Of a DNA stretch of 64,000 nucleotides, positions 1 to 64,000 are shown in pieces. Made by a program: the position numbers and the translations under genes. The notes beneath the pieces were generated by a model. The model did not search any database and was not told where the DNA came from. It was given only the letters and a program-made list of their open reading frames with translations. Every line of letters begins with the position of its first letter. Within the stretch, counting starts at the first letter, position 1. The DNA lies in IMG/VR virus record IMGVR_UViG_3300042473_001265, positions 62,001 to 126,000 of that record; one strand, 5' to 3'.

Positions 1-705
1 AGTCAGCGGGCCCATTGCGCTGGAAAGAAGAAGCAAAACGAAAGCGCAGAAATGGAAATGGTGTGTGAAATGTGTGGCCTGTGTGAAACACACGGCGATC
101 ATTCACAGGACAACTTGGATGAAGCATGCTGGGACACACACAAACAAGTTGGTATGAAGAAAAAAAGCAACAAAATGGTTCCCAACTGTGTGCCTAAAAA
201 CGAAGAAAAGGAGACCGCAATGACAGAAAATCAAGATGAATTGGCAAGAATACTGGAACTCAGCACAGGAGTAAGTGCAACAGATCGCGTGGAACTAAAC
301 GAAGAGTTTGATCTAATAGAGTCTATCATTGACAGTCTTGCAGATCGCAATGGGGTAGATGCAGAGACAATATGGGAAGACCTCGACTCACTGACAGATG
401 ATGAGTTGTATGTGTTTGCAGTGACTACGCCAATCATGGAAGATTGGCAAAAGGCCAACAAAAAGGATCGTACTGCCGGCATGAGTCAGAAAGCTGTCAA
501 CGCTTATCGCAGAGAAAATCCCGGGTCCAAACTAAAGACTGCTGTAACTACCAAGCCCAGCAAATTAAAGAAAGGTTCGAAGGCGTCGAAACGTCGTAAG
601 AGCTATTGCAGCCGCAGCCGTGGTCAAATGAAAATGCACAGCATCAGCTGTGCTAAAACTCCGGACAAGGCCATATGCAAAGCACGCCGTAGATGGAACT
701 GCTGA
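1..705 (+). CDS. 5'-truncated modular, basic phage protein, putative virion-internal polyprotein
   Basis: Frame is open from base 1 (SQRAHCAGKKK...) to TGA at 703-705. Short modules joined at x-x-E junctions; Lys/Arg/Cys-rich C-terminal module (KRRKSYCSRS...KARRRWNC). Confidence 0.7.
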   Translation, partial: SQRAHCAGKKKQNESAEMEMVCEMCGLCETHGDHSQDNLDEACWDTHKQVGMKKKSNKMVPNCVPKNEEKETAMTENQDELARILELSTGVSATDRVELNEEFDLIESIIDSLADRNGVDAETIWEDLDSLTDDELYVFAVTTPIMEDWQKANKKDRTAGMSQKAVNAYRRENPGSKLKTAVTTKPSKLKKGSKASKRRKSYCSRSRGQMKMHSISCAKTPDKAICKARRRWNC

Positions 706-706
706 C

Positions 707-994
707 ATGAGACTGTATGAATTTGCATTCGGTTCCGGCGTGGACGTCAATGAAAATCTTCGCGACTGGTTCAAAGATAAATGGGTACGCTTTGGTCCCG
801 ATGGTAAGATACGCGGCGACTGTGCTAGAGGGTCAGAATCTGAAGGCAAGCCCAAGTGTTTGCCACAGTCCAAAGCACATGCACTGGGCAAGAAAGGTCG
901 TGCAAGTGCAGCAGCCAGAAAACGCAGACAAGATCCCGACGCCAATCGTTCAGGCCCAGCAATAAATGTCAGTACAAAAGGAAAGAAAAAATGA
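707..994 (+). CDS. small basic phage protein (MRLYEF...WFKDKWVR module)
   Basis: ATG at 707 directly follows the previous stop; stop overlaps the next ATG (ATGA at 991-994). Confidence 0.7.
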   Translation: MRLYEFAFGSGVDVNENLRDWFKDKWVRFGPDGKIRGDCARGSESEGKPKCLPQSKAHALGKKGRASAAARKRRQDPDANRSGPAINVSTKGKKK

Positions 995-2529
995 ACATAA
1001 ATGATATCATTACAGAATCACAACAAAAATGTCCGCACTGTGGTGGACCTGTGGTGGAATATTCAGAACTAGGCGAGGGCAAAAAAGATGCCTGCTACTA
1101 CAAGGTCAAGGCATCGGCCAAAGTATGGCCCAGTGCCTATGCATCCGGTCGATTAGTTCAGTGTCGCAAAAAAGGTGCTGCCAACTATGGCAACAAGTCA
1201 GAAGGTGTGGCGGAAGGCTTATTAAACGAATTCGCACCAGGTGGAGCTGAAGGTGCTGGACCATATGCATATGGTATAGCTCTAAAAGAAATGGCAAAAT
1301 TGTATGCTGAAGGTGAGTTTGATTTAGTTGACGTCAGCGGCATGGACACAACAAGTCAAAACCAAAGTGATGCCGAAGAAATAAACAGCGTAGCAGATGC
1401 TTTTATCAATCGTGGAATGGAAGCTGGTAGAGAAGCATACCGCATGGTTGACACCATGGTGCAAGAGGACATGGATGAATACCTTGACGGCCAAGGATTC
1501 AATGTTGATGCTGATATCCATGTTGCATACAAAAATGACGTTGACCGTTATAATGCTTCTCCAGAGGGTCAGGCAGGAATCGCTGCGCATGAGGCTCGAC
1601 GAGAAGCCTGGCGGCGGTCAAAGCCGGCCAACCAAGTGATAATACAAGCAATTGATCCCAAAGGCAATTTGCCCATTGACAACACTCGCGTAGTGTTTGA
1701 TGCTAGAGAGTTTAACCTTGAGCCTGGCTTTCTTAAATACTCAATTGAACAAGATATTAAAAAGATCAAAAAGACAGCACCCGGTAGCTTGATTCAAATC
1801 ACCTTGGGCGGCAAACCAACTGATATTCAGGGTATTCTTGACCAATATAAACAGCTCAGCAAGGGGCCACACGATGTGGCGGAAAACTTTGCTGATGGGC
1901 GAAATCCCCAAGACAAGGGCGATGCCAAGCGTCACGGTATCAACACCAAGGCCAGTGTAAGCAGTCTACGCAAAACTGCCAAGCAAGGTGGACGCAAGGG
2001 ACAACTGGCACACTGGCTGGCCAACATGAAATCAGGCCGAGCCAAAAACGAAGGTGTGACAGAAAACACCGAGCCAGAAATGTTGTTCTACGCCAAATTG
2101 CCAGAGGGCACAAAAGTATATGCACGAGTAAAAGATGAACAGCAGTTGGCCAATCTACAACAACAGTATCGCGGCGCTGAAATCAAGACTTTTGATTTTC
2201 AGCGTCCTGATGTGCAGAAATGGCTGGAGGCCCGCAGAATCAATCTACGCAAATTTACACCGGGTATGGTACAAACCATGTATGATGTGATGGAAGCAGC
2301 ACACACCACCAATTTTAACGACGACGACTGGTATGAAATCAATCCTGACACCAAGACCATTGTGAGTCAGCGCGGGCCGCAGGCATATCACATGCCGTTT
2401 GGACAGCGACAGATCACCCTGCCCAATGGCAACATAGTTGTCAGAGGCATGCGAGCCAAAGGCATGGGTCTGGACACCGGACTTGGCAAACCGCAACAGA
2501 AAGAAGACGGTACCTGGGGCGCACTGTAA
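991..2529 (+). CDS. modular phage polyprotein, putative virion-internal protein
   Basis: ATGA-coupled start MNINDIITE. Modules separated by GVAEG, LNEF, VAEN, VTEN and VMEA junctions. Confidence 0.7.
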   Translation: MNINDIITESQQKCPHCGGPVVEYSELGEGKKDACYYKVKASAKVWPSAYASGRLVQCRKKGAANYGNKSEGVAEGLLNEFAPGGAEGAGPYAYGIALKEMAKLYAEGEFDLVDVSGMDTTSQNQSDAEEINSVADAFINRGMEAGREAYRMVDTMVQEDMDEYLDGQGFNVDADIHVAYKNDVDRYNASPEGQAGIAAHEARREAWRRSKPANQVIIQAIDPKGNLPIDNTRVVFDAREFNLEPGFLKYSIEQDIKKIKKTAPGSLIQITLGGKPTDIQGILDQYKQLSKGPHDVAENFADGRNPQDKGDAKRHGINTKASVSSLRKTAKQGGRKGQLAHWLANMKSGRAKNEGVTENTEPEMLFYAKLPEGTKVYARVKDEQQLANLQQQYRGAEIKTFDFQRPDVQKWLEARRINLRKFTPGMVQTMYDVMEAAHTTNFNDDDWYEINPDTKTIVSQRGPQAYHMPFGQRQITLPNGNIVVRGMRAKGMGLDTGLGKPQQKEDGTWGAL

Positions 2530-2565
2530 CACCCACAGCCGCAGCAGATTCTCATAAGTAACAGT

Positions 2566-2754
2566 ATGAAAGCCAAAGAAATCATCAGCGGAGCAAAACT
2601 ATGGACTGCAAAGATCCGTATTGAAAACCCACGCTATGTTTCTTTGGTTGATGTAACAACCTGGGCTCCCAACGCAGCAACAGCCCGTAATATCTTTAAA
2701 TCCCAATATAATATTCAAGATTGGCACATCGGGTCAATCAAACAAGTTCAGTAA
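2566..2754 (+). CDS. hypothetical protein
   Basis: 62-aa ORF preceded by a TAAGTA late-promoter-like motif. Confidence 0.6.
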   Translation: MKAKEIISGAKLWTAKIRIENPRYVSLVDVTTWAPNAATARNIFKSQYNIQDWHIGSIKQVQ

Positions 2755-2772
2755 ACTGCTACTAAATACAGC

Positions 2773-3054
2773 ATGAAACAGTTTGTTCGTGTATTGTGTG
2801 ATGTCAGTTGTGACTGGACAGGTACGCCGCCGGTGTACCGTGTGTATGTGGACGACGAATTGTTTGCTGAACGCACCTGGATCTGGCGTGATCAATATCT
2901 GGAAGAAGCGTTGCAAATTGAAGCTGAGCCCGGTGAATACACCATCACATATCAACTGGACAACACAGACACAGCAGTCATCCATGCTGACAACATGCGT
3001 GTGGATTATGGCACAGGCAAAATTAAAAACAATATATTAAGGATCAGCCGATGA
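2773..3054 (+). CDS. hypothetical protein
   Basis: 93-aa ORF preceded by TAAATA; stop overlaps the next start. Confidence 0.6.
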   Translation: MKQFVRVLCDVSCDWTGTPPVYRVYVDDELFAERTWIWRDQYLEEALQIEAEPGEYTITYQLDNTDTAVIHADNMRVDYGTGKIKNNILRISR

Positions 3055-3248
3055 GAGCAGCTGAATTCGTCAAAGAAGACGCCTCCGGAGGCAGCACCAG
3101 TGCTGGCTCCATTGCCCCTGTGGCCATGCCGCTAGGTGGAACGATCACAAGAACTGGTGGCAGTTTCTTTTCTGGTAAATACACAACGGATCCAACACCC
3201 AATACTCCGAGCTATATGAAAAAAGGAAAGAAACGCCGTGCTAACTGA
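3051..3248 (+). CDS. small protein with a capsid-targeting-like N-terminus (MRAAEFVKE)
   Basis: 65-aa ORF translationally coupled on both sides. Confidence 0.6.
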   Translation: MRAAEFVKEDASGGSTSAGSIAPVAMPLGGTITRTGGSFFSGKYTTDPTPNTPSYMKKGKKRRAN

Positions 3249-3678
3249 ACAACTAAAAACCTTGCTTGCAAGCCAATTTGCTTACTATTTAAAAGCTCAA
3301 TACTTTCACTGGAATGTGGAAGGATCAGACTTTGCACAACTACACAAATTCTTTCAAAAAATCTACGAAGATGCCTACAGCGCCGTGGATCCCATAGCCG
3401 AATACATTCGCAGTCTAGATGAATACGTCCCGGGCAGTCTTGCTCGTTATGCTGAATTATCAATCATACAAGATCAAACAAAAGTGCCACGGGCCAAACT
3501 GATGATACAAGAACTGCTGGCCGACAGTGAACCAATGATTGCTCTGTTAAACAGTTGCTTTGCTGAGGCAGAAGCTGAAAACAAACAGGACATTGCCAAC
3601 TTCATGGCTGAACGATTGAGTCAGCAGAACAAATATGCCTGGCAATTGCGCAGTTTCTTAAAGGACGCTAGGGAGTAA
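3238..3678 (+). CDS. dps: Dps / ferritin-like DNA-protection protein
   Basis: Dps signature YFHWNVEG..F..LH.FF..IYE...D.IAE.IR; GTG start. Confidence 0.85.
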   Translation: MLTEQLKTLLASQFAYYLKAQYFHWNVEGSDFAQLHKFFQKIYEDAYSAVDPIAEYIRSLDEYVPGSLARYAELSIIQDQTKVPRAKLMIQELLADSEPMIALLNSCFAEAEAENKQDIANFMAERLSQQNKYAWQLRSFLKDARE

Positions 3679-3679
3679 C

Positions 3680-4378
3680 ATGGACGAAATCTACACTATA
3701 ATGCAACGCCTGGCCTTGATTGAAGGCAGCATTACTCCTGCCAGTGTCAAAACTGGGCTGAATGCTCAACAAAAGTCGGTGCCGCAGATGCCGGCCCTGT
3801 ACAAAATGCCCAGCCAGGGTCCTGTGTTGGGCGGCAACCCCAATAAAAAAGTTCCAGGCAGCAGCTACATGGTCGGCTCAGGTGAAGGTGTAGACAATCC
3901 AGAAGATGTGTTGGAAGAAGAGGTCACCATCGAAGACCGGTTAGACAAAGTTAAAAAATCTTTTGCCGAGTATCTTGACAGTGTTGCTGAGGAAAAACAC
4001 GACACGGACTTGAAAGAAAAAGTCAAGAATGACAGTGACATCAAAGAAAAAAATACCAAAGACTCCAGCATCATAGCCAAACAGATTGTTGCTGTTGCAG
4101 AAAATCCAACAGAAGAAGATCCTGTTGTTCAGATGCCCACTGCCCCGGTTCAAGAACCCATCTACACAGAATCAGCACCGGTCAAGACACTGGCCTTGGA
4201 AGACGGTCGTGTGTGCGAAATACACGGCGACGAGCGTCGTGGATTTGAAATACGACACAACGGCCGTTCAATGAAGAGCCGTTTTAAAAATTTAGACCAA
4301 GCACACATGGCATTGGAAATGTATCTGGGGCGTGACAAAGCAACAGACGAGTCAGCAGATTATATAGAGGAAGCATAA
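3680..4378 (+). CDS. hypothetical acidic phage protein
   Basis: 232-aa ORF tightly packed between its neighbours. Confidence 0.65.
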   Translation: MDEIYTIMQRLALIEGSITPASVKTGLNAQQKSVPQMPALYKMPSQGPVLGGNPNKKVPGSSYMVGSGEGVDNPEDVLEEEVTIEDRLDKVKKSFAEYLDSVAEEKHDTDLKEKVKNDSDIKEKNTKDSSIIAKQIVAVAENPTEEDPVVQMPTAPVQEPIYTESAPVKTLALEDGRVCEIHGDERRGFEIRHNGRSMKSRFKNLDQAHMALEMYLGRDKATDESADYIEEA

Positions 4379-7300
4379 TGATTTTAAATGAGCTGTATAA
4401 ATTAAACGAGTTGAGTCCAGACACCTTGGCCAGTTACAAAAAAGCTGCTGGTGCCGATGCCACTGCTGCTGATGCGGCCGGTGATTATGCTCGTGGCAAC
4501 AAGAGATTCAAGGGCATTGTCAAAGCAACCAAGAAACAGTTTGCCAACGATACCAAAGGTGTGACAGAAAACCGTGAGTACAGTTCAGTGACCAATGCTA
4601 TCACTCGCAGAATCATAACACAACATCCCGAAGTGTTGGCCAAATACGGCCCCGATGTGGTTGGAATGGCCATTGACGAAATTGCAGACTTCGTAGGCGA
4701 TGTTGACGAAATTGGGTCAAGCGATGTTTCGGGCTGGACCAGTCAACTCATTCGTAGTCTGGCTAGATTTCCTCCGCTAAGAGAGCAAGGTGTGGCGGAA
4801 AAGTTAGGCGATAATAGACCCAAACTAGGCAGCGGTCGCGATCGTGGCAAGAGTGTTCGCAAATGGCGCCAGGACCGTGGCCTGGACGAGTCGGGCATGG
4901 CGGGAGGTCATAATAATTCTAAAACAATAATTACTGAGCCAAACAAACGCATACGAATTGACGAATCCTTGCTGTTGCAAGATCCTGTTTATCGCAGTTT
5001 CAAGCAAGTGGGACGCTATCTTGCCGAACGCCGCATGAGCGAAAAAGAAATTCTACAGGTGTTTGCCGACGCAGAAGCAGGAATGACCAACACAGCAACT
5101 GGCACTAATCGTACCATGCTGGGACGCGGCAAAGACAAGGCCACAGATCTTGCAGCCAGTATCAGAGATTCGGTCAACACGGTGTTGAGCGGTGTACAGA
5201 ATTCTGTGCCTGTGTCAGCAGTTGACACTGCTTATGATCAGGCCACTGATGCCCTGGCTGGCCTGGCCGGCGGACAAAAAGGTGCAGTAATGCAGGCGAT
5301 CAAAAAGTATCGCATGCTGGTAAAGAAATATCCCAAGTCTGCTGGATTTGCCAAAGCAGCATTGGTGGCCATTACAGGCCTGGCCACAGGTGGTGCAAGT
5401 CTTCCAGTCATTGCTGGCCTAACCTATGCCCTGGACGCAGCAATCAAAGGCGAAAAACTAAGCAGTGTGTTTGGCAAAGGTGCAGGTGCAGCAGCATTGG
5501 CCTGGGCAGGTCAATCTATTGCTGGTATGTTTGGGGCAGACCCAGCAGCTGGTGCGGCGGCCGCTGGTACCGATCCAGCTGCCGCGGCGTCTACATTTGT
5601 ACCTGGTCCTGACTTGCCTACATACACTGTGCAAGCCGGCGACACACTGAGTCAGATTGCTCAAGCAAACGGTGTATCGGTACAAGAACTAGTTGGGCTA
5701 AATCCACAATTGGCAGCAGACGCTGGCGCAGTAGGTGGCCAGAATCTCAATCCTGATGTGATATTTCCTGGACAAGAAATCACCTTGCCGCCTGCATCAG
5801 GAGCCGACGTTTATGCCGGCGGCGTGGGTACCAATGCCAACACCATGGCCGACATTGCCAAAGGCAATGTGCCTGACAGTTCTATCACACAAACTGGAAG
5901 CCTGGAACGCCTAGGAGGGGTTGACGCTGCTGATGTGAGTCAAGCTGCTGCTGATCCAGGAAAATATTCTGCTCCTATTGATTACAGTCAATCAGGACCA
6001 ACCAGCACTGACTCACTGGGACAAAAATTAGAATACGGCATTCCTGTCAACGACAAGGGTAGTTTTATTCCACCAAACGCTGGTTTGCCCGCTGACGAAC
6101 TGGCCAGACAAACAGCCGCATATGATGCCTGGAAGGCAGACTTTACCAAACGTTTTCCAAGTGCTGAACTACAGCCAGACGGATCTATGAAAGCTACCAA
6201 ACCAGGCCTAGCGCCCATGTATCCATCAAACTACACACCCGGCAGCGGCGGCAGCGGTTCAATAAGACCAAAAGGATTCACAGAATCTGTCAAGTTAATA
6301 AGATTGCCGGTCAGTCAGTTGATTGACAAAAAAACAACCATCTTGAATTGGAAATTGAACGAAAGCATAGGACGCAAGAGCAAAACTGTGAACTTAACCA
6401 CTGCTGGCGCCTACACAGTGTTTGAAAACGTTGACCGATACCGTAAAGCCATCATGGAACTCAAGGGTGTGCCTGGAAGCACACGCCCGGCATTGTATCG
6501 TCCCGACATGGCGGGTGCTCCAGTTGCACCTGCAGCCAAAAAACCCGGCCTGCTGAGCCGTGGGCTCAGCAAAGTAGGTGGTGCACTGAGCACATTTGGT
6601 CGTCAATTTACTACCAACGTGACCAAAGAAAAACTCAAGATGAACTGGCATCAAAAGGGAAAACCCAGTGATTCAGATCAATTGGCTGCTTGGTTGGTCA
6701 CACAAGGCGTGCCACAAGAAGTGGTAACTTCAGTTTACAGTAAAATGGGTCTACCAGTTGCTGCTGCTACAGTAACAGCTACACCAACAGCACCAACAGT
6801 AGCTACGCCAACAGCACCGACAACTGCTACACCAACAGCACCGACAACTGCTACACCAACAACAGCTACCGCCACTACAACCAAGCCAACAGCACCCGCA
6901 GCAGCAGCTGGCAAATTTCCAGGTGAGGATCCACAAGGTGCTGGCTATGTTGGTCGTAGAGAAGTTGCTCGTCGTCAAGCTGCGCGAGCTGCAGGTGCTG
7001 CTAAACCTGCACCTGCCAAGACTCCTAATTTCAGTGGCCCTACTGGATATTCCAGTGTGAATACCACAGTCAAACAACCAGCAAAACAACCAGCTGTGGC
7101 GGAAGGTGCCATGCCAGCGGCAGTGATTCGAATCAAAGAAAAAATTCGTCAAATGTCCGACGCCGAAAAGAAAGAATACTTCCAAGGCAAGACACGAGAG
7201 CAATTGCAACAACTGGCTCGACGACATGGCTACGGCGAAAATAGCAATGTGTACGCCAAGTATGCTGCACAAGGCCTGAATGAATTTGCTCCCGGTTCAG

Positions 7301-8778
7301 GTGGTGGCGACGACGACATCGGCGATGATCCTTACAAGTATCCCACGCCAGAGTCATATCGTCGCAGTGCGGATTACTTTGGTCAATTTGAAGCAGATCA
7401 TTTTGATCGTGAAGACTTTGATGATGCCACTGGCGTGTTCAAAGGCTACTGGGGTGATAAACAGATCGCCTATTTCAAATTTAATAAGCCAACTCAAACT
7501 GGCGGCGACGACCCGGGTCGGGGCTGGTACTATGAACCCCAGTCAGACAGCAGTGACAACACCGGTACTGGACCTGCAGTTGATCGGTCTGATGAACGCA
7601 AGCAACAAGAGTTAGGCATGATCCGTGCGTTTTTAAAATCTGGCAATCGACCAAATCCAGACAGTCAAATTGGTCGATTGATGAAAAAACATGGCATAGA
7701 GGAAGATCTAAGCCGCAGAGGATTCTTACAAGGCTTAGGTGCAGCAGCCGCTGGTGCTGTTGGCGTTGGCGCTGCTGGTTCTGCTCAAGCACGATCAACC
7801 GATGCGTCACGAAAAGAAGATGCTGAGGCCTTGGCATTACTGGCCAAAGGTATGACTCCTGAACAAGTTGCTAAAAAATTAGGAGTTCCTGGACCAAATC
7901 ACGGGCAGACCCATCATATGGGTGGTCGGTGGGCTTCAATCAATCGGGCTGCGGCGCAGCTTCAACGACAACGAGGCGCTGAGATAAAAGAAGGTGTGTC
8001 AGAGTCAGCAGGCGACGAGTTAGAATCCATGTTGAAGTCTGCTGGACTCCCGATCAGGGCCATACATGAGGCTGCTCCTCGCTCCAACCAGATCTGGACA
8101 GGAAATAAGCCAGCAGCTACATTGCCAACAACAACAGCAGCGGCGGCAGCTCCCAAAAAACCTGGATTGCTAACACCAAATAAATCTAAAGAAGCTGCTT
8201 ACGCAGCAGCAAATAAAGCTAAAGCAGCAGCACCTGCGCCAGCAGCAGCAGTACCTGTAGCTGCACCTGTAGCTGCGCCAGCAGCATCTGTGGCTGCAAA
8301 AGAACCAACACCTGATTCACCAACTGCTAGATATAGCGGCAAGACTGGTGAGTTAACTGCTTACGGCGCAGAATTAGCAGCGAAAGAAAAAGCTGATATA
8401 CAAGCTGCCCAAGCAGCAGCAGCAGCAAATAAAGCTAAAGCAGCACCAGCTGCACCTGTAGCTGCGCCAGCAGCACCAACAACGACTGGCATGTTTCAGC
8501 CGCGAACAACTTCACCAGCAACTAATCCAGCAGGTAAGAAAGTAGATATTGTGCAAGCAGCAAACACTGCCATGGCCGCAGGTGGAAATCCAGAAGCCGC
8601 AGCAATAGCTGCAATGAAGGCTAAAAATCCTAAATTAGCTGCAATGATGGCACAGGCAGGATTAGATGATCAAGGTAATGATATTGCAGCAGCACCTGTG
8701 GCGGAAGATTCTCTTGCTGGCATGAAAAGATTAGCGGGCATTGCGTCTGTTAGCCCATACAACAAACTTGTTAACTGA
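4378..8778 (+). CDS. 1466-aa modular protein with a LysM domain, Ala/Pro/Thr-rich linkers and an internal twin-arginine-like segment
   Basis: LysM motif YTVQAGDTLSQIAQANGVSVQELVGLNP...IFPGQEITLP at 5623-5790; hydrophobic Gly/Ala segment at about 5340-5580; many x-x-E junctions. Confidence 0.8.
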   Translation: MILNELYKLNELSPDTLASYKKAAGADATAADAAGDYARGNKRFKGIVKATKKQFANDTKGVTENREYSSVTNAITRRIITQHPEVLAKYGPDVVGMAIDEIADFVGDVDEIGSSDVSGWTSQLIRSLARFPPLREQGVAEKLGDNRPKLGSGRDRGKSVRKWRQDRGLDESGMAGGHNNSKTIITEPNKRIRIDESLLLQDPVYRSFKQVGRYLAERRMSEKEILQVFADAEAGMTNTATGTNRTMLGRGKDKATDLAASIRDSVNTVLSGVQNSVPVSAVDTAYDQATDALAGLAGGQKGAVMQAIKKYRMLVKKYPKSAGFAKAALVAITGLATGGASLPVIAGLTYALDAAIKGEKLSSVFGKGAGAAALAWAGQSIAGMFGADPAAGAAAAGTDPAAAASTFVPGPDLPTYTVQAGDTLSQIAQANGVSVQELVGLNPQLAADAGAVGGQNLNPDVIFPGQEITLPPASGADVYAGGVGTNANTMADIAKGNVPDSSITQTGSLERLGGVDAADVSQAAADPGKYSAPIDYSQSGPTSTDSLGQKLEYGIPVNDKGSFIPPNAGLPADELARQTAAYDAWKADFTKRFPSAELQPDGSMKATKPGLAPMYPSNYTPGSGGSGSIRPKGFTESVKLIRLPVSQLIDKKTTILNWKLNESIGRKSKTVNLTTAGAYTVFENVDRYRKAIMELKGVPGSTRPALYRPDMAGAPVAPAAKKPGLLSRGLSKVGGALSTFGRQFTTNVTKEKLKMNWHQKGKPSDSDQLAAWLVTQGVPQEVVTSVYSKMGLPVAAATVTATPTAPTVATPTAPTTATPTAPTTATPTTATATTTKPTAPAAAAGKFPGEDPQGAGYVGRREVARRQAARAAGAAKPAPAKTPNFSGPTGYSSVNTTVKQPAKQPAVAEGAMPAAVIRIKEKIRQMSDAEKKEYFQGKTREQLQQLARRHGYGENSNVYAKYAAQGLNEFAPGSGGGDDDIGDDPYKYPTPESYRRSADYFGQFEADHFDREDFDDATGVFKGYWGDKQIAYFKFNKPTQTGGDDPGRGWYYEPQSDSSDNTGTGPAVDRSDERKQQELGMIRAFLKSGNRPNPDSQIGRLMKKHGIEEDLSRRGFLQGLGAAAAGAVGVGAAGSAQARSTDASRKEDAEALALLAKGMTPEQVAKKLGVPGPNHGQTHHMGGRWASINRAAAQLQRQRGAEIKEGVSESAGDELESMLKSAGLPIRAIHEAAPRSNQIWTGNKPAATLPTTTAAAAAPKKPGLLTPNKSKEAAYAAANKAKAAAPAPAAAVPVAAPVAAPAASVAAKEPTPDSPTARYSGKTGELTAYGAELAAKEKADIQAAQAAAAANKAKAAPAAPVAAPAAPTTTGMFQPRTTSPATNPAGKKVDIVQAANTAMAAGGNPEAAAIAAMKAKNPKLAAMMAQAGLDDQGNDIAAAPVAEDSLAGMKRLAGIASVSPYNKLVN
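6781..6861 (+). repeat. 24-bp coding tandem repeat (TPTAPTTA), about 3 copies
   Basis: Near-identical units of acaccaacagcaccgacaactgct. Confidence 0.8.
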
Positions 8779-8782
8779 TTCC

Positions 8783-9142
8783 ATGAGAGCTAGTGAATTT
8801 GCAATTGTGAAAGAAGGTGCAGTGGAGGATCTTGAAAAAGATCTCGACGATCCTAAGGGTTACAGCGCAATTGACCACATGATGCAGACCATTGCCAGAG
8901 ACCACGGCATCACCGGCAAACAATTGCACGATGCGTTTGTGGCCAAGCATGGCGTGATACCTGACCGGTGGACACGAGATCAACTGCGCGAATTGACTTT
9001 TCTTGGATCAGAATGCACCCGAGACTGTTCGGGACACAGAGCCGGATATGACTGGAGCAAACGCAAAGGACTAAAGCTGGGCAATAGTCCATGGAGTCCC
9101 AGTTTCAACAAAGGCGCTGCACTAGCAGTGGCAGGAAAATAA
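8783..9142 (+). CDS. hypothetical two-module protein (MRASEFAIVKE...)
   Basis: ATG at 8783 follows the stop at 8778; C-terminal CTRDCSGHRAGYDW module. Confidence 0.65.
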   Translation: MRASEFAIVKEGAVEDLEKDLDDPKGYSAIDHMMQTIARDHGITGKQLHDAFVAKHGVIPDRWTRDQLRELTFLGSECTRDCSGHRAGYDWSKRKGLKLGNSPWSPSFNKGAALAVAGK

Positions 9143-9149
9143 CAGAACA

Positions 9150-9240
9150 CACTACCTTAGGACCTTTGCGTTATATAAGTGTGCGCCGGCTGCTGGCGCA
9201 GTGAACCGAATTCGCTACTCGGCTTACTGGAAGTGAGCTT
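9150..9240 (+). ncRNA. candidate structured intergenic RNA of unknown class
   Basis: Hairpins TGCGCC-ggctgct-GGCGCA and CAGTGAACCGA-attcgctac-TCGGCTTACTG in non-coding DNA. Confidence 0.4.
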
Positions 9241-9255
9241 ATTACCAAAATGAGT

Positions 9256-9284
9256 TGACATCAACAAAATCCATGTTATAATAA
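9256..9284 (+). promoter_or_regulatory. sigma70-type promoter
   Basis: TTGACA-N17-TATAAT upstream of the ORF at 9305. Confidence 0.75.
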
Positions 9285-9304
9285 CTTTTTAATCGGAGTA
9301 TTCT

Positions 9305-9568
9305 ATGACACAACAAAAGACATTCAACGGCGACCAAAAGATCAAACTGACAGCAATCATCAATGAGGGCATGCAAGTGACTCAGGAGATTGAAACACTC
9401 ACCGGCGGTCTCAACGACACCATCAAGGCCATTGCAGAAGAACTTGAGATCAAACCCGGTGTGTTGAAAAAGGCCATCAAATTGGCACACAAAGCTGAAT
9501 TTGGCAAGGCCAAACAGGATCACGAATTGCTGGAAACAATTCTTGAGACTGTGGGCAAGACATTATAA
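9305..9568 (+). CDS. T4 DsbA / GapR-like dsDNA-binding protein
   Basis: 87-aa helical protein with the pattern IKAIAEELEIKPGVLKKAIKLAHK, next to the DNA polymerase. Confidence 0.55.
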   Translation: MTQQKTFNGDQKIKLTAIINEGMQVTQEIETLTGGLNDTIKAIAEELEIKPGVLKKAIKLAHKAEFGKAKQDHELLETILETVGKTL

Positions 9569-9643
9569 GTACTGTTTTAAACAGCGAGTCGCTCACGATA
9601 CGAGCATGAATCACGGCCCACCGGCCATAAACGGAGAAAATGA

Positions 9644-12301
9644 TTGAGTTATGTAGACGCACTGTTTGATCGTGAGCACGATCGCATCCATGTTGTAGAA
9701 CGCCAAGGCGGCAAGAGAGTCTACAAAGAATATCCAGCCAACTACATCTTCTACTATGATGATGCCCGTGGCAAGTTCCGCAGCATCTACGACACACCTG
9801 TGTCAAGATTCAGCACACGCAACAACAAAGAATTTCGCAAAGAAGTTCGCATGCACGGCGGCAAGCAGTTGTATGAAAGCGATATCAATCCCATCTTTAG
9901 ATGCTTTGAAGAAAACTACAAAGATGCTGTTGCCCCAGAACTGCAAACGGCCTTTTTTGACATTGAAGTAGACTTTGACAAAGAGCGCGGGTTTTCTCCC
10001 ACTCACGATCCGTTCAATGCCATCACTGCCATTTCTGTTTATTTGAACTGGCTGGATCAGTTGGTCACATTGGCTGTGCCGCCCAAAAGTATCAGCATGG
10101 CTACTGCACAAGAACTGGTTGCTGAATTTGACAACACATTCTTGTTTGACAACGAAGCAGACATGCTGAAAATGTTTCTGGACCTGATTGACGATGCCGA
10201 TGTACTCAGCGGTTGGAATTCAGAGGGCTACGACATTCCCTACACAGTGAATCGTATCACTCGCATACTCAGCAAAGACGACACACGCAAGTTCTGTCTG
10301 TGGGGGCAGTTTCCCAAACCAAGGCAATTTGAACGCTTTGGTGCTGAACAACAAACATACGATCTGATCGGTCGTGTGCATATGGACTATATGCAGTTGT
10401 ATCGCAAATACACATATGAAGAACGACACAGCTACAGCCTGGATGCCATTGCCGAACACGAGTTAGGCGAGCGCAAGACACAGTTTGAAGGCACACTGGA
10501 TCAACTGTACAATCAACACTTCCGAACATTCATTGCCTACAACAGACAAGATACTGCACTGTTGGACAAGCTGGACAAGAAACTACAGTTTTTGGATCTG
10601 GCCAACACACTGGCACATGCCAACACTGTGTTGCTACAGACCACAATGGGTGCAGTTGCTGTGACTGACCAGGCCATTATCAACGAAGCACACGAGCGTG
10701 GCATGGTTGTGCCCAATCGCAAGCAACAGCTCACTGACGACAACACTCAGGCCGCAGGTGCCTATGTGGCATATCCCAAGAAGGGCATGAGTGAATGGAT
10801 TGGTTCGGTTGACATCAACAGCCTGTATCCATCGGCAATTCGTGCCATGAACATGGGTCCAGAAACTGTGATAGGTCAACTGCGACCCATCATGACTGAT
10901 CGTTACATCAAAGACAAAATGAACGGTGGCGCAAGTTTTGCAGCAGCGTGGGAGGGCCTGTTCGGCAGTTTGGAATACACTGCGGTGATGGAACAACAAC
11001 GCGGCACTGAACTCACAGTGGATTGGCAAGATGGCGAGACCAATGTGTATTCAGCGGCTGAGATGTGGTCCATTGTGTTTGATTCAAATCGTCCATGGAT
11101 CTTGACTGCCAACGGAACCATTATCACTTACGAAAAGAAAGGTATCATTCCCGGTCTGCTGGAACGATGGTATAGTGAACGCAAAGAAATGCAGGCCAAG
11201 AAAAAAGATGCCAAAGACAAAAAAGAAGAAGCATTCTGGGACAAGCGGCAACTGGTCAAGAAGATCAACTTGAACAGCTTGTACGGAGCCCTGCTGAATC
11301 CCGGTTGCAGATTCTTTGACCATCGCATTGGTCAGAGTACCACACTGACAGGCCGTGCCATTGCCCGACACATGGATGCTTACATCAATGAATGTATCAC
11401 TGGCAAGTATGATCATACCGGCGATGCTGTGATATACGGCGACACTGATTCATGTTACTTCAGTGCTTGGCCGGCAATCAAGACCGAAGTAGAGCAAGGT
11501 CGCATGGAGTGGAGCAAGGAAACTTGTATTGCTTTGTATGACTCAATTGCAGATCAAGTAAACGATTCATTCCCGGGTTTTATGGAGCAGGCATTCCATT
11601 GTCCGCGAGACATGGGCGGGTTGATCAAAGCCGGCCGCGAGCTGGTGGCAGATCGTGGCCTGTTCATCACAAAGAAACGCTATGCTGTAAACATCATTGA
11701 CCTTGAAGGCAAGCGATTGGACGTCAATGGTGCGCTGGGCAAGACAAAAGTCATGGGGCTTGACCTCAAGCGCAGTGATACACCCAAAGTGATTCAAGAC
11801 TTCTTGTTGGAGATTTTGAATCTTGCGTTGAGTGGAGCACAAAAAGAAAGCATCATTGAACGCATCCGTGAATTCAAATACGAGTTCATGGATCGACCCG
11901 GCTGGGAAAAAGGATCGCCCAAGCGTGTCAACAACTTGACCAAATATGCAGCAGAAGAAACACGCCAAGGCAAAGCCAACATGCCTGGCCATGTCAGAGC
12001 TGCAATGAACTGGAACAATCTGAGACGCATGAACAGTGACAACTATTCAATGCAGATTGTGGATGGTATGAAAACAATTGTGTGCAAACTCAAGAGCAAT
12101 GCACTGGGTTGGACCAGCATTGGCTATCCCACAGACGAACAACGCTTGCCGGAGTGGTTCAAGGAACTGCCGTTTGATGACGGATTGATGGAGGCCACTG
12201 TGGTGGATCAGAAGATTGACAACCTGTTGGGTGTAATGGAGTGGGACTTGCCCAGTGCAACCAACACAGAAAACACATTCCAAAATTTATTTGAATGGTA
12301 A
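9644..12301 (+). CDS. family B DNA polymerase (T4 gp43-like)
   Basis: Exo motifs FFDIEVD and GWNSEGYDIPY; polymerase motifs DINSLYPS, KINLNSLYG and YGDTDS. TTG start with GGAG Shine-Dalgarno at 9633. Confidence 0.97.
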   Translation: MSYVDALFDREHDRIHVVERQGGKRVYKEYPANYIFYYDDARGKFRSIYDTPVSRFSTRNNKEFRKEVRMHGGKQLYESDINPIFRCFEENYKDAVAPELQTAFFDIEVDFDKERGFSPTHDPFNAITAISVYLNWLDQLVTLAVPPKSISMATAQELVAEFDNTFLFDNEADMLKMFLDLIDDADVLSGWNSEGYDIPYTVNRITRILSKDDTRKFCLWGQFPKPRQFERFGAEQQTYDLIGRVHMDYMQLYRKYTYEERHSYSLDAIAEHELGERKTQFEGTLDQLYNQHFRTFIAYNRQDTALLDKLDKKLQFLDLANTLAHANTVLLQTTMGAVAVTDQAIINEAHERGMVVPNRKQQLTDDNTQAAGAYVAYPKKGMSEWIGSVDINSLYPSAIRAMNMGPETVIGQLRPIMTDRYIKDKMNGGASFAAAWEGLFGSLEYTAVMEQQRGTELTVDWQDGETNVYSAAEMWSIVFDSNRPWILTANGTIITYEKKGIIPGLLERWYSERKEMQAKKKDAKDKKEEAFWDKRQLVKKINLNSLYGALLNPGCRFFDHRIGQSTTLTGRAIARHMDAYINECITGKYDHTGDAVIYGDTDSCYFSAWPAIKTEVEQGRMEWSKETCIALYDSIADQVNDSFPGFMEQAFHCPRDMGGLIKAGRELVADRGLFITKKRYAVNIIDLEGKRLDVNGALGKTKVMGLDLKRSDTPKVIQDFLLEILNLALSGAQKESIIERIREFKYEFMDRPGWEKGSPKRVNNLTKYAAEETRQGKANMPGHVRAAMNWNNLRRMNSDNYSMQIVDGMKTIVCKLKSNALGWTSIGYPTDEQRLPEWFKELPFDDGLMEATVVDQKIDNLLGVMEWDLPSATNTENTFQNLFEW

Positions 12302-12305
12302 AGAT

Positions 12306-13289
12306 ATGAAACTAAGCGAACTCATTGCCTACCGCAATCAACTGCTGGAATATGATGTGGCAGATATACAGTATCATGCTCGACATAAATTGGCCGATGT
12401 TGTGCATACTGTGAAAAACAGTGTGATACAGCCGCGATCTTTCACGCAGTCGATAGAAGAAGATTTAAATAATCTAGTTGACATCTTTAATCAATTTGGA
12501 TTGACACTGGACGAGTTGGTAAAAGAACTGGATTCCTTAATTGAAACTGTTGAAAAGACCTACTATAAAGATAGCACAGCACAGTACAACGAAGAGTCTA
12601 CTAGATACGGTCATTTGTCCGACAGCACCAACGCCCAAGTCAACCAACAAATCATTGACCGTAGTCTAGCAATAAGTCCAGAAACTCAACAGATGCTGTT
12701 GGACAGAATAAAATCTTTTGTAGACTGGAAGTATGCTGGATTGATCATTAGACCGGGAAAAGAAACTTTCATTGATGATTTGGTAGCACTGGATCCATTG
12801 TATCTTGTTGACTACAGTCATGCATTGTTGGCACCAGCTCGGAGTAAATTCAATGCTGAGTATCAAAATAGATTAAGAACATACGAAGAATCTCCGGTCA
12901 CAACTGATGTGCTGGCTGCAATACCAGACAATCAACTGGGACTGTGTCTGGCATTTAATTTCTTTGAATTCACACCGATTGAAGTGGTAGAAAACTATTT
13001 GGAAATTATATTTAAAAAACTAAGACCTGGCGGCACACTGGCCATGACATTCAATGATTGCGATCGTGCTCATTGTGTGGCATTGGTTGAAAAAAACTTC
13101 TGTTTTTATACACCAGGAAGGCGTGTCAAAGCCGCAGCCAAGCGACTCAAATATCAACAGCAGTTTATGTGGACCGACAAGCTGAATCTCACCTGGCTGG
13201 AATTGCGTAAACCTGGAACACTCACTAGTCTAAAAGGCGGACAAACATTGGCAAAAATATTACCCAAACCACTTGCAAAATCTAAATAA
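12306..13289 (+). CDS. class I SAM-dependent methyltransferase-like protein
   Basis: C-terminal FNFFEF...IFKKLRPGGTLAMTF motif; start moved to MKLSE at 12306. Confidence 0.55.
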   Translation: MKLSELIAYRNQLLEYDVADIQYHARHKLADVVHTVKNSVIQPRSFTQSIEEDLNNLVDIFNQFGLTLDELVKELDSLIETVEKTYYKDSTAQYNEESTRYGHLSDSTNAQVNQQIIDRSLAISPETQQMLLDRIKSFVDWKYAGLIIRPGKETFIDDLVALDPLYLVDYSHALLAPARSKFNAEYQNRLRTYEESPVTTDVLAAIPDNQLGLCLAFNFFEFTPIEVVENYLEIIFKKLRPGGTLAMTFNDCDRAHCVALVEKNFCFYTPGRRVKAAAKRLKYQQQFMWTDKLNLTWLELRKPGTLTSLKGGQTLAKILPKPLAKSK

Positions 13290-13322
13290 ACCATATACAA
13301 TACACTATAGGAGAAATAAAAC

Positions 13323-14045
13323 ATGAAAGATCATTTACTAGACCTGGTTCAACACACACTCGATTTGGGTGTAATTGACTTGGTTAAAATCACAGGCGAC
13401 GACAAAGAAACAGTTATTGCTGCGGTGGCAGAAGACCGTTCGGTAGTAGTGGAAGGCAAGTTTGCTGGACCAGTGGCAGATTTTGTTGGTACCTTTGGCA
13501 TGCCAAATTTAAACAAGTTAAAAATCTTGTTGAATCTTCAGGAATACCGCGAGAACGCCAAACTCAGTATCACACGCAAGACCACAGGCGAACCAGATGG
13601 TATTGCATTTGAAAACGCTGCTGGCGACTTTAAAAACAGCTATCGCTTTATGGCCAGTGGCATGGTGAACGACCAGCTCAAGAACTATAAATTTAAAACA
13701 CCAACTTGGCACATTGAGTTTGAACCAACTGTGGCCAGTATCCTGCGTTTGAAAATGCAAGCACAGGCCAACGCCGAAGAAACCAACTTTCAAGCAAAAA
13801 CCGATGGTACCGACTTGATGTTCTTCTTTGGCGATCACAGCACTCACGCTGGAAACTTTGTGTTTCAACCAAACATCACAGGACAGCTCAAACGAGCATG
13901 GTCGTGGCCTATTGTGACATTCATCAGCATTATGAATCTTGCTGGCGACAAGATTGTCCGGATCAGTGATGACGGTGCAGCAATGATCACTGTGGATTCA
14001 GGACTTGCTGTTTATAACTACATTCTTCCAGCACAGAGCAAGTGA
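13323..14045 (+). CDS. putative sliding clamp / processivity factor
   Basis: 240-aa alpha/beta protein of gp45/PCNA-like size in the replication block; assignment rests on context and general pattern. Confidence 0.5.
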   Translation: MKDHLLDLVQHTLDLGVIDLVKITGDDKETVIAAVAEDRSVVVEGKFAGPVADFVGTFGMPNLNKLKILLNLQEYRENAKLSITRKTTGEPDGIAFENAAGDFKNSYRFMASGMVNDQLKNYKFKTPTWHIEFEPTVASILRLKMQAQANAEETNFQAKTDGTDLMFFFGDHSTHAGNFVFQPNITGQLKRAWSWPIVTFISIMNLAGDKIVRISDDGAAMITVDSGLAVYNYILPAQSK

Positions 14046-15604
14046 TGGAACAAGACAATCTAACAGCCAAGCAAAAAGATTACGCCATATTTTTGCCGGC
14101 TATTAGTGGATTCTACGCCACCTTTGTAGGCAAGCAGCGTGATCCAGTAAATGGTCCCTATGTGGAGCCAGGTCGTATGCCCGCAGGTATTCCTGATATG
14201 GAACAACTGAACTGGCTCAACAGCCAGCAAGCATTGTTTCCATATCGGTGGAGTCTGTATTCAGGTGGACACGCCAACTTAGATCTTACCAAACCAGACT
14301 GGTCAGAGGATATGGTTCGTAATCGTGAGCCTGGCACACTCGTGTTAGGCGACTCGGGTGGATTCCAGATTGCCAAAGGTCTGTGGGAAGGCGATTGGAA
14401 AGCCAACTCGGGCTGTGCCAAAGCACAAAAGAAGCGCGAATCTATTCTCAAATGGCTAGACGGTGTTGCCACATACGGCATGACTCTGGATATCCCTACC
14501 TGGGTTATTCATGACAAGAATGCCAGCGACAAGTGCGGTATCAAAACACTGCAAGAAGCAGTTGACGCTACCAAATACAACAACGAATACTTTATGAAAC
14601 ATCGTAAAGGTGTTAAAAATGGTGGCATGAAAGTGTTGAATGTTCTGCAGGGTGCCAGTCATGCCGACGCTGATCGCTGGTACGACCTAATGAAAGACTA
14701 CTGCGATCCTGTCAAGTATCCAGACACTCACTTCAACGGCTGGAGCATGGGCGGACAGAACATGTGTGATGTGCATTTGGTGCTCAAGCGTTTGGTAGCA
14801 TTGCGACATGACAATTTGTTGCAACCAGGTATTCACGATTGGATGCACTTTTTGGGTACCAGCAAGTTGGAATGGGCCGTGCTGCTGACTGTGATTCAGC
14901 GAGCAGTTAGAAAGTATGTGAATCCAGAATTTACCATTTCTTTTGATTGTGCCAGTCCATTCCTGGCCACTGCCAATGGTCAAGTGTATCACGAGATTGT
15001 GCTGCCACACAATGGCAAGTGGAGTTACAGAATGAATCCCATTGCGGATGACAAAAAGTACAGCACAGACACACGCCCGTATGGACAAGCAGTGGTGGCA
15101 GATGGCCTGGTTGATAAATTCGACGAAAGTCCCATCAGCCAACATCTGCAGATGAAAGATATTTGTTATTACAAACCCGGTGACCTAAATAAGATTGGCA
15201 AAGAAGGCAAAACAAGTTGGGACAGTTTCAGCTATGCTTTGTTGATGGGTCATAATGTGTGGTTACATTTGGAATCAGTGCAACGGGCCAACAGAGAATT
15301 TGATGCTGGATCAAGACCCAAAATGATGTGGGACACCAATGGCGATTACACCAAGTTTGAAGACATTGTGGAAGCAATCTTTGCTACACCAGATCGAGCA
15401 GAAGCAGAAGCCATCATTGAACAGTACGATCGTTATTGGATGGACATAGTCGGCACTCGCGGATTCAAAGGCAAGAAGGCCAAAAACGCTCGTTCACAAT
15501 TCAACGCATTGTTCGAAACAGTTGACGACGAGGTCGATGATAATGTACAATCACAACAAGCAATAGACGATCGAATTGCAATTCAAGAAGATTTAGGTTT
15601 ATGA
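14042..15604 (+). CDS. dpdA: tRNA/DNA-guanine transglycosylase superfamily protein (DpdA-like)
   Basis: TGT motifs DSGGFQ, TLDIP, LQG, HFLG, FDCAS and HN; no CxCxxC Zn site; same region as folE, queD and queE. Confidence 0.7.
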   Translation: MMEQDNLTAKQKDYAIFLPAISGFYATFVGKQRDPVNGPYVEPGRMPAGIPDMEQLNWLNSQQALFPYRWSLYSGGHANLDLTKPDWSEDMVRNREPGTLVLGDSGGFQIAKGLWEGDWKANSGCAKAQKKRESILKWLDGVATYGMTLDIPTWVIHDKNASDKCGIKTLQEAVDATKYNNEYFMKHRKGVKNGGMKVLNVLQGASHADADRWYDLMKDYCDPVKYPDTHFNGWSMGGQNMCDVHLVLKRLVALRHDNLLQPGIHDWMHFLGTSKLEWAVLLTVIQRAVRKYVNPEFTISFDCASPFLATANGQVYHEIVLPHNGKWSYRMNPIADDKKYSTDTRPYGQAVVADGLVDKFDESPISQHLQMKDICYYKPGDLNKIGKEGKTSWDSFSYALLMGHNVWLHLESVQRANREFDAGSRPKMMWDTNGDYTKFEDIVEAIFATPDRAEAEAIIEQYDRYWMDIVGTRGFKGKKAKNARSQFNALFETVDDEVDDNVQSQQAIDDRIAIQEDLGL

Positions 15605-16110
15605 TTAGAAAAGATCACGACGATTCGGTAAAGTTCTTTACTGGAACAGAAGTAGAACACACTCCTGCATTGGGAAAGAAAACTCTGTTTGTGGTGGGTG
15701 TGCAGTCAGTGGATGACATTGCTGCACACCTAACAGGCTGCGAACACATCTACTTTGGCGCCAACCAGAGTTTTCCCAACTATGACATCAATGCTCGTGG
15801 TTGGCTAGACTGGGAGAACATGATTGGACCATTCCTAGACCGAGGTTATCTATGCACCCTAGACATAGATGTCAAATCCGTGGAAGGCTTGTTAGAAAGC
15901 GGATTCACCGAACATCACAACTTCATTCCCATGATATCGGTCAAGCTGCCTTACATACGCCAGCTGGGCTACAACGCCACACTCAAACTGGACGACAAAG
16001 ACTTTGCTGCTACCAATCCTGGAGTGTGGTGTCACAGTGTACACAAATTACAAAGTCGCACAGCATTCACTGACTGGGATCAGTACAACAAAGACGAGGT
16101 AGTAAAATGA
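15601..16110 (+). CDS. hypothetical protein coupled to the dpdA-like gene
   Basis: 169 aa; ATGA overlaps with both neighbours. Confidence 0.65.
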   Translation: MIRKDHDDSVKFFTGTEVEHTPALGKKTLFVVGVQSVDDIAAHLTGCEHIYFGANQSFPNYDINARGWLDWENMIGPFLDRGYLCTLDIDVKSVEGLLESGFTEHHNFIPMISVKLPYIRQLGYNATLKLDDKDFAATNPGVWCHSVHKLQSRTAFTDWDQYNKDEVVK

Positions 16111-16397
16111 TTAGATGGTTATGGTCAAGAATGATGAAATGGGGTTGGGATTTCAACCACAATCTACAAGAAAACGATGTAGTCTATGCCCTAGGAAGCA
16201 GAGATGATGATAGTATTGAATTGTCAGACCCATTAACCTTTAGAATACAAACAGTGTTGGGCGGCACCTTGATAGAAACCAGTTATTATCATAGGAAATC
16301 AGAGGATCGTCGCTCTAAATTATATATTGTCACACCAGAAGAAAACTTGTCTGAAAGTGTGGGTAAAATTGTAACCATGGAACTACTACAAAAATGA
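16107..16397 (+). CDS. hypothetical protein
   Basis: 96-aa ORF with coupled start and stop. Confidence 0.55.
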   Translation: MIRWLWSRMMKWGWDFNHNLQENDVVYALGSRDDDSIELSDPLTFRIQTVLGGTLIETSYYHRKSEDRRSKLYIVTPEENLSESVGKIVTMELLQK

Positions 16398-16867
16398 TAC
16401 AAGCACAACGAGAAGCAATAGATCGCATCGTGGAAAAGGCCGAACGCAAAGTCTGGGTCACATTCCAAAAAGAAGGCATACATAAATACCCTGCGGCGCT
16501 GACAGATCCAGCGTTGGCCACAGGAGATGAATATGATGTATCGTTTTTGGGCCATCCTCATCGCCACATCTTTCATTTCAGGGTGTGGATCGATGTGTTC
16601 CATAATGACCGGGACATCGAGTTCATCCAATTCAAACGCTGGCTCGAAAACCTGTTCCGGCCTAAACATACCGACAATAACAATAATACGGATTCCGTTC
16701 TAAGCCTTGACTACAAAAGTTGCGAGATGATCGCAGATGACATATATATACAGATTGCACAGCGATATCCGGACAGAGCTGTGTGGATTGAAGTATCCGA
16801 AGACAATGAAAACGGCTGCTTGATCAAGTATGAACTTTCTCGTCCTAACCTCTCTTTAAAAATTTAA
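16394..16867 (+). CDS. dpdL: QueD-like T-fold protein, DpdL-like (candidate CDG decarboxylase)
   Basis: FLGHPHRHIF matches the LxxxHRHxF signature I recall for DpdL; also has SCE and VSED T-fold motifs. Confidence 0.6.
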   Translation: MIQAQREAIDRIVEKAERKVWVTFQKEGIHKYPAALTDPALATGDEYDVSFLGHPHRHIFHFRVWIDVFHNDRDIEFIQFKRWLENLFRPKHTDNNNNTDSVLSLDYKSCEMIADDIYIQIAQRYPDRAVWIEVSEDNENGCLIKYELSRPNLSLKI

Positions 16868-16906
16868 AAATTTTTAAATCTCATCAACCTTTAAAAAAGA
16901 AACATC

Positions 16907-17128
16907 ATGGCCAAACAACTCGTACAAGCCAACCCCAAGTCTACAGCAGCACTGGAAGAACTAGGAACCTTTCTGGAATTTTGTTGCGATTTTGGATATC
17001 GTTACAATGAAGCAGACCTGTATAACTTCAAAAGTTATGCCTGGCAGCAATACAACAAGTTCACGCAGGGTAAAAACGCTCGTGACATGTGGGCCGAAGA
17101 TGCTCGTAGGTTAAACAGAAATATTTAA
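16907..17128 (+). CDS. hypothetical protein
   Basis: 73-aa ORF with an AAGAAA SD-like leader. Confidence 0.55.
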   Translation: MAKQLVQANPKSTAALEELGTFLEFCCDFGYRYNEADLYNFKSYAWQQYNKFTQGKNARDMWAEDARRLNRNI

Positions 17129-17131
17129 ATC

Positions 17132-17998
17132 TTGGTTACAATATTTTTTGTTCCAGGAATGTTTGGATCAACTGTTGAATTTGTGCTAAGGTCGTATACA
17201 GACAAATTCAACAAGGTCAATGGAGAAGTGTTGTCGGATGGATCTATGCATTCATTTGAAAAAGCGTTTCACCCAACTGATATGGAATCAATAACTCCAA
17301 AATCTGTGGTAGATATATCCACCCCAATATATCCATTTAAAAAACAACATTTTCCTGAAATACTACAAGCGTTTTTGAACAATAAGCTCATACACAACAC
17401 AATAATACTACATGCTGATTCCTTACGAGCAGCCGAACTTAATATTTTATTTCAATATCACAAAATAGCGTTTGGTGAAAAACTAAACCTCGGCCTTGAT
17501 ATTTTTTGTTACAATAATACTCATGACATTGTAAACTGGAATCAAAATTATACTCACTGGGACCAAATGCAGTCATGGGAGTTGCGAGAATGGTTTAGTT
17601 TGTTTTATGTTCCATGGGTGCAGGAATGGATTGAGTCACAACATCAAGCGCCCGATACATATTTAAAAGTGTGCAATACTGATATACTGTATGATACTAA
17701 GAATACTTTCAAACGCATTTTTAAATTTCTTAATTTAACACCGACCGGCGATCTTGATTTGTTTATTGCTGATTGGACAAAAAAACAGCAATACATTGTA
17801 GACGAGTTTGACTTGTTAGATCGTATAGTTGATTGCTCTATTAATAATCAACCACTGGAGTGGCAACCCATTAACCTCATAGCAGAAGCTATTGTGCAAC
17901 AGAGACTACGAGCAGTTGGTTACGAAATACGGTGTGATGGACTAGATACGTTTCCAACAGATTCCAGAACACTTTACAACTTATTGGAGAAATGCTAA
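17132..17998 (+). CDS. hypothetical protein, weak sulfotransferase-like N-terminus
   Basis: 288-aa AT-rich ORF beginning with a beta strand and PGMFGST; start codon uncertain. Confidence 0.5.
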   Translation: MVTIFFVPGMFGSTVEFVLRSYTDKFNKVNGEVLSDGSMHSFEKAFHPTDMESITPKSVVDISTPIYPFKKQHFPEILQAFLNNKLIHNTIILHADSLRAAELNILFQYHKIAFGEKLNLGLDIFCYNNTHDIVNWNQNYTHWDQMQSWELREWFSLFYVPWVQEWIESQHQAPDTYLKVCNTDILYDTKNTFKRIFKFLNLTPTGDLDLFIADWTKKQQYIVDEFDLLDRIVDCSINNQPLEWQPINLIAEAIVQQRLRAVGYEIRCDGLDTFPTDSRTLYNLLEKC

Positions 17999-17999
17999 C

Positions 18000-18401
18000 A
18001 TGGGTGCAAGCAGAGAAAAAGATTTGGCAGACTTTGACCTTGAGCGTTTTGTTGACATGTTCGACGAAGCTATGACCAGTCAAGATCCGCGTGTGATGGA
18101 TGCGCTGCGCGGTCTCATGATGATAGTGCTACTGACTCGTCCTGAAATCAAAACAGAACACAGTCGCAACCATGGACCTCTGAGAAGATTGTTCGAAGAC
18201 ATGAATCATCTAAATAGACGTATGCATGACATGGAAGACAAAGTCAATAACATGGGTCGATCTAGTGATTCGGCTGAAAAATATGCATACACCCATTATC
18301 CTGACAAAAAGTATGCCATGACTGCTACACAGGCAATGGCCGCGCAAATTGATCGAGATGTATTGAACCGAGTACAAGGACTAAATGAACGAGAAGATTA
18401 A
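18000..18401 (+). CDS. hypothetical coiled-coil protein
   Basis: 133-aa ORF. Confidence 0.55.
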   Translation: MGASREKDLADFDLERFVDMFDEAMTSQDPRVMDALRGLMMIVLLTRPEIKTEHSRNHGPLRRLFEDMNHLNRRMHDMEDKVNNMGRSSDSAEKYAYTHYPDKKYAMTATQAMAAQIDRDVLNRVQGLNERED

Positions 18402-18672
18402 ACAATTTGCCGAACAGGCTAAAAAATATGCTCTTGATGCTATGATTAAAATCACAGACCGAGAACAAGCATTGAAAGTGTATTCGGAATCTTATGATAC
18501 AAAGTTCGCCGAGTTGATTGTGACGGAATGCTTGCGGCAGGTTGAAGAACAATACAAACCTGTGTTGGAAGATGAAGTCATGATGAAGGACACGCATTGG
18601 GGTGGATATGTCCAATGCGGTGTTGATAGTTATGTGGCCATTAGAGAACATTTTTTTGGAGTTGAAGAATGA
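18385..18672 (+). CDS. small phage protein of the MNE.I.E.A...KFAELIV..C...FGVEE family
   Basis: Paralogous to the ORFs at 59816 and 59989. Confidence 0.65.
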   Translation: MNEKIKQFAEQAKKYALDAMIKITDREQALKVYSESYDTKFAELIVTECLRQVEEQYKPVLEDEVMMKDTHWGGYVQCGVDSYVAIREHFFGVEE

Positions 18673-19871
18673 GAAAACTATTTTATTGTGGTTTGGAGTC
18701 GTATGAAGCAAGGTACACTCTACAACTGACTGAATGGAACCGTCGTGTGTTCGATCGTAGAGGGTTGGATGTAGTTTATGTTCCAGGCAGCACCATTGAC
18801 AACACACAAAGTATCAGCGTGGGACAGGTGTTGGATGCACACGGCCGCAGTTACTTTGGCATGAGCCAAATGATGAATCTTGTGCAAATGATGCGCCGAG
18901 GAGAAGTCACAAGTGAAGATGTGATCTACTTTGAAGACATGTTTCAGCCCGGTATCGAGAGCTTGCCTTATATTCTTGATCAAGTGGATGCGGATCAGCG
19001 TCCTAGGATCTATGTTCGCTGTCTTGCTCAGGCCATTGATCCTGATGATTTTGTTCATGTATGGGGCATGGAAAAGTGGATGGGCCTGTATGAAAAAATG
19101 GTCAATGAGTTTGTGACAGGTGTGCTTGCTACCAACGAAGAAATGGTTGCTCACATGCGTATTGCAGGCTGGACTGCTCCTATCTACAACATCTCAGGCT
19201 TGGCGTTCGGCAAGGCAGAAGTACTGGAACGCATCGGCGGTGCGGAAAAAGTCCGACCATTTGAAGAACGCCCTCGTCGAGTGGGTTTTGCAGCTAGGTT
19301 TGATCAAGAAAAACAACCGGGCTTCTTCATGGATCTGATTGAGATGTACGGTGAACTCACCACGGAGCCTTGTGAGTTTGCCATCTACTCCGGCGGTGCA
19401 TTGCGCAGCAACAATCCTGAATTTGTGACCCGTGCTAGAGCCATGGAAGCAGCCGGCAAGTTAAAAATCTATGACAACATAAGCAAGAATGAATATTATG
19501 ATCATCTCAATGACACTCGTGTATTGTTCAATTGTGCTTTACAGGACTGGGTTAGCAACACCGTCTCGGAAGCTGACACTCTTGGAGCTAATGTGCTCTA
19601 TCCTGCTTATCGTAGCTTTCCTGAAACTTTTGCAAACGATCCTAATCGACTTTATGTTCCCTGGAGCATAGATGATGCTTATCACAAGATGCAAAACTTG
19701 CTGCGTGAACCACATCACAACATGGGCTTGATCAGCGACTGGAACAACGGCACAGTTGATCGTGTGGTTGATATCATTGAAGGCCGCGGCGAACAATGGA
19801 ATCGTGCAGGCAATCGATATCGTGATCATGTGGCACAAGACAAATATCATGTGAGAAAGATCGAATCATGA
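18669..19871 (+). CDS. GT-B fold glycosyltransferase (GT4-like)
   Basis: C-terminal VGFAARFDQEKQPGFF and LFNCALQDWVSNTVSEADTLGANVLYP pattern. Confidence 0.75.
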   Translation: MRKLFYCGLESYEARYTLQLTEWNRRVFDRRGLDVVYVPGSTIDNTQSISVGQVLDAHGRSYFGMSQMMNLVQMMRRGEVTSEDVIYFEDMFQPGIESLPYILDQVDADQRPRIYVRCLAQAIDPDDFVHVWGMEKWMGLYEKMVNEFVTGVLATNEEMVAHMRIAGWTAPIYNISGLAFGKAEVLERIGGAEKVRPFEERPRRVGFAARFDQEKQPGFFMDLIEMYGELTTEPCEFAIYSGGALRSNNPEFVTRARAMEAAGKLKIYDNISKNEYYDHLNDTRVLFNCALQDWVSNTVSEADTLGANVLYPAYRSFPETFANDPNRLYVPWSIDDAYHKMQNLLREPHHNMGLISDWNNGTVDRVVDIIEGRGEQWNRAGNRYRDHVAQDKYHVRKIES

Positions 19872-20827
19872 GCACTGTTGTAGTAACAGGTGCTGCTGGT
19901 TACATTGGTGGCGAAATTGCCCTGTTGTTGAAAGATGCAGGGCACACTGTGGTTGGTATTGATCGCAGACCCTTGTCAAGTCATCTCAAAGACGTTATGG
20001 ACTTTGTACAAGCAGACTTTGACAGCGACGACTCTTATCGCAAGTTGATTTCTGTACGGCCCGCAGCCATTGTACACTGTGCAGGCACCAGCTTGGTTGG
20101 CCCTAGCATTCTGCGTCCCAGTGATTACTACAACAACAATGTGGTCAAGACTCTCAACCTGCTGAACATTGTTATGGCTGCAATGCCGCAAACCAGATTT
20201 ATCTTTAGCAGCAGTGCAGCAGTGTACGGTGACCCTGTTATGACTCCGTGTGATGAAGTTGATCCAAAGGAACCCATAAGTCCCTATGGTCAAAGCAAAC
20301 TGATGGTGGAACAGATCCTGGAAAGTTATCACCGTGCATATGGTCTAGACTATGTGGCATTTCGCTATTTCAATGCGTGTGGCGCAGACAGCCAAGGCCG
20401 GCACGGTCAAGAGCCCGGGGCAACACACATCATTGCTCGAGTGCTGGAAAGCATTCGGGACCGTACAGAATTTGTGCTCAACGGCATTGATTACCCCACT
20501 CCCGACGGAACCTGTGTACGAGACTATGTGCATGTGGAAGATATTGCCCGAGCACACGTCATGGCGCTGGATTCAAAAGTCACAGCAGGCGTATACAATC
20601 TTGGATCCAACAACGGAACCAGCAACAGAGAAATCATTGATACAGCACAACAGGTCACTGGCAGTGCTGCGGTCGTTCAACTTAGTCAGGCACGACCAGG
20701 CGATCCACCCGTACTTACTGCCAGTGCTGCCAAGTTTGGAATGGCTGTGGACGGCGCATGGCAAAAACATACTTTGCATGACATGATTTCGCATGCATGG
20801 ACCTGGTACAATCGATCCCATGTTTGA
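19868..20827 (+). CDS. galE: UDP-glucose 4-epimerase
   Basis: VVTGAAGYIG Rossmann motif, FSSSAAVYG, YGQSK catalytic YxxxK, FRYFNACG and RDYVHV. Confidence 0.9.
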   Translation: MSTVVVTGAAGYIGGEIALLLKDAGHTVVGIDRRPLSSHLKDVMDFVQADFDSDDSYRKLISVRPAAIVHCAGTSLVGPSILRPSDYYNNNVVKTLNLLNIVMAAMPQTRFIFSSSAAVYGDPVMTPCDEVDPKEPISPYGQSKLMVEQILESYHRAYGLDYVAFRYFNACGADSQGRHGQEPGATHIIARVLESIRDRTEFVLNGIDYPTPDGTCVRDYVHVEDIARAHVMALDSKVTAGVYNLGSNNGTSNREIIDTAQQVTGSAAVVQLSQARPGDPPVLTASAAKFGMAVDGAWQKHTLHDMISHAWTWYNRSHV

Positions 20828-21407
20828 TAAGATTCTAAAATTTGAACATGCGCTGGCAGAGTTCACCGGCGCACCTTATGTGATCATGACCGATTGCTGC
20901 ACACATGCCATCGAACTTTGTCTACGCTATGACCGGATACGAAGCTGTAGTTTTACAGCATTTACCTATCTGAGTGTGGCCATGACCATGCACAAACTGG
21001 GCATCAAGTACGGCCTGGAAAACGAAGTCTGGACCGGTGAGTATCACATTCATGACACTCGAATCTGGGACAGTGCTAGACGACTGGAAAAGAACATGTA
21101 TCGACCTGGTGCCATGCAGTGCTTGAGTTTTGGACACGGTAAACCCCTGCATATTGGTCGTGGTGGTGCCATCTTGTTGGATGATCCAGCAGCATACGAG
21201 ATCATGATTCGTCAACGCTATGATGGACGCGACCTAAATACATCACCCTGGCAAGCACAACACACATTTCAAGTTGGATATCACTACAAGCCCACGCCCG
21301 AAGAAGCTGTTCAAGGTCTGGCCATGTTGGAAGGAATCAAGGACCAAGGCTGTGTGCCTGTGCATGTCGCTTACCCAGACCTAAGAACTATTACCATAGT
21401 AGATTGA
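20820..21407 (+). CDS. short DegT/DnrJ/EryC1/StrS-like PLP-dependent protein
   Basis: FEHALAEFTGA..CTHAIEL and SFGHGKPLHIGRGG with the PLP lysine; only about 195 aa. Confidence 0.65.
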   Translation: MFDKILKFEHALAEFTGAPYVIMTDCCTHAIELCLRYDRIRSCSFTAFTYLSVAMTMHKLGIKYGLENEVWTGEYHIHDTRIWDSARRLEKNMYRPGAMQCLSFGHGKPLHIGRGGAILLDDPAAYEIMIRQRYDGRDLNTSPWQAQHTFQVGYHYKPTPEEAVQGLAMLEGIKDQGCVPVHVAYPDLRTITIVD

Positions 21408-21432
21408 CTTTGCAGTCTAAATACTATACAAT
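21404..21432 (+). promoter_or_regulatory. sigma70-type promoter for folE
   Basis: TTGACT-N17-TATAAT. Confidence 0.65.
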
Positions 21433-21472
21433 CAACAAAAGCAATCCACTGCGTCAACATCGGAGAAAAAGT

Positions 21473-22171
21473 ATGGACACAAGTAAAAATTTAGCACAGG
21501 TGCTTCGCGAACGAATGCAAGCCGACAACAAGCGTTTCTGGGCTGGTGATAACATCAGCGAGTATGTTAAAGATGAGTTTGACAAGAACTATCTTATTGA
21601 AGAGGCAACTGTAGCGTTTGAGGGTGTACTCGATGCACTGTTAATTGATCGTGAGAATGATCCTAATAGCAAAGGTACAGCACGCCGCCTTGCTAAAATG
21701 TACTTCAATGAAATTATGGCAGGTAGATATGAACCAGCACCAGATGCAACCGCTTTCCCAAATGATTCGGCAGACCGTTACGAAGGTATGTTGGTGGTTA
21801 GAAGTGAGCTTCGTAGTATGTGTAGTCATCATCATCAGCCTGTGTCCGGTGTGGCTTATATCGGAATCATTGCTGCTCAAAAACTTATTGGTCTTAGCAA
21901 GTACACTCGCATTGCTCAGTGGTGTGCCCGTCGCGGTACATTACAGGAAGAACTCTGCAATGACATTGCACGAGAAATCTCCAAAGCAACTGAAAGCGAC
22001 AATGTAGCAGTGTATCTTGAAGCGGAACATGGCTGCTGCACCAATAGAGGAATAATGGCGCACAGTAGTCTGACACAGACCACAGTGCTCAAAGGTGCAT
22101 TCAAGGACGACAAAGGAACAAAGAAGGAATTCTTTGACAATATCTTGCTTCAGTCAAGAAACGGTAATTAA
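21473..22171 (+). CDS. folE: GTP cyclohydrolase I
   Basis: SMCSHHHQP, GLSKYTR, QEEL, HGCC..RG and TKKEF motifs; ATG at 21473 with GGAG SD. Confidence 0.95.
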   Translation: MDTSKNLAQVLRERMQADNKRFWAGDNISEYVKDEFDKNYLIEEATVAFEGVLDALLIDRENDPNSKGTARRLAKMYFNEIMAGRYEPAPDATAFPNDSADRYEGMLVVRSELRSMCSHHHQPVSGVAYIGIIAAQKLIGLSKYTRIAQWCARRGTLQEELCNDIAREISKATESDNVAVYLEAEHGCCTNRGIMAHSSLTQTTVLKGAFKDDKGTKKEFFDNILLQSRNGN

Positions 22172-22187
22172 ATTAAAGGAAAATAAT

Positions 22188-22715
22188 ATGACACAAACTG
22201 TACCCAATGTAAAATTTGCATTTCGCGAAGGCGACGAAGCTCCCGAAGATGGCGGTTGCCCGATCGGCGGAGAATTTGTTTTTAAAACAAGCACGGATTT
22301 GTTTGCCAACAAACAAGTGATTGTCTTTAGTCTGCCCGGAGCATTTACTCCCACTTGCAGCACATACCAACTGCCGGGCTTTGAACAAAAGTTTGAAGAA
22401 TTTCGAGCCAAAGGCATTGATGAGATTTATTGCATCAGTGTCAACGATGCCTTTGTAATGAACGAATGGGCTCGATCGCTGGGTATTAAAAATATCAAAG
22501 TCGTCCCAGACGGCGCCGGTACTTTTACCGACGGAATGGGCATGACAGTTGACATGAGTGAGATTGGATTTGGCCTGCGCAGTCGTCGTTATGCGGCAGT
22601 GATCAACAACTGCAAAGTAGAAAAAATGTTTGTGGAACCCGACTCCAGTGCCGCAGATCCAGATCCTTACGGTGTTTCTAGCCCCGAGAGTGTGATGAAG
22701 TACATCGACCAATGA
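22188..22715 (+). CDS. peroxiredoxin (Prx5 type)
   Basis: [20 protein letters not shown] and RSRRYA motifs. Confidence 0.9.
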
Positions 22716-23038
22716 CCTATGTTGTAACCGAAGAATGTATTCTTTGCAAACACACTGACTGTGTTGCGGTGTGTCCGGTAGATTGTTTTGTGGAAGGTCC
22801 AAACTTTCTAGCAATCGACCCGGATGGATGTATCGACTGTGCAGTGTGTGTGCCCGAGTGTCCAGTCAATGCTATCTATGCCGAGGATGATGTTCCGGCA
22901 CACTTACAAGCATTTGTGGATATCAATGCAGAATTGGCAAAAAAATGGTCGCCTATAACCAAACGAAAAGATCCACTGCCAGACCATGAAAAATGGACAA
23001 ATGTTCCCAATAAATTAGAACATTTGGATCGCAGTTGA
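22712..23038 (+). CDS. fdxA: 7Fe ferredoxin (FdxA-like)
   Basis: [18 protein letters not shown] and [12 protein letters not shown] motifs. Confidence 0.9.
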
Positions 23039-23095
23039 CTATAAAATATTCTTTTGTTATAATGAATACTTAACCAACCATATAGGAGGTCCGCA

Positions 23096-25309
23096 ATGAC
23101 CAAAGTATTGAAATTTTTTGCAATTGCCGTGATGGCAATGACCATGGGGCTGGCAGTAGCAGCTGATGTAGTTCGCTATGCGTATATCACTGCCATGGTA
23201 AAACAACCCAATGGCACGGTGATTAACCAACAATGGAAATACACCTACATCAACAACAAGCTTCGAGCCAAGGACCTAATCAGTGCCACAACAGTTGGCG
23301 CCGTGGCATCTGTTGCGCGGCCTGTAACCCCAACTGTGACTCCAGCGGTGACTCCAGCGGTGATCCCAACTGTGCCCAGGCTAGTGTTTGATGCCAATTT
23401 CAACGCGGCCACCTACTACAACAACCCCAACATGGGCACGCCTACAGCAGTGCCCAGTTTTGACCCCAGCTGGTATTTGACCAGTGAGGCTGGCAAAACA
23501 ATCTCAGCCACGGGTGCCAACTATGCCTATGCTCGTGGCTGGACTGGCAAGGGCTCGACCATTATGGTGATGGACACTGGCATTGCTGTGGCTGGCAGTG
23601 AGTTTGCTGGAAAAATCAAATACAGCGTGGACTACACACAGACCAGCATATTGGACACAGTGGGTCACGGCAGCCAGGTGGCAGCCATTGCGGCCGCTGC
23701 TCGTGACGGCAAAGGCATGCATGGTGTGGCCTACGATGCCAATCTGGCCATTGCCAAGATTGGCACGGGTAATAGCGTCAGCATGGCATCAGCTCGTCAA
23801 GCACTGGTGTGGGCACAGCAGTACACAGACATTGTGGTGGCTAACTTGAGTTCCAATGTGAACTATGCCGCTGACTACACCAGATCTGTTTACAGGTTGG
23901 CTGACGGTACTTTTTACAGCAACCATGTCAACTACGGTGGCACCAACTACTACAACTTGGAACGACCAACTGATTGGTCTGCGGTGTTGGGCAAGCAAAT
24001 GGTGCTGGTTGTGGCCGCAGGCAATCAAGGCCTAGGCTATGTGCAGTCGCCTGCGGTGTTTGCGTCTGCTGTGGGCCGAGACGGCCGACTAGTGATGAAT
24101 GGGCAGATGATTATTGCAGGTGGCTGGAACACCACCACCAACTCAGTGGAGGGCAACGGTGCAGGACACATTTGCAAAGTGTCAGTGAATCAGGTGTGTC
24201 AAGACAGTTATCGCACCAAAGACTTCTTCTTGATGGCGCCCAGTGTGGCCATTGAAACTGTGGGTGCAGACGGTGCATATCGAACCAGCAGCGGCACCAG
24301 TTTTGCTGCACCTGCCATATCTGGTGCAGTGGCTGTGGTTCATCAGTTGTGGCCCTACATGAAGGGTGATCAGCTGGCTCAGCTGCTGTTTAAAACTGCC
24401 AATAAAAACATAAAAAACTACAACGCAGATCAAATGGGCCATGGGCTGTTGGATCTCAACAGGGCCACACAGCCAGTGGGGTCGCTGGGCGTTTCAGTCA
24501 CAGGTCGAACAGGCACAGCGCGGCCACTCAGCGGCGGTTTGGCCATTGCTGGTGTGATGGATGCATCAGTGTCCAGCATGCTGTCGGCTGTGTCGGCTGT
24601 TGACAGCTTTGAACGAGACTTCACAGTGAACCTGTCATCTGCTGCTGGCAGCACTGTGCAGCCTGTGGAACACATGCAGCAGACTGCGGGACAAAGTTGG
24701 AGCAGTAAATTTGCAGGTCCTTCAGTCACAGCCCGAGGTGTGACCATCAGTGGCACGGGTGCCAACATCAGTGTGGGAGTCAGCAGCCAAGCATTTGATC
24801 TTCATCGGCAAGCCTTGCAGTATCAAGCCACAGTCACACAAGTGGCACACAATCCTTGGGTCAACTTCTCTGGCATGTGGGGACAAAGTGCAGGCTCCAC
24901 CACTGCTGAATTCAGCATGTTGTACAGCCCAGACGCTTCGGGTGCATGGGCACAGGCAGGTGTTATGAACACTGCGGGCCAATACCAGTACGCCATGGTC
25001 AATCGCGTGTCTGACATTCGCAGTGCCTATGCTGTAGCAGGGTGGAGGAACAACAGTGTGAACTTGTATGCTGGCTTCAAGCCTACTGTGACCAGTGGCT
25101 CAGTCAACTTGACAGTTCCCACCAGTGTTGATGCTGATGGAGTCATGCACTACAGCAACGCAACCAATCAGATCCGTAACCAACGCACTGGTTTTGTTGG
25201 CGCCAGTGTTGACTATGCACCTGTGCGCAATCACAGCCTAAATTTATCAACAACATATGGCCAAGATGGCACAGGCCAAATTGGTTTGAAATACAAGATT
25301 GCTTTATAA
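23096..25309 (+). CDS. secreted S8 (subtilisin-like) peptidase with a C-terminal beta-rich, autotransporter-like domain
   Basis: Signal peptide; catalytic triad motifs MDTG, GHGSQVA and GTSFAAP; beta-strand-rich C-terminus. Confidence 0.85.
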   Translation: MTKVLKFFAIAVMAMTMGLAVAADVVRYAYITAMVKQPNGTVINQQWKYTYINNKLRAKDLISATTVGAVASVARPVTPTVTPAVTPAVIPTVPRLVFDANFNAATYYNNPNMGTPTAVPSFDPSWYLTSEAGKTISATGANYAYARGWTGKGSTIMVMDTGIAVAGSEFAGKIKYSVDYTQTSILDTVGHGSQVAAIAAAARDGKGMHGVAYDANLAIAKIGTGNSVSMASARQALVWAQQYTDIVVANLSSNVNYAADYTRSVYRLADGTFYSNHVNYGGTNYYNLERPTDWSAVLGKQMVLVVAAGNQGLGYVQSPAVFASAVGRDGRLVMNGQMIIAGGWNTTTNSVEGNGAGHICKVSVNQVCQDSYRTKDFFLMAPSVAIETVGADGAYRTSSGTSFAAPAISGAVAVVHQLWPYMKGDQLAQLLFKTANKNIKNYNADQMGHGLLDLNRATQPVGSLGVSVTGRTGTARPLSGGLAIAGVMDASVSSMLSAVSAVDSFERDFTVNLSSAAGSTVQPVEHMQQTAGQSWSSKFAGPSVTARGVTISGTGANISVGVSSQAFDLHRQALQYQATVTQVAHNPWVNFSGMWGQSAGSTTAEFSMLYSPDASGAWAQAGVMNTAGQYQYAMVNRVSDIRSAYAVAGWRNNSVNLYAGFKPTVTSGSVNLTVPTSVDADGVMHYSNATNQIRNQRTGFVGASVDYAPVRNHSLNLSTTYGQDGTGQIGLKYKIAL

Positions 25310-25701
25310 TGAAACATAGAACTCACATATTTTCGGAAAATATTCCAAGTTCAATTGAGGATAGTTCTGCTCCATGGACAAGTTTGGTAAGAGAAGACTT
25401 CCATGTGGCAGTGTACGAGGACCGTTATCCGTGTACGCCAGGCCACCTGTTGTTTGTGCCCAAGCACAATACTATGTCAGTGGTACTGGATGCATTCAAC
25501 GATGCAATTATACATGGACAGACCATGATTGAGAATGGTCAATGTGACGGATTCAATATTGGTATGAATTACGGCAGTGCCGCAGGACAGACAGTCGAGT
25601 GGCCACATGTTCATTTGATTCCCAGACGGCACGGAGATGTTGAGGACCCAGTGGGAGGTGTACGCAATACCATTCCTGGCAAGGGCAACTACCATAAATA
25701 A
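25309..25701 (+). CDS. HIT family hydrolase
   Basis: DRYPCTPGHLLFVPK, GFNIGMN and AGQTVEWPHVHLIPR (first His of the triad replaced by Trp). Confidence 0.85.
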   Translation: MKHRTHIFSENIPSSIEDSSAPWTSLVREDFHVAVYEDRYPCTPGHLLFVPKHNTMSVVLDAFNDAIIHGQTMIENGQCDGFNIGMNYGSAAGQTVEWPHVHLIPRRHGDVEDPVGGVRNTIPGKGNYHK

Positions 25702-25730
25702 AAACATAGCGGTCTTGGTGTCACTCCCGC

Positions 25731-25759
25731 TTTACAAACTCTGCCACCTATGCTATAAT
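25731..25759 (+). promoter_or_regulatory. sigma70-type promoter overlapping a structured queD leader
   Basis: TTTACA-N17-TATAAT; ATAAATA at 25694. Confidence 0.55.
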
Positions 25760-25776
25760 CACATAGGAGAAAAATA

Positions 25777-26328
25777 ATGGCAAACTCATCAGTGGACTTA
25801 ATCCGTCATTTAGAAGAAAACTTACAAAACACTAGACCAGTGAACTATAGGTACACCAGCACCAAAGAGTATCACGACTCTTTTCCCTGCGCCTATCGAC
25901 AATGGCGTGCTGACAGTCACTGTAATCTAATACACGGCTACAGCTTCAACATGAAGTTTTACTTTGGTACCAATGATCTGGATGCTCGCAACTGGGCTGC
26001 TGATTATGGAGGTCTCAAAGAACTCAAAGGTATATTGGAAAGTCAATTTGATCACACTTTATTGGTGGCCGAGGACGATCCTGAACTGGCGTTTTACAAA
26101 GAAATGGAACGCCGCAAGTTGGCCAAACTGACTATTCTGCCCAAACTAGGCTGCGAAGGTCTGGCTGACCAGCTGTACAAATATGTCAATGGTGTTTACA
26201 TTCCAGACATGTGGGGTCAGGCAGAATCCAAACGCTTGTGGTGCTATCGTGTGGAAGTGCGTGAAACACAAGCCAACATGGCGTTCCGTGAAGGACATCG
26301 TGAGTGGAATGAAGATTTATTTGAATAA
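25777..26328 (+). CDS. queD: 6-carboxy-5,6,7,8-tetrahydropterin synthase
   Basis: HCNLIHGYS, FDHTLL, GCEGLA and VEVRET motifs. Confidence 0.85.
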   Translation: MANSSVDLIRHLEENLQNTRPVNYRYTSTKEYHDSFPCAYRQWRADSHCNLIHGYSFNMKFYFGTNDLDARNWAADYGGLKELKGILESQFDHTLLVAEDDPELAFYKEMERRKLAKLTILPKLGCEGLADQLYKYVNGVYIPDMWGQAESKRLWCYRVEVRETQANMAFREGHREWNEDLFE

Positions 26329-26336
26329 GAAACAAC

Positions 26337-27158
26337 ATGAGCGAATACCGTATATCACTGCTGTTGCCCACTAGAGGCCGCAAAGAAGCACTAAGGCGCA
26401 GTATTCTCAGCGCAGTTGATACAGCAGATGACGTTGATTCGTTTCAAGTGTTGATAGGATTTGATGATGACGACACAGCAACAGTTGACTATTTTACAAC
26501 GGAACTGCAACCAGAATTGGAACAACTTGGTGTAAACTACCAAGCGCATGTGTTTGCCCCAATGGGATATATTCGTCTAAACGAATATGTAAATGGGCTG
26601 GCACGACATGCCGATGCCGATTGGTTGGTTTTCTGGAATGATGATGCTGTTATGGAAACCCAGGGCTGGGACACTGTGATAGCTGCGCATACCGGTGAGT
26701 TCAAAGTGCTGGCATTTCACACACACAATGATCATCCCTACAGTATTTTTCCCATTGTTCCACGGAAGTGGGTTGACATGTTTGGATATCTAAGTCCACA
26801 TCAAATCAGTGACGCATGGATCAGCCAACAGGCCTATGTACTTGATATATGGAAGCGTATTGAAGTAAATGTAACGCACGACAGATTTGATTTGACCGGC
26901 AACAACAACGACGAAATTTTTGAAAAGCGGCCCATGTTGGAAGGTAATCCAACTGACCCTAGAGACTTTCATCACAAGTTCTGGCATGATAGACGAGTGG
27001 CAGATTTGATCAAAATGGTTGGATACATGAAATCACAAGGTCTAGACTGCACGTTTGCCGAAGCAGTGTTTGCCGGCAAACAAAATCCGTGGGAAAAATT
27101 AAAAGCCAATGATACGAACAACCAAATGGCTCAATGGAAACCTGTATGGGCGAAATAG
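26337..27158 (+). CDS. GT-A fold glycosyltransferase (GT2-like)
   Basis: ISLLLPTRGR, GFDDDD and FWNDDA (DxD-like) motifs. Confidence 0.75.
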   Translation: MSEYRISLLLPTRGRKEALRRSILSAVDTADDVDSFQVLIGFDDDDTATVDYFTTELQPELEQLGVNYQAHVFAPMGYIRLNEYVNGLARHADADWLVFWNDDAVMETQGWDTVIAAHTGEFKVLAFHTHNDHPYSIFPIVPRKWVDMFGYLSPHQISDAWISQQAYVLDIWKRIEVNVTHDRFDLTGNNNDEIFEKRPMLEGNPTDPRDFHHKFWHDRRVADLIKMVGYMKSQGLDCTFAEAVFAGKQNPWEKLKANDTNNQMAQWKPVWAK

Positions 27159-27160
27159 TC

Positions 27161-27940
27161 ATGACATCAACACTGGAACAACGCATCAAACAATACTGGA
27201 ACAATCAGCCTTGCAACATTCGACACAGCGGAAATGAAATTGGCAGTTTAGATTTCTTTAAAGAAGTATCGGCTCGTAGATTCCAAGTGGAGCCACATAT
27301 TCCGGAGTTTGCCGGCTTTCATCTCTGGCAGGGCAAACAGGTTTTGGAAATTGGCCCAGGTATTGGATCTGATGCTGCGGAGTTTGCTCGTCACGGTGCT
27401 GACTATTACGGCATAGACTACAGTGAAGAAAGTGTCAAACTTGCTCGTAAACGATTCGAAGTTGAAGAACTCGACGGCAATTTCCACTGTGGTGACGCCA
27501 GCGACCGAGACATGTACATTGGCTTGCCGCAGTTTGATTTGATCTACAGTTACGGTGTTATACATCATTTTCCTGCCATTGATAAAATTATCAACAATGT
27601 GCATCAAGCTCTCAAGCCCGGTGGCGAATTCCGTTTTATGGTGTATGCCCGTGACAGTTGGAAACAGGCCATGATCAATAAAGGTCTAGATCAATACGAA
27701 GCACAGGCCGGGTGTCCCTATGCCAAAAGCTATACCAAAGATGATATTGCAGTGCTGTTGGGATCGCAATTTCACATTGAGCGGTTGCGGCAGGATCATT
27801 GTTTCATGTATAATGTACAAGCATACAAGCAAGGCCGATATGAACTGGAGCCGTGGTTTGAAGCCATGCCTGCTGCAATGAGAGAAGCTGTCAGAGAGTA
27901 TCTAGGCTGGCACCTGTTGGTCAAAGCACGAAAGATTTAA
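27161..27940 (+). CDS. class I SAM-dependent methyltransferase
   Basis: VLEIGPGIGSD, GIDYS, FDLIYSYGVIHH and LKPGG motifs. Confidence 0.9.
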   Translation: MTSTLEQRIKQYWNNQPCNIRHSGNEIGSLDFFKEVSARRFQVEPHIPEFAGFHLWQGKQVLEIGPGIGSDAAEFARHGADYYGIDYSEESVKLARKRFEVEELDGNFHCGDASDRDMYIGLPQFDLIYSYGVIHHFPAIDKIINNVHQALKPGGEFRFMVYARDSWKQAMINKGLDQYEAQAGCPYAKSYTKDDIAVLLGSQFHIERLRQDHCFMYNVQAYKQGRYELEPWFEAMPAAMREAVREYLGWHLLVKARKI

Positions 27941-27943
27941 TAA

Positions 27944-28354
27944 ATGAAATTGCCAAAAAACTTATCCGTAGATTCAGACTGGTCAACAATCGATCTGTCG
28001 TCGGCAGAGTACACATTAGACAGTAACATGACAACGCCCTACACAATCAATACTTCTACAATCAATACTTCTCCATGGAAAAATGTTTCTGGTACAAGCA
28101 GTACCGGTACAGTGAGCATCAGCGAAAATGGTATTGAAATGCAACCCGGTGCTGATATTGTGATTGGCGGCCAGAGTTTGACAAAAACACTGGCTGCCAT
28201 AAACGAACGATTGGCCATTTTACAACCAAACACCCAACTAGAATCAGAGTGGAAAGAATTGAAAGAGCTGGGCGAACGCTACCGCGAAATGGAGCAAGAC
28301 CTGCTGGAAAAAGCCCGAGTCTGGGGTATACTCAAAGCACCAAGCAAGCGATAG
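27944..28354 (+). CDS. hypothetical protein
   Basis: 136-aa ORF with a coiled-coil C-terminus. Confidence 0.55.
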   Translation: MKLPKNLSVDSDWSTIDLSSAEYTLDSNMTTPYTINTSTINTSPWKNVSGTSSTGTVSISENGIEMQPGADIVIGGQSLTKTLAAINERLAILQPNTQLESEWKELKELGERYREMEQDLLEKARVWGILKAPSKR

Positions 28355-28367
28355 ATGTAACACACCA

Positions 28368-28871
28368 ATGACCGAAGAAAAAAAATCTAATATTGCCAAA
28401 GGTAGAAATAGCTTTGATGCAGATATAGATGGTGCCATTGTTCCGTTCTTCAATCGAAATGTCACGCCGTATGGCACTGAAGCAGGTGGTGCTAAATTTG
28501 AACTGGTTCCTGTTACCAAACAAAAAGACATAATGATCAATCATGCTAGGATGTATGCCCAGCAAGAACATGATAGAATTATGCAGTTGGTTGCTGTGTT
28601 GGAAAAGCAAGCGCAGGATATCAAACGCCGATTGGATGTAACAGATGCAGTGCATGCAGCAGAGTATCAATTTCAAGTGGTGATAGGCAACTGTTACTGG
28701 CTAGCCTGGGACCGCCGCAAAGAAAAAATGCTGCTGGTTCATCATGGACCCAATGACTGGAGTAGTGGGCCGCCCGATAATTATGTGTATCAGTCACAGG
28801 TAAAATACATGGGTGACCATACATGGATGGAAATAACTGAAGGAACAGGCAATGGGAACATATTACCGTAA
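28368..28871 (+). CDS. hypothetical protein (DUF2452-like)
   Basis: 167 aa; coiled segment followed by a YQF.VVIGNCYWL pattern. Confidence 0.55.
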   Translation: MTEEKKSNIAKGRNSFDADIDGAIVPFFNRNVTPYGTEAGGAKFELVPVTKQKDIMINHARMYAQQEHDRIMQLVAVLEKQAQDIKRRLDVTDAVHAAEYQFQVVIGNCYWLAWDRRKEKMLLVHHGPNDWSSGPPDNYVYQSQVKYMGDHTWMEITEGTGNGNILP

Positions 28872-29472
28872 CATAACAAAATTCATTGACACAATTGACA
28901 ACGGCCATTGGATCGAAATTGGAGTGGACCGTGGCGAAGGCAGTACCCGATTCTTTGCGGATCTGTGCCAAGCTCGTGGGGTGGATTTTTACGGTGTAGA
29001 TATGGATGCTGAACAAATTAAACGGGCAACCAGCAATTTAATGGTTGACGGAACACTGCCAGATCATGTAAAATTAGCACAGGCCAAGGGCGAAGAATTT
29101 TTACAACAGTTGGACCCAGCAGTTAAAATATCATTGGCATACCTGGACAACTTTGATTGGGATTACTGGTTGGGTGGCGCAGAAGAAGGGTTTGTAGCCG
29201 GTGTCAAACAGAAGTATAGAGATTTAATGAACATTGAGATGACCAACCTAAATAGTCAGCAAACACACCTGTTGCAGGCAATCTTGTTGATGAACAGGAT
29301 GACTGACAACAGCATTATCATATGTGATGACACTTGGTATCATCCGCAAGAAGGTGTTTTCATTGGCAAGTGCTCTGCTGCTATTCCTTTTCTAATGCTG
29401 CAAGGATATAGACATTTGCACAATGATGGATACAGGCAAAACAGCGGCGCAATTTTTGGAAGATTTAAGTAA
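28852..29472 (+). CDS. SAM-dependent methyltransferase-like protein
   Basis: WIEIGVDRGEGST, LAYLDNFD and IICDDTW motifs. Confidence 0.65.
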   Translation: MGTYYRNITKFIDTIDNGHWIEIGVDRGEGSTRFFADLCQARGVDFYGVDMDAEQIKRATSNLMVDGTLPDHVKLAQAKGEEFLQQLDPAVKISLAYLDNFDWDYWLGGAEEGFVAGVKQKYRDLMNIEMTNLNSQQTHLLQAILLMNRMTDNSIIICDDTWYHPQEGVFIGKCSAAIPFLMLQGYRHLHNDGYRQNSGAIFGRFK

Positions 29473-29480
29473 AGGATAAT

Positions 29481-30356
29481 ATGTTCGGAACAAACGAAAT
29501 CATTGGCAAGAAGTACTTTAAAGACGCACAAGAAAACACCTTGATGGTGACCAGTATGTTCTTTACCTTACAAGGTGAAGGACCCTATGCTGGCTTGCCA
29601 GCACTGTTTATTCGACTGGCCAAATGCAACTTGGATTGCAGTTTCTGTGACACATTCTTTGATGACGGTGATGTGTTCACCTATGCAGAACTGGAACAAA
29701 AGGCACATGAAACTATTCGCGACTTTTGGGTCAGCAAAGGCAAACCAGTGCCTGAGTGGGCAGTGCGGGATCGCAACGACTATCCCGGAGTTGTTCTGGT
29801 AATGACTGGCGGCGAACCCTTGCTGCAAGACAACATCTCGGGATGGATGAAACGACAGTTGTTGCACTACAAAGCAGTGCAGGTTGAAAGCAACGGCATA
29901 CCTGACACAGATGTGCCTACTGGTGTCACACTGGTGTGTTCGCCCAAATGCATTGAGAAGAATGGCAAGGCTGTCAAGTATCTTGCACCCAGTAAAACTA
30001 TTTTAGACCGTGCAGACTGTTTGAAGTTTGTTGTAACTGCCGATGCGGAATCACCTTACAACACAGTTCCAGACTGGGCATTTGAATGGAAACAGCGCAA
30101 CCCCAACAAGGAAGTTTACTGTAGCCCAATGAACGTCTACAACAGTTTTCCACAGAAGATCAAATTGTTGCGAGCAGAGAAAGGCCAAATAACCATGGCT
30201 GAACGCAGCACTGTGGATGAAGTGATTAGTTTTTGGGAACCAGGGCTGTTGAACTTGGCTGACAACCAACGCAATCATGAATATGTGGGGCAGTTTTGTA
30301 TAGAGAATGGGTTCAAGTTGAACTTGCAGCAGCATCTATACACAAGTTTGGCATAA
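29481..30356 (+). CDS. queE: 7-carboxy-7-deazaguanine synthase (radical SAM)
   Basis: FFTLQGEGPYAG, FIRLAKCNLDCSFCDT, TGGEPLLQ, VESNG, SPK and LNLQQH motifs. Confidence 0.92.
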   Translation: MFGTNEIIGKKYFKDAQENTLMVTSMFFTLQGEGPYAGLPALFIRLAKCNLDCSFCDTFFDDGDVFTYAELEQKAHETIRDFWVSKGKPVPEWAVRDRNDYPGVVLVMTGGEPLLQDNISGWMKRQLLHYKAVQVESNGIPDTDVPTGVTLVCSPKCIEKNGKAVKYLAPSKTILDRADCLKFVVTADAESPYNTVPDWAFEWKQRNPNKEVYCSPMNVYNSFPQKIKLLRAEKGQITMAERSTVDEVISFWEPGLLNLADNQRNHEYVGQFCIENGFKLNLQQHLYTSLA

Positions 30357-30370
30357 CAAAGGAAAACACA

Positions 30371-30760
30371 ATGGGATTTTTTGATAGATTTAAAAAGAAG
30401 CCAGCGCCAGAAACTCCGAAACCCCGGACGGAGAAACCTAAAGCACCAGTCAAAACTGAAAAAGAAATTGCTACAGAAAAAGGACAACCTTGGGTTGCTA
30501 TCTTGAGCATGGACATTGATCCTGACAACTTGCATCAGGGTGCATTTGAACTGGACTGGAATGACAAGTTTGTGGCCAATCTGGTGCGAGCAGGCTATCA
30601 AGGTCGGCCCGATGACAAAGATTCCGACATAGTGGATCGCTGGTTTCAAAATGTTTGCAGGCATGTGGTCATGGAAACCTGGGAACAGGAAATGGCCAAC
30701 AATCCTAGTCGTGTGGTTAAACAACGAGACATCGGCGACGGCAGAACAGAAGTGTCTTGA
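30371..30760 (+). CDS. hypothetical phage protein
   Basis: Start MGFFDRFKK at 30371 with AAGGA SD. Confidence 0.65.
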   Translation: MGFFDRFKKKPAPETPKPRTEKPKAPVKTEKEIATEKGQPWVAILSMDIDPDNLHQGAFELDWNDKFVANLVRAGYQGRPDDKDSDIVDRWFQNVCRHVVMETWEQEMANNPSRVVKQRDIGDGRTEVS

Positions 30761-31383
30761 TGATCTTGTTCAACGGTGACAGCCATACAGCTGGATCTAA
30801 TACAACTGTTGCAGATAGATTTAGTAATTTGGTATCTGCTGCATTTGATGCTGATACTGTTAATCTAGCAAAAATCGGAGCCAGCAACGCTCGAATTTTA
30901 AGAACCACACAGGAATACATTGCCAATAACACAGTGGATTTAATCGTGGTTGGATGGTCTACCTGGGAACGCGAAGAATGGAAATATCAAGATAGTTATT
31001 ACAGTGTTAACTCGTCCGGGCATGACGCATTGCCACCAGCACTGTTAGACCGGTACAAAACATGGGTAATAGATCAAACACCAGACAGTTTAATTGCTAA
31101 ATCGCAAAAGTGGCACGAAGATATTTACAAATTTCATTTGGAATTAGAACAAAAAAATATAAAGCATTTGTTTTTTAATTGCATGTATGATTTTTTTCGT
31201 CCATTGAATGTTTACAACTGGAACAATCAATATATAGGGCCATATGACAATGACAGCAGCTATTACTGGTATTTAAAAAATCAAGGTATCAACGCCGACC
31301 AATGGTATCATTATTGCGCCGACGGTCATGCCCAATGGGCAAGGTTGTTAGTTAATTATATTAAAGAATACAAATTACTATGA
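30757..31383 (+). CDS. SGNH/GDSL-like protein
   Basis: ILFNGDSHT, GASN and terminal H motif (HYCADGH). Confidence 0.6.
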   Translation: MMILFNGDSHTAGSNTTVADRFSNLVSAAFDADTVNLAKIGASNARILRTTQEYIANNTVDLIVVGWSTWEREEWKYQDSYYSVNSSGHDALPPALLDRYKTWVIDQTPDSLIAKSQKWHEDIYKFHLELEQKNIKHLFFNCMYDFFRPLNVYNWNNQYIGPYDNDSSYYWYLKNQGINADQWYHYCADGHAQWARLLVNYIKEYKLL

Positions 31384-32081
31384 TATTGTATGTAAACGGC
31401 GACAGCCATACCGCAGCAGCAGAAGCAGTCAATCCACATGCATTTGCCATGGACGATGGACCATTGTTTTACATGGGGCGGGCACCACATCCAGAAAATT
31501 TAGCAGTGAGCTGGGGCACACGCTTGAGCAAAGCATTAAGAGCCAGTTTCCACTGCGGTGCCGAGAGTGCCAGCAGCAACACCAGAATACTCAGAACAAC
31601 CAGAGATTGGCTGACCAAAATACGAAACTTTGACGAAGTGTTGATGGTGATTCAATGGAGTACCTGGGAACGCGAAGAATGGTTGATTGACGGTGTGTAC
31701 TATCAAATTGGTGCCAGCGGACAGGACGATGTGCCCGAAGAACATACACAACGCTACAAGGAATTTGTAGTTGGTGTTGATTGGAAAGAAAAAACCAAAC
31801 AAGCACATAATGAAATTTGGCAACTGCATACCGATCTGGAGGGCCTGGGTGTAAATCACATCTTCTTCAATGGCAACAACGATTTTAGTGCAATTACAGA
31901 CCGAAAAGACTGGGGCACCAGTTATATTGACCCATATGATCCTGCAGGCACTTACAGTGCTCGAATACAAGCACAAGGTATCCAAACAGTTACGCCCAAA
32001 TCGTGGCATTTTGGCAGCGATGGCCATAGCTTTTGGAATCGTTTTATGTTACAATATATCAATGCCAACAACAAAGTTTAA
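31380..32081 (+). CDS. SGNH/GDSL-like protein (paralog of 30757)
   Basis: ILYVNGDSHT, SASSN and HFGSDGH; shares WSTWEREEW with its neighbour. Confidence 0.6.
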   Translation: MILYVNGDSHTAAAEAVNPHAFAMDDGPLFYMGRAPHPENLAVSWGTRLSKALRASFHCGAESASSNTRILRTTRDWLTKIRNFDEVLMVIQWSTWEREEWLIDGVYYQIGASGQDDVPEEHTQRYKEFVVGVDWKEKTKQAHNEIWQLHTDLEGLGVNHIFFNGNNDFSAITDRKDWGTSYIDPYDPAGTYSARIQAQGIQTVTPKSWHFGSDGHSFWNRFMLQYINANNKV

Positions 32082-32090
32082 AGAGTTATC

Positions 32091-33098
32091 ATGCGTTATG
32101 TGTTAATTGATACAGCCAACATGTTCTTTCGTGCCAGGCACACAGCTTTTCGCGCCAGTGATCCTTGGGAAAAAGTCGGAGTAGCACTGCATACCACCTT
32201 GATGAGTGCCAACAAAGTGGTCAAACGCTTTGAAGCAGATCATGTGGTATTTGCACTGGAAGGTCGCAGCTGGCGCAAAGATCACTACAAACCTTACAAG
32301 GCCAATCGTGCTGTGGCTCGCGCAGCACTGACCGAGGCCGAAGCCGAAGAAGATGCCATGTTCTGGGAAGCATTTGATAACCTGACTAAATACTTGTCAG
32401 AGCGAACCAACTGTAGTGTGATTAGATGCCCCACTGCCGAAGGCGATGACATCATTGCTCGCTGGATCAATCTACATCCCCAAGACGAACACATTGTGAT
32501 CAGCAGCGACACAGATTTTGTGCAGTTGGTGGCCCAAAATGTAAAACAATACAATGGTATCACAGACGAACTTATCACAGTTGACGGTATCTTTGATGCC
32601 AAAGGCCGACCTGTAGTTGACAAGAAAACAAAAGAACCCAAGAAGATTCCAGACCCTGCGTGGTTGTTGTTTGAAAAGTGCATGCGTGGCGACACCAGCG
32701 ACAATGTGTTTTCGGCATATCCAGGAGTGCGCACCAAAGGTACCAAGAACAAGGTGGGCCTAGAAGAAGCATTTGCTGATCGTACAAACAAAGGCTATTC
32801 GTGGAACAATCTCATGTTGCAGCGTTGGACTGACCACAACGGCGAAGAACATCGTGTGCTGGACGACTACGAGCGCAATAGACAGTTAATCGATCTTACA
32901 CATCAGCCGCAGGCCATCAAAGACACTGTGGATCTTGCCATCATTGACCAGGTGTCGCACAAAGATATTGGTCAAGTTGGTGTGAGATTCATGCAGTTCT
33001 GTGGCAAATACGATTTGGTCCGATGCAGCGAAGGTGCCGACAGTTTTGGTCGTTGGTTGAACGAGACATATAAAGGAGTACTAAATGTTAGTGGCTAA
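32091..33098 (+). CDS. rnh: 5'-3' exonuclease / T4 RNase H-like
   Basis: VLIDTANMFFR, EGDDII, ISSDTDFVQL and RGDTSDNV motifs. Confidence 0.9.
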   Translation: MRYVLIDTANMFFRARHTAFRASDPWEKVGVALHTTLMSANKVVKRFEADHVVFALEGRSWRKDHYKPYKANRAVARAALTEAEAEEDAMFWEAFDNLTKYLSERTNCSVIRCPTAEGDDIIARWINLHPQDEHIVISSDTDFVQLVAQNVKQYNGITDELITVDGIFDAKGRPVVDKKTKEPKKIPDPAWLLFEKCMRGDTSDNVFSAYPGVRTKGTKNKVGLEEAFADRTNKGYSWNNLMLQRWTDHNGEEHRVLDDYERNRQLIDLTHQPQAIKDTVDLAIIDQVSHKDIGQVGVRFMQFCGKYDLVRCSEGADSFGRWLNETYKGVLNVSG

Positions 33099-33519
33099 AG
33101 TAATAGCAGATAAACAATATTGGATTTTGCAAGACGACAATCAAAAGGTCGGCAACATCGAAGCATGGAACGGCGGCTATCAGGTTCGCATACATGATCA
33201 AGTAAAACAGTTTAAAACAATTAAACTTGCGGCTCGTGAATCAAACATTGTGTTTGAAAAAGGCGCGGTGCCAACCAAACCAGACACCAGCCAGGTACAT
33301 GGCTTTCCTGTGTCAGGCAGATGTTATAATCCTGTATGGGATGTGGCACATCGCTTGCCGTTGTATACCAAGACTCGCAAAAGCAAAAGTTGGTTTGCTG
33401 CCGGATGGTATTCTATCAAGCGTGGGCGTAAATGGAAGTTGGTACAGGATCCCAAGTTGATTGCACTACAACGCTATCCGTATCAAGGCCCATTCCACAG
33501 CAAAGAAGAAGTAAAATGA
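33085..33519 (+). CDS. hypothetical protein
   Basis: 144-aa ORF coupled to rnh. Confidence 0.6.
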   Translation: MLVAKVIADKQYWILQDDNQKVGNIEAWNGGYQVRIHDQVKQFKTIKLAARESNIVFEKGAVPTKPDTSQVHGFPVSGRCYNPVWDVAHRLPLYTKTRKSKSWFAAGWYSIKRGRKWKLVQDPKLIALQRYPYQGPFHSKEEVK

Positions 33520-33881
33520 ATCCGTTTAGAGACCAAGAAAAGTTCATGCGAGCATGCGATCAGAAAACTGATGCGTATGCAATTTCTCAGTACAACATGT
33601 ATCTGAATCTGATAGACGAAGAACATGCTGAACTCAAACAAGCAGTTGCCGACGACGACATGACCGAACAGTTGGATGCCTTGATTGATATTTTAGTTGT
33701 GACAATTGGTGCTATTCACAGTGCTGGCTTTGATGGTGAAGGTGCTTGGAAAGAAGTCATGAGTACAAACTTTGCTAAGATTGATCGTGAAACTGGCAAG
33801 GTGCGCAAGCGTGAAGATGGCAAGGTACTCAAGCCCACCGGTTGGACTCCGCCAGATCTCAAAACATATCTTAAAAAATGA
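33516..33881 (+). CDS. MazG-like nucleoside triphosphate pyrophosphohydrolase
   Basis: LIDEEHAEL, LDALIDILVV, EVMSTNFAK and DGKVLKP motifs. Confidence 0.85.
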   Translation: MNPFRDQEKFMRACDQKTDAYAISQYNMYLNLIDEEHAELKQAVADDDMTEQLDALIDILVVTIGAIHSAGFDGEGAWKEVMSTNFAKIDRETGKVRKREDGKVLKPTGWTPPDLKTYLKK

Positions 33882-34087
33882 GTATCCATATTCAAAAATT
33901 CATTGAGCGTGTACAGGGTTTTGAAGCCAGAGCCGCAAAAGACTTTACCATGTCAATGAAAGATGCCAAAGATCTACACGCCGATATCACACGACTACTG
34001 TTGACTGTGAATCAACTGCGCGAAATGACTGTTGCTGCCCAACAAAACGACAAAATTTCCATTGAAGTTGGGGGCGGCTCATTCTAA
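33878..34087 (+). CDS. hypothetical protein
   Basis: 69-aa coupled ORF. Confidence 0.55.
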   Translation: MSIHIQKFIERVQGFEARAAKDFTMSMKDAKDLHADITRLLLTVNQLREMTVAAQQNDKISIEVGGGSF

Positions 34088-34128
34088 TAACTCCCTATAT
34101 TTGTCATAAATAAAAATGTAGGAGTTTA

Positions 34129-34428
34129 ATGATGTCAAGACCCAAACCCAAAGTTCTTTTAGAACTCACAAACAAAGCCACTTACAAGACAGAACAGGTG
34201 TTGTCTTCGTCCGGCGTGTGGGCGGTATTCTATGATGACACTCCGATCAATCTCAAGACCAGCAACATGCTGGTGCAGACTCCTGGACCCAAATACAAGA
34301 AAGTTTCTTTCTCCAATCCCGGACATGCTCACAATCTTTCAAAGAAGTTAAACGCACAATTCAAGACTGACAAGTTCACTGTGGTGTTGTTGAAGCAGGG
34401 CGATACTGTTCAGCCCAGTGGTGCGTGA
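34129..34428 (+). CDS. hypothetical phage protein (MSRPKPKVLLE...)
   Basis: ATAAATA motif and GGAG SD upstream. Confidence 0.65.
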   Translation: MMSRPKPKVLLELTNKATYKTEQVLSSSGVWAVFYDDTPINLKTSNMLVQTPGPKYKKVSFSNPGHAHNLSKKLNAQFKTDKFTVVLLKQGDTVQPSGA

Positions 34429-34777
34429 CAAACTAAAATTGACTCAAGCATTGGTAGCAGAGCTGCCAGTAGAGTTCAACGAGTCTGTGGAATCTGCATC
34501 AAGATCCTGGTGGTCAAACATTCGCAAGACCGGCGGCATGAGATTGACTGACCACGGTTACTATGTGTTTAGTCGTGTGTTGGATCTGGCACATTACGGA
34601 ATAGATATCAAGCCAACAGCCAGTCGCATTGTGTTGGCGTTAGATCGCAAACTACAAACTCCTTACTATATAGAAATTGAAAAACGCATACCTGTGAGAG
34701 TATACATGTTTGGCAGCCGCGAAGCAGTGACAGCACAGTTGTATGGTGATTTGGAAAAGTTCTTAAAGAATTATTAA
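34418..34777 (+). CDS. hypothetical protein
   Basis: 119-aa ORF overlapping the previous stop. Confidence 0.55.
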   Translation: MVRDKLKLTQALVAELPVEFNESVESASRSWWSNIRKTGGMRLTDHGYYVFSRVLDLAHYGIDIKPTASRIVLALDRKLQTPYYIEIEKRIPVRVYMFGSREAVTAQLYGDLEKFLKNY

Positions 34778-34778
34778 C

Positions 34779-35579
34779 ATGATTGATACAATCACAATTG
34801 TATTTCAAGACGAATTAGAAACATTAAAAACTCAAGCGCGGAGTTTAGCAGTTTACGGTAAAGACTTGGGTACTATATTTGTAGTGATAAATCAAGACAC
34901 AGATCTAGTGCCCGAAATTGATCGATCCTGGTGGGGTCGTTTTCATGATCATGTTCAAATAATTTCAAGAAATACATTTGGAGATGCATGGGTTCAAAAC
35001 GGTTGGGTAAGTCAGCAGGCATTAAAATTGTTGACCAGCACTTTTAGCAGCAATGATTGGAGCATAATACTTGATGCTAAAACTTTTTTTGTTAACCCTA
35101 TGCCTGAGGTGGAATCTAGGCCGGCTGTAGGCCAGCTGGAGATTTATCCGGTATTTGTGCCCAGTCAAGAGATAGTCAACCGGTTGTTTGGAATTGATCT
35201 TGTAAAACAACTAGGGCCCGGTGGTGTTCCTTTCGTAATCAACAATGGTCAAGCTCGGGAAATGATCAAGTGGATAGAGTCCCACACTCAACAGACATTT
35301 GCCAGCTGGTTCCAAAGTCAAGGCATGCTGACAGAATTTATTTTGTATTCAGGATGGATACAGTATCAGTACGGTGATTTTAATTCGTTGTACAATGTTT
35401 CAAAATCCAATCTGCAGCCGTGTAATCTTTGTCACAGCGAAGTGGCCAGTTTTGATCGTATATTTAAAACAATGGCCAGTGCTACCACAGTTAGTGTACA
35501 TCGCAGAGCATGGACCGAATTGACTCCCGTGCAACAAACACAATATACCAATTTCTTAGCCAGCAGGGGCATTCTATGA
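34779..35579 (+). CDS. putative glycosyltransferase-like protein
   Basis: NGWVSQQALKL, IILDAKTFF (DxK/DxD-like) and TEFILY pattern. Confidence 0.5.
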   Translation: MIDTITIVFQDELETLKTQARSLAVYGKDLGTIFVVINQDTDLVPEIDRSWWGRFHDHVQIISRNTFGDAWVQNGWVSQQALKLLTSTFSSNDWSIILDAKTFFVNPMPEVESRPAVGQLEIYPVFVPSQEIVNRLFGIDLVKQLGPGGVPFVINNGQAREMIKWIESHTQQTFASWFQSQGMLTEFILYSGWIQYQYGDFNSLYNVSKSNLQPCNLCHSEVASFDRIFKTMASATTVSVHRRAWTELTPVQQTQYTNFLASRGIL

Positions 35580-36082
35580 AAGCAGTATGTGTGGTTGCGC
35601 ATCCTGACGACTGTGTGATCTTTGCTTATAGTTTTATACACAATCATCCAGAATATCATTGGACTATATGTTATGTTACCTATACTGCTACAGACCCACG
35701 AGGACAAGAGTTTGTAAATTTTTGGAACAGGCGCAATTGCGAAACTAAATTTTTAGGATATGTAGACGATTGGCATGATATAGAAAATAAACACATCAGC
35801 TTTGATGAAGGTTCGGCCCGTGCTGATATACAATCAACTATAGCAGATTATGATTTGGTATTGACTCACAATGCCCAGGGCGAGTACGGACACATTCACC
35901 ATGTGTTTGTAAATCAAGCTGTTGGCCCTCATCCCAACCTTGTGACTTTTGCAGGACCTGGGCAAGGCACAGTTAAATATACTATAGAACCGGGTGTGTA
36001 TTCTCTAAACGAGTTTCCATTGCATCGAGACATAGTTGCTGATTTTCACCCCACCATACATGTAAACGAGTATAATTTATGA
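35576..36082 (+). CDS. PIG-L/LmbE-like deacetylase
   Basis: VVAHPDDCVIF and THNAQGEYGHIHH motifs. Confidence 0.7.
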   Translation: MKAVCVVAHPDDCVIFAYSFIHNHPEYHWTICYVTYTATDPRGQEFVNFWNRRNCETKFLGYVDDWHDIENKHISFDEGSARADIQSTIADYDLVLTHNAQGEYGHIHHVFVNQAVGPHPNLVTFAGPGQGTVKYTIEPGVYSLNEFPLHRDIVADFHPTIHVNEYNL

Positions 36083-36897
36083 AAAAGAAATTAATGGTAG
36101 CAGGTTGCAGTTTCAGTGCGCCAACAAAAAGCAACGACGGTACCAGCTGGAGTGAGGTACTGGCAGCTAGACTGGGCTGGGACTTGGTCAATCTGGCCAG
36201 ACAGGGCTGTAGCAACGGCGGCATCAGAATCCAAATGGAAGAGATTCGCAAACAACAGCCGGACTTTGCCATTGTCACTCCCACATTCTGGGATCGCATG
36301 GAGATTCCAGCAAACTCAGCACCGTACGACTGGACGCAACCGCCCAGCCGTGGCGAAGGCCCACCACTGGAAAAGCATCTACAAGATCGTACACGCGGCA
36401 ATGGTTACCGGCGAGAAGACGGCCTGAAAAATGTCAACTATGGCAAAGAACCCAGCAATATGATTTGCGAAACCATCTTTACCCTGGCAGAAAATTTTGA
36501 TCATCCTTACAGAATGGCTCGCATCAGCCGAGATGCACAACGCGGCGTACAGGCCTGGATTGACAGCATCTACGACAATGCTTGGAAAAAACAACAGGAC
36601 GAATGGATCATACACGAAGGTATTTTACAAATGTATCACGATGGATTAAAGTTTCTAGTACAGCCTGTGTTGCTGTGGCCATTTGACCATGCCAATGAGC
36701 ACCAATGGCGCAATGCATTTAATAAAGTGATCCCTGATCATTACATCATGCTAGACCAAGCAGAAAGTGTACTTGCTGCTTATAGCCGCTACCCGTTTGT
36801 GGGCGAAGATCCTGGATATCACACCAGCCCTGCAGGACAGGCAGCCATAGCAGACAATTGGTATCGACGTATTACTCAAGACCATGGCATCAGTTGA
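36079..36897 (+). CDS. SGNH/GDSL-like protein
   Basis: LMVAGCSFS, GCSN and GYHTSPAGQ motifs. Confidence 0.55.
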   Translation: MKKKLMVAGCSFSAPTKSNDGTSWSEVLAARLGWDLVNLARQGCSNGGIRIQMEEIRKQQPDFAIVTPTFWDRMEIPANSAPYDWTQPPSRGEGPPLEKHLQDRTRGNGYRREDGLKNVNYGKEPSNMICETIFTLAENFDHPYRMARISRDAQRGVQAWIDSIYDNAWKKQQDEWIIHEGILQMYHDGLKFLVQPVLLWPFDHANEHQWRNAFNKVIPDHYIMLDQAESVLAAYSRYPFVGEDPGYHTSPAGQAAIADNWYRRITQDHGIS

Positions 36898-37603
36898 TCA
36901 CTTGGTTGTGAATGGTTGCAGTTATATGGAAGCATATGCTGCTGGCAATGGCCATGTGGATTTGGCCGAGCGCCTAGGCATGAACACTTCGGAAAGTTTG
37001 GCCATTGGCGGCAGCGCCAACACTCGTATTATTCGCACCACACTCAAACACAGTTACCAGACAACACAGCCGACCTTTTATGTACTGGGAATGACTTTCT
37101 TAAGCCGACTGGAAATACCGATCCTGGAAAATCAGTCTGAGTTTGAAGGACGTTGGACCAATCCGCAGAATCAACAGTTTGCCAAACACTGGCAGTACGG
37201 CTGGGGTGCGGCAGAAACAGATCAATTTGTAGACATCAAATTAAAAAGTGAAATCTACAGCATACTGGATCGCACTGAGGATCTGATGTATAAAATTGTT
37301 TCCATGATTGCTGACTTGAAGCAGCGTGGACACCGTGTGCTGGTGTATCAACAGGCCGACGATGTGTATCAGCATTGCATTCATGACCCTAGGCTTGACC
37401 TGTTCAGGAAAACTACTAACATCTTGGGCGGCTATGCCTGGCTGGCCGTTGAATGGCAACACATGCAAGGTGTTCCGGCTATGAACTACGGCAATACCCC
37501 CATACACCTGGTGCCCGACACAATGAGACATCGTGAGTCCGGGCACCACCAGGTGTTGAACAGCTTTTTAATTGATTATATCAAGCAACAGCAGTTGGTG
37601 TAA
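36884..37603 (+). CDS. SGNH/GDSL-like protein
   Basis: LVVNGCSYM, GSAN and RHRESGHH motifs. Confidence 0.55.
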   Translation: MASVDHLVVNGCSYMEAYAAGNGHVDLAERLGMNTSESLAIGGSANTRIIRTTLKHSYQTTQPTFYVLGMTFLSRLEIPILENQSEFEGRWTNPQNQQFAKHWQYGWGAAETDQFVDIKLKSEIYSILDRTEDLMYKIVSMIADLKQRGHRVLVYQQADDVYQHCIHDPRLDLFRKTTNILGGYAWLAVEWQHMQGVPAMNYGNTPIHLVPDTMRHRESGHHQVLNSFLIDYIKQQQLV

Positions 37604-38603
37604 CCACGGTTCGGCCACCGCAACTGTTGACACATCCATACAGTCTGCCGGCGGCAATGCTGTCCTTTTTCCAGGTTTCTTCCACTGCATTGAACCACTC
37701 AATACAGTGTTCAAGGCTGTGCTCTAGTGCATTGTTTTCTTTGATCAAGGGCAACAACTGTTGATTGCCGGGATGATTCATTGTGGTCGGATAGAACCCC
37801 AGGAAGCAACAGGGATACACTGTTGCGTCAGCAGCAATATAAATTTCTTTTAGTCGGTTGTGCTGACAAGTGATATTCAAGGGCTGACAATCTTTATCAA
37901 TTTTTACAGTGGCAGGATCAAACCATGTGAGATGACTTTGCAACAAAGGTTTGATGTCGGGTGTGCCTGAATCATACGGTTGGCCGATGTGATGAGTAAA
38001 TTCACCTGTACGAGTAAATGCTGGGCCACGGTTGCGTCCTTCGTCAATGTTTTCAAATCTGGCAAATCCCAACTCTTTGGATAATTTTTTGCAGTCTGTT
38101 TGCTGATGACGATTATGGTCAAATGGAACAAATCTCCAGATGGCATGGCCGCCAGCACGAATAAATGCCGTGGCGTTTTCAATGACTCGATTCCAATCTG
38201 TATCCAAGCGGTATAGACTGTGTGTGTCGGCTAACCCATCCAGTGCAAATCCAATGCGAACGCCGGGTCGTGCCAACGCAGCCCACCAGTCAGGTGTACG
38301 CATACTGCCATTGGTGTTGATATAAACTGGTACTGCTAGATCTGCCAAGTAGTGTACAATTTCTTGAGCATCGCGAGCCAATCCAAAATCCCCGAGATTT
38401 CCATTGAAACTTACACCAGATGTTAGTTGCTGTAAGAAACTCACAGGAAGTATTTGTTTAATGTTGTCCAGGGTTAATTCAGTAACTGGATATCCAGAAT
38501 TAAACTCCAGACCACGATAGTTCCGCATACACATGGGACAACGAGCATTGCAACGGGTAGTTAATTCAATTTGTACTTGACGAATGTCAGAAAGTCTCAG
38601 CAT
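37581..38603 (-). CDS. radical SAM protein with a C-terminal SPASM/twitch-like region
   Basis: CNARCPMC (CxxxCxxC), INTNGS, YPCCFL and CVNSC motifs. Confidence 0.85.
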   Translation of the reverse strand: MLRLSDIRQVQIELTTRCNARCPMCMRNYRGLEFNSGYPVTELTLDNIKQILPVSFLQQLTSGVSFNGNLGDFGLARDAQEIVHYLADLAVPVYINTNGSMRTPDWWAALARPGVRIGFALDGLADTHSLYRLDTDWNRVIENATAFIRAGGHAIWRFVPFDHNRHQQTDCKKLSKELGFARFENIDEGRNRGPAFTRTGEFTHHIGQPYDSGTPDIKPLLQSHLTWFDPATVKIDKDCQPLNITCQHNRLKEIYIAADATVYPCCFLGFYPTTMNHPGNQQLLPLIKENNALEHSLEHCIEWFNAVEETWKKDSIAAGRLYGCVNSCGGRTVVTPTAVA

Positions 38604-38656
38604 AAAATATTTATGGATTATAATTGTTGTTTGATATAAAAGATAAATAAATCATA

Positions 38657-38764
38657 ATGAATACCATTCACTCACTCTTGTCCTCTTTGTGTATCTCGAA
38701 CACAGGGCTATCTGCGTCTTTGAGACTAGAACAGTTCCGGATCCCGAATGGTTGGCACAGTTAA
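38657..38764 (+). CDS. leader peptide 1 (Ser/Leu-rich, 35 aa) of a putative tRNA-operon attenuator
   Basis: MNTIHSLLSSLCISNTGLSASLRLEQFRIPNGWHS: 7 Ser and 6 Leu; followed by a terminator. Confidence 0.7.
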   Translation: MNTIHSLLSSLCISNTGLSASLRLEQFRIPNGWHS

Positions 38765-38791
38765 AATAATTTAACAACCCAAACTTCAAGG

Positions 38792-38820
38792 ACCCTGGAA
38801 CTAAAAACTCCGGGGTTTTT
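38792..38820 (+). terminator. attenuator terminator 1
   Basis: ACCCTGGA-N9-TCCGGGGT plus T run; AGTTCC at 38733 can pair instead with GGAACT at 38797. Confidence 0.75.
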
Positions 38821-38845
38821 CATTATGCACTACAAGGAGAACTGT

Positions 38846-38893
38846 ATGACCGCAGAAGAATATTGGAAATGGTTACATGACAATGTACAATAA
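38846..38893 (+). CDS. 15-aa micropeptide MTAEEYWKWLHDNVQ
   Basis: Strong AAGGAG SD at 38834; first ORF after terminator 1. Confidence 0.45.
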   Translation: MTAEEYWKWLHDNVQ

Positions 38894-38898
38894 AGCAG

Positions 38899-38927
38899 TT
38901 GACACAGATTGCTGACTGTGCTACAAT
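38899..38927 (+). promoter_or_regulatory. sigma70-type promoter of tRNA block 1
   Basis: TTGACA-N17-TACAAT. Confidence 0.75.
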
Positions 38928-38936
38928 AGACAATTG

Positions 38937-38984
38937 GCAACAAACGATCGAGTAGTTGCTGTACAGTTCATTAATATAAAATTT
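38937..38984 (+). promoter_or_regulatory. boxB-like hairpin plus boxA-like antitermination element
   Basis: GCAAC-AAACGATCGAGTA-GTTGC, then GTTCATTAATATAAAATTT; the same loop recurs at 42764. Confidence 0.5.
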
Positions 38985-39005
38985 AGATAAGTTAATACAA
39001 GCAAT

Positions 39006-39095
39006 GGAAGCGTGGCAGAGTCCGGTTTATTGCAGCAGTCTTGAAAACTGCCGGCTCGAAAGGGTCCGTGAGTTCGAATCTCACCGCTTCCACCA
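39006..39095 (+). tRNA. tRNA-Ser(TGA)
   Basis: Cloverleaf with long variable arm, loop CTTGAAA, encoded CCA. Confidence 0.95.
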
Positions 39096-39104
39096 ATGCA
39101 ATTT

Positions 39105-39179
39105 GCGGCCATAGTATAACGGATAATACAGCGGTCTTCTACACCGTGAATGTGGGTTCGATTCCTGCTGGCCGCGCCA
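39105..39179 (+). tRNA. tRNA-Arg(TCT)
   Basis: Loop CTTCTAC, T-loop GGTTCGATTCC, CCA. Confidence 0.93.
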
Positions 39180-39184
39180 AACAT

Positions 39185-39270
39185 GCCCCCATAGACAAAT
39201 TGGTAAAGTCACTCTCCTCAAAAGGGAGTATTTTAAAAAAATCTGAGTTCGAATCTCAGTGGGGGCACCA
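39185..39270 (+). tRNA. tRNA-Leu(CAA)
   Basis: Loop CTCAAAA, AT-rich variable arm, CCA. Confidence 0.9.
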
Positions 39271-39311
39271 ATGGTTGACAAAGATCAACAAACAAGTTAT
39301 AATAGAACAAT

Positions 39312-39398
39312 GCTCTGATGGTGAAATAGGTAGACACAAGAGACTTAAAATCTCTCGCTCGCAAGGGTGTGCCGGTTCGATTCCGGCTCGGAGCACCA
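39312..39398 (+). tRNA. tRNA-Leu(TAA)
   Basis: Loop CTTAAAA, long variable arm, CCA. Confidence 0.95.
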
Positions 39399-39441
39399 TT
39401 TAAATAAGTCAGTTAATCAAGTTAAATTAAAGAAAGCAATC

Positions 39442-39615
39442 ATGACCCCAACAAAAACTTTTAAGTTCAGCAAGCGCAACAAAACATTGATGACCTTGCT
39501 GCCATTCAAAGATCAAACCATACGCAATGCGTTCAAGCGCATGATGGTTGATGCACAGCTATGCAGCGGTGTTGTTGTCAAAAGCAGCAAGGATCGTGGC
39601 ACAGATAGCAAGTAA
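39442..39615 (+). CDS. small basic hypothetical protein within the tRNA block
   Basis: 57-aa ORF MTPTKTFKFSKRNK... between two Leu tRNAs. Confidence 0.55.
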   Translation: MTPTKTFKFSKRNKTLMTLLPFKDQTIRNAFKRMMVDAQLCSGVVVKSSKDRGTDSK

Positions 39616-39623
39616 AGATATAT

Positions 39624-39700
39624 GCCCTGGTGGTGAAATTGGTAGACACAGCGGTCTTAGAAGCCGTAAGCTGAGAGTTCGAGTCTCTCCTAGGGCACCA
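39624..39700 (+). tRNA. tRNA-Leu(TAG)
   Basis: Loop CTTAGAA, short variable arm, CCA. Confidence 0.9.
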
Positions 39701-39722
39701 AGTATATAAAAGCAATCACACT

Positions 39723-40196
39723 ATGCCAAAATGTTATCAACTGATCGGAGTGCCTGCATCGGGCAAAACCACTTGGTACCGTAACCAAGAGTGGTTGGGT
39801 GAAGATAAAAAAGATCACAAGTATGTGTCCACAGATCAGCATGTGGAAGGATATGCCAATGATCAAGGCAAAACCTACAGTGAAGTGTTTGAGGAATACA
39901 TGCCCACTGCTGTCAAACAGATGCTGATAAATGTTAACATGGCTGCGGCATATCAGTTAGATATTGTTTGGGATCAGACCAGCACCACAGTTAAAAGCCG
40001 TCGAAAGAAGTTTGTTGAGTTGCCCAACTATGAGCACATTGCTGTGGTATTTCGGACACCCGATGCACCGGAACATGCTCGCAGATTAAACAGTCGTCCG
40101 GGCAAGCACATTCCTGATGAAATAGTACAAGATATGATCATCAAATTTGAAATGCCTACCGAAGAAGAAGGGTTTGTTGAAATCTGGCATGTGTAA
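39723..40196 (+). CDS. P-loop kinase (AAA_33 / polynucleotide-kinase-like)
   Basis: LIGVPASGKTT and IVWDQTS..R motifs. Confidence 0.85.
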   Translation: MPKCYQLIGVPASGKTTWYRNQEWLGEDKKDHKYVSTDQHVEGYANDQGKTYSEVFEEYMPTAVKQMLINVNMAAAYQLDIVWDQTSTTVKSRRKKFVELPNYEHIAVVFRTPDAPEHARRLNSRPGKHIPDEIVQDMIIKFEMPTEEEGFVEIWHV

Positions 40197-40203
40197 TACT
40201 GGG

Positions 40204-40689
40204 TTAGGCTCTGGATAGCATTACCAGGCTGAGAAAAAATGCCGGAATTGCAATGGCCACAAAACAAGAAAACACAAGAAATGTTTGTAATATGTCTTCT
40301 TGTGCTTTGCGATTGGCTGCTGCCATTTTTCTTTCAACTTCTGCTCGTTCTTTGTACATACGCACTCGCTCGGACTGCATTTGATCCCAGACATCTTTGT
40401 TGCCGGACCAGATCAGCATTTCTTTAAGTTCTTTTTCAGCGTCCCGCAGTGCTTTGCTGTGCATGGCAGTTTGCAAAGATCTTGAAGCAATTTCTCCATT
40501 GCTCAGCAAAGAAGTAGAATTCATCAGCTTGACATTGGCCACATAAACTTTGTCGCAATTTTGAAAAAATGAACTAAACTGTCCGTATAAGCTGTTGATG
40601 TCTTTGCCCATGGCAATGGCTTTTTTAATGCCGCCAATTGCTTGCTGTGCCGCAGTGAATGCCAGGCCAATTGTCACAGGGTCAATCAT
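40204..40689 (-). CDS. hypothetical protein with hydrophobic termini
   Basis: 161-aa ORF MIDPVTIGLAF..., coupled to 40686-40880. Confidence 0.6.
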   Translation of the reverse strand: MIDPVTIGLAFTAAQQAIGGIKKAIAMGKDINSLYGQFSSFFQNCDKVYVANVKLMNSTSLLSNGEIASRSLQTAMHSKALRDAEKELKEMLIWSGNKDVWDQMQSERVRMYKERAEVERKMAAANRKAQEDILQTFLVFSCFVAIAIPAFFLSLVMLSRA

Positions 40690-40880
40690 GATCGTAGAAT
40701 ATAAGGTTTAAATTGCTTTTCCCAGCGTCGACACCAAACTTCTCTATTGGGAGCTTGGCCCGACCAACTCCACAGTGTACACACCCATTGTTCATTCTTG
40801 TCTAATTTTTCCGTTGGTGGTGCCACAGCATTTAATGCTGTAGAGCCTGCCAACAACACAAACAACAAAGAATATTTCAT
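40686..40880 (-). CDS. small secreted hypothetical protein
   Basis: Signal-peptide-like N-terminus and a WVCTLWSW..WCRRW motif. Confidence 0.55.
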   Translation of the reverse strand: MKYSLLFVLLAGSTALNAVAPPTEKLDKNEQWVCTLWSWSGQAPNREVWCRRWEKQFKPYILRS

Positions 40881-40926
40881 TTACTATATTTAACTATAGT
40901 ACGATATAATTACAACAGCCGTTTGA

Positions 40927-40955
40927 TTGACTGCAAAGCCACAATCTGCTATAAT
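40927..40955 (+). promoter_or_regulatory. sigma70-type promoter
   Basis: TTGACT-N17-TATAAT before the phosphoesterase gene. Confidence 0.7.
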
Positions 40956-40986
40956 ATAGGTTACAACGCAAGAAAAGGAGGGCAAG

Positions 40987-41589
40987 ATGCCTAGTGTATT
41001 TTTAGTCAGCGACACGCACTTTGGACACATGGGTGTATGCCGCTTTACCCGCAACGATGGTGTCACCAAATTACGCCCGTGGGATAGTGCTGAGGAAATG
41101 GACGAAGCCATGGTCACGGCCTGGAACAAACGAGTTAAACCCACGGACAAGGTATATCACTTGGGTGATGTGGTTATAAACCGCAAAGCATTAAAGACTC
41201 TGGCCAGATTGAACGGCGACAAGGTGTTAATCCGTGGCAACCATGATATCTTCCGTGATGAAGAGTATCGTGAATACTTTCGTGAATTACGGGCGTACCA
41301 TGTGATGAACGGCATGATCCTTAGCCACATTCCTGTACACAGTGACAGCTTGGGGCGTTTTGGCGTCAACATACACGGACATACTCACGCAAATCGTGTA
41401 CGCAAAGCCCGTGGAGTTGATGCTAGAACTGGTGAAATCTTGTACAGCGACGAGATTGATCCACGCTATCATTGTGTATGCGTGGAACAGACTGACTTTG
41501 CACCGATACTGTTTGAAGATGTGATCAAACGCATCGAAGCAGAAGGTGGGTCAGTGGGTTTTCGTAACGGCAATGGTCCTACAATGTAG
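40987..41589 (+). CDS. calcineurin-like metallophosphoesterase
   Basis: SDTHFGH, HLGDVV, IRGNHD, LSHIP and HGHTH motifs. Confidence 0.92.
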   Translation: MPSVFLVSDTHFGHMGVCRFTRNDGVTKLRPWDSAEEMDEAMVTAWNKRVKPTDKVYHLGDVVINRKALKTLARLNGDKVLIRGNHDIFRDEEYREYFRELRAYHVMNGMILSHIPVHSDSLGRFGVNIHGHTHANRVRKARGVDARTGEILYSDEIDPRYHCVCVEQTDFAPILFEDVIKRIEAEGGSVGFRNGNGPTM

Positions 41590-41604
41590 GCCTGGAATTT
41601 TAAA

Positions 41605-41682
41605 GTAGCGGTGGCAGAGAGGCCCAATGCAAGGGATTGCAAATCCCTAAAACCGTGAGTTCGAATCTCACCCGCTACTCCA
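41605..41682 (+). tRNA. tRNA-Cys(GCA)
   Basis: Loop TTGCAAA, U73, CCA. Confidence 0.93.
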
Positions 41683-41803
41683 GTTAATTCACAGTTGAAT
41701 TTTAAAGAGTAAATAGAGTAGTCAGAGTGCAGGCTCTTTTTAAATCCTGCCTTTGTGTGGTACCGAGCAATGCTCCTGCTTGTATAAGCATCGGTACACT
41801 ATT

Positions 41804-41877
41804 GCGGGATTCGTAAAATGGTATTACCTTAGATTTCCAATCTAAAGTCGGGGGTTCGATTCCCCCATCCCGCTCCA
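41804..41877 (+). tRNA. tRNA-Gly(TCC)
   Basis: Loop TTTCCAA, U73, CCA. Confidence 0.93.
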
Positions 41878-41906
41878 GTTTTTATGTTGATCGATTTGAG
41901 AAAATT

Positions 41907-42407
41907 ATGCAAACCATTAATCTTGTAAAAGTAAAACAATTCATAGAAGCACAAGGCCCAATGACTCGCATCTATTTGGGTTGCGACAGCGAACGAATCC
42001 GAATCAACAACGAATGGTGGGCCGATTACACACTGGCCATTGTGGTGCATATCAACGGCAACAGCGGATGCAAGATATTTGGCGAAGTGTGCCGCGAGCG
42101 TGACTATGATCAAAAAACTGCACGGCCCAGCATGCGACTGATGAACGAAGTGTACAAAGTTTCTGACATGTATCATCGGCTGGGCGAAGTGCTGAACGGC
42201 CGAGAAGTGGAAGTACACTTGGACATCAATCCAGACGAACGCCACGGATCCAGCTGTGTGATTGCACAGGCCATTGGCTATATAAAAGGAACCTGCAACA
42301 TAACACCATTGGTCAAACCCGAAGCGTTTGCTGCCAGTTATGCTGCGGATCGCTTCAAAGGATTGGCCACTGCACGACATCGTGTTCGAGTCAATGAACG
42401 AGTTTAG
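41907..42407 (+). CDS. RNase H-like YkuK/DUF458 family protein
   Basis: IYLGCDS, RLMNEVYK, EVHLDIN and AASYAAD pattern. Confidence 0.75.
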   Translation: MQTINLVKVKQFIEAQGPMTRIYLGCDSERIRINNEWWADYTLAIVVHINGNSGCKIFGEVCRERDYDQKTARPSMRLMNEVYKVSDMYHRLGEVLNGREVEVHLDINPDERHGSSCVIAQAIGYIKGTCNITPLVKPEAFAASYAADRFKGLATARHRVRVNERV

Positions 42408-42494
42408 GAAGTGTGGCTGAGTGGCCTAAGGCAGCTGATTACTAATCAGTCATATCGCAAGGTATCGTGGGTTCGAATCCTACCACTTCCGCCA
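42407..42494 (+). tRNA. tRNA-Ser with the rare anticodon ACT
   Basis: Ser-type long variable arm and G73; stem GCTGA/TCAGT with loop TTACTAA; CCA. Confidence 0.85.
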
Positions 42495-42500
42495 ATGTTA

Positions 42501-42526
42501 AAAAGGCTACTTTGATAGCCTTTTTT
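42501..42526 (+). terminator. intrinsic terminator after tRNA-Ser(ACT)
   Basis: AAAAGGCTA-ctttga-TAGCCTTTTTT. Confidence 0.7.
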
Positions 42527-42561
42527 CTTGACTTTTAAACAAAAGGCATATATAATACACT

Positions 42562-42660
42562 ATGATTACGCAAATCACATTCACTGCTAACAACACGCCG
42601 GCCATCTATGAGATAGCCTATGAGCGTGATTGTCCCAGGGGTCTTTGCCATTGTAGTTAA
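42562..42660 (+). CDS. leader peptide 2 (32 aa) of a putative tRNA-operon attenuator
   Basis: MITQITFTANNTPAIYEIAYERDCPRGLCHCS; TATAAT at 42549 suggests a near-leaderless start. Confidence 0.7.
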   Translation: MITQITFTANNTPAIYEIAYERDCPRGLCHCS

Positions 42661-42682
42661 CAAAAGTACTACATTCACAAAG

Positions 42683-42707
42683 ACCCGCTAACTAGGCGGG
42701 TTTTTTT
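42683..42707 (+). terminator. attenuator terminator 2
   Basis: ACCCGC-taactag-GCGGGT plus T6; GGGTCTTTG (42639) pairs perfectly with CAAAGACCC (42678), which overlaps the stem. Confidence 0.8.
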
Positions 42708-42717
42708 ATGGCGCTGG

Positions 42718-42746
42718 TAGACACAAAATCGCATCAGTGCTATAAT
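42718..42746 (+). promoter_or_regulatory. sigma70-type promoter of tRNA block 2
   Basis: TAGACA-N17-TATAAT. Confidence 0.65.
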
Positions 42747-42760
42747 ACACACATAACAGC

Positions 42761-42801
42761 AGCAAACGATCGAGTAGCTGAAGAGAATTCTTTAAAAATT
42801 T
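42761..42801 (+). promoter_or_regulatory. boxB-like hairpin plus boxA-like element
   Basis: AGC-AAACGATCGAGTA-GCT, then TTCTTTAAAAATTT resembling rrn boxA (TGCTCTTTAACAATTT). Confidence 0.55.
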
Positions 42802-42830
42802 ACTAATATTTTTTCTTGCTACGGCAAGAA

Positions 42831-42964
42831 ATTATATTGAAACACATTTTCAATCTGAATTGACAGATACAAACAACCAAGGGGAGCCGCTGGACTTGAG
42901 CCAGGTTCATCCTGAATTGACAGGAACAAGGTTGTAAGGGGAGCCGAGTGCGTTTCAATATAAT
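42831..42964 (+). ncRNA. inverted-repeat-bounded RNA cassette with an internal direct repeat
   Basis: ATTATATTGAAACAC...GCGTTTCAATATAAT arms; two CTGAATTGACAG...AAGGGGAGCCG units inside. Confidence 0.55.
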
Positions 42965-42970
42965 AAATTT

Positions 42971-43045
42971 GGAGCATTCGTCTATCGGTTAGGACAGTGG
43001 GTTTTCAGTCCACTAAGAGCGGTTCGACTCCGCTATGCTCTACCA
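42971..43045 (+). tRNA. tRNA-Glu(TTC)
   Basis: Loop TTTTCAG, CCA. Confidence 0.92.
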
Positions 43046-43052
43046 TGTTTTT

Positions 43053-43139
43053 GGATGTGTAGGAAAATTGGTAACCCCAGGAGACTGTAAATCTTCCGTC
43101 GTAATGGCATTGTTGGTTCAAGTCCAACCTCATCCACCA
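43053..43139 (+). tRNA. tRNA-Tyr(GTA)
   Basis: Loop CTGTAAA, variable arm, CCA. Confidence 0.93.
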
Positions 43140-43142
43140 AAT

Positions 43143-43370
43143 ATTTCTCGTCAGAGCCCTAATGCAAATCCTGTGGGCGATGAATTAACAAGGCTGCATA
43201 GATGCTTGCAGTATATTGTCGGTGAAGTTCCGACCGGGAAACGAAATCAAGTGGAAAGCAAGAGCCACAAAGTAAACACCGCCGGGTCAGAAAATGTGTC
43301 CGGGACGTATGGGTCGCGCAGCCTATACAAACAACGGTGGGGTAAGAGTCCTCATAACATTTTCACAAAT
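43143..43370 (+). ncRNA. unidentified multi-hairpin RNA candidate
   Basis: Hairpins GCCC/GGGC, CTGCA/TGCAG, GTCGG/CCGAC, GTGG/CCAC and CACCG/CGGTG between two tRNAs. Confidence 0.4.
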
Positions 43371-43373
43371 TTA

Positions 43374-43448
43374 GGTGCGTTCATATAACGGTCATTATCC
43401 TGGATTGTCTATCCAGAGACGGGAGTTCGACTCTCCCACGCATCGCCA
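43374..43448 (+). tRNA. tRNA-Asp(GTC)
   Basis: Loop TTGTCTA, G73, CCA. Confidence 0.92.
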
Positions 43449-43456
43449 AGTTAACA

Positions 43457-43533
43457 GGCCCTTAGCTCATGTTGGTTAGAGCAGCAGACTCATAATCTGT
43501 TGGTGCTGTGTTCGACTCACAGAGGGCCTACCA
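43457..43533 (+). tRNA. tRNA(CAT), probably Ile2 (lysidine type)
   Basis: Loop CTCATAA; GGCCCTT acceptor resembles E. coli ileX. Confidence 0.8.
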
Positions 43534-43539
43534 AGTTTT

Positions 43540-43712
43540 GGTTAGTTGGAAATGAAAGTAACCCAAAGGGAGCGCTCTGAACAGGCGCTGCTTAGTACGC
43601 CTTACAAAAGTAATTGTCCTGACTGTTCGACCCAAGAGGTGTTTACCCGTAGATTAAGTTCCTACGCTCTCGCTCAAGGGATGTCGCTGTGTCGCAACAG
43701 CACTAACCACCA
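43540..43712 (+). ncRNA. 173-nt RNA with a tRNA-like acceptor stem, T-like arm and ACCA end
   Basis: GGTTAGT/ACTAACC 7-bp stem plus A-CCA; GCTGT-gtcgca-ACAGC hairpin directly before the 3' strand. Confidence 0.5.
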
Positions 43713-43777
43713 AGTTTAAGAGTTCGTCTAGAAACCGGTAAATTGTAGTTTGGTCTACAAGCTCTTAATTAGTTTAT

Positions 43778-43870
43778 GGTGTCATAGGATGTAACGGGGT
43801 GCGGTTTGCCTCAACCTTGAATGATCATCAAGGTTTTCTTGCGTGGGTTCGAATCCCACATGATGCCCCA
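43778..43870 (+). tRNA. atypical tRNA-like RNA with a non-canonical core
   Basis: GGTGTCA/TGATGCC acceptor, canonical T arm GTGGG-TTCGAAT-CCCAC and CCA; central 8-bp AACCTTGA/TCAAGGTT hairpin. Confidence 0.55.
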
Positions 43871-43941
43871 AATTTGCAGTTTTTGTCTGGAGTAATATTC
43901 CTGGACACGGATAAAAACAGAAATGTTCTGCGCCAAGTTAT

Positions 43942-44011
43942 GCCCTGGACTGTGTTGCGAGTCAGATTTGAAGCTGAACGTAGACAGGTTTAATTCCTGT
44001 TAGGGGCGCCA
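43942..44011 (+). tRNA. degenerate tRNA with a reduced D arm, identity unclear
   Basis: T arm ACAGG-TTTAATT-CCTGT, GCCA end, imperfect acceptor and anticodon arms. Confidence 0.4.
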
Positions 44012-44014
44012 AGT

Positions 44015-44238
44015 TTTGTTAGAGTGTTAGCAAGAGAAAGTCACGCTGTCTAGGTTTCTTCGAAGGACCAAAACAGTAGAAGGTTGCGGGTTCGATGCCC
44101 GGCTGATCGCTTGAGTGGGATCGGCATACATGACGGCGTATCAACTGGACCGGTATCCCAAGTAACTTACCGACTCCCGCTCGAGCTTGTTAATTCGGGT
44201 GAATGGCAGCAATAACGTGGTGCTGCTACTCTAACAAA
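44015..44238 (+). ncRNA. 224-nt structured RNA candidate closed by an 11-bp stem
   Basis: TTTGTTAGAGT/ACTCTAACAAA; internal hairpins and a T-loop-like GGGTTCGATGCCC. Confidence 0.45.
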
Positions 44239-44246
44239 TTCAATAT

Positions 44247-44336
44247 GCCAGCGAGACTTGGAGTCCGAGGGGTCTTATATGCCCTTTCCGCCAGATTAGC
44301 GGCTTTGAGAGAGTTCGATTCTCTCCGCTGGTACCA
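44247..44336 (+). tRNA. tRNA with anticodon TAT (nominal Ile), long variable arm and minimal D loop
   Basis: GCCAGCG/CGCTGGT-A-CCA; loop CTTATAT; CCGC/GCGG variable arm; D arm GACT-tgg-AGTC. Confidence 0.75.
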
Positions 44337-44378
44337 GATCGTGTTGGATAAACTTTTTATCAGTTTATCCAAAACAAT

Positions 44379-44407
44379 TTGACAAGCAAAGATGTTTGTC
44401 ATACAAT
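44379..44407 (+). promoter_or_regulatory. sigma70-type promoter with a palindromic spacer
   Basis: TTGACA-N17-TACAAT; TGACAAGCA/TGTTTGTCA inverted repeat. Confidence 0.7.
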
Positions 44408-44420
44408 AGATACTTACTTG

Positions 44421-44526
44421 ATATTGTTGAGCACATTAGCCTGACTGAAACGGGCATCGAGTACGTGGGGCGTGAAAGAAGGTTCGATTCCTTCATACTC
44501 AATTTCAGTGGTGTGTTCAACAATAT
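44421..44526 (+). ncRNA. inverted-repeat-bounded RNA cassette with a T-arm-like hairpin
   Basis: ATATTGTTGAGCACATT...GGTGTGTTCAACAATAT; internal GAAGG-TTCGATT-CCTTC. Confidence 0.55.
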
Positions 44527-44547
44527 AAAGTTTGGTAAAATTAGGTG

Positions 44548-44576
44548 TTGACAAGTTCAACAGTTGATGTTACAAT
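44548..44576 (+). promoter_or_regulatory. sigma70-type promoter of the large ncRNA
   Basis: TTGACA-N17-TACAAT. Confidence 0.75.
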
Positions 44577-44582
44577 AAGATT

Positions 44583-45476
44583 CCGGGGCAGTTTAATGTC
44601 CTACTAGGCAGCTTGCTGTCTAGTGAAGAATAACTGTGGTGACACAGCCAAAGGAGGTATGCCTACATAACTCCGCCAGCAACGGTTCGTTTAGACAAGC
44701 CTGCTCAGACTCGCGAGAGTCCCTTCACTGATAAGACCGGTGGAGGTAACAATGACGCTGGATGTTGTGGAAAGAACGTCGGCTTACCGGCCCGCAAGGG
44801 TAACCGGAGCAGATGGAAAGTAACAGGTGGTGCTGACTTCACAACAAAACCAGTCCAGTTAATTGGCATGAGAAAGGGTAGTGTATCGGTCCGAGGGGTT
44901 GCACCCAAGGGCTTGTATGCAGTTTGAGTGGTCAGTGGAGGCTGTCGAAAGGCGGGGTCAACACAGATCGCAAAAGACGTCTGAGTAGTTCGCAAGACAA
45001 AAGGAACGTGGTGTGTTGTATTGTGTAGAGCAAAACTTTATGCAGCAACTGAGTCAGCACATCGCAGTAGGTTCGTTATAGCTCAATTGGTAGAGCAACT
45101 CCCTGTTAAGGAGTAGGCAGACGGTTCAAATCCATCTAACTATTAAAAAGCAAAGACTGACTCGGTCGTATGTGAAAAGCATCTAATACTTGGCTCGCAA
45201 GAGAATCAAGTCAGACGTAACTCGCAAGGTGAAATCTGTTTATGCAGGAAGTTTCGTAACTGTTTAGCGACAGTGAATGGCTCTAAAGGTCAACGGGATA
45301 GAAAGCGTAGAATAGCATATGGCGACAAGACTACTGCCTGTCTTTAAAAACGGCGATGCTGGCAACAGACCAGGAAACCTGCAAGGGTCTTGGTGGAAGT
45401 CGGAAGAAAGCGGTCTCGCAAGGATCGTAATAATGTCCGAGGTGTTGTTGGGTAAGCATGTATTCTCAGTGCTCCA
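44583..45476 (+). ncRNA. large (about 0.9 kb) structured RNA, GOLLD-like
   Basis: No credible ORF; own promoter; many GCAA/GAAA tetraloop hairpins; tRNA-array location. The GAGTAG..GCAAG..AAAGGAACGTGGTGTGTTGTATT segment resembles GOLLD as I recall it. Confidence 0.6.
45072..45144 (+). pseudogene. degenerate tRNA-Asn(GTT) embedded in the large ncRNA
   Basis: D arm TAGCTCAATTGGTAGAGC, ACTCC-CTGTTAA-GGAGT and T-loop GGTTCAAATCC; broken acceptor stem, no CCA. Confidence 0.65.
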
Positions 45477-45477
45477 C

Positions 45478-45538
45478 TATTCTAAAACACATTAAGCTGA
45501 TGCGGGCTGCAATGCCGCAGATAGTGTGTTTCAGAATA
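45478..45538 (+). ncRNA. inverted-repeat-bounded RNA cassette
   Basis: TATTCTAAAACACATTA...TAGTGTGTTTCAGAATA. Confidence 0.55.
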
Positions 45539-45552
45539 GATAAATAAACTAC

Positions 45553-45628
45553 CGCGGGAAGGGTCCGGTCACCGGCAGGGTCTCATAAGCCTTCGCAATC
45601 CTTGGTTCAAATCCAAGTCCCGCTACCA
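45553..45628 (+). tRNA. tRNA(CAT), probably initiator fMet
   Basis: CGCGGGA/TCCCGCT with an unpaired first position; loop CTCATAA; CCA. Confidence 0.75.
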
Positions 45629-45646
45629 ATAACAAATCATCGGTGG

Positions 45647-45675
45647 TTGACACAGAATGATAAATAACATACAAT
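45647..45675 (+). promoter_or_regulatory. sigma70-type promoter (with embedded ATAAATA) for leader 3
   Basis: TTGACA-N17-TACAAT. Confidence 0.75.
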
Positions 45676-45682
45676 AGGATTT

Positions 45683-52445: not shown

Positions 52446-53767
52446 TAGAGTTACTGTATCTATTACCAATCATACTGCTTGGCATAGCCAGCGGCATTGT
52501 GATCGGCGTATTTCCCGGAGTAGGACCTGCATCAGGAATAATGATCTTGTATCCTGTTTTGCTCGGGTTGCCGGTGGTGGATTTGTTTGTATTTTATTCA
52601 GTGATGATGTCTTCAGTGCAGTACTACAGCAGCATACCATCTATTGTGTATGGCATAGCCGGAGAAATCACCAGTGTGCCAGCGGTGCAGTATGGCCATG
52701 ATGAATTCAGGCAAGGGCGTGGTGCAGAACTACTAAGCGCCACGGCCACATCCAGTCTGATAGCATCGGTTGTGGGTGTTGTGATTTTTTATGCAGCCAC
52801 ACAGTACATTGATTTTATGAAGTACTTTATCAACAACACTCCAAGATTGATATTGTTAACTGTGCTTGTTGTGTTGATCAGTGTGGCCAGCAAACAAAAG
52901 ATCCTGGCACTGACATTTGCAATTATAGGACTGACGATTGGACACATTGGGTACGATGTTTTGAGGCGCGAACATTTTTTATCCGCAGCAGATTTTCTGC
53001 CCAGTGGCATTCCGTTTGTACCGGTGTTCATTGGATTTCTAATGTTGCCAGAGTTATTTCATCATGCAAGGCATACCTTATCCGGTGTTGACATCAATTC
53101 GAATGAGTTTGGTATTCGTACTCGGCTAGCAAATTTATTAAAATTTCCACCGGTGCTGTCATCCCTGCGTGGATCCGTGATAGGTGCTGTGATGGGCCTG
53201 GTGCCTATGATAGGAACATCTGTGTCGTCAATGGTTGCAGCAGTGGTGGAAAAAAAGATCAACAACAACAATCAACGAATAGTGGTTTCTGCAGAGGCTG
53301 CCAACAATTCAGCTGCCATCACTGTGTTGATACCATTGATATTTCTAGCATTGCCTATTATTCCATCCGAAGCAGTGATCATGGCCTTGGCCGAACGCAG
53401 CGGATTTGGAATCAACAACAGTTTCAATTTGATAGCATCACTGGCTGGACCATTGATTGTGATACTGTTACTGGTCAATGTGGTCAATTGGTTGGTTGCC
53501 GGAATGTTTTATCAAAGTATGATTTCCCTCTACATTCGGTTGAACAAGATAATTTATCCCATCCTGATTGCAGTAAGCGTGGCAGTGTGTGTTTCAGAAG
53601 GAATGGCCAACCACCAACTGGGTCTGTATCTGTTGTTGACTGCCATGTCGGTATGTGTTGGGGTTTTTGTCAAAGAGTTTTCTGTTCGCGTCGCACTGAT
53701 ATTTGGCATGCTTTTGTCAACGTCAGTATCATCGGAAATTTTCCGATTTGTATTATTCAACTTTTAA
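52442..53767 (+). CDS. TctA-like tripartite tricarboxylate transporter membrane subunit
   Basis: About 12 TM segments; GVFPGVGP, GEITSVPA and AEAANNSAA..LIPLIFLALP motifs. Confidence 0.8.
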   Translation: MIELLYLLPIILLGIASGIVIGVFPGVGPASGIMILYPVLLGLPVVDLFVFYSVMMSSVQYYSSIPSIVYGIAGEITSVPAVQYGHDEFRQGRGAELLSATATSSLIASVVGVVIFYAATQYIDFMKYFINNTPRLILLTVLVVLISVASKQKILALTFAIIGLTIGHIGYDVLRREHFLSAADFLPSGIPFVPVFIGFLMLPELFHHARHTLSGVDINSNEFGIRTRLANLLKFPPVLSSLRGSVIGAVMGLVPMIGTSVSSMVAAVVEKKINNNNQRIVVSAEAANNSAAITVLIPLIFLALPIIPSEAVIMALAERSGFGINNSFNLIASLAGPLIVILLLVNVVNWLVAGMFYQSMISLYIRLNKIIYPILIAVSVAVCVSEGMANHQLGLYLLLTAMSVCVGVFVKEFSVRVALIFGMLLSTSVSSEIFRFVLFNF

Positions 53768-53776
53768 GGAGAAATT

Positions 53777-54598
53777 ATGAGTAAATTTTCTAAGTTTTTC
53801 ACAGCAATTGCATTTGCTGTTGCATCTGCTGCCGCAGTGGCCGACACCTATCATTTCAATTACTATTATCCACCCGGTGGCGGCACTGAAGTATGGTCAA
53901 TGCCGGTGATCGAAGGTCTTCGGAACAAGGGCCACACAGTCAAACAAGAATTTTTCAAGTCATGCCATGATGCATTGATCCGGGCAAAAACTCAAGAAAA
54001 TTCATTTGTTGTCATGAGTGGCGGAGATATGCAGGATGCAGCAGGTCTTTGCCCAGCACAAAAAGATTATCCCGCATTTAAATTTGTCACTAATCTGGCC
54101 AGCACAACACACTATCTGTGTACTTCGCCTGCAAAAACAAACATTGCCCTGACAGATCTTACTGGCACACAAAATTATAAAGTGGCCATAACGTCTGGAC
54201 CTGTTACCCTGCCACCGTGGACCAATCTTGTGGCTAATAGTTCCCCAAAACTGAATATTCGTACTATTCCATATGAAGCCAATGCTGCTGCAAGAGCTGC
54301 TGTGATTGCAGGAACTGATGTTGATATGATCTTCATTGCCAATGGTGTTGAAGCTGTGGTCAGTGCCGGCGGTAAATGTATTGCAGCATCCACAGCAAAG
54401 AATCATTATGGTTTGCCATTCCTGGGACAGTTTGCCCCGAGCAAGTACACCAATCACTATGTGACTATAGATCTGTGGGGCATGAGCACAGTGTCCAAGG
54501 ACACAGTGTCCGCATTGACTGAAATTTTAAAATCAACTGCTTTCAAAGAATTCCTGGCCAAAAGACCATCAACAGTGCATCTGGGTCTGGGACAATAA
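53777..54598 (+). CDS. TctC/Bug-like periplasmic substrate-binding protein
   Basis: Signal peptide; YPPGGGTE and IPYEANAAARAAVIAGTDVD motifs; adjacent to the TctA-like gene. Confidence 0.65.
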   Translation: MSKFSKFFTAIAFAVASAAAVADTYHFNYYYPPGGGTEVWSMPVIEGLRNKGHTVKQEFFKSCHDALIRAKTQENSFVVMSGGDMQDAAGLCPAQKDYPAFKFVTNLASTTHYLCTSPAKTNIALTDLTGTQNYKVAITSGPVTLPPWTNLVANSSPKLNIRTIPYEANAAARAAVIAGTDVDMIFIANGVEAVVSAGGKCIAASTAKNHYGLPFLGQFAPSKYTNHYVTIDLWGMSTVSKDTVSALTEILKSTAFKEFLAKRPSTVHLGLGQ

Positions 54599-54614
54599 TT
54601 CTGTATCACAAAAT

Positions 54615-54641
54615 AAATAGGCTCGTTGCAGCCTATTTTTT
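54615..54641 (+). terminator. intrinsic terminator
   Basis: AAATAGGCT-cgttgc-AGCCTATTT plus T run. Confidence 0.75.
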
Positions 54642-54656
54642 ATAAGGAAAACTTCT

Positions 54657-55268
54657 ATGATTGAACAATTAATTTATTATCCTGCCTTGCCTGCAATACC
54701 CGACGGATTGCTGGACACCGCAGATGCGTACAATCGTGACGAATTACTGGGCAGAGCGTTTGATCGTTCTGCTAGTAAAGATGGCGTGTCTATACCAAAC
54801 ACAACTTATTGGCGGCATCCTGTTAGTGAAAAAATCTGTGACTGGGTTAAAGAAAATATTGGTTCGGATTATACAGATCTTGGTATTAGCTTTCATGGAA
54901 AACCGGGCGGCGTTGCACTGCCACACACTGATAAAAGTCGCAACTGGACATTGATGTGGTTACTAGACGAGGGCGGTCAGGCCGTCGACACTGTATACTG
55001 GCAAGAAGGAAATCATCCGGTGATCAGAAACACCCACCCTTCGGGCCCTGATTCATATGATATGAAATGGGCCGCTCCTACTTCATATGACAATCTTAAA
55101 GAAGTTGGCCGAGCACGATTGAAACGCGGCCGTTGGCACTTGCTATGTGCCCAGGCTCTACACTCTGTTGAAGGGTTTACAACAGGTCCACGAAAATCAT
55201 TGCAAATTGGATTTTGGGACAAATCAGAATCAATCAAACGGTTCAAATCAATATCAACTACCATGTAA
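54657..55268 (+). CDS. 2OG-Fe(II) oxygenase / cupin-like protein
   Basis: ALPHTD (HxD), WHLL..QALHSVE and RKSLQI motifs. Confidence 0.55.
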   Translation: MIEQLIYYPALPAIPDGLLDTADAYNRDELLGRAFDRSASKDGVSIPNTTYWRHPVSEKICDWVKENIGSDYTDLGISFHGKPGGVALPHTDKSRNWTLMWLLDEGGQAVDTVYWQEGNHPVIRNTHPSGPDSYDMKWAAPTSYDNLKEVGRARLKRGRWHLLCAQALHSVEGFTTGPRKSLQIGFWDKSESIKRFKSISTTM

Positions 55269-55293
55269 TACACTAGTACTACTTTTTGAGCGG

Positions 55294-55350
55294 TTGACTG
55301 ATATTTGCTCTTTTGCTACAATATACACATACCGCAACAAAAGGAGTCAT
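55294..55350 (+). promoter_or_regulatory. early-type promoter and leader, repeated at 57816 and 58061
   Basis: TTGAC-N18-TA(C/T)AATATACACATA..GCAACAA(A)GGA. Confidence 0.7.
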
Positions 55351-55352
55351 TG

Positions 55353-55667
55353 ATGTCATCAGCATTACCCGGCAACGGGCAAGAACAATACAACAAGGAA
55401 TTGCTGTGCAAGGACTGCAAGCATGTACGAGTAGATTGGCTGGCACGTCTGATCAAAGCGTCCAGACAGTTCAGTTGCACTCTGCCTGAAAGTTGGATAC
55501 CACCCGATTACGATCCAGTGATCGGGTTGACCAAAGAAGGATACTTCCAAAGTGCCATAACAATGAGGAGTCCTTGGAATAAAACATGTGGCGCGGCTGC
55601 AACAAAATGGTTGCCACGCAAAAAAAAGCACTTGTTTTTAATGTTGCGAAAAGTTCACACCAATTGA
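55353..55667 (+). CDS. hypothetical Cys-containing protein
   Basis: CKDCKH...FSC...TC pattern; AAGGAG SD. Confidence 0.6.
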   Translation: MSSALPGNGQEQYNKELLCKDCKHVRVDWLARLIKASRQFSCTLPESWIPPDYDPVIGLTKEGYFQSAITMRSPWNKTCGAAATKWLPRKKKHLFLMLRKVHTN

Positions 55668-55721
55668 CAGCAAACACATTTCTTGTTATAATAAACGCAT
55701 TAACCACTTAAAAGGATTTTC

Positions 55722-56807
55722 ATGTCAGATTCACGCACTGTTACTTCGACCCAAGCTCGTAAAAGTTTGCTACGAGCATTCCGAGCCAAACGTCCCTTGT
55801 TCTTGTGGGGTCCTCCAGGCATTGGCAAAAGCGAATTGGTAGAAGGCATCACTGAAGAACTGGGCGGACTCATGATCGATCTGCGCCTGGGCCAGATGGA
55901 GCCCACTGACATTCGTGGTATTCCGTTCTACAACAAAGAACTGGGCAAGATGGATTGGGCTCCACCAATTGAACTGCCCGATGAAGAAATGGCCCGGGAC
56001 TACCCCATTGTGGTGTTGTTCTTGGACGAACTGAACAGTGCCGCACCCAGTGTTCAAGCCGCGGCCTATCAACTTATTCTGAATCGACGCATTGGCAAGT
56101 ATCGCCTGCCTAAAAATGTGGTCTTGGTGGCCGCAGGCAATAGGGAAAGCGACAAAGGTGTCACTTATCGTATGCCCACACCGTTGGCAAATCGTTTCAT
56201 TCACCAGGAAATGAAAGTGGACTTTGCATCGTACCAGACCTGGGCAGTGCAAAACAACATCCACAAGGATGTGGTGGGTTATTTGAGCTTTGCCAAACAG
56301 GACCTGTATGACTTTGACTCCAAGTCCAGCTCACGAGCTTTTGCTACACCGCGTACCTGGACTTTTGTAAGCGAGCTGTTGAGCGAAGATGACGGCGATG
56401 CCGACACATTGACCAACCTGATTGCAGGCACTGTGGGCGAAGGTCTTGCTGTGAAGTTCATGGCACACCGCAAGATCAGTGCTAGACTGCCCAATCCAGA
56501 AGATATCTTGAGCGGCAAAGTCACCACACTGGATGTCAAAGAAGTCAGTGCCATGTACAGCCTGGTGATCTCCATGTGCTACGAACTCAAGGATGCAGTG
56601 GCTCGTAAGATTCCGGACAAAGAATTCCATGCCATGTCCGACAACTTCCTGGGCTACATGATGAAGAACTTTGAAACAGAGTTGACTGTGATGGGTGCTC
56701 GTATTGCCCTGACCACATACAACCTGCCGTTCCAGCCCACCAAGCTGAAGAACTTTGACGAGTTCCATCAGCGTTTTGGCAAGTACATCCTGCAGGCTTC
56801 GGCCTAA
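55722..56807 (+). CDS. MoxR-like AAA+ ATPase
   Basis: GPPGIGKS, LFLDELN, VAAGN and PLANRF motifs; own TTGACA-N17-TATAAT promoter at 55664. Confidence 0.9.
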   Translation: MSDSRTVTSTQARKSLLRAFRAKRPLFLWGPPGIGKSELVEGITEELGGLMIDLRLGQMEPTDIRGIPFYNKELGKMDWAPPIELPDEEMARDYPIVVLFLDELNSAAPSVQAAAYQLILNRRIGKYRLPKNVVLVAAGNRESDKGVTYRMPTPLANRFIHQEMKVDFASYQTWAVQNNIHKDVVGYLSFAKQDLYDFDSKSSSRAFATPRTWTFVSELLSEDDGDADTLTNLIAGTVGEGLAVKFMAHRKISARLPNPEDILSGKVTTLDVKEVSAMYSLVISMCYELKDAVARKIPDKEFHAMSDNFLGYMMKNFETELTVMGARIALTTYNLPFQPTKLKNFDEFHQRFGKYILQASA

Positions 56808-56816
56808 TTTGGCAGT

Positions 56817-56845
56817 GGGGGCAGTGGCAACACTGCCCCCTTTTT
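56817..56845 (+). terminator. intrinsic terminator
   Basis: GGGGGCAGTG-GCAA-CACTGCCCCC plus T5. Confidence 0.85.
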
Positions 56846-56869
56846 GCTTATACAATACAAGGATTCCAA

Positions 56870-57196
56870 ATGAGATTAATGTTAGAAGATATCCATGGTA
56901 ATTCAAAACCAGCAAAGCTAGGAGGATGGCTGTGGGGCAAAAGAATTACTATTTCGCCAAACTCATACGACGAAGGCAGAAAAAACTTCACCGAGTTGCA
57001 TGACTTTTTTACCCAGTCTTTTGGACCTGGCATTGATATTCAAACACTTGAAACCCTGAATCCTCGCCCGTTATGTAACTGGATTTATCAAATTGAATCC
57101 AAATACGGAAATCATCGCTTTTTTGTAAAAGAGCGAAAAGACCTAGACTGGTTTTTACTAAAGTATAATGACAAGCTGAATAATTGGTCACGATGA
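56870..57196 (+). CDS. hypothetical protein
   Basis: C-terminal FFVKERKDLDWFLLKY motif. Confidence 0.55.
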   Translation: MRLMLEDIHGNSKPAKLGGWLWGKRITISPNSYDEGRKNFTELHDFFTQSFGPGIDIQTLETLNPRPLCNWIYQIESKYGNHRFFVKERKDLDWFLLKYNDKLNNWSR

Positions 57197-57516
57197 AATA
57201 CATTGTAACTGATATGGACCGACGCCACAGCCACCATGCTAGTTTTAACTACATGTTGGAGTTTTCCAAATCTGTTTGGCACTGCACTGGCGTGCTGGAT
57301 TTTGACCGTGCCAGGCGCTGGATGAATCGCACATACGGATGGAGTCAAGAGGTAGACACTCGCATTGCGATCAAGCGTAGTAATGCTGTGCTACAAGATG
57401 CAGATATAAACCTGCACTGGGCATATTCGACCGTGTACAAAGACTATCGCATCTACTTAAAAGGCAACGAAGAACTGGCGTTTTTTCAGCTGGCTCATGT
57501 GCAAAGTAACAGTTAA
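57184..57516 (+). CDS. hypothetical protein
   Basis: C-terminal IYLKGNEELAFFQLAH motif. Confidence 0.55.
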   Translation: MVTMKYIVTDMDRRHSHHASFNYMLEFSKSVWHCTGVLDFDRARRWMNRTYGWSQEVDTRIAIKRSNAVLQDADINLHWAYSTVYKDYRIYLKGNEELAFFQLAHVQSNS

Positions 57517-57787
57517 AAAGAATCTAATCATCTTTCACACGCCCAGTGACTGGTCAGAAATCTACAGTAAGATTTTACAAGACTTTGGTATGGGCATGGC
57601 AGTAAGGACTCGACTGCTGCGCGAGCTGGGGTTTGTATATCGACATCATCAAGGACTAGTACCACACGAAGTCGACAGTCCTTATGAACCCAAAATGCAC
57701 TATGAGAACCAGGTTCACTTGGACTTTTATAGTGAGGCTGCACAGAGTTGGTTCCAACTAAAGTACTTAAATTTAGGTAGTATTTGA
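57497..57787 (+). CDS. hypothetical protein
   Basis: C-terminal LDFYSEAAQSWFQLKY motif. Confidence 0.55.
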   Translation: MCKVTVKKNLIIFHTPSDWSEIYSKILQDFGMGMAVRTRLLRELGFVYRHHQGLVPHEVDSPYEPKMHYENQVHLDFYSEAAQSWFQLKYLNLGSI

Positions 57788-57874
57788 GTATTACTTTTTG
57801 AGTTGCACTTTTTGGTTGACCAAAAATGCCCGATTTGCTATAATATACACATAGACAGCAACAAGGAGCCCCAG

Positions 57875-58056
57875 ATGACTTACACCGTTCAAGAACTTGC
57901 CCTGCAATACGCCGAAAAACTGGTTGCTTATCACGAAGCACAGAAAAGCGATTGGTCGGACAAGGAGCGTCAAGTCCGTCGTACCGTGACGAAATGTACC
58001 TTGCACAAAACTCTCTGAATGCTGCCTGCGAACGTGCAGCCGAACTGAGCTTGTAA
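57875..58056 (+). pseudogene. small gene with an apparent -1 frameshift
   Basis: Promoter, SD and ATG at 57875. Frame 0 stops at 58018; the -1 frame continues RDEMYLAQNSLNAACERAAELSL to TAA at about 58056. Confidence 0.35.
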
Positions 58057-58116
58057 GCGTTTGACCATTAATTCAATTTGTGCTATAATATACACATAAC
58101 GCAACAAAGGAACACC

Positions 58117-59394
58117 ATGAGCAAAGCAGGTACCACAGCAGACAGCAAAGACAGCGACAAGTTCAAAGATCTTGTTGGCCCAACTGACCCTAAAATTGAT
58201 CGTGAAGTTCGTGAGATTTTGATCACTGCACGGGTCGGACTGTTGCTGAAGGCCAGTTTCTTTGGCAACATGGCAACTCGCCTTACACTGGTCAACGCTG
58301 ACAAGTGGTGCCCTACTGCCGCAACAGACGGTCGTAATTTCTATTACAACAGCCGTTTTATCAAAATGCTTCGACCCAAAGAAGTTGAATTCTTGTTTGG
58401 CCACGAAGTGTTGCATTGTGTATATGATCACTTCGGCCGTAGAGGCGACAGAGATCCACAGTTATGGAACATTGCTGACGACTACTGTGTCAACGGCGAC
58501 TTGAAAAAACACAATGTTGGCGAGTTCATTACCAGTGTACCTTGCCTGTACGACAAAAAATACGAAGGCATGAGTGCCGAAGAAGTGTACGACATCCTGT
58601 ACCAAAACGCAGACAAGATTGACATTGGTTCATTGCTGGACAAAATGATCGACCAGCACTTGGATGGTGAAGGCGATGGCGATGGCGACGGCAAAGATGG
58701 CAATGGTCGTCCCAAGCTCAGCGAAGAAGACCGTCGGCAAATCAAAGACGAAATCAAAGAAGCCATGTTGTCTGCTGTGGCAGCAGATGCTGATGGTGCT
58801 GGCAATTTGCCCGCAGGTGTACAGCGTATTATTCGTGATCTCACTGAGCCGCAGATGAACTGGCGCGAACTGTTGCGTATGCAATTGGAGAGCACTATCA
58901 AAAGTGACTACACCTGGATGCGAGCAAGCCGTAAAGGCTGGCACATGGATGCAGTGATGCCGGGCATGAAACTGGATCCCATGATTGATATTGCACTGTT
59001 TATTGACGCTTCGGGTTCCATGGGTGAGGACATGCTCAAAGACATCCTGAGCGAAACAGCCGGCATCATGGAATCGTTCCCTGCATATCGTATCCATGTT
59101 GCAAGTTTTGATACCGAAGTGTACAATCCACAGCAATACAATTCAGAAAATTTAGAAGACATCACTGAATACCAGATCAAGGGCGGTGGAGGCACAGACT
59201 TTGATTGTGTGTTTGACTACCTGAAAGAGAACGACATTGAACCCAAGCGACTGGTGGTGTTCACAGACGGTTACCCTTACGGTAGCTGGGGTGATGAGAA
59301 CTATGCAGACACTGTGTGGATCTTGCATGGTACCACAACTATTGTGCCACCTTGGGGACAGCATGCCTACTATGATGAGGAGAAAAAGAAATGA
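58117..59394 (+). CDS. VWA-like / putative metallopeptidase (DUF2201-type) partner of MoxR
   Basis: HEVLH (HExxH) motif, MIDAS-like IDASGSM, GGGGTDF and VFTDGY. Confidence 0.85.
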   Translation: MSKAGTTADSKDSDKFKDLVGPTDPKIDREVREILITARVGLLLKASFFGNMATRLTLVNADKWCPTAATDGRNFYYNSRFIKMLRPKEVEFLFGHEVLHCVYDHFGRRGDRDPQLWNIADDYCVNGDLKKHNVGEFITSVPCLYDKKYEGMSAEEVYDILYQNADKIDIGSLLDKMIDQHLDGEGDGDGDGKDGNGRPKLSEEDRRQIKDEIKEAMLSAVAADADGAGNLPAGVQRIIRDLTEPQMNWRELLRMQLESTIKSDYTWMRASRKGWHMDAVMPGMKLDPMIDIALFIDASGSMGEDMLKDILSETAGIMESFPAYRIHVASFDTEVYNPQQYNSENLEDITEYQIKGGGGTDFDCVFDYLKENDIEPKRLVVFTDGYPYGSWGDENYADTVWILHGTTTIVPPWGQHAYYDEEKKK

Positions 59395-59819
59395 TTGTTA
59401 GACTAGAACAGGACGAAAACGGCGATTTAGTTCTGCCACTCAGCGACGAACTGTTGCAGTCAGTTGGTTGGCGAATTGGTGACACTGTTGTGTGGAAGGA
59501 CAACGAAGATGGTTCCTGGACCATGAGCAAAAAACCCAAGACCAAAATTGTGCTGGTGGATACTTTGGTATCATACCGCATGAGGTATGCTGTGGAACTG
59601 GCAGAAGACTCGCCAGAATCATGGGCCAGAGACACTGTGACCATGGAACAGGCTGTAGAGTTCAGCCAGGAGTGCCTGGGCGAGCAGATTGTGTCACACA
59701 GAGTGATTACTGAAGCTGAATTTTTACAACAGTTTGACAAGGACAACGGTTATCTTGCAGGCTGGACAGCGGACAAAAAGTTTGATTCAGCACTGACTAG
59801 GCTGGAGATAGCAAAGTGA
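59391..59819 (+). CDS. protein with an AbrB/MazE-like N-terminal domain
   Basis: GDLVLPLSDELLQSVGWRIGDTVVW pattern. Confidence 0.55.
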   Translation: MIVRLEQDENGDLVLPLSDELLQSVGWRIGDTVVWKDNEDGSWTMSKKPKTKIVLVDTLVSYRMRYAVELAEDSPESWARDTVTMEQAVEFSQECLGEQIVSHRVITEAEFLQQFDKDNGYLAGWTADKKFDSALTRLEIAK

Positions 59820-59992
59820 ACGAACGAATTTTAGAACTTGCCCGCGAAGCTGGACTGCTGGTCCACAATCCAACAGGCGTTCCGACTAAGCTAGAAAAGT
59901 TCGCCCAGTTGATTGTACGGGAATGTGCTGAGATTTGTCTAGAAGCAAATGACCATAAAAATATCTTACAACATTTCGGAGTTGAAGAATGA
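59816..59992 (+). CDS. MNERI.E.A family small protein
   Basis: GTG start; ...KFAQLIVRECAEIC...HFGVEE. Confidence 0.6.
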   Translation: MNERILELAREAGLLVHNPTGVPTKLEKFAQLIVRECAEICLEANDHKNILQHFGVEE

Positions 59993-60204
59993 ACGAACGA
60001 ATTCAAGAACTTGCTGAACAGGCCGGACTGTATGTGGATCTCGACGGTACGCCGTGGCCGCGAGCCATGTCAGCCGAAGAATCTGAAGCAGCCTATAAAA
60101 AGTTTGCCGAGTTGATTGTGCAGGATGTGTTAAATGAAGTGCTACAGGCAATGGATGATGGAATGGACGTCTACTACACAGTGGCAGATAAATTTCGGAG
60201 TTGA
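59989..60204 (+). CDS. MNERI.E.A family small protein
   Basis: MNERIQELAEQAG...KFAELIV. Confidence 0.6.
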   Translation: MNERIQELAEQAGLYVDLDGTPWPRAMSAEESEAAYKKFAELIVQDVLNEVLQAMDDGMDVYYTVADKFRS

Positions 60205-60412
60205 AGAATGACACACCATGATTGGTTATTACTAATGTGCCTGGCGATTGGATGGCTACAGGGTCTGTATATTGGATGGTTAGTGTGGCGTAGACCACAA
60301 TTGAAATATCACGGAGTTGACCCATGATTGAACTATTGGCCCTTGTGTGTGTAATTGGTCCCACTGTAGTTGTCTACTACTTGGGCAAATAATATTTTTT
60401 TGGAGTTGAACT

Positions 60413-60589
60413 ATGATTAAACTTTGGTTGGCGTTTGCCGTTATTGCTGTTCTCATACACTTCGGCATCACTGCTGTTAGAAAGATGGACGGCAAGGAAC
60501 AATTGGCCTTGACAAAAAGCATAGGCTATAGTATACTTGTGTCACTGGCAGTGGTCATGGTAATGACAGTGCTGGTAATTTTATTTTAA
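60413..60589 (+). CDS. small two-TM membrane protein
   Basis: GGAG SD; two hydrophobic segments; upstream of the SPFH gene. Confidence 0.55.
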   Translation: MIKLWLAFAVIAVLIHFGITAVRKMDGKEQLALTKSIGYSILVSLAVVMVMTVLVILF

Positions 60590-60684
60590 GGAATCATAAT
60601 GATTAGTGATTTTTGGATTAGGCCCTTGTATTTTGCTTTGGGCTTTTGGGTGTGTGTTTTACTTTTTTCTACTGGAGTTATCTA

Positions 60685-61485
60685 ATGAATCGTGTTATTA
60701 AACTTTCTATCGTGGCTGCGGCTGTGGCTCTTACCAGTGCTTGCACTCGCATTGAAACCGGCGAGGTTGGTGTTCGAGTTGGCTTTGACAAACAGGTAAA
60801 ATCTGGCGAACTGTTGCCAGGCTCGTTCAATCAAACCTTGATCGGTGATGTGCTGACATTTCCAATCAAGGATGTTAATGTGAGCTTGGAGAACATGACT
60901 CCTGTGGCCAAAGACAATTCGACCATGAAAGACTTTGATGCTGTTGTGGTCTACAACATCAACCCACAGCAAGTGGCTGAACTATACAGCACCAAGAACA
61001 AGAGCTTTCATGCTGAAAGCAAAAGTGGCGACACTCTTGTGATGTATAACTACATTGTGCAGAATGCTCGTAATGCTATCTACAAGGCCGCTCGCAAGTA
61101 CGAAGCCTTGGACATGGCCGATGCTCGTAGCGACATGGAAAACTTCATCAAGGAAGAAATTGTTCGTAATCTCACCGAAGAAAAACTGGACGGTTCGATC
61201 ACTATCAGTCAGGTGCTGATTCGTAATATTGTGCCAGCAGACTCAGTTGTGGCCAGTGCCAACGAACTGGTCAAGGCCAAAAACGAACTCAAACAGAAAG
61301 AAGTCGAAGTCAAAACTGCCGAAGCTGAAGCTCGACGTATGGCAGCACTGGCCAACAACAGTGCCAGTTCTATTGCGTTCATGCAGGCACAGGCCATGTT
61401 GAATATTTCAGAAGGTATCAAAGCAGGTCGAGTGCAGACCATTGTTGTGCCCAGCAACTTCAACGCACTCATGATGAACAAGTAA
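60685..61485 (+). CDS. SPFH / band 7 (prohibitin-like) lipoprotein
   Basis: Lipobox-like LTSAC, IETGEVGVRVGF and a coiled-coil C-terminus. Confidence 0.85.
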   Translation: MNRVIKLSIVAAAVALTSACTRIETGEVGVRVGFDKQVKSGELLPGSFNQTLIGDVLTFPIKDVNVSLENMTPVAKDNSTMKDFDAVVVYNINPQQVAELYSTKNKSFHAESKSGDTLVMYNYIVQNARNAIYKAARKYEALDMADARSDMENFIKEEIVRNLTEEKLDGSITISQVLIRNIVPADSVVASANELVKAKNELKQKEVEVKTAEAEARRMAALANNSASSIAFMQAQAMLNISEGIKAGRVQTIVVPSNFNALMMNK

Positions 61486-61486
61486 C

Positions 61487-61672
61487 ATGCTCTGGACTCT
61501 AGTACTATTCGCATATGTTGGTATGATGAGTGACAAGGATTCCATGGCGCTGACTTCAGTGCCTGGATTCCGAACTCAACAAGAATGTGCGGCGGCCGGC
61601 AAAGCTGCTGAAAAGATGGCCGCTGGAACAACCAAGGTAATGAAATTTACCTGTGTTGAAGTTACTAAATGA
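61487..61672 (+). CDS. small secreted hypothetical protein
   Basis: Hydrophobic N-terminus; F.T.QEC..A...C pattern. Confidence 0.55.
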   Translation: MLWTLVLFAYVGMMSDKDSMALTSVPGFRTQQECAAAGKAAEKMAAGTTKVMKFTCVEVTK

Positions 61673-61689
61673 ACAAGTAAGGATCGGCC

Positions 61690-61917
61690 ATGTACAAAAC
61701 AGTTTACAAAGAAGTTGAAGTTGATGTCGACTTGCACGACTTCGACACTGAAGATCTGATTGATGAATTAGAAGAACGCGGAGAACTACCCGCCAGCACT
61801 GGACCATATGATTCTAATGAGCTAGTGCAAAAAATCTGGATGGCTCGCCGAAACGGAAAAGACTATCAATCCCTCTTGGATGATTTGATCTATGCTGTAA
61901 CCGGCCGAATTGTGTAA
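61690..61917 (+). CDS. hypothetical acidic protein
   Basis: 75-aa ORF with AAGGA SD. Confidence 0.55.
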   Translation: MYKTVYKEVEVDVDLHDFDTEDLIDELEERGELPASTGPYDSNELVQKIWMARRNGKDYQSLLDDLIYAVTGRIV

Positions 61918-62159
61918 TGGCGACACTGGCCGAATACTTTGCCGAACACAGGCCTACTGCACAATATCACATCGGCGATCGCGTAGAAGGATTGTTTAAC
62001 AAAAAAATTCCCTGGGTGGGCACTGTGGGCAGTGATGTCATGCGCAACGAGATTGAAGGTCCAATGGTCAGTGTGCATTTGGACCTTCCGCTACGGGTCG
62101 ACGGCGTAGTGTATCAATATCTTAGAGTCAAATATAAAGAGTTACGACTACGGTCGTAA
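61917..62159 (+). CDS. hypothetical protein
   Basis: 80-aa coupled ORF. Confidence 0.55.
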   Translation: MATLAEYFAEHRPTAQYHIGDRVEGLFNKKIPWVGTVGSDVMRNEIEGPMVSVHLDLPLRVDGVVYQYLRVKYKELRLRS

Positions 62160-62220
62160 CTGCAATAAATCTGCGGGCCATGCCCCTCAGCAGATAATTA
62201 ATACAACAATAGGAAACACA

Positions 62221-62388
62221 ATGGAAATCCAACCCAAAGATACTAGCCGCGGCCATTTTTATGTTAGTCTTGCAAAGAGTGCTATTCGTATTGTGGCAGG
62301 CGGCTGTTTGATTACAGGTAATTTGCTAATGGCGGGTGTTTGCTTTATAATGGCAGAAGTGCTAGGCATTGTGGAGGAACTAGTATAA
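62221..62388 (+). CDS. small membrane protein
   Basis: AGGA SD; 55 aa; stop overlaps the next ATG. Confidence 0.55.
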   Translation: MEIQPKDTSRGHFYVSLAKSAIRIVAGGCLITGNLLMAGVCFIMAEVLGIVEELV

Positions 62389-63200
62389 TGAAGAAAACCA
62401 ACAAACCCACTTTGAAAGAAGTAACCAAAACACGCTACCACAAAAAATTCACTTACTACACCAACGATTCCATAATTGGTCGTAGTCTAAGATTGTATGG
62501 CGAATATGGTCAGTCGGAAATTGATTTTTTACTTTCCATCATCAACAATATACAAAACAAGCCTGTGGTAGTGTATGATGTGGGTGCCAACATTGGTGTT
62601 CATGCCACTGCATTTGCCAGCACTGGTGCTGAAGTTCATTGCTTTGAACCCAATCCGTTGAACTTTGCCATGCTGAAACAGAATACCAAAGGACTTGCCA
62701 ATGTCACTTTGCACAACCTAGCAGCTACCAATGTGGCCGGTGACATTTTGATTCAGACATTTGATCCTGAAATTGTGGGCAACTACGGCGAGATGCTGAT
62801 CAACAACGAGACCGGAGTCAGCGCACAGGCAGCACGGTTGGATGATACGGATATACCGCTGCCAAATCTGATTAAAATTGATGCCGAAGGTTCTGAACTG
62901 GGTGTTATACAGGGCTGTCTTGAAAGCATTAAAAAGAACTTGCCATTGATCTACTACGAAGCACAGGAGTCTCCGCACCTGGACAAGATCTACCGCATGC
63001 TGACCGACATTGGCTATCACTTGTACTGGGGGTGTATTCGCAATTACAATCCTGACAATTTTAAAACCAACGCCGACAACATCTTTGGAAACAGTGCATT
63101 GTTCAGTGTGGTTGCTGTTCCTCCTGGATGGGCCGCTGTGGAAGGATTAGACCCTGTGATTGACGCCAATGACAGCTGGCGGCGCTTTTTATCTGAATGA
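62388..63200 (+). CDS. FkbM family methyltransferase
   Basis: VYDVGANIG, FEPNP and IKIDAEGSE motifs. Confidence 0.9.
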   Translation: MKKTNKPTLKEVTKTRYHKKFTYYTNDSIIGRSLRLYGEYGQSEIDFLLSIINNIQNKPVVVYDVGANIGVHATAFASTGAEVHCFEPNPLNFAMLKQNTKGLANVTLHNLAATNVAGDILIQTFDPEIVGNYGEMLINNETGVSAQAARLDDTDIPLPNLIKIDAEGSELGVIQGCLESIKKNLPLIYYEAQESPHLDKIYRMLTDIGYHLYWGCIRNYNPDNFKTNADNIFGNSALFSVVAVPPGWAAVEGLDPVIDANDSWRRFLSE

Positions 63201-63272
63201 TCAATTTGCTCTAATTGGCCAAATAAGCAGTGAAAAACATTTTCACTGCTGTTTTTTTTATTAAATATCTGT

Positions 63273-63476
63273 ATGGAAAATAAAGAAATTACCATTGCTG
63301 ACTTGAATCTGTTGAAAAACATCATAGATCTTGCCAGTACCCGCGGCGCATTTCGTGCAGCGGAAATGAAAGAAGTAGGCGAAGTTTACAACAAACTCAC
63401 TGCCTTTTTAGAAGCTGTAGTAGCACAAGCCAAGGCCCAGGAAGAATCCCAGGCCAGTCAAACACAAGGAGAGTAA
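63273..63476 (+). CDS. hypothetical protein
   Basis: 67-aa ORF with TAAATA upstream. Confidence 0.6.
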   Translation: MENKEITIADLNLLKNIIDLASTRGAFRAAEMKEVGEVYNKLTAFLEAVVAQAKAQEESQASQTQGE

Positions 63477-63478
63477 CA

Positions 63479-64000
63479 ATGGCATTTATGAAACACGTTG
63501 GTAAACACGGTGATCGCAAGGTCTGCATCGTATACCGTCAGGTCCCCGGAGATGATCACATGTGTCTAGTGATTTATCCAGAAACTCTACACGCACACTG
63601 GCAAGATGCTGTGCAAAAAGTTTTAGAAAGCGACATTGGACAAGCTGCTGAAGAATTTGCAGATGCATTGCATCGCAGTTATCTTCCAGATGGTCGCCCA
63701 ATCCTCGAAACATTGCATGTGGAACGAATGATAAAGAAAATTCGCACTGCCGATGTGCTGGTTACACCAACTGGTGCAGCAAAACTTCGTTTAGATGAAC
63801 TGAACAAAATGCTGAACGAAATGAAACAAGGCGATGCAGCCATCAAAAGACTGGCAGAGAATGACGCCAGTCGCGGTATGGTTGCTCCTGATGTCAAACG
63901 CAAGGCCGAAGCAGAATACAAAGCAAGTCAAGCAGCCAAGGCTGCACCTGGTTACACTGCTCCACCTGTGTTGCGAGCCGGTGAAAATGGTGTGTTGAGT
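63479..64000 (+). CDS. hypothetical phage protein, 3'-truncated by the window end
   Basis: GGAG SD; ATG at 63479 (MAFMKHVGKHGDRKVCIVYRQ...); frame open to base 64000. Confidence 0.7.
   Translation, partial: MAFMKHVGKHGDRKVCIVYRQVPGDDHMCLVIYPETLHAHWQDAVQKVLESDIGQAAEEFADALHRSYLPDGRPILETLHVERMIKKIRTADVLVTPTGAAKLRLDELNKMLNEMKQGDAAIKRLAENDASRGMVAPDVKRKAEAEYKASQAAKAAPGYTAPPVLRAGENGVLS

What the first reader, a model, noticed from the sequence alone, without database searches (positions are those of the whole stretch)
43540..43712. 173-nt RNA with tRNA-like ends but an unrelated interior
Seen: a 7-bp acceptor-like stem (GGTTAGT/ACTAACC) with A-CCA and a T-arm-sized hairpin just before the 3' strand. 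About 140 nt of hairpins replace the D and anticodon arms. It starts 6 nt after the CCA of the preceding tRNA. Inference: a substrate for RNase P and CCA-end enzymes and possibly chargeable, acting as a tRNA mimic, a tmRNA-like or Y-RNA-like molecule, or a decoy.
Basis: partly seen in the sequence, partly recalled or inferred. Interest (0 to 1): 0.62.

Follow-up and report, generated by a model that had tools for sequence, protein, structure and literature searches.

The report
Phage tRNA-like RNA, new family
A 173-base gene in a tRNA slot of a giant phage's tRNA cluster encodes an RNA whose ends fold like the top half of a tRNA around a different, extremely conserved middle of unknown function; it founds a new RNA family built like the still-unexplained 'species 1' RNA of phage T4.

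Summary
Window 43540-43712 has a 7-bp acceptor-like stem, discriminator A, CCA, and a 5-bp hairpin abutting the 3' strand. It starts 6 nt after the CCA of tRNA-Met.

It is a real RNA family. I found 39 distinct versions (167-174 nt) in viral and metagenome contigs. All lie in tRNA arrays on the tRNA strand, mostly 5-7 nt after a preceding ...CCA end.

Compensatory changes support the acceptor stem, the T-like hairpin and an interior hairpin. No reading frame is conserved.

The roughly 70-nt interior core is about 96% identical across phages whose same-anticodon tRNAs are only 55-74% identical.

It is not a tRNA, an intron-bearing tRNA, a tmRNA or a Y RNA. It has no Rfam or ARAGORN match, no G3:U70, no conserved tag frame and a variable discriminator.

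Best reading: a stable non-decoding RNA cut out of the tRNA transcript by tRNA-processing enzymes, using the acceptor/T minihelix as a handle. Its invariant, probably pseudoknotted interior would bind a conserved partner that is still unknown.

The closest analogue is T4 rnaC, by architecture only. I rate it a new variant of a known kind.

The parts
43534..43539 (+). 6-nt spacer (AGTTTT) between the CCA of tRNA-Met and G+1 of the element. U at -1.
   Evidence: In 37 of 39 family members the -1 base is T, and 33 of 38 relatives have a ...CCA end 5-7 nt upstream.
43540..43546 (+). P1 5' strand (acceptor-like stem, GGTTAGT)
   Evidence: Pairs with 43702-43708. 99.6% of cells paired across 39 sequences, with double changes at pairs 2 and 3. 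G1 is invariant.
43547..43557 (+). Conserved single-stranded joiner UGGAAAUGAAA. G9, G10, A11, A12 and A13 are invariant. Proposed stand-in for the D loop, contacting the U and C of the T-like loop.
   Evidence: Invariant columns. The tertiary contact is inferred. T4 rnaC carries AGGAAAU at the same positions.
43558..43605 (+). Variable domain closed by a short helix Px (GTAA 43558-43561 with TTAC 43602-43605). It contains a small hairpin (43562-43570) and hairpin P2.
   Evidence: The Px pair types GT/AC, GC/GC and AT/AT alternate among family members (read by eye). Domain sequences differ between subtypes, but its length stays at 45-50 nt.
43571..43589 (+). P2 hairpin: stem 43571-43577 with 43584-43589 and an invariant loop UGAACA (43578-43583).
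   Evidence: All 7 stem pairs show double changes. TGAACA is invariant in 39 of 39.
43611..43683 (+). Near-invariant core. Proposed helices:
- P3: GAC 43621-43623 with GTC 43683-43685.
- P4: CCC 43631-43633 with GGG 43678-43680.
- P5: AGAG 43635-43638 with CTCT 43667-43670.
- P6: CGTAG 43648-43652 with CTACG 43662-43666, loop 43653-43661.
   Evidence: - 57 of 70 columns are invariant and mean identity is 96%.
- All proposed pairs are pairable in all 39 members, but they do not vary, so covariation cannot test them.
- One compensated change exists: A-U to G-C at the middle pair of P3, in L171 and L211.
- Variable positions fall in the proposed loops and linkers.
43624..43629 (+). TGTTCG (UGUUCR in the family), complementary to the P2 loop UGAACA. 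Proposed pseudoknot, or a contact between two copies. It resembles a T-loop sequence (GTTCRA).
   Evidence: 6 of 6 pairable in 39 of 39; the only variation is U-A against U-G. Duplex energy is -7.5 kcal/mol. Inferred, not proven.
43686..43701 (+). T-arm-like hairpin: 5-bp stem and a 6-nt loop RUCRYA, with U, C and the final A invariant. It abuts P1 with no gap.
   Evidence: All 5 pairs show double changes; 99% of cells paired.
43702..43708 (+). P1 3' strand (ACTAACC)
43709..43712 (+). Discriminator A plus genome-encoded CCA
   Evidence: NCCA in 32 of 39 members; the others end CTA, CCT, CCG, CCC or TTT. The discriminator is A in 10 and U in 29.

Best explanation
This is the gene for a stable, non-decoding, tRNA-like RNA of about 170 nt. 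It founds a previously undescribed family carried in the tRNA arrays of a clade of roughly 340-kb phages.

Biogenesis (inferred). It is transcribed together with the neighbouring tRNAs. It is then released by the tRNA-maturation machinery:
- RNase P cuts before the invariant G+1.
- The 3' end is trimmed to the encoded NCCA, or CCA is added where it is not encoded.
The 7-bp acceptor-like stem stacked on the 5-bp T-like hairpin, with the invariant GG of the joiner probably touching the invariant UC of the hairpin loop, acts as the processing and stability handle.

Working part (inferred). The D and anticodon arms are replaced by two elements:
- a variable domain that presents an invariant UGAACA loop;
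- a near-invariant 70-nt core, probably locked together by a UGAACA:UGUUCR pseudoknot.
This interior is the functional part. It most likely binds a highly conserved partner: a host translation or RNA-processing component, a conserved phage factor, or another copy of itself. It does not read codons.

What is shown: the RNA-level structure of the two ends and of P2, the tRNA-slot position, and the extreme conservation. What is inferred: processing, the interior fold and partner binding.
For: Family and context:
- 39 distinct homologues of constant length, 167-174 nt.
- All 38 relatives lie in tRNA arrays on the tRNA strand, with no minus-strand tRNA in any locus.
- 28 of 38 lie 5-9 nt after an ARAGORN-called tRNA, and 5 lie 6-7 nt before the next one.
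- The neighbouring tRNA types differ, so it behaves as an independent array unit.

Structure:
- Covariation supports P1, P2 and the T-like hairpin (15 pairs with double changes, 0 of 500 shuffles).
- Stops occur in all six frames in nearly all members, and lengths differ by non-multiples of three, so it is not coding.

Conservation:
- Core identity is 96%, against 55-74% for same-anticodon tRNAs in the same contigs.
- 37 of the 51 core columns outside the search word are invariant.
- The acceptor helix itself is nearly constant (GTCTAGT), while the tRNA acceptor stems in these phages vary freely.

Processing features:
- G+1, U-1, a 12-bp stack and encoded NCCA are the bacterial RNase P and CCA determinants (a 7-bp acceptor stem is called a major RNase P determinant in PMC4201824).
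- Promoter-like sites lie upstream at 42528-42556 and 42718-42746. No terminator-like site lies on the + strand between there and 44336.

Precedent: T4 rnaC is a stable RNA at the end of the T4 tRNA cluster, with an acceptor-like stem and a T arm around an unrelated interior.
Against: - There are no expression or end-mapping data; processing is inferred.
- The T-like loop has 6 nt and lacks the T-loop consensus, so an elbow contact is uncertain.
- 7 of 39 members do not encode CCA.
- The interior helices and the pseudoknot do not vary, so covariation cannot test them.
- My comparative model scores -31.2 kcal/mol for its nested part plus about -7.5 for the pseudoknot, which is less stable than the window-specific MFE of -44.4.
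- The MFE z-score is 0.05.
- Members were collected through an exact 19-mer in the core. This forces invariance of those 19 columns and biases the sample toward close relatives.
- No partner was identified. No protein family lies within 4 kb in more than 6 of 39 loci.
Confidence: 0.6

Rival explanations
1. It is an aminoacylatable tRNA mimic that acts in translation. For example, it could be a minimal tmRNA-like rescue or tagging RNA, or an aminoacyl donor for a non-ribosomal transfer. It would be charged on its CCA end by a host or phage synthetase.
For: - Free acceptor end with NCCA in 32 of 39, and G1-C72.
- The general layout (acceptor stem, joiner without a D stem, T-like arm, and everything else emerging where the anticodon arm would be) is that of the tmRNA tRNA-like domain.
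- The acceptor helix sequence is unusually constant, as if read by a specific enzyme.
- The phage invests heavily in translation RNAs: 30 tRNAs plus its own tmRNA.
Against: - No G3:U70; pair 3:70 is C-G or U-A.
- The discriminator switches between A and U.
- No conserved open frame or resume/stop arrangement.
- No ARAGORN tmRNA or tRNA model has these ends, even at relaxed thresholds, and there is no Rfam match.
- The window's tRNAs already cover all 20 amino acids, and a complete permuted tmRNA is present.
- No SmpB or synthetase was found among about 40 scanned ORFs.
Confidence: 0.12
2. It is a decoy or sponge that titrates a tRNA-binding host factor. Candidates are an anticodon or acceptor nuclease of an anti-phage system, or a tRNA-modifying or quality-control enzyme. 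The tRNA-like top half would be the bait and the core a trap.
For: - tRNA-like handle with a strongly conserved acceptor helix.
- Location among phage tRNAs. From my own knowledge, not checked here, phage tRNAs are thought to counter tRNA-targeting defences.
- Several other non-canonical tRNA-like units lie beside it.
Against: - P2 is not an anticodon-arm mimic. Covariation closes a 6-nt loop, and stem length varies.
- Extreme core conservation across diverged phages fits a universal partner better than a variable defence protein.
- There is no direct evidence at all.
Confidence: 0.13
3. It is a cis-acting part of the tRNA transcript with no function as a free RNA. It could be a processing spacer, a transcript-stability element, a self-cleaving ribozyme, or a DNA-level recombination cassette that shuffles array units.
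For: - Units in these arrays are clearly shuffled, and the ...CCA-AGTT(T/A) junctions recur.
- In L169 and L172 the same element is followed by a different unit.
Against: - Compensatory changes show selection on RNA pairing, not on DNA.
- The exact tRNA-slot spacing and encoded NCCA argue for release as a tRNA-sized product.
- No known ribozyme family matches at E<=10.
- A spacer would not need a 70-nt invariant core.
Confidence: 0.07
4. It is a degenerate, intron-containing or otherwise aberrant tRNA gene.
For: tRNA slot, acceptor stem, CCA, and a GTTCRA T-loop-like string inside the core.
Against: - ARAGORN allowing introns of 0-200 nt, or relaxed to 70-80% thresholds, gives no model with these ends.
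- The Rfam tRNA model is silent at E<=10.
- No D stem can be drawn.
- The interior is more conserved than real tRNAs, the opposite of decay.
- At about 97 nt, the interior beyond a tRNA's length is too short for a group I intron (my own knowledge, not tested here).
Confidence: 0.03
5. It is a Y-RNA-like (YrlA-type) RNA that tethers a Ro60 protein.
For: YrlA RNAs contain a tRNA-like module and occur in some phages. M. smegmatis YrlA is cut by RNase P and receives CCA (PMC4201824).
Against: - The topology is the reverse. Here the termini form the acceptor stem; in Y RNAs the termini form the Ro60-binding stem.
- No GNCGAAN0-1G motif.
- No Ro60/TROVE hit among about 40 scanned window ORFs, and no conserved neighbouring protein.
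- No Rfam Y RNA match.
Confidence: 0.02

Closest known systems
Phage T4 species 1 RNA (rnaC, 139 nt; NC_000866 70908-71046)
   Same: - A stable RNA encoded inside or at the end of a phage tRNA cluster, on the tRNA strand.
- An acceptor-like 7-position stem whose 3' strand directly follows a T arm, with a long unrelated interior of hairpins.
- The motif WGGAAAU at positions 8-14, right after the acceptor 5' strand, in both.
- Its function was still called unknown in 2022 (PMC9697503).
   Different: - No detectable homology. The family model R1 does not align to rnaC; its only hit inside rnaC is a 28-nt fragment at 0.8 bits, E 9.1.
- T4 rnaC has a canonical 7-nt T loop (UUCGAAU), two U:U mismatches in the stem and no encoded CCA. 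It is 34 nt shorter.
- The invariant core and the UGAACA loop are absent.
tmRNA tRNA-like domain
   Same: Acceptor stem with a free NCCA end, a joiner without a D stem carrying a GG, a T-type arm stacked on the acceptor stem, and the rest of the molecule emerging where the anticodon arm would be. It is an RNase P substrate (PMC11143913; PMC3985003 abstract).
   Different: No G3:U70, no tag reading frame, a 6-nt rather than 7-nt T loop, and about half the size. Neither ARAGORN nor Rfam recognises it. The phage has a separate complete permuted tmRNA at 49393-49676.
Bacterial and phage Y RNAs (YrlA)
   Same: [quoted passage not shown]
   Different: In Y RNAs the 5' and 3' ends form the Ro60-binding stem and the tRNA-like part is internal; here the ends are the acceptor stem. 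No Ro60 gene and no GNCGAAN0-1G motif.
GOLLD and ROOL RNAs
   Same: Structured phage RNAs of unknown function that sit near or in tRNA islands (PMC12286853). A GOLLD lies 1.3 kb downstream in this window. A loop-to-strand complementarity could in principle act between copies.
   Different: They are several-fold larger and have different folds and sequences. They lack acceptor/CCA ends of their own. The element gave no Rfam match.
tRNA-like processing handles (mascRNA-type 3' modules, plant-virus tRNA-like structures, mitochondrial t-elements)
   Same: A partial tRNA mimic is used so that RNase P and CCA-end enzymes define RNA ends (PMC11143913 lists such RNase P substrates; PMC1920247 describes t-elements).
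   Different: Those are appended to a larger mRNA, long non-coding RNA or viral genome. Here the handle closes the whole molecule, and the unit stands alone in a tRNA array.

Membership tests
tRNA (Rfam RF00005 / ARAGORN) | Match to the tRNA covariance model or to the ARAGORN cloverleaf search | tested here: not met
   No RF00005 match over 43540-43712 even at E<=10. ARAGORN finds nothing at default settings, with introns of 0-200 nt allowed, or at 70-80% thresholds with these ends.
tRNA (Rfam RF00005 / ARAGORN) | 7-bp acceptor stem, discriminator and CCA | tested here: met
   43540-43546 with 43702-43708, then A and CCA. The stem covaries.
tRNA (Rfam RF00005 / ARAGORN) | 5-bp T stem with a 7-nt T loop (UUCRANN) closed by G53-C61 | tested here: not met
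   The stem is 5 bp and covaries, but the loop is 6 nt (RUCRYA) and the closing pair is U-A, U-G or G-C.
tRNA (Rfam RF00005 / ARAGORN) | D arm, and an anticodon arm with a 7-nt loop | tested here: not met
   No D stem can be drawn. P2 closes a 6-nt loop according to covariation of the Y:R pair, and its stem length varies.
tmRNA | G3:U70 alanine identity pair in the acceptor stem | tested here: not met
   Pair 3:70 is C-G in 33 members and U-A in 6.
tmRNA | Tag-peptide reading frame with a resume codon and a stop | tested here: not met
   Stops in all frames in nearly all members; indels that are not multiples of three.
tmRNA | Recognition by ARAGORN or the Rfam tmRNA models | tested here: not met
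   The relaxed ARAGORN tmRNA search returns only spurious permuted models with other ends.
Y RNA / YrlA | 5' and 3' termini pair to form the Ro60-binding stem | tested here: not met
   The termini form the acceptor-like stem with a free NCCA.
Y RNA / YrlA | Linked Ro60 (rsr/TROVE) gene | tested here: inconclusive
   None among about 40 window ORFs scanned with Pfam, and no conserved protein neighbour in 39 loci. The rest of the 340-kb genome was not examined.
Y RNA / YrlA | Conserved GNCGAAN0-1G motif (PMC4201824) | tested here: not met
   Absent from the family consensus.
T4 species 1 RNA (rnaC) | Sequence or structure homology | tested here: not met
   Model R1 with filters off does not align to rnaC. 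Its only hit inside rnaC is a 28-nt fragment at 0.8 bits (E 9.1), and the best hit in the 5-kb T4 region is 7.9 bits elsewhere. There is no Rfam family for rnaC to compare with.
T4 species 1 RNA (rnaC) | Architecture: a unit in a tRNA cluster, with an acceptor-like stem and adjacent T-type hairpin enclosing a non-tRNA interior | tested here: met
   for T4; for this family.
RNase P / CCA-enzyme substrate | Cleavage at G+1 and CCA maintenance in vitro or in vivo | not testable with these tools
   Only the sequence determinants are present: G+1 in 39 of 39, U-1 in 37 of 39, a 12-bp stack, and NCCA in 32 of 39.

The most novel reading that the evidence does not exclude
The element is a new functional class of tRNA mimic. 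Its near-invariant acceptor helix would be read by a dedicated enzyme (charging, or a CCA-end modification). Its invariant pseudoknotted core would dock on the ribosome or another universal machine. This would let huge phages rewire host translation or disarm tRNA-directed defence. It might work together with the equally conserved ~220-nt neighbour at 44018-44236, as a two-RNA system parallel to T4 rnaD and rnaC.
Probability: 0.15. Interest if true: 0.85.

Novelty: new variant of a known kind. Interest (0 to 1): 0.6.

Why it matters
- Phage tRNA clusters have been known since the 1970s to carry extra stable RNAs, and the function of T4 RNAs C and D is still unknown.
- This family shows that the same design (tRNA-like ends around a foreign interior, in a tRNA slot) recurs in unrelated, uncultured huge phages.
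- Here the design comes with a clear signature of purifying selection. The core is more conserved than the phage's own tRNAs, and even the acceptor helix sequence is fixed.
- That gives a tractable object of 170 nt, with a defined structure and 39 natural variants. It can be used to ask what such RNAs do and what they bind.
- It also adds to the picture, with GOLLD and ROOL, that phage tRNA islands are hot spots of unexplained structured RNAs.
- It is a candidate new Rfam family.

Tried and rejected
- Rfam: gathering thresholds on the whole window, and E<=10 on 43100-45100. Nothing overlaps the element.
- ARAGORN at default settings, with introns, at relaxed thresholds, and in tmRNA and mitochondrial modes. 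No model has these ends.
- blastn against 50,697 cultured-phage records. Only the flanking tRNAs and GOLLD matched.
- nhmmer and covariance model R1 on 96 related tRNA-array loci (1.4 Mb) and on the T4 tRNA cluster. No diverged copies were found.
- Genome collection scan. The five exact 19-mer hits are chance matches, with nhmmer aligning only about 20-28 nt.
- Two loose viral patterns. Both were wasted scans.
- Protein-coding reading (the 57-aa TTG ORF at 43546-43719). Rejected: stops in all frames in relatives, frameshifting indels and compensatory changes.
- P2 as an anticodon-arm mimic with anticodon GAA. Rejected: the Y:R covariation closes a 6-nt loop, and loop size differs between subtypes.
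- Pairing of the joiner YGAA with the core UUCR. Rejected: by eye on the alignment, the two variable positions do not correlate.
- Origin of the acceptor stem from one tRNA type. No consistent nearest tRNA.
- A dedicated neighbouring protein. None occurs in more than 6 of 39 loci.
- A strict link to the ~220-nt downstream element. It occurs in 12 fetched loci without this element, and 21 loci with this element show no hit to it.
- Literature search for T4 'species 1 RNA' found nothing, and the T4 genome review is not held.

Full report
**Setting**

The window is part of a roughly 340-kb phage genome. It is identical to IMGVR_UViG_3300042473_001265 over the stretches compared. It encodes a family B DNA polymerase and many phage-type genes.

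From 39006 to 49369 it carries 30 tRNA genes, all on the + strand and covering all 20 amino acids. The same region holds a GOLLD RNA (45008-45472, 197 bits) with an embedded tRNA-Asn, and a permuted tmRNA (49393-49676).

Between the tRNAs lie three genes:
- a polynucleotide-kinase-like ATPase;
- a phosphoesterase;
- an RNaseH-like protein of unknown function.

The finding lies in a 713-nt stretch without recognised tRNAs, between tRNA-Met (43456-43533) and an odd 90-nt tRNA-Ile(tat) (44247-44336).

**The observation**

- GGTTAGT (43540-43546) pairs with ACTAACC (43702-43708).
- A43709 and CCA (43710-43712) follow.
- A 5-bp hairpin (GCTGT/ACAGC, 43686-43701) abuts the 3' strand with no gap.
- The unit starts 6 nt after the CCA of tRNA-Met.

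The only correction is that the hairpin loop has 6 nt (GTCGCA), not the 7 nt of a T loop.

In a single sequence the pattern is weak evidence.
- The same pattern turns up about 4 times per 64-kb strand in shuffles, and 10 times on the minus strand.
- The element folds no better than shuffled versions (z = 0.05).

Its position in a tRNA slot is unlikely by chance; I estimate about 1%. The comparative data are decisive.

**Relatives**

I seeded exact-word scans from the part that stayed constant in the first four homologues. These recovered the element in viral and metagenome contigs. The result is 39 distinct sequences of 167-174 nt. None is in the cultured-phage collection at blastn sensitivity or in the bacterial genome collection.

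When each locus is oriented by the element:
- every tRNA in every locus is on the same strand;
- 28 of 38 elements start 5-9 nt after an ARAGORN-called tRNA;
- 33 of 38 have a ...CCA end 5-7 nt upstream;
- 5 are followed 6-7 nt later by the next tRNA.

The flanking tRNAs differ between loci (Ala, Asp, Leu, Met, Gly, Val, Pro, Thr, Cys and others). The element therefore behaves as an independent cassette in the array, exactly like a tRNA gene.

Other family-wide features:
- The base at -1 is U in 37 of 39, and G+1 is invariant.
- NCCA is encoded in 32 of 39; the rest end CTA, CCT, CCG, CCC or TTT.

**RNA structure**

On the 39-sequence alignment (A3), 93.9% of cells are paired, against 31-45% when the partners are slid. 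Fifteen pairs show changes on both sides, and 0 of 500 shuffles reach the observed covariation.

The well-supported helices are:
- **P1**, the acceptor-like stem. Pair 2 is UA, UG, GC or CG; pair 3 is CG or UA.
- **The T-like hairpin.** All five pairs covary, for example GCTGT/ACAGC, ATCGT/ACGAT, GTCCT/AGGAC and GCTAG/CTAGC.
- **P2**, an interior hairpin. All seven pairs covary, and it carries an invariant UGAACA loop.

A short helix Px (GTAA/TTAC in the window; GC/GC and AT/AT elsewhere) closes a variable domain of 45-50 nt (read by eye).

No reading frame survives across the family.

After P1 comes an invariant GGAAA. The T-like loop has invariant U, C and a final A. I read this as a stand-in for the D-loop GG: T-loop UC elbow contact, as in tmRNA. 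That is inference.

**The core**

Positions 43611-43683 are almost frozen.
- 57 of 70 columns are invariant and mean identity is 96%.
- Same-anticodon tRNAs from the very same contigs are only 55-74% identical, with 11-41% invariant columns.
- The 19-mer used for the scans is invariant by construction. Even so, 37 of the other 51 core columns are also invariant.

I propose this fold:
- P3: GAC/GUC
- P4: CCC/GGG
- P5: AGAG/CUCU
- P6: CGUAG/CUACG, with a 9-nt loop

In addition, the strand UGUUCR between P3 and P4 would pair with the UGAACA loop of P2. The strand GAC-UGUUCR-A-CCC would then be paired along its whole length.

Evidence on this fold:
- All these pairs are possible in all 39 sequences.
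- The few variable positions fall in the proposed loops and linkers.
- One A-U to G-C double change supports P3.
- Invariant pairs cannot be tested by covariation.
- The model (-31.2 kcal/mol nested, about -7.5 for the pseudoknot) is less stable than the window-specific MFE of -44.4 kcal/mol, which uses pairings that relatives lack.

**What it is not**

- **Not a tRNA or an intron-bearing tRNA.** The covariance model and ARAGORN, with introns or relaxed thresholds, find nothing with these ends. There is no D arm, and P2 is not an anticodon arm.
- **Not a tmRNA.** It has no G3:U70 and no tag frame, and no tool recognises it. The phage has its own complete tmRNA.
- **Not a Y RNA.** The topology is reversed, the conserved motif is absent, and no Ro60 gene was found among the ORFs scanned (PMC4201824).
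- **Chargeability has no support.** The discriminator is A in 10 and U in 29 members, and the acceptor stem resembles no particular tRNA type.

One feature stays unexplained. The acceptor helix sequence itself is nearly fixed (GTCTAGT in most members), while tRNA acceptor stems in these phages vary freely. This suggests that something reads this helix specifically, or that the core docks on it.

**Most likely mechanism**

The element is co-transcribed with its tRNA neighbours. Promoter-like sites lie at 42528-42556 and 42718-42746, and there is no + strand terminator-like site before 44336.

It is then excised by RNase P and 3'-end enzymes. Its 12-bp acceptor/T-like stack, G+1, U-1 and NCCA present the determinants these enzymes use. 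A 7-bp acceptor stem is described as a major RNase P determinant in PMC4201824, and RNase P is known to process tmRNA and other tRNA-like RNAs (PMC11143913).

The tRNA-like top half would thus serve as a handle for maturation and stability. The invariant interior is the functional surface. Its conservation beyond that of the phage tRNAs points to a highly conserved partner, or to a demanding tertiary fold that may include self-association. No dedicated protein gene travels with it.

**Closest known**

Phage T4 species 1 RNA (rnaC, 139 nt) sits at the end of the T4 tRNA cluster. It has an acceptor-like stem whose 3' strand follows a canonical T arm, and a long unrelated interior. It even shares WGGAAAU at positions 8-14 with this family. 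Its function was still called unknown in 2022 (PMC9697503).

There is no detectable homology. Model R1 does not align to rnaC; its only hit inside rnaC is a 28-nt fragment at 0.8 bits. The relation is one of design, not membership.

GOLLD and ROOL are the other structured RNAs typical of phage tRNA islands (PMC12286853).

**Verdict**

This is a genuine, previously uncatalogued structured RNA family: a new variant of the 'extra stable RNA in a phage tRNA cluster' kind. Its ends are well supported, its interior is only modelled, and its function is unknown. Interest 0.6.

Noticed in passing
window 44018-44236 (+): A second conserved RNA-like unit of about 220 nt.
- Its closing stem GTTAGAGT/ACTCTAAC covaries in relatives (GTTAAAGT/ACTTTAAC, TTGAGAGT/ACTCTCAA, TTGTAAGT/ACTTACAA).
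- A covarying hairpin abuts its 3' strand.
- A conserved AAATTCA follows, with no CCA.
- It contains a T-arm-like string around 44084-44101.
- blastn finds it in 56 of 224 fetched loci, 12 of them without the 173-nt element. It is often directly downstream of that element.
- No Rfam match at E<=10.
   Followed up: partly
window 43779-43870 (+): A 92-nt tRNA-like unit: GTGTCAT/ATGATGC stem, then C and CCA, with a canonical T arm (GTGGG TTCGAAT CCCAC). ARAGORN calls it tRNA-Leu(caa) only at a 70% threshold, and the Rfam tRNA model is silent. It is absent from L169 and L172, where the 173-nt element is joined directly to the next unit.
   Followed up: partly
window ~43930-44011 (+): Another non-canonical tRNA-like unit, ending ACAGG TTTAATT CCTGT TAGGGGC G CCA. 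ARAGORN calls it tRNA-Leu(cag) only at a 70% threshold. A similar unit precedes the element in L181.
   Followed up: no
window 44247-44336 (+): ARAGORN's tRNA-Ile(tat) is 90 nt long. It scores only 23 bits against the Rfam tRNA-Sec model and is not found by the tRNA model. Similar 90-92-nt 'Ile(tat)' calls recur in related phages (L060, L080, L180).
   Followed up: no
window 45008-45472 (+): GOLLD RNA (Rfam 197 bits, full length) with tRNA-Asn (45071-45145) embedded in it. Promoter-like sites lie at 44379-44407 and 44548-44576 upstream.
   Followed up: no
window 49393-49676 (+): A phage-borne permuted (two-piece type) tmRNA lies immediately after tRNA-Pro. ARAGORN also calls permuted tmRNAs in several related contigs (L006, L007, L009, L016, L025, L060).
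   Followed up: no
window 50186-51088 and 52442-53767 (+): Genes with Gram-negative porin (Porin_4) and TctA tricarboxylate-transporter domains lie just past the tRNA array of a phage contig. They are possible host-derived auxiliary genes and a clue to a Gram-negative host.
   Followed up: no
window 39723-42407: Three genes sit inside the tRNA array: a polynucleotide-kinase-like AAA_33 ATPase (39723-40196), a calcineurin-like phosphoesterase (40987-41589) and an RNaseH-like PF04308 protein (41907-42407). They may be an RNA-repair or RNA-processing set. The phosphoesterase and the RNaseH-like protein each have many relatives in viral contigs (101 and at least 599 confirmed stretches).
   Followed up: partly
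window 43140-43373 (+): A 234-nt gap between tRNA-Tyr and tRNA-Asp has no ORF support. It is conserved at 91-100% in 10 related loci and could be a further non-coding unit.
   Followed up: no
L225 (T4 NC_000866) 1409-1547 (-): T4 rnaC folds far better than shuffled versions (z = -4.6) and has AGGAAAU directly after its acceptor-like 5' strand. That is the same motif and position as in the new family. rnaC and rnaD have no Rfam family.
   Followed up: partly
window 21404-22171 and 29481-30356 (+): GTP cyclohydrolase I and a radical-SAM protein. Together they are compatible with a 7-deazaguanine modification pathway (my own inference, not tested).
   Followed up: no

What the first reader, a model, noticed from the sequence alone, without database searches (positions are those of the whole stretch)
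44548..45476. GOLLD-like giant RNA carrying a decayed tRNA-Asn domain
Seen: about 890 nt of tetraloop-rich non-coding sequence with its own promoter. At 45072-45144 it contains intact D, anticodon (GTT) and T arms but a broken acceptor stem, while an intact tRNA-Asn exists at 47554. Established: GOLLD RNAs are large phage-associated RNAs of unknown function found near tRNA genes. Inference: the embedded tRNA module has been kept as a structural or decoy domain.
Basis: partly seen in the sequence, partly recalled or inferred. Interest (0 to 1): 0.62.

Follow-up and report, generated by a model that had tools for sequence, protein, structure and literature searches.

The report
Phage GOLLD RNA with tRNA mimic
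This is a genuine, expressed ~895-nt GOLLD RNA of a lake jumbo phage. The tRNA-shaped piece in its middle is a conserved tRNA look-alike without a CCA end, not a rotting gene; the arrangement is already known, but here it is documented across 79 variants.

Summary
Rfam's GOLLD model (RF02032) matches window 45008-45472 end to end at 197 bits (cut-off 150). Conservation across 70 homologues and contigs from four metatranscriptome studies both delimit one RNA of about 44585-45480, behind a TTGACA-N17-TACAAT promoter at 44548-44576.

The tRNA-Asn(GTT)-like element at 45072-45144 lies in the GOLLD linker. It has two acceptor mismatches, one T-stem mismatch, a T discriminator and no CCA. 28 of the 29 other tRNAs in the window encode CCA.

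"Decayed" is the wrong word. In 79 distinct relatives the same module sits at the same site. Its D, anticodon, T and inner four acceptor pairs are 98-100% paired, and 16 of 18 pairs show compensatory changes. The outer three acceptor pairs are 66% paired with none. CCA is absent in 79 of 79, against 97% of 1144 neighbouring tRNAs. The outer "acceptor" letters belong to the GOLLD linker, as a natural module-less variant (L008) shows.

So this is a selected, tethered, probably non-decoding tRNA mimic. By homology with solved GOLLD cages it faces the cage lumen. tRNAs in the GOLLD linker are already published, so this is a new member of a known kind. Its function remains inferred.

The parts
44548..44576 (+). 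Sigma-70-type promoter of the GOLLD gene (TTGACA, 17-nt spacer with TG, TACAAT)
   Evidence: 11 of 12 matches. The same promoter type precedes neighbouring small RNA genes at 44379 and 45647. A strict match lies 569-601 nt upstream of the linker motif in 18 of 70 homologues; the window's is 597 nt upstream.
44585..45480 (+). Whole GOLLD RNA, about 895 nt (ends approximate)
   Evidence: Conservation across 70 homologues starts at about 44585 and ends at about 45484. RNA-library contigs of 4 studies cover 44591/2-45480 only.
44585..45007 (+). GOLLD 5' domain (variable across the family, outside the Rfam model; conserved in this clade)
   Evidence: 60-90% column identity over most of the domain, with two variable patches near 44605-44624 and 44945-44964. 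RNAalifold on 66 sequences gives 92 pairs, 56 with compensatory changes, 98.7% paired.
45008..45472 (+). GOLLD conserved 3' domain as modelled by Rfam RF02032, linker included
   Evidence: 197.4 bits, model 1-416, pseudoknot and hairpins aligned.
45064..45074 (+). Conserved linker leader (...GCAGTAGGTT, plus a bulged C in this copy). It supplies the 5' letters of the outer 'acceptor' pairs.
   Evidence: Nearly invariant in 79 sequences. It is also present in the module-less GOLLD L008.
45072..45144 (+). tRNA-Asn(GTT)-like module (Rfam/ARAGORN limits). The selected core is 45075-45140: inner 4 acceptor pairs, D arm, anticodon arm and T arm.
   Evidence: for this copy. for covariation, loop conservation and absence of CCA in 79 homologues.
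45145..45165 (+). Conserved A-rich linker trailer and start of the pseudoknot strand (AAAAAGCAAAGACTGACTCGG)
   Evidence: Aligned to the conserved 'AAAGCAAAAGUCU' of the Rfam consensus. This was the motif used to fetch 117 IMG/VR stretches.
45477..45539 (+). Long hairpin just after the GOLLD 3' end; possibly a 3'-end-forming or processing element (uncertain)
   Evidence: Together with the terminal GOLLD hairpin, the folded 101-nt stretch 45452-45552 gives MFE -28.9 kcal/mol, z -3.5. It has no T-run, so no terminator was called. RNA contigs stop at 45480. It is partly conserved.
47554..47629 (+). Canonical tRNA-Asn(GTT) of the same phage (7/7 acceptor pairs, G73, encoded CCA); it makes the embedded module redundant for decoding

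Best explanation
The locus is a bona fide GOLLD RNA gene of an uncultivated 340-kb lake-water jumbo phage. It sits inside the phage's array of about 30 tRNA genes.

Shown:
- One RNA of about 895 nt is made from its own sigma-70-like promoter.
- It has a structured 5' domain, the conserved GOLLD 3' domain, and a linker that carries a 73-nt tRNA-shaped module.

Inferred from the solved GOLLD structures:
- The RNA assembles into a 12-14-mer cage whose linkers point into the lumen.
- 12-14 tRNA-shaped modules would therefore be tethered inside.

Shown by comparison:
- The module is kept by selection for its tRNA core: the elbow (D-loop GG, T-loop TTCRA), three arms, a 7-nt anticodon loop with U33, U36, A37 and A38, and the inner four acceptor pairs.
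- It lacks what a decoding tRNA needs: a regular 7-bp acceptor end, the G73 of the tRNA-Asn genes in these phages, and the encoded CCA that nearly all tRNA genes in these phages carry.

Most likely mechanism (inferred): the module is not released as a working tRNA. It acts as a covalently tethered tRNA mimic, a multivalent bait that the cage presents to, or hides from, a tRNA-recognising partner during infection. Candidate partners are a host tRNA nuclease or tRNA-modifying enzyme, RNase P, or the ribosome.

My odds:
- GOLLD identity: about 0.97.
- Selected, non-decoding tRNA mimic: about 0.7.
- Bait for a protein or ribosome partner: about 0.3.
For: Identity and extent:
- RF02032 matches at 197.4 bits over the full model, as a single copy in the genome.
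- Homologous GOLLDs with a tRNA-like element at the same linker site occur in Sinorhizobium phage Phosso and Phaeobacter phage MD18.
- The RNA limits agree between conservation, the promoter and RNA-library contigs from 4 studies that leave the flanks empty.
- The 5' domain covaries: 56 of 92 pairs.

Continuity of the transcript:
- The X15 contig 45045-45233 has 0 differences and spans the module.
- Contigs of relatives run from the preceding GOLLD hairpin straight into other module variants.

Selection on the module (79 distinct sequences):
- Inner acceptor, D, anticodon and T helices are 98.1, 99.7, 100 and 97.7% paired.
- 16 of these 18 pairs have changes on both sides. The covariation score is 0.645 against 0.200 in shuffles (0 of 500 reach it) and at most 0.124 when the partners are slid.
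- U33, U36, A37, A38, the D-loop GG and the T-loop TTC-A are nearly invariant.

Not an ordinary tRNA:
- The outer three acceptor pairs are 66% paired with no compensatory change, against about 50% expected from the trailer's own composition.
- In the strict register only 8 of 79 have 7 of 7 pairs.
- CCA follows 0 of 79 modules and 0 of 60 ARAGORN-called ones, against 97.1% of 1144 other tRNAs in the same loci. Those tRNAs are 93-98% paired at pairs 1-3.
- In the window, 28 of 29 other tRNAs encode CCA.
- Canonical tRNA-Asn in these loci is G73+CCA in 30 of 34, while 1 of 30 embedded Asn-like modules has G.
- The same module body carries G, C or T at position 34 (L073, L023, L101).
- A canonical tRNA with the same anticodon is present in 10 of the 11 loci that have at least 25 tRNAs.
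- The phage encodes no CCA-adding enzyme.
- L008, a GOLLD of the same clade, lacks exactly the module core and joins leader GGTT to trailer GAT-AAAAA.

Cage and inward-facing linker: Kretsch et al. 2025 (PMC12286853) and the review PMC12990946.
Against: - No processing, charging or binding experiment exists for this RNA. Only assembled contigs of the RNA runs could be read, so 5' or 3' ends at the module borders (RNase P/Z cuts) could not be looked for.
- Two X17 contigs skip 45073-45144/6, with what lies between unknown. They most likely carry a divergent module, but they could be module-less or processed forms.
- The module scores as well on the tRNA model (54.7 bits) as several real tRNAs of this phage, and ARAGORN accepts 60 of the modules.
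- Host CCA-adding enzymes could add CCA. Outer acceptor complementarity is above chance (66% against 50%), so a weak helix may form.
- The conserved anticodon loop could equally mean that decoding matters.
- Single-sequence folding does not recover the cloverleaf (z -0.28).
- Cage formation by this particular GOLLD is assumed from homologues.
Confidence: 0.6

Rival explanations
1. Stored pro-tRNA, or tRNA punctuation. The module is a real tRNA-Asn precursor parked in the GOLLD linker (the 'inhibited storage' idea of PMC12990946). At some stage RNase P and RNase Z release it, the host enzyme adds CCA, and it decodes AAY. The cuts would also separate the 5' and 3' GOLLD domains.
For: - The tRNA model scores 54.7 bits and ARAGORN calls it.
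- The elbow and a 7-nt anticodon loop with U33, A37 and A38 are conserved.
- Outer acceptor complementarity is somewhat above chance.
- The idea is published for the Mycolicibacterium GOLLD tRNA-Phe.
- The 5' and 3' domains are separate bodies in the solved cage.
- Two X17 contigs skip exactly the module (ambiguous).
Against: - CCA follows 0 of 79 modules against 97% of neighbouring tRNAs.
- The discriminator is not the G73 seen in 30 of 34 canonical tRNA-Asn genes of these phages.
- Pairs 1-3 show no compensatory change, and in 5' strands with a bulged C or CA the strict register fails.
- G, C or T at position 34 occurs on the same body.
- A canonical copy with the same anticodon is usually present (window 47554).
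- The phage has no CCA-adding enzyme.
- An RNA contig is continuous across the module.
- In M. aubagnense no separate product of the embedded pseudo-tRNA was detected (PMC6582537).
Confidence: 0.2
2. Purely architectural module. The tRNA fold is a compact, stable spacer or folding nucleus for the linker. It helps the two GOLLD domains or the cage assemble and has no outside binding partner.
For: - Selection acts on the fold, not the acceptor end.
- The linker joins two separately folded domains.
- Anticodon identity drifts.
Against: - The solved env-38 and S. agalactiae GOLLD cages assemble with short, disordered, tRNA-free linkers, and L008 does without the module. So the module is not needed for assembly.
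- Near-invariance of the single-stranded loop letters U33, U36, A37, A38 and of the elbow letters suggests that something reads them.
Confidence: 0.15
3. Neutral relic. A tRNA gene once landed in the linker and is now decaying (the literal reading of 'decayed tRNA').
For: This copy has three stem mismatches and no CCA.
Against: - 79 distinct variants keep 98-100% pairing in four helices through compensatory changes in 16 of 18 pairs.
- A neutral relic would lose its stems at the rate at which the surrounding variable linker diverges.
Confidence: 0.03

Closest known systems
GOLLD RNA family (Rfam RF02032; env-38 14-mer cage, PDB 9MEE; S. agalactiae 12-mer, 9L0R)
   Same: Full-length match to the family model above its cut-off. 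More than 800 nt, with a conserved 3' domain and a separate 5' domain. Encoded by a phage, within a tRNA array. Lake origin.
   Different: The linker carries a 73-nt tRNA-like module, whereas env-38 has a 42-nt disordered linker. Multimerisation was not tested for this sequence.
[quoted passage not shown]
   Same: A tRNA-shaped element in the same linker. In M. aubagnense it was judged a pseudo-tRNA with no separate product.
   Different: Different host range (lake jumbo phages) and a different anticodom set: mostly GTT, then TTT, CTT and TCT. In the papers I could read I found no family-wide account of the missing CCA, the truncated acceptor or the covariation. I could not read Morgado 2020 or Weinberg 2009 themselves.
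GOLLDs of Sinorhizobium phage Phosso (PV764938.1) and Phaeobacter phage MD18 (MT270409.1)
   Same: RF02032 at 186.6 and 169.6 bits, with a tRNA-like element at the same linker site. MD18's GOLLD is also followed by a permuted tmRNA.
   Different: Anticodon TCT (Arg-like). Only 52-55% identical overall. The Phosso GOLLD is not annotated, and MD18's module is annotated as an ordinary tRNA-Arg.
Other tethered tRNA mimics: the tmRNA tRNA-like domain; plant-virus 3' tRNA-like structures (from general knowledge, not tested here)
   Same: A tRNA-shaped fold embedded in a larger RNA and used for recognition by the tRNA machinery.
   Different: Those mimics keep a chargeable CCA end and lack an anticodon arm. 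This module is the reverse: a full anticodon arm and elbow, but no usable acceptor end.

Membership tests
GOLLD RNA (RF02032) | Covariance-model score above the curated gathering score over the whole model, pseudoknot included | tested here: met
   197.4 bits against 150, model 1-416, E 3.5e-54. Confirmed in the whole genome.
GOLLD RNA (RF02032) | Giant size (about 800 nt or more), with a structured, less conserved 5' domain ahead of the conserved 3' domain | tested here: met
   About 895 nt by conservation and RNA contigs. The 5' domain has 92 pairs, 56 of them compensatory.
GOLLD RNA (RF02032) | Phage or prophage location, near tRNA genes | tested here: met
   340-kb virus record. 30 tRNA genes and a tmRNA lie at 39006-49767 around it.
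GOLLD RNA (RF02032) | Expressed as a non-coding RNA | tested here: met
   Contigs of 4 metatranscriptome studies cover exactly the RNA and not its flanks. The internal ORFs have no Pfam match. Neither level nor strand can be read from contigs.
GOLLD RNA (RF02032) | Homo-oligomeric nanocage with an inward-facing linker | not testable with these tools
   Known for env-38 and S. agalactiae GOLLD. Assumed here by homology.
Canonical (decoding) tRNA-Asn | Cloverleaf with D, anticodon and T arms and GTT in a 7-nt loop | tested here: met
   Rfam tRNA 54.7 bits; ARAGORN Asn(GTT). One C.A mismatch in the T stem.
Canonical (decoding) tRNA-Asn | Regular 7-bp acceptor stem maintained by covariation | tested here: not met
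   This copy has 5 of 7 pairs (T.T at 1:72, C.T at 3:70). In the clade, pairs 1-3 are 66% paired with no compensatory change, and 8 of 79 have 7 of 7. Neighbouring tRNAs are 93-98% paired there.
Canonical (decoding) tRNA-Asn | 3' CCA (encoded in the tRNA genes of these phages) | tested here: not met
   The tail is AAAAAG. CCA follows 0 of 79 modules, 97.1% of 1144 neighbouring tRNAs and 28 of 29 in the window. No phage CCA-adding enzyme. Addition by a host enzyme was not excluded.
Canonical (decoding) tRNA-Asn | Discriminator G73, as in the canonical tRNA-Asn genes of these phages | tested here: not met
   T in the window. Canonical Asn genes have G73 in 31 of 34; embedded Asn-like modules have G in 1 of 30.
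Canonical (decoding) tRNA-Asn | Release by RNase P/Z and aminoacylation | not testable with these tools
   Only contigs of the RNA runs were available, with no read ends.

The most novel reading that the evidence does not exclude
GOLLD cages of lake jumbo phages may be multivalent tRNA-decoy devices. Each cage would hold 12-14 uncharged tRNA mimics that cannot be released. Their anticodon loops (NUU or UCU with invariant U33, U36, A37, A38) would titrate or trap a host factor that reads that loop, for example an anticodon-loop nuclease of a defence system.

The anticodon set (GUU 42, UUU 16, CUU 6, UCU 6, UGU 1 of 77) overlaps the published targets of PARIS AriB: Lys-UUU, Thr-UGU and Asn-GUU (PMC12409363).

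Against this particular nuclease: position 39 of the modules is G or A (T in one variant, L072), not the U39 that AriB needs. The overlap may simply reflect descent from one ANN-decoding tRNA.
Probability: 0.15. Interest if true: 0.85.

Novelty: new member of a known kind. Interest (0 to 1): 0.45.

Why it matters
GOLLD is one of the largest bacterial or phage non-coding RNAs. It is now known to build RNA-only cages, yet it has no known function. The one clue to cargo is that some linkers carry tRNAs.

This locus and its 79 distinct relatives turn that remark into a defined object:
- a tRNA core kept by covariation;
- systematically lacking CCA and a regular acceptor end;
- transcribed continuously with the cage RNA;
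- abundant in lake metatranscriptomes;
- with a natural module-less control (L008).

That gives concrete experiments: processing and charging assays, module-dependent pull-downs, and cryo-EM of a tRNA-bearing GOLLD. These can separate "stored tRNA" from "tethered decoy".

For annotation, the 45072-45144 element and its counterparts (for example the "tRNA-Arg" of phage MD18) should not be counted as ordinary tRNA genes.

Tried and rejected
1. Chance or mis-called GOLLD: rejected by the full-length Rfam match.
2. Protein-coding reading: the 96-aa and 58-aa ORFs inside the span have no Pfam match, and the region covaries as RNA.
3. Single-sequence folding of 45062-45156 does not give the cloverleaf (z -0.28). 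This is uninformative; the case rests on covariation.
4. No intrinsic terminator was found. The hairpin at 45477-45539 is only a candidate 3' element.
5. The phage genome has no hit for a CCA-adding enzyme, an RNA ligase or RtcB, so there is no sign of a phage-borne tRNA maturation or repair set.
6. Recent copying from the phage's own tRNA-Asn: by eye the two sequences differ throughout; I made no formal alignment.
7. AriB-decoy idea: the anticodon overlap is real, but the U39 determinant is absent. Kept only as the low-probability novel case.
8. The X17 joints that skip 70-72 nt at the module cannot be told apart from divergent modules; left open.
9. Weinberg 2009 and Morgado 2020 are not held. 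Their content is cited only through papers that quote them.
10. L009 and L018 matched the search motif by chance and have no GOLLD; they were excluded.
11. The first full-length MAFFT run timed out and was redone with a faster setting.

Full report
**Setting**

The window is bases 62001-126000 of a 340,172-bp IMG/VR virus record, estimated 98% complete, so a jumbo phage. Near-identical DNA occurs in many lake-water metagenomes from different studies. The finding lies inside a dense array of RNA genes: 30 tRNA calls between 39006 and 49369 and a permuted tmRNA at 49393-49676.

Yes.
- Rfam's GOLLD model RF02032 matches 45008-45472 on the + strand over all 416 model positions. It scores 197.4 bits against a gathering score of 150, E 3.5e-54. 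It is the only copy in the genome.
- The Rfam model covers only the conserved 3' domain.
- A promoter-like site, TTGACA, 17 nt, TACAAT, lies at 44548-44576.
- In an alignment of 70 distinct homologues, column identity jumps from about 0.1-0.4 to 0.7-0.9 at about 44585. It falls again after about 45484.
- Independently, contigs from four metatranscriptome libraries of four studies cover 44591/2 to 45480. They leave 44222-44590 and 45481-45997 empty. DNA carry-over would not produce that pattern.
- The 5' 420 nt are structured RNA. RNAalifold on 66 sequences gives 92 pairs, 98.7% paired, 56 with compensatory changes.
- The two ORFs inside the span have no Pfam match.

**The tRNA-like element in this copy**

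- Rfam's tRNA model scores 45072-45144 at 54.7 bits, and ARAGORN calls tRNA-Asn(GTT).
- The D stem and anticodon stem are perfect. The T stem has a C.A middle pair. The acceptor has T.T at 1:72 and C.T at 3:70. The discriminator is T, and the following letters are AAAAAG, not CCA.
- Of the 29 other tRNA hits in the window, 28 have CCA directly after the discriminator and 6-7 of 7 acceptor pairs. These include the canonical tRNA-Asn at 47554, which has 7 of 7 pairs, G73 and CCA.
- The element sits in the single-stranded linker of the GOLLD model, positions about 63-140.

**Relatives**

- BLAST against phage records found two GOLLDs with a tRNA-like element at the same place. They are Sinorhizobium phage Phosso (186.6 bits, unannotated) and Phaeobacter phage MD18 (169.6 bits). 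Both have a TCT anticodon, and MD18's is annotated as tRNA-Arg.
- A pattern taken from the 3' edge of the linker fetched 117 IMG/VR stretches.
- Of the three outlying loci tested, two were chance hits without GOLLD and the third, L008, is a GOLLD.
- Nearly all the rest carry a tRNA-like module between a conserved leader (...AGCACATCGCAGTAGGTT) and the A-rich trailer.

**Selection on the module**

I aligned 79 distinct versions and counted a cloverleaf written from the window's copy.
- The inner four acceptor pairs, D stem, anticodon stem and T stem are 98.1, 99.7, 100 and 97.7% paired.
- 16 of these 18 pairs show changes on both sides.
- The covariation score is 0.645, against 0.200 in shuffles (0 of 500 reach it). 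It is at most 0.124 when the partners are slid by 1-3 columns.
- The single-stranded letters that make a tRNA a tRNA are nearly invariant. These are the D-loop GG, the T-loop TTC-A, and U33, U36, A37 and A38 of a 7-nt anticodon loop.
- This is purifying selection on a tRNA-shaped fold, not decay.

**The acceptor end is never canonical**

- The three outer acceptor pairs are 66% paired, mostly G.U and U-A, with no compensatory change.
- From the trailer's own composition about 50% would be expected. In the strict tRNA register only 8 of 79 have seven pairs.
- None of the 79 has CCA within 8 nt of the inner stem.
- As a control, ARAGORN found 1144 distinct other tRNAs in the same loci. Of these, 97.1% encode CCA, pairs 1-3 are 93-98% paired, and 85% have 7 of 7.
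- Canonical tRNA-Asn genes there are G73+CCA in 30 of 34. Embedded Asn-like modules have G in 1 of 30.
- The 5' letters of the outer "pairs" are the fixed linker leader GGTT, sometimes followed by a bulged C (as in this window) or CA.
- L008, a GOLLD of the same clade (169 bits), has no module. Its linker reads leader GGTT directly joined to GAT-AAAAAGCAA.
- The selected unit is therefore the tRNA core down to acceptor pairs 4-7. The "broken" top of the stem is GOLLD linker.

**Anticodon and redundancy**

- Anticodons among the 77 modules with a 7-nt loop are GTT 42, TTT 16, TCT 6, CTT 6 and others 7.
- The same body occurs with G, C or T at position 34 (L073, L023, L101). That is hard to reconcile with faithful charging.
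- Where enough of the tRNA array was fetched, a canonical CCA-bearing tRNA with the same anticodon is usually present. This holds in 22 of 34 loci with at least 15 tRNAs and in 10 of 11 with at least 25. In the window it is at 47554.
- The phage has no detectable CCA-adding enzyme, RNA ligase or RtcB.

**Transcript continuity**

- One contig of RNA run X15, identical to the window, spans 45045-45233. It covers the whole module, with 27 nt before it and 89 nt after.
- Other RNA-run contigs match the GOLLD hairpin before the linker and then continue into module variants of relatives.
- Contigs cannot show RNA ends or amounts, so partial processing is not excluded.
- Two X17 contigs skip exactly the module, with unknown letters between.

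**What is known**

- GOLLD RNAs are phage or prophage RNAs near tRNA islands. They have a conserved 3' region and a variable 5' region, and they are induced during lysis.
- Env-38 GOLLD forms a 14-mer cage, and S. agalactiae GOLLD a 12-mer.
- The variable linker is disordered and faces the lumen. [quoted passage not shown]
- A 2026 review cites a tRNA-Phe in J13/15 of the Mycolicibacterium GOLLD and proposes "inhibited storage".
- In M. aubagnense the embedded gene was called a pseudo-tRNA, and no separate product was seen.
- The arrangement itself is therefore not new.
- In the papers I could read I did not find the family-wide pattern shown here: a covarying core, a linker-derived pseudo-acceptor, universal lack of CCA against CCA-encoding neighbours, and a drifting position 34. 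The two primary papers could not be opened.

**Mechanism**

I take the module to be a tethered, non-decoding tRNA mimic, about 0.7. By homology it is displayed 12-14-fold in the cage lumen.

- *Bait.* The invariant loop and elbow letters argue that something reads it. A bait for a tRNA-binding host factor is my preferred function, about 0.3.
- *PARIS AriB.* Its targets Lys-UUU, Thr-UGU and Asn-GUU overlap the module anticodons. The modules, however, lack the U39 that AriB requires, so I keep that only as a lead.
- *Pro-tRNA or punctuation.* About 0.2.
- *Purely architectural.* About 0.15. Solved cages and L008 assemble or exist without a module.
- *Neutral decay.* About 0.03. Contradicted.

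**Verdict**

It is a new member of a known kind. It has moderate interest because it sharpens an open question with a testable object.

Noticed in passing
window 44020-44232 (+): An unknown RNA of about 215 nt just upstream of the GOLLD gene. It has no Rfam family even at E<=1, yet very high contig depth in three RNA runs. Homologues occur in 35 of the fetched GOLLD loci. The consensus fold of 18 distinct copies has 41 pairs, 19 with compensatory changes, and includes a T-arm-like hairpin. Possibly a new phage structured RNA.
   Followed up: partly
window 44247-44336 and 45553-45628 (+): Odd tRNA-like genes, each behind its own TTGACA-N17-TACAAT promoter (44379, 45647). The first is called Ile(TAT) by ARAGORN, with a 3-bp D stem, a long variable arm and CCA; Rfam gives only a 23-bit tRNA-Sec match. 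The second is called Met(CAT) only at a relaxed ARAGORN threshold. Both are conserved in about a dozen related loci.
   Followed up: partly
window 47721-47788 (+): A second degenerate tRNA hit (32 bits, just over the cut-off). It has a broken acceptor stem and no CCA, and ARAGORN does not call it.
   Followed up: no
window 49393-49676 (+) (ARAGORN 49362-49767): A phage-encoded permuted (two-piece type) tmRNA with an unusually long predicted 29-aa tag ending LAV. GOLLD followed by a permuted tmRNA is also seen in Phaeobacter phage MD18 (L003) and in L016.
   Followed up: no
L008:5500-5897: A GOLLD of the same clade (169 bits) whose linker lacks the tRNA-like module exactly at the borders of the inner acceptor stem. 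It is a natural deletion or pre-insertion control.
   Followed up: partly
whole window tRNA array 39006-49369; genome G000: 28 of 29 other tRNA genes encode their own CCA. The 340-kb phage has no detectable CCA-adding enzyme (PF01743), RNA ligase (PF09414) or RtcB (PF01139).
   Followed up: yes
window 45680-45875 (+): A short transcription unit behind the promoter at 45647, ending in a stem followed by a T-run (…cccagggttttttta). It is conserved in L089 and partly in other loci, and nothing known matches it.
   Followed up: no
L003 (Phaeobacter phage MD18) 2580-2653; L002 (Sinorhizobium phage Phosso) 2527-2995: Public annotation issues. MD18's GOLLD-embedded module is annotated as an ordinary tRNA-Arg and its GOLLD is not annotated. 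Phosso's GOLLD region has no annotation at all.
   Followed up: yes
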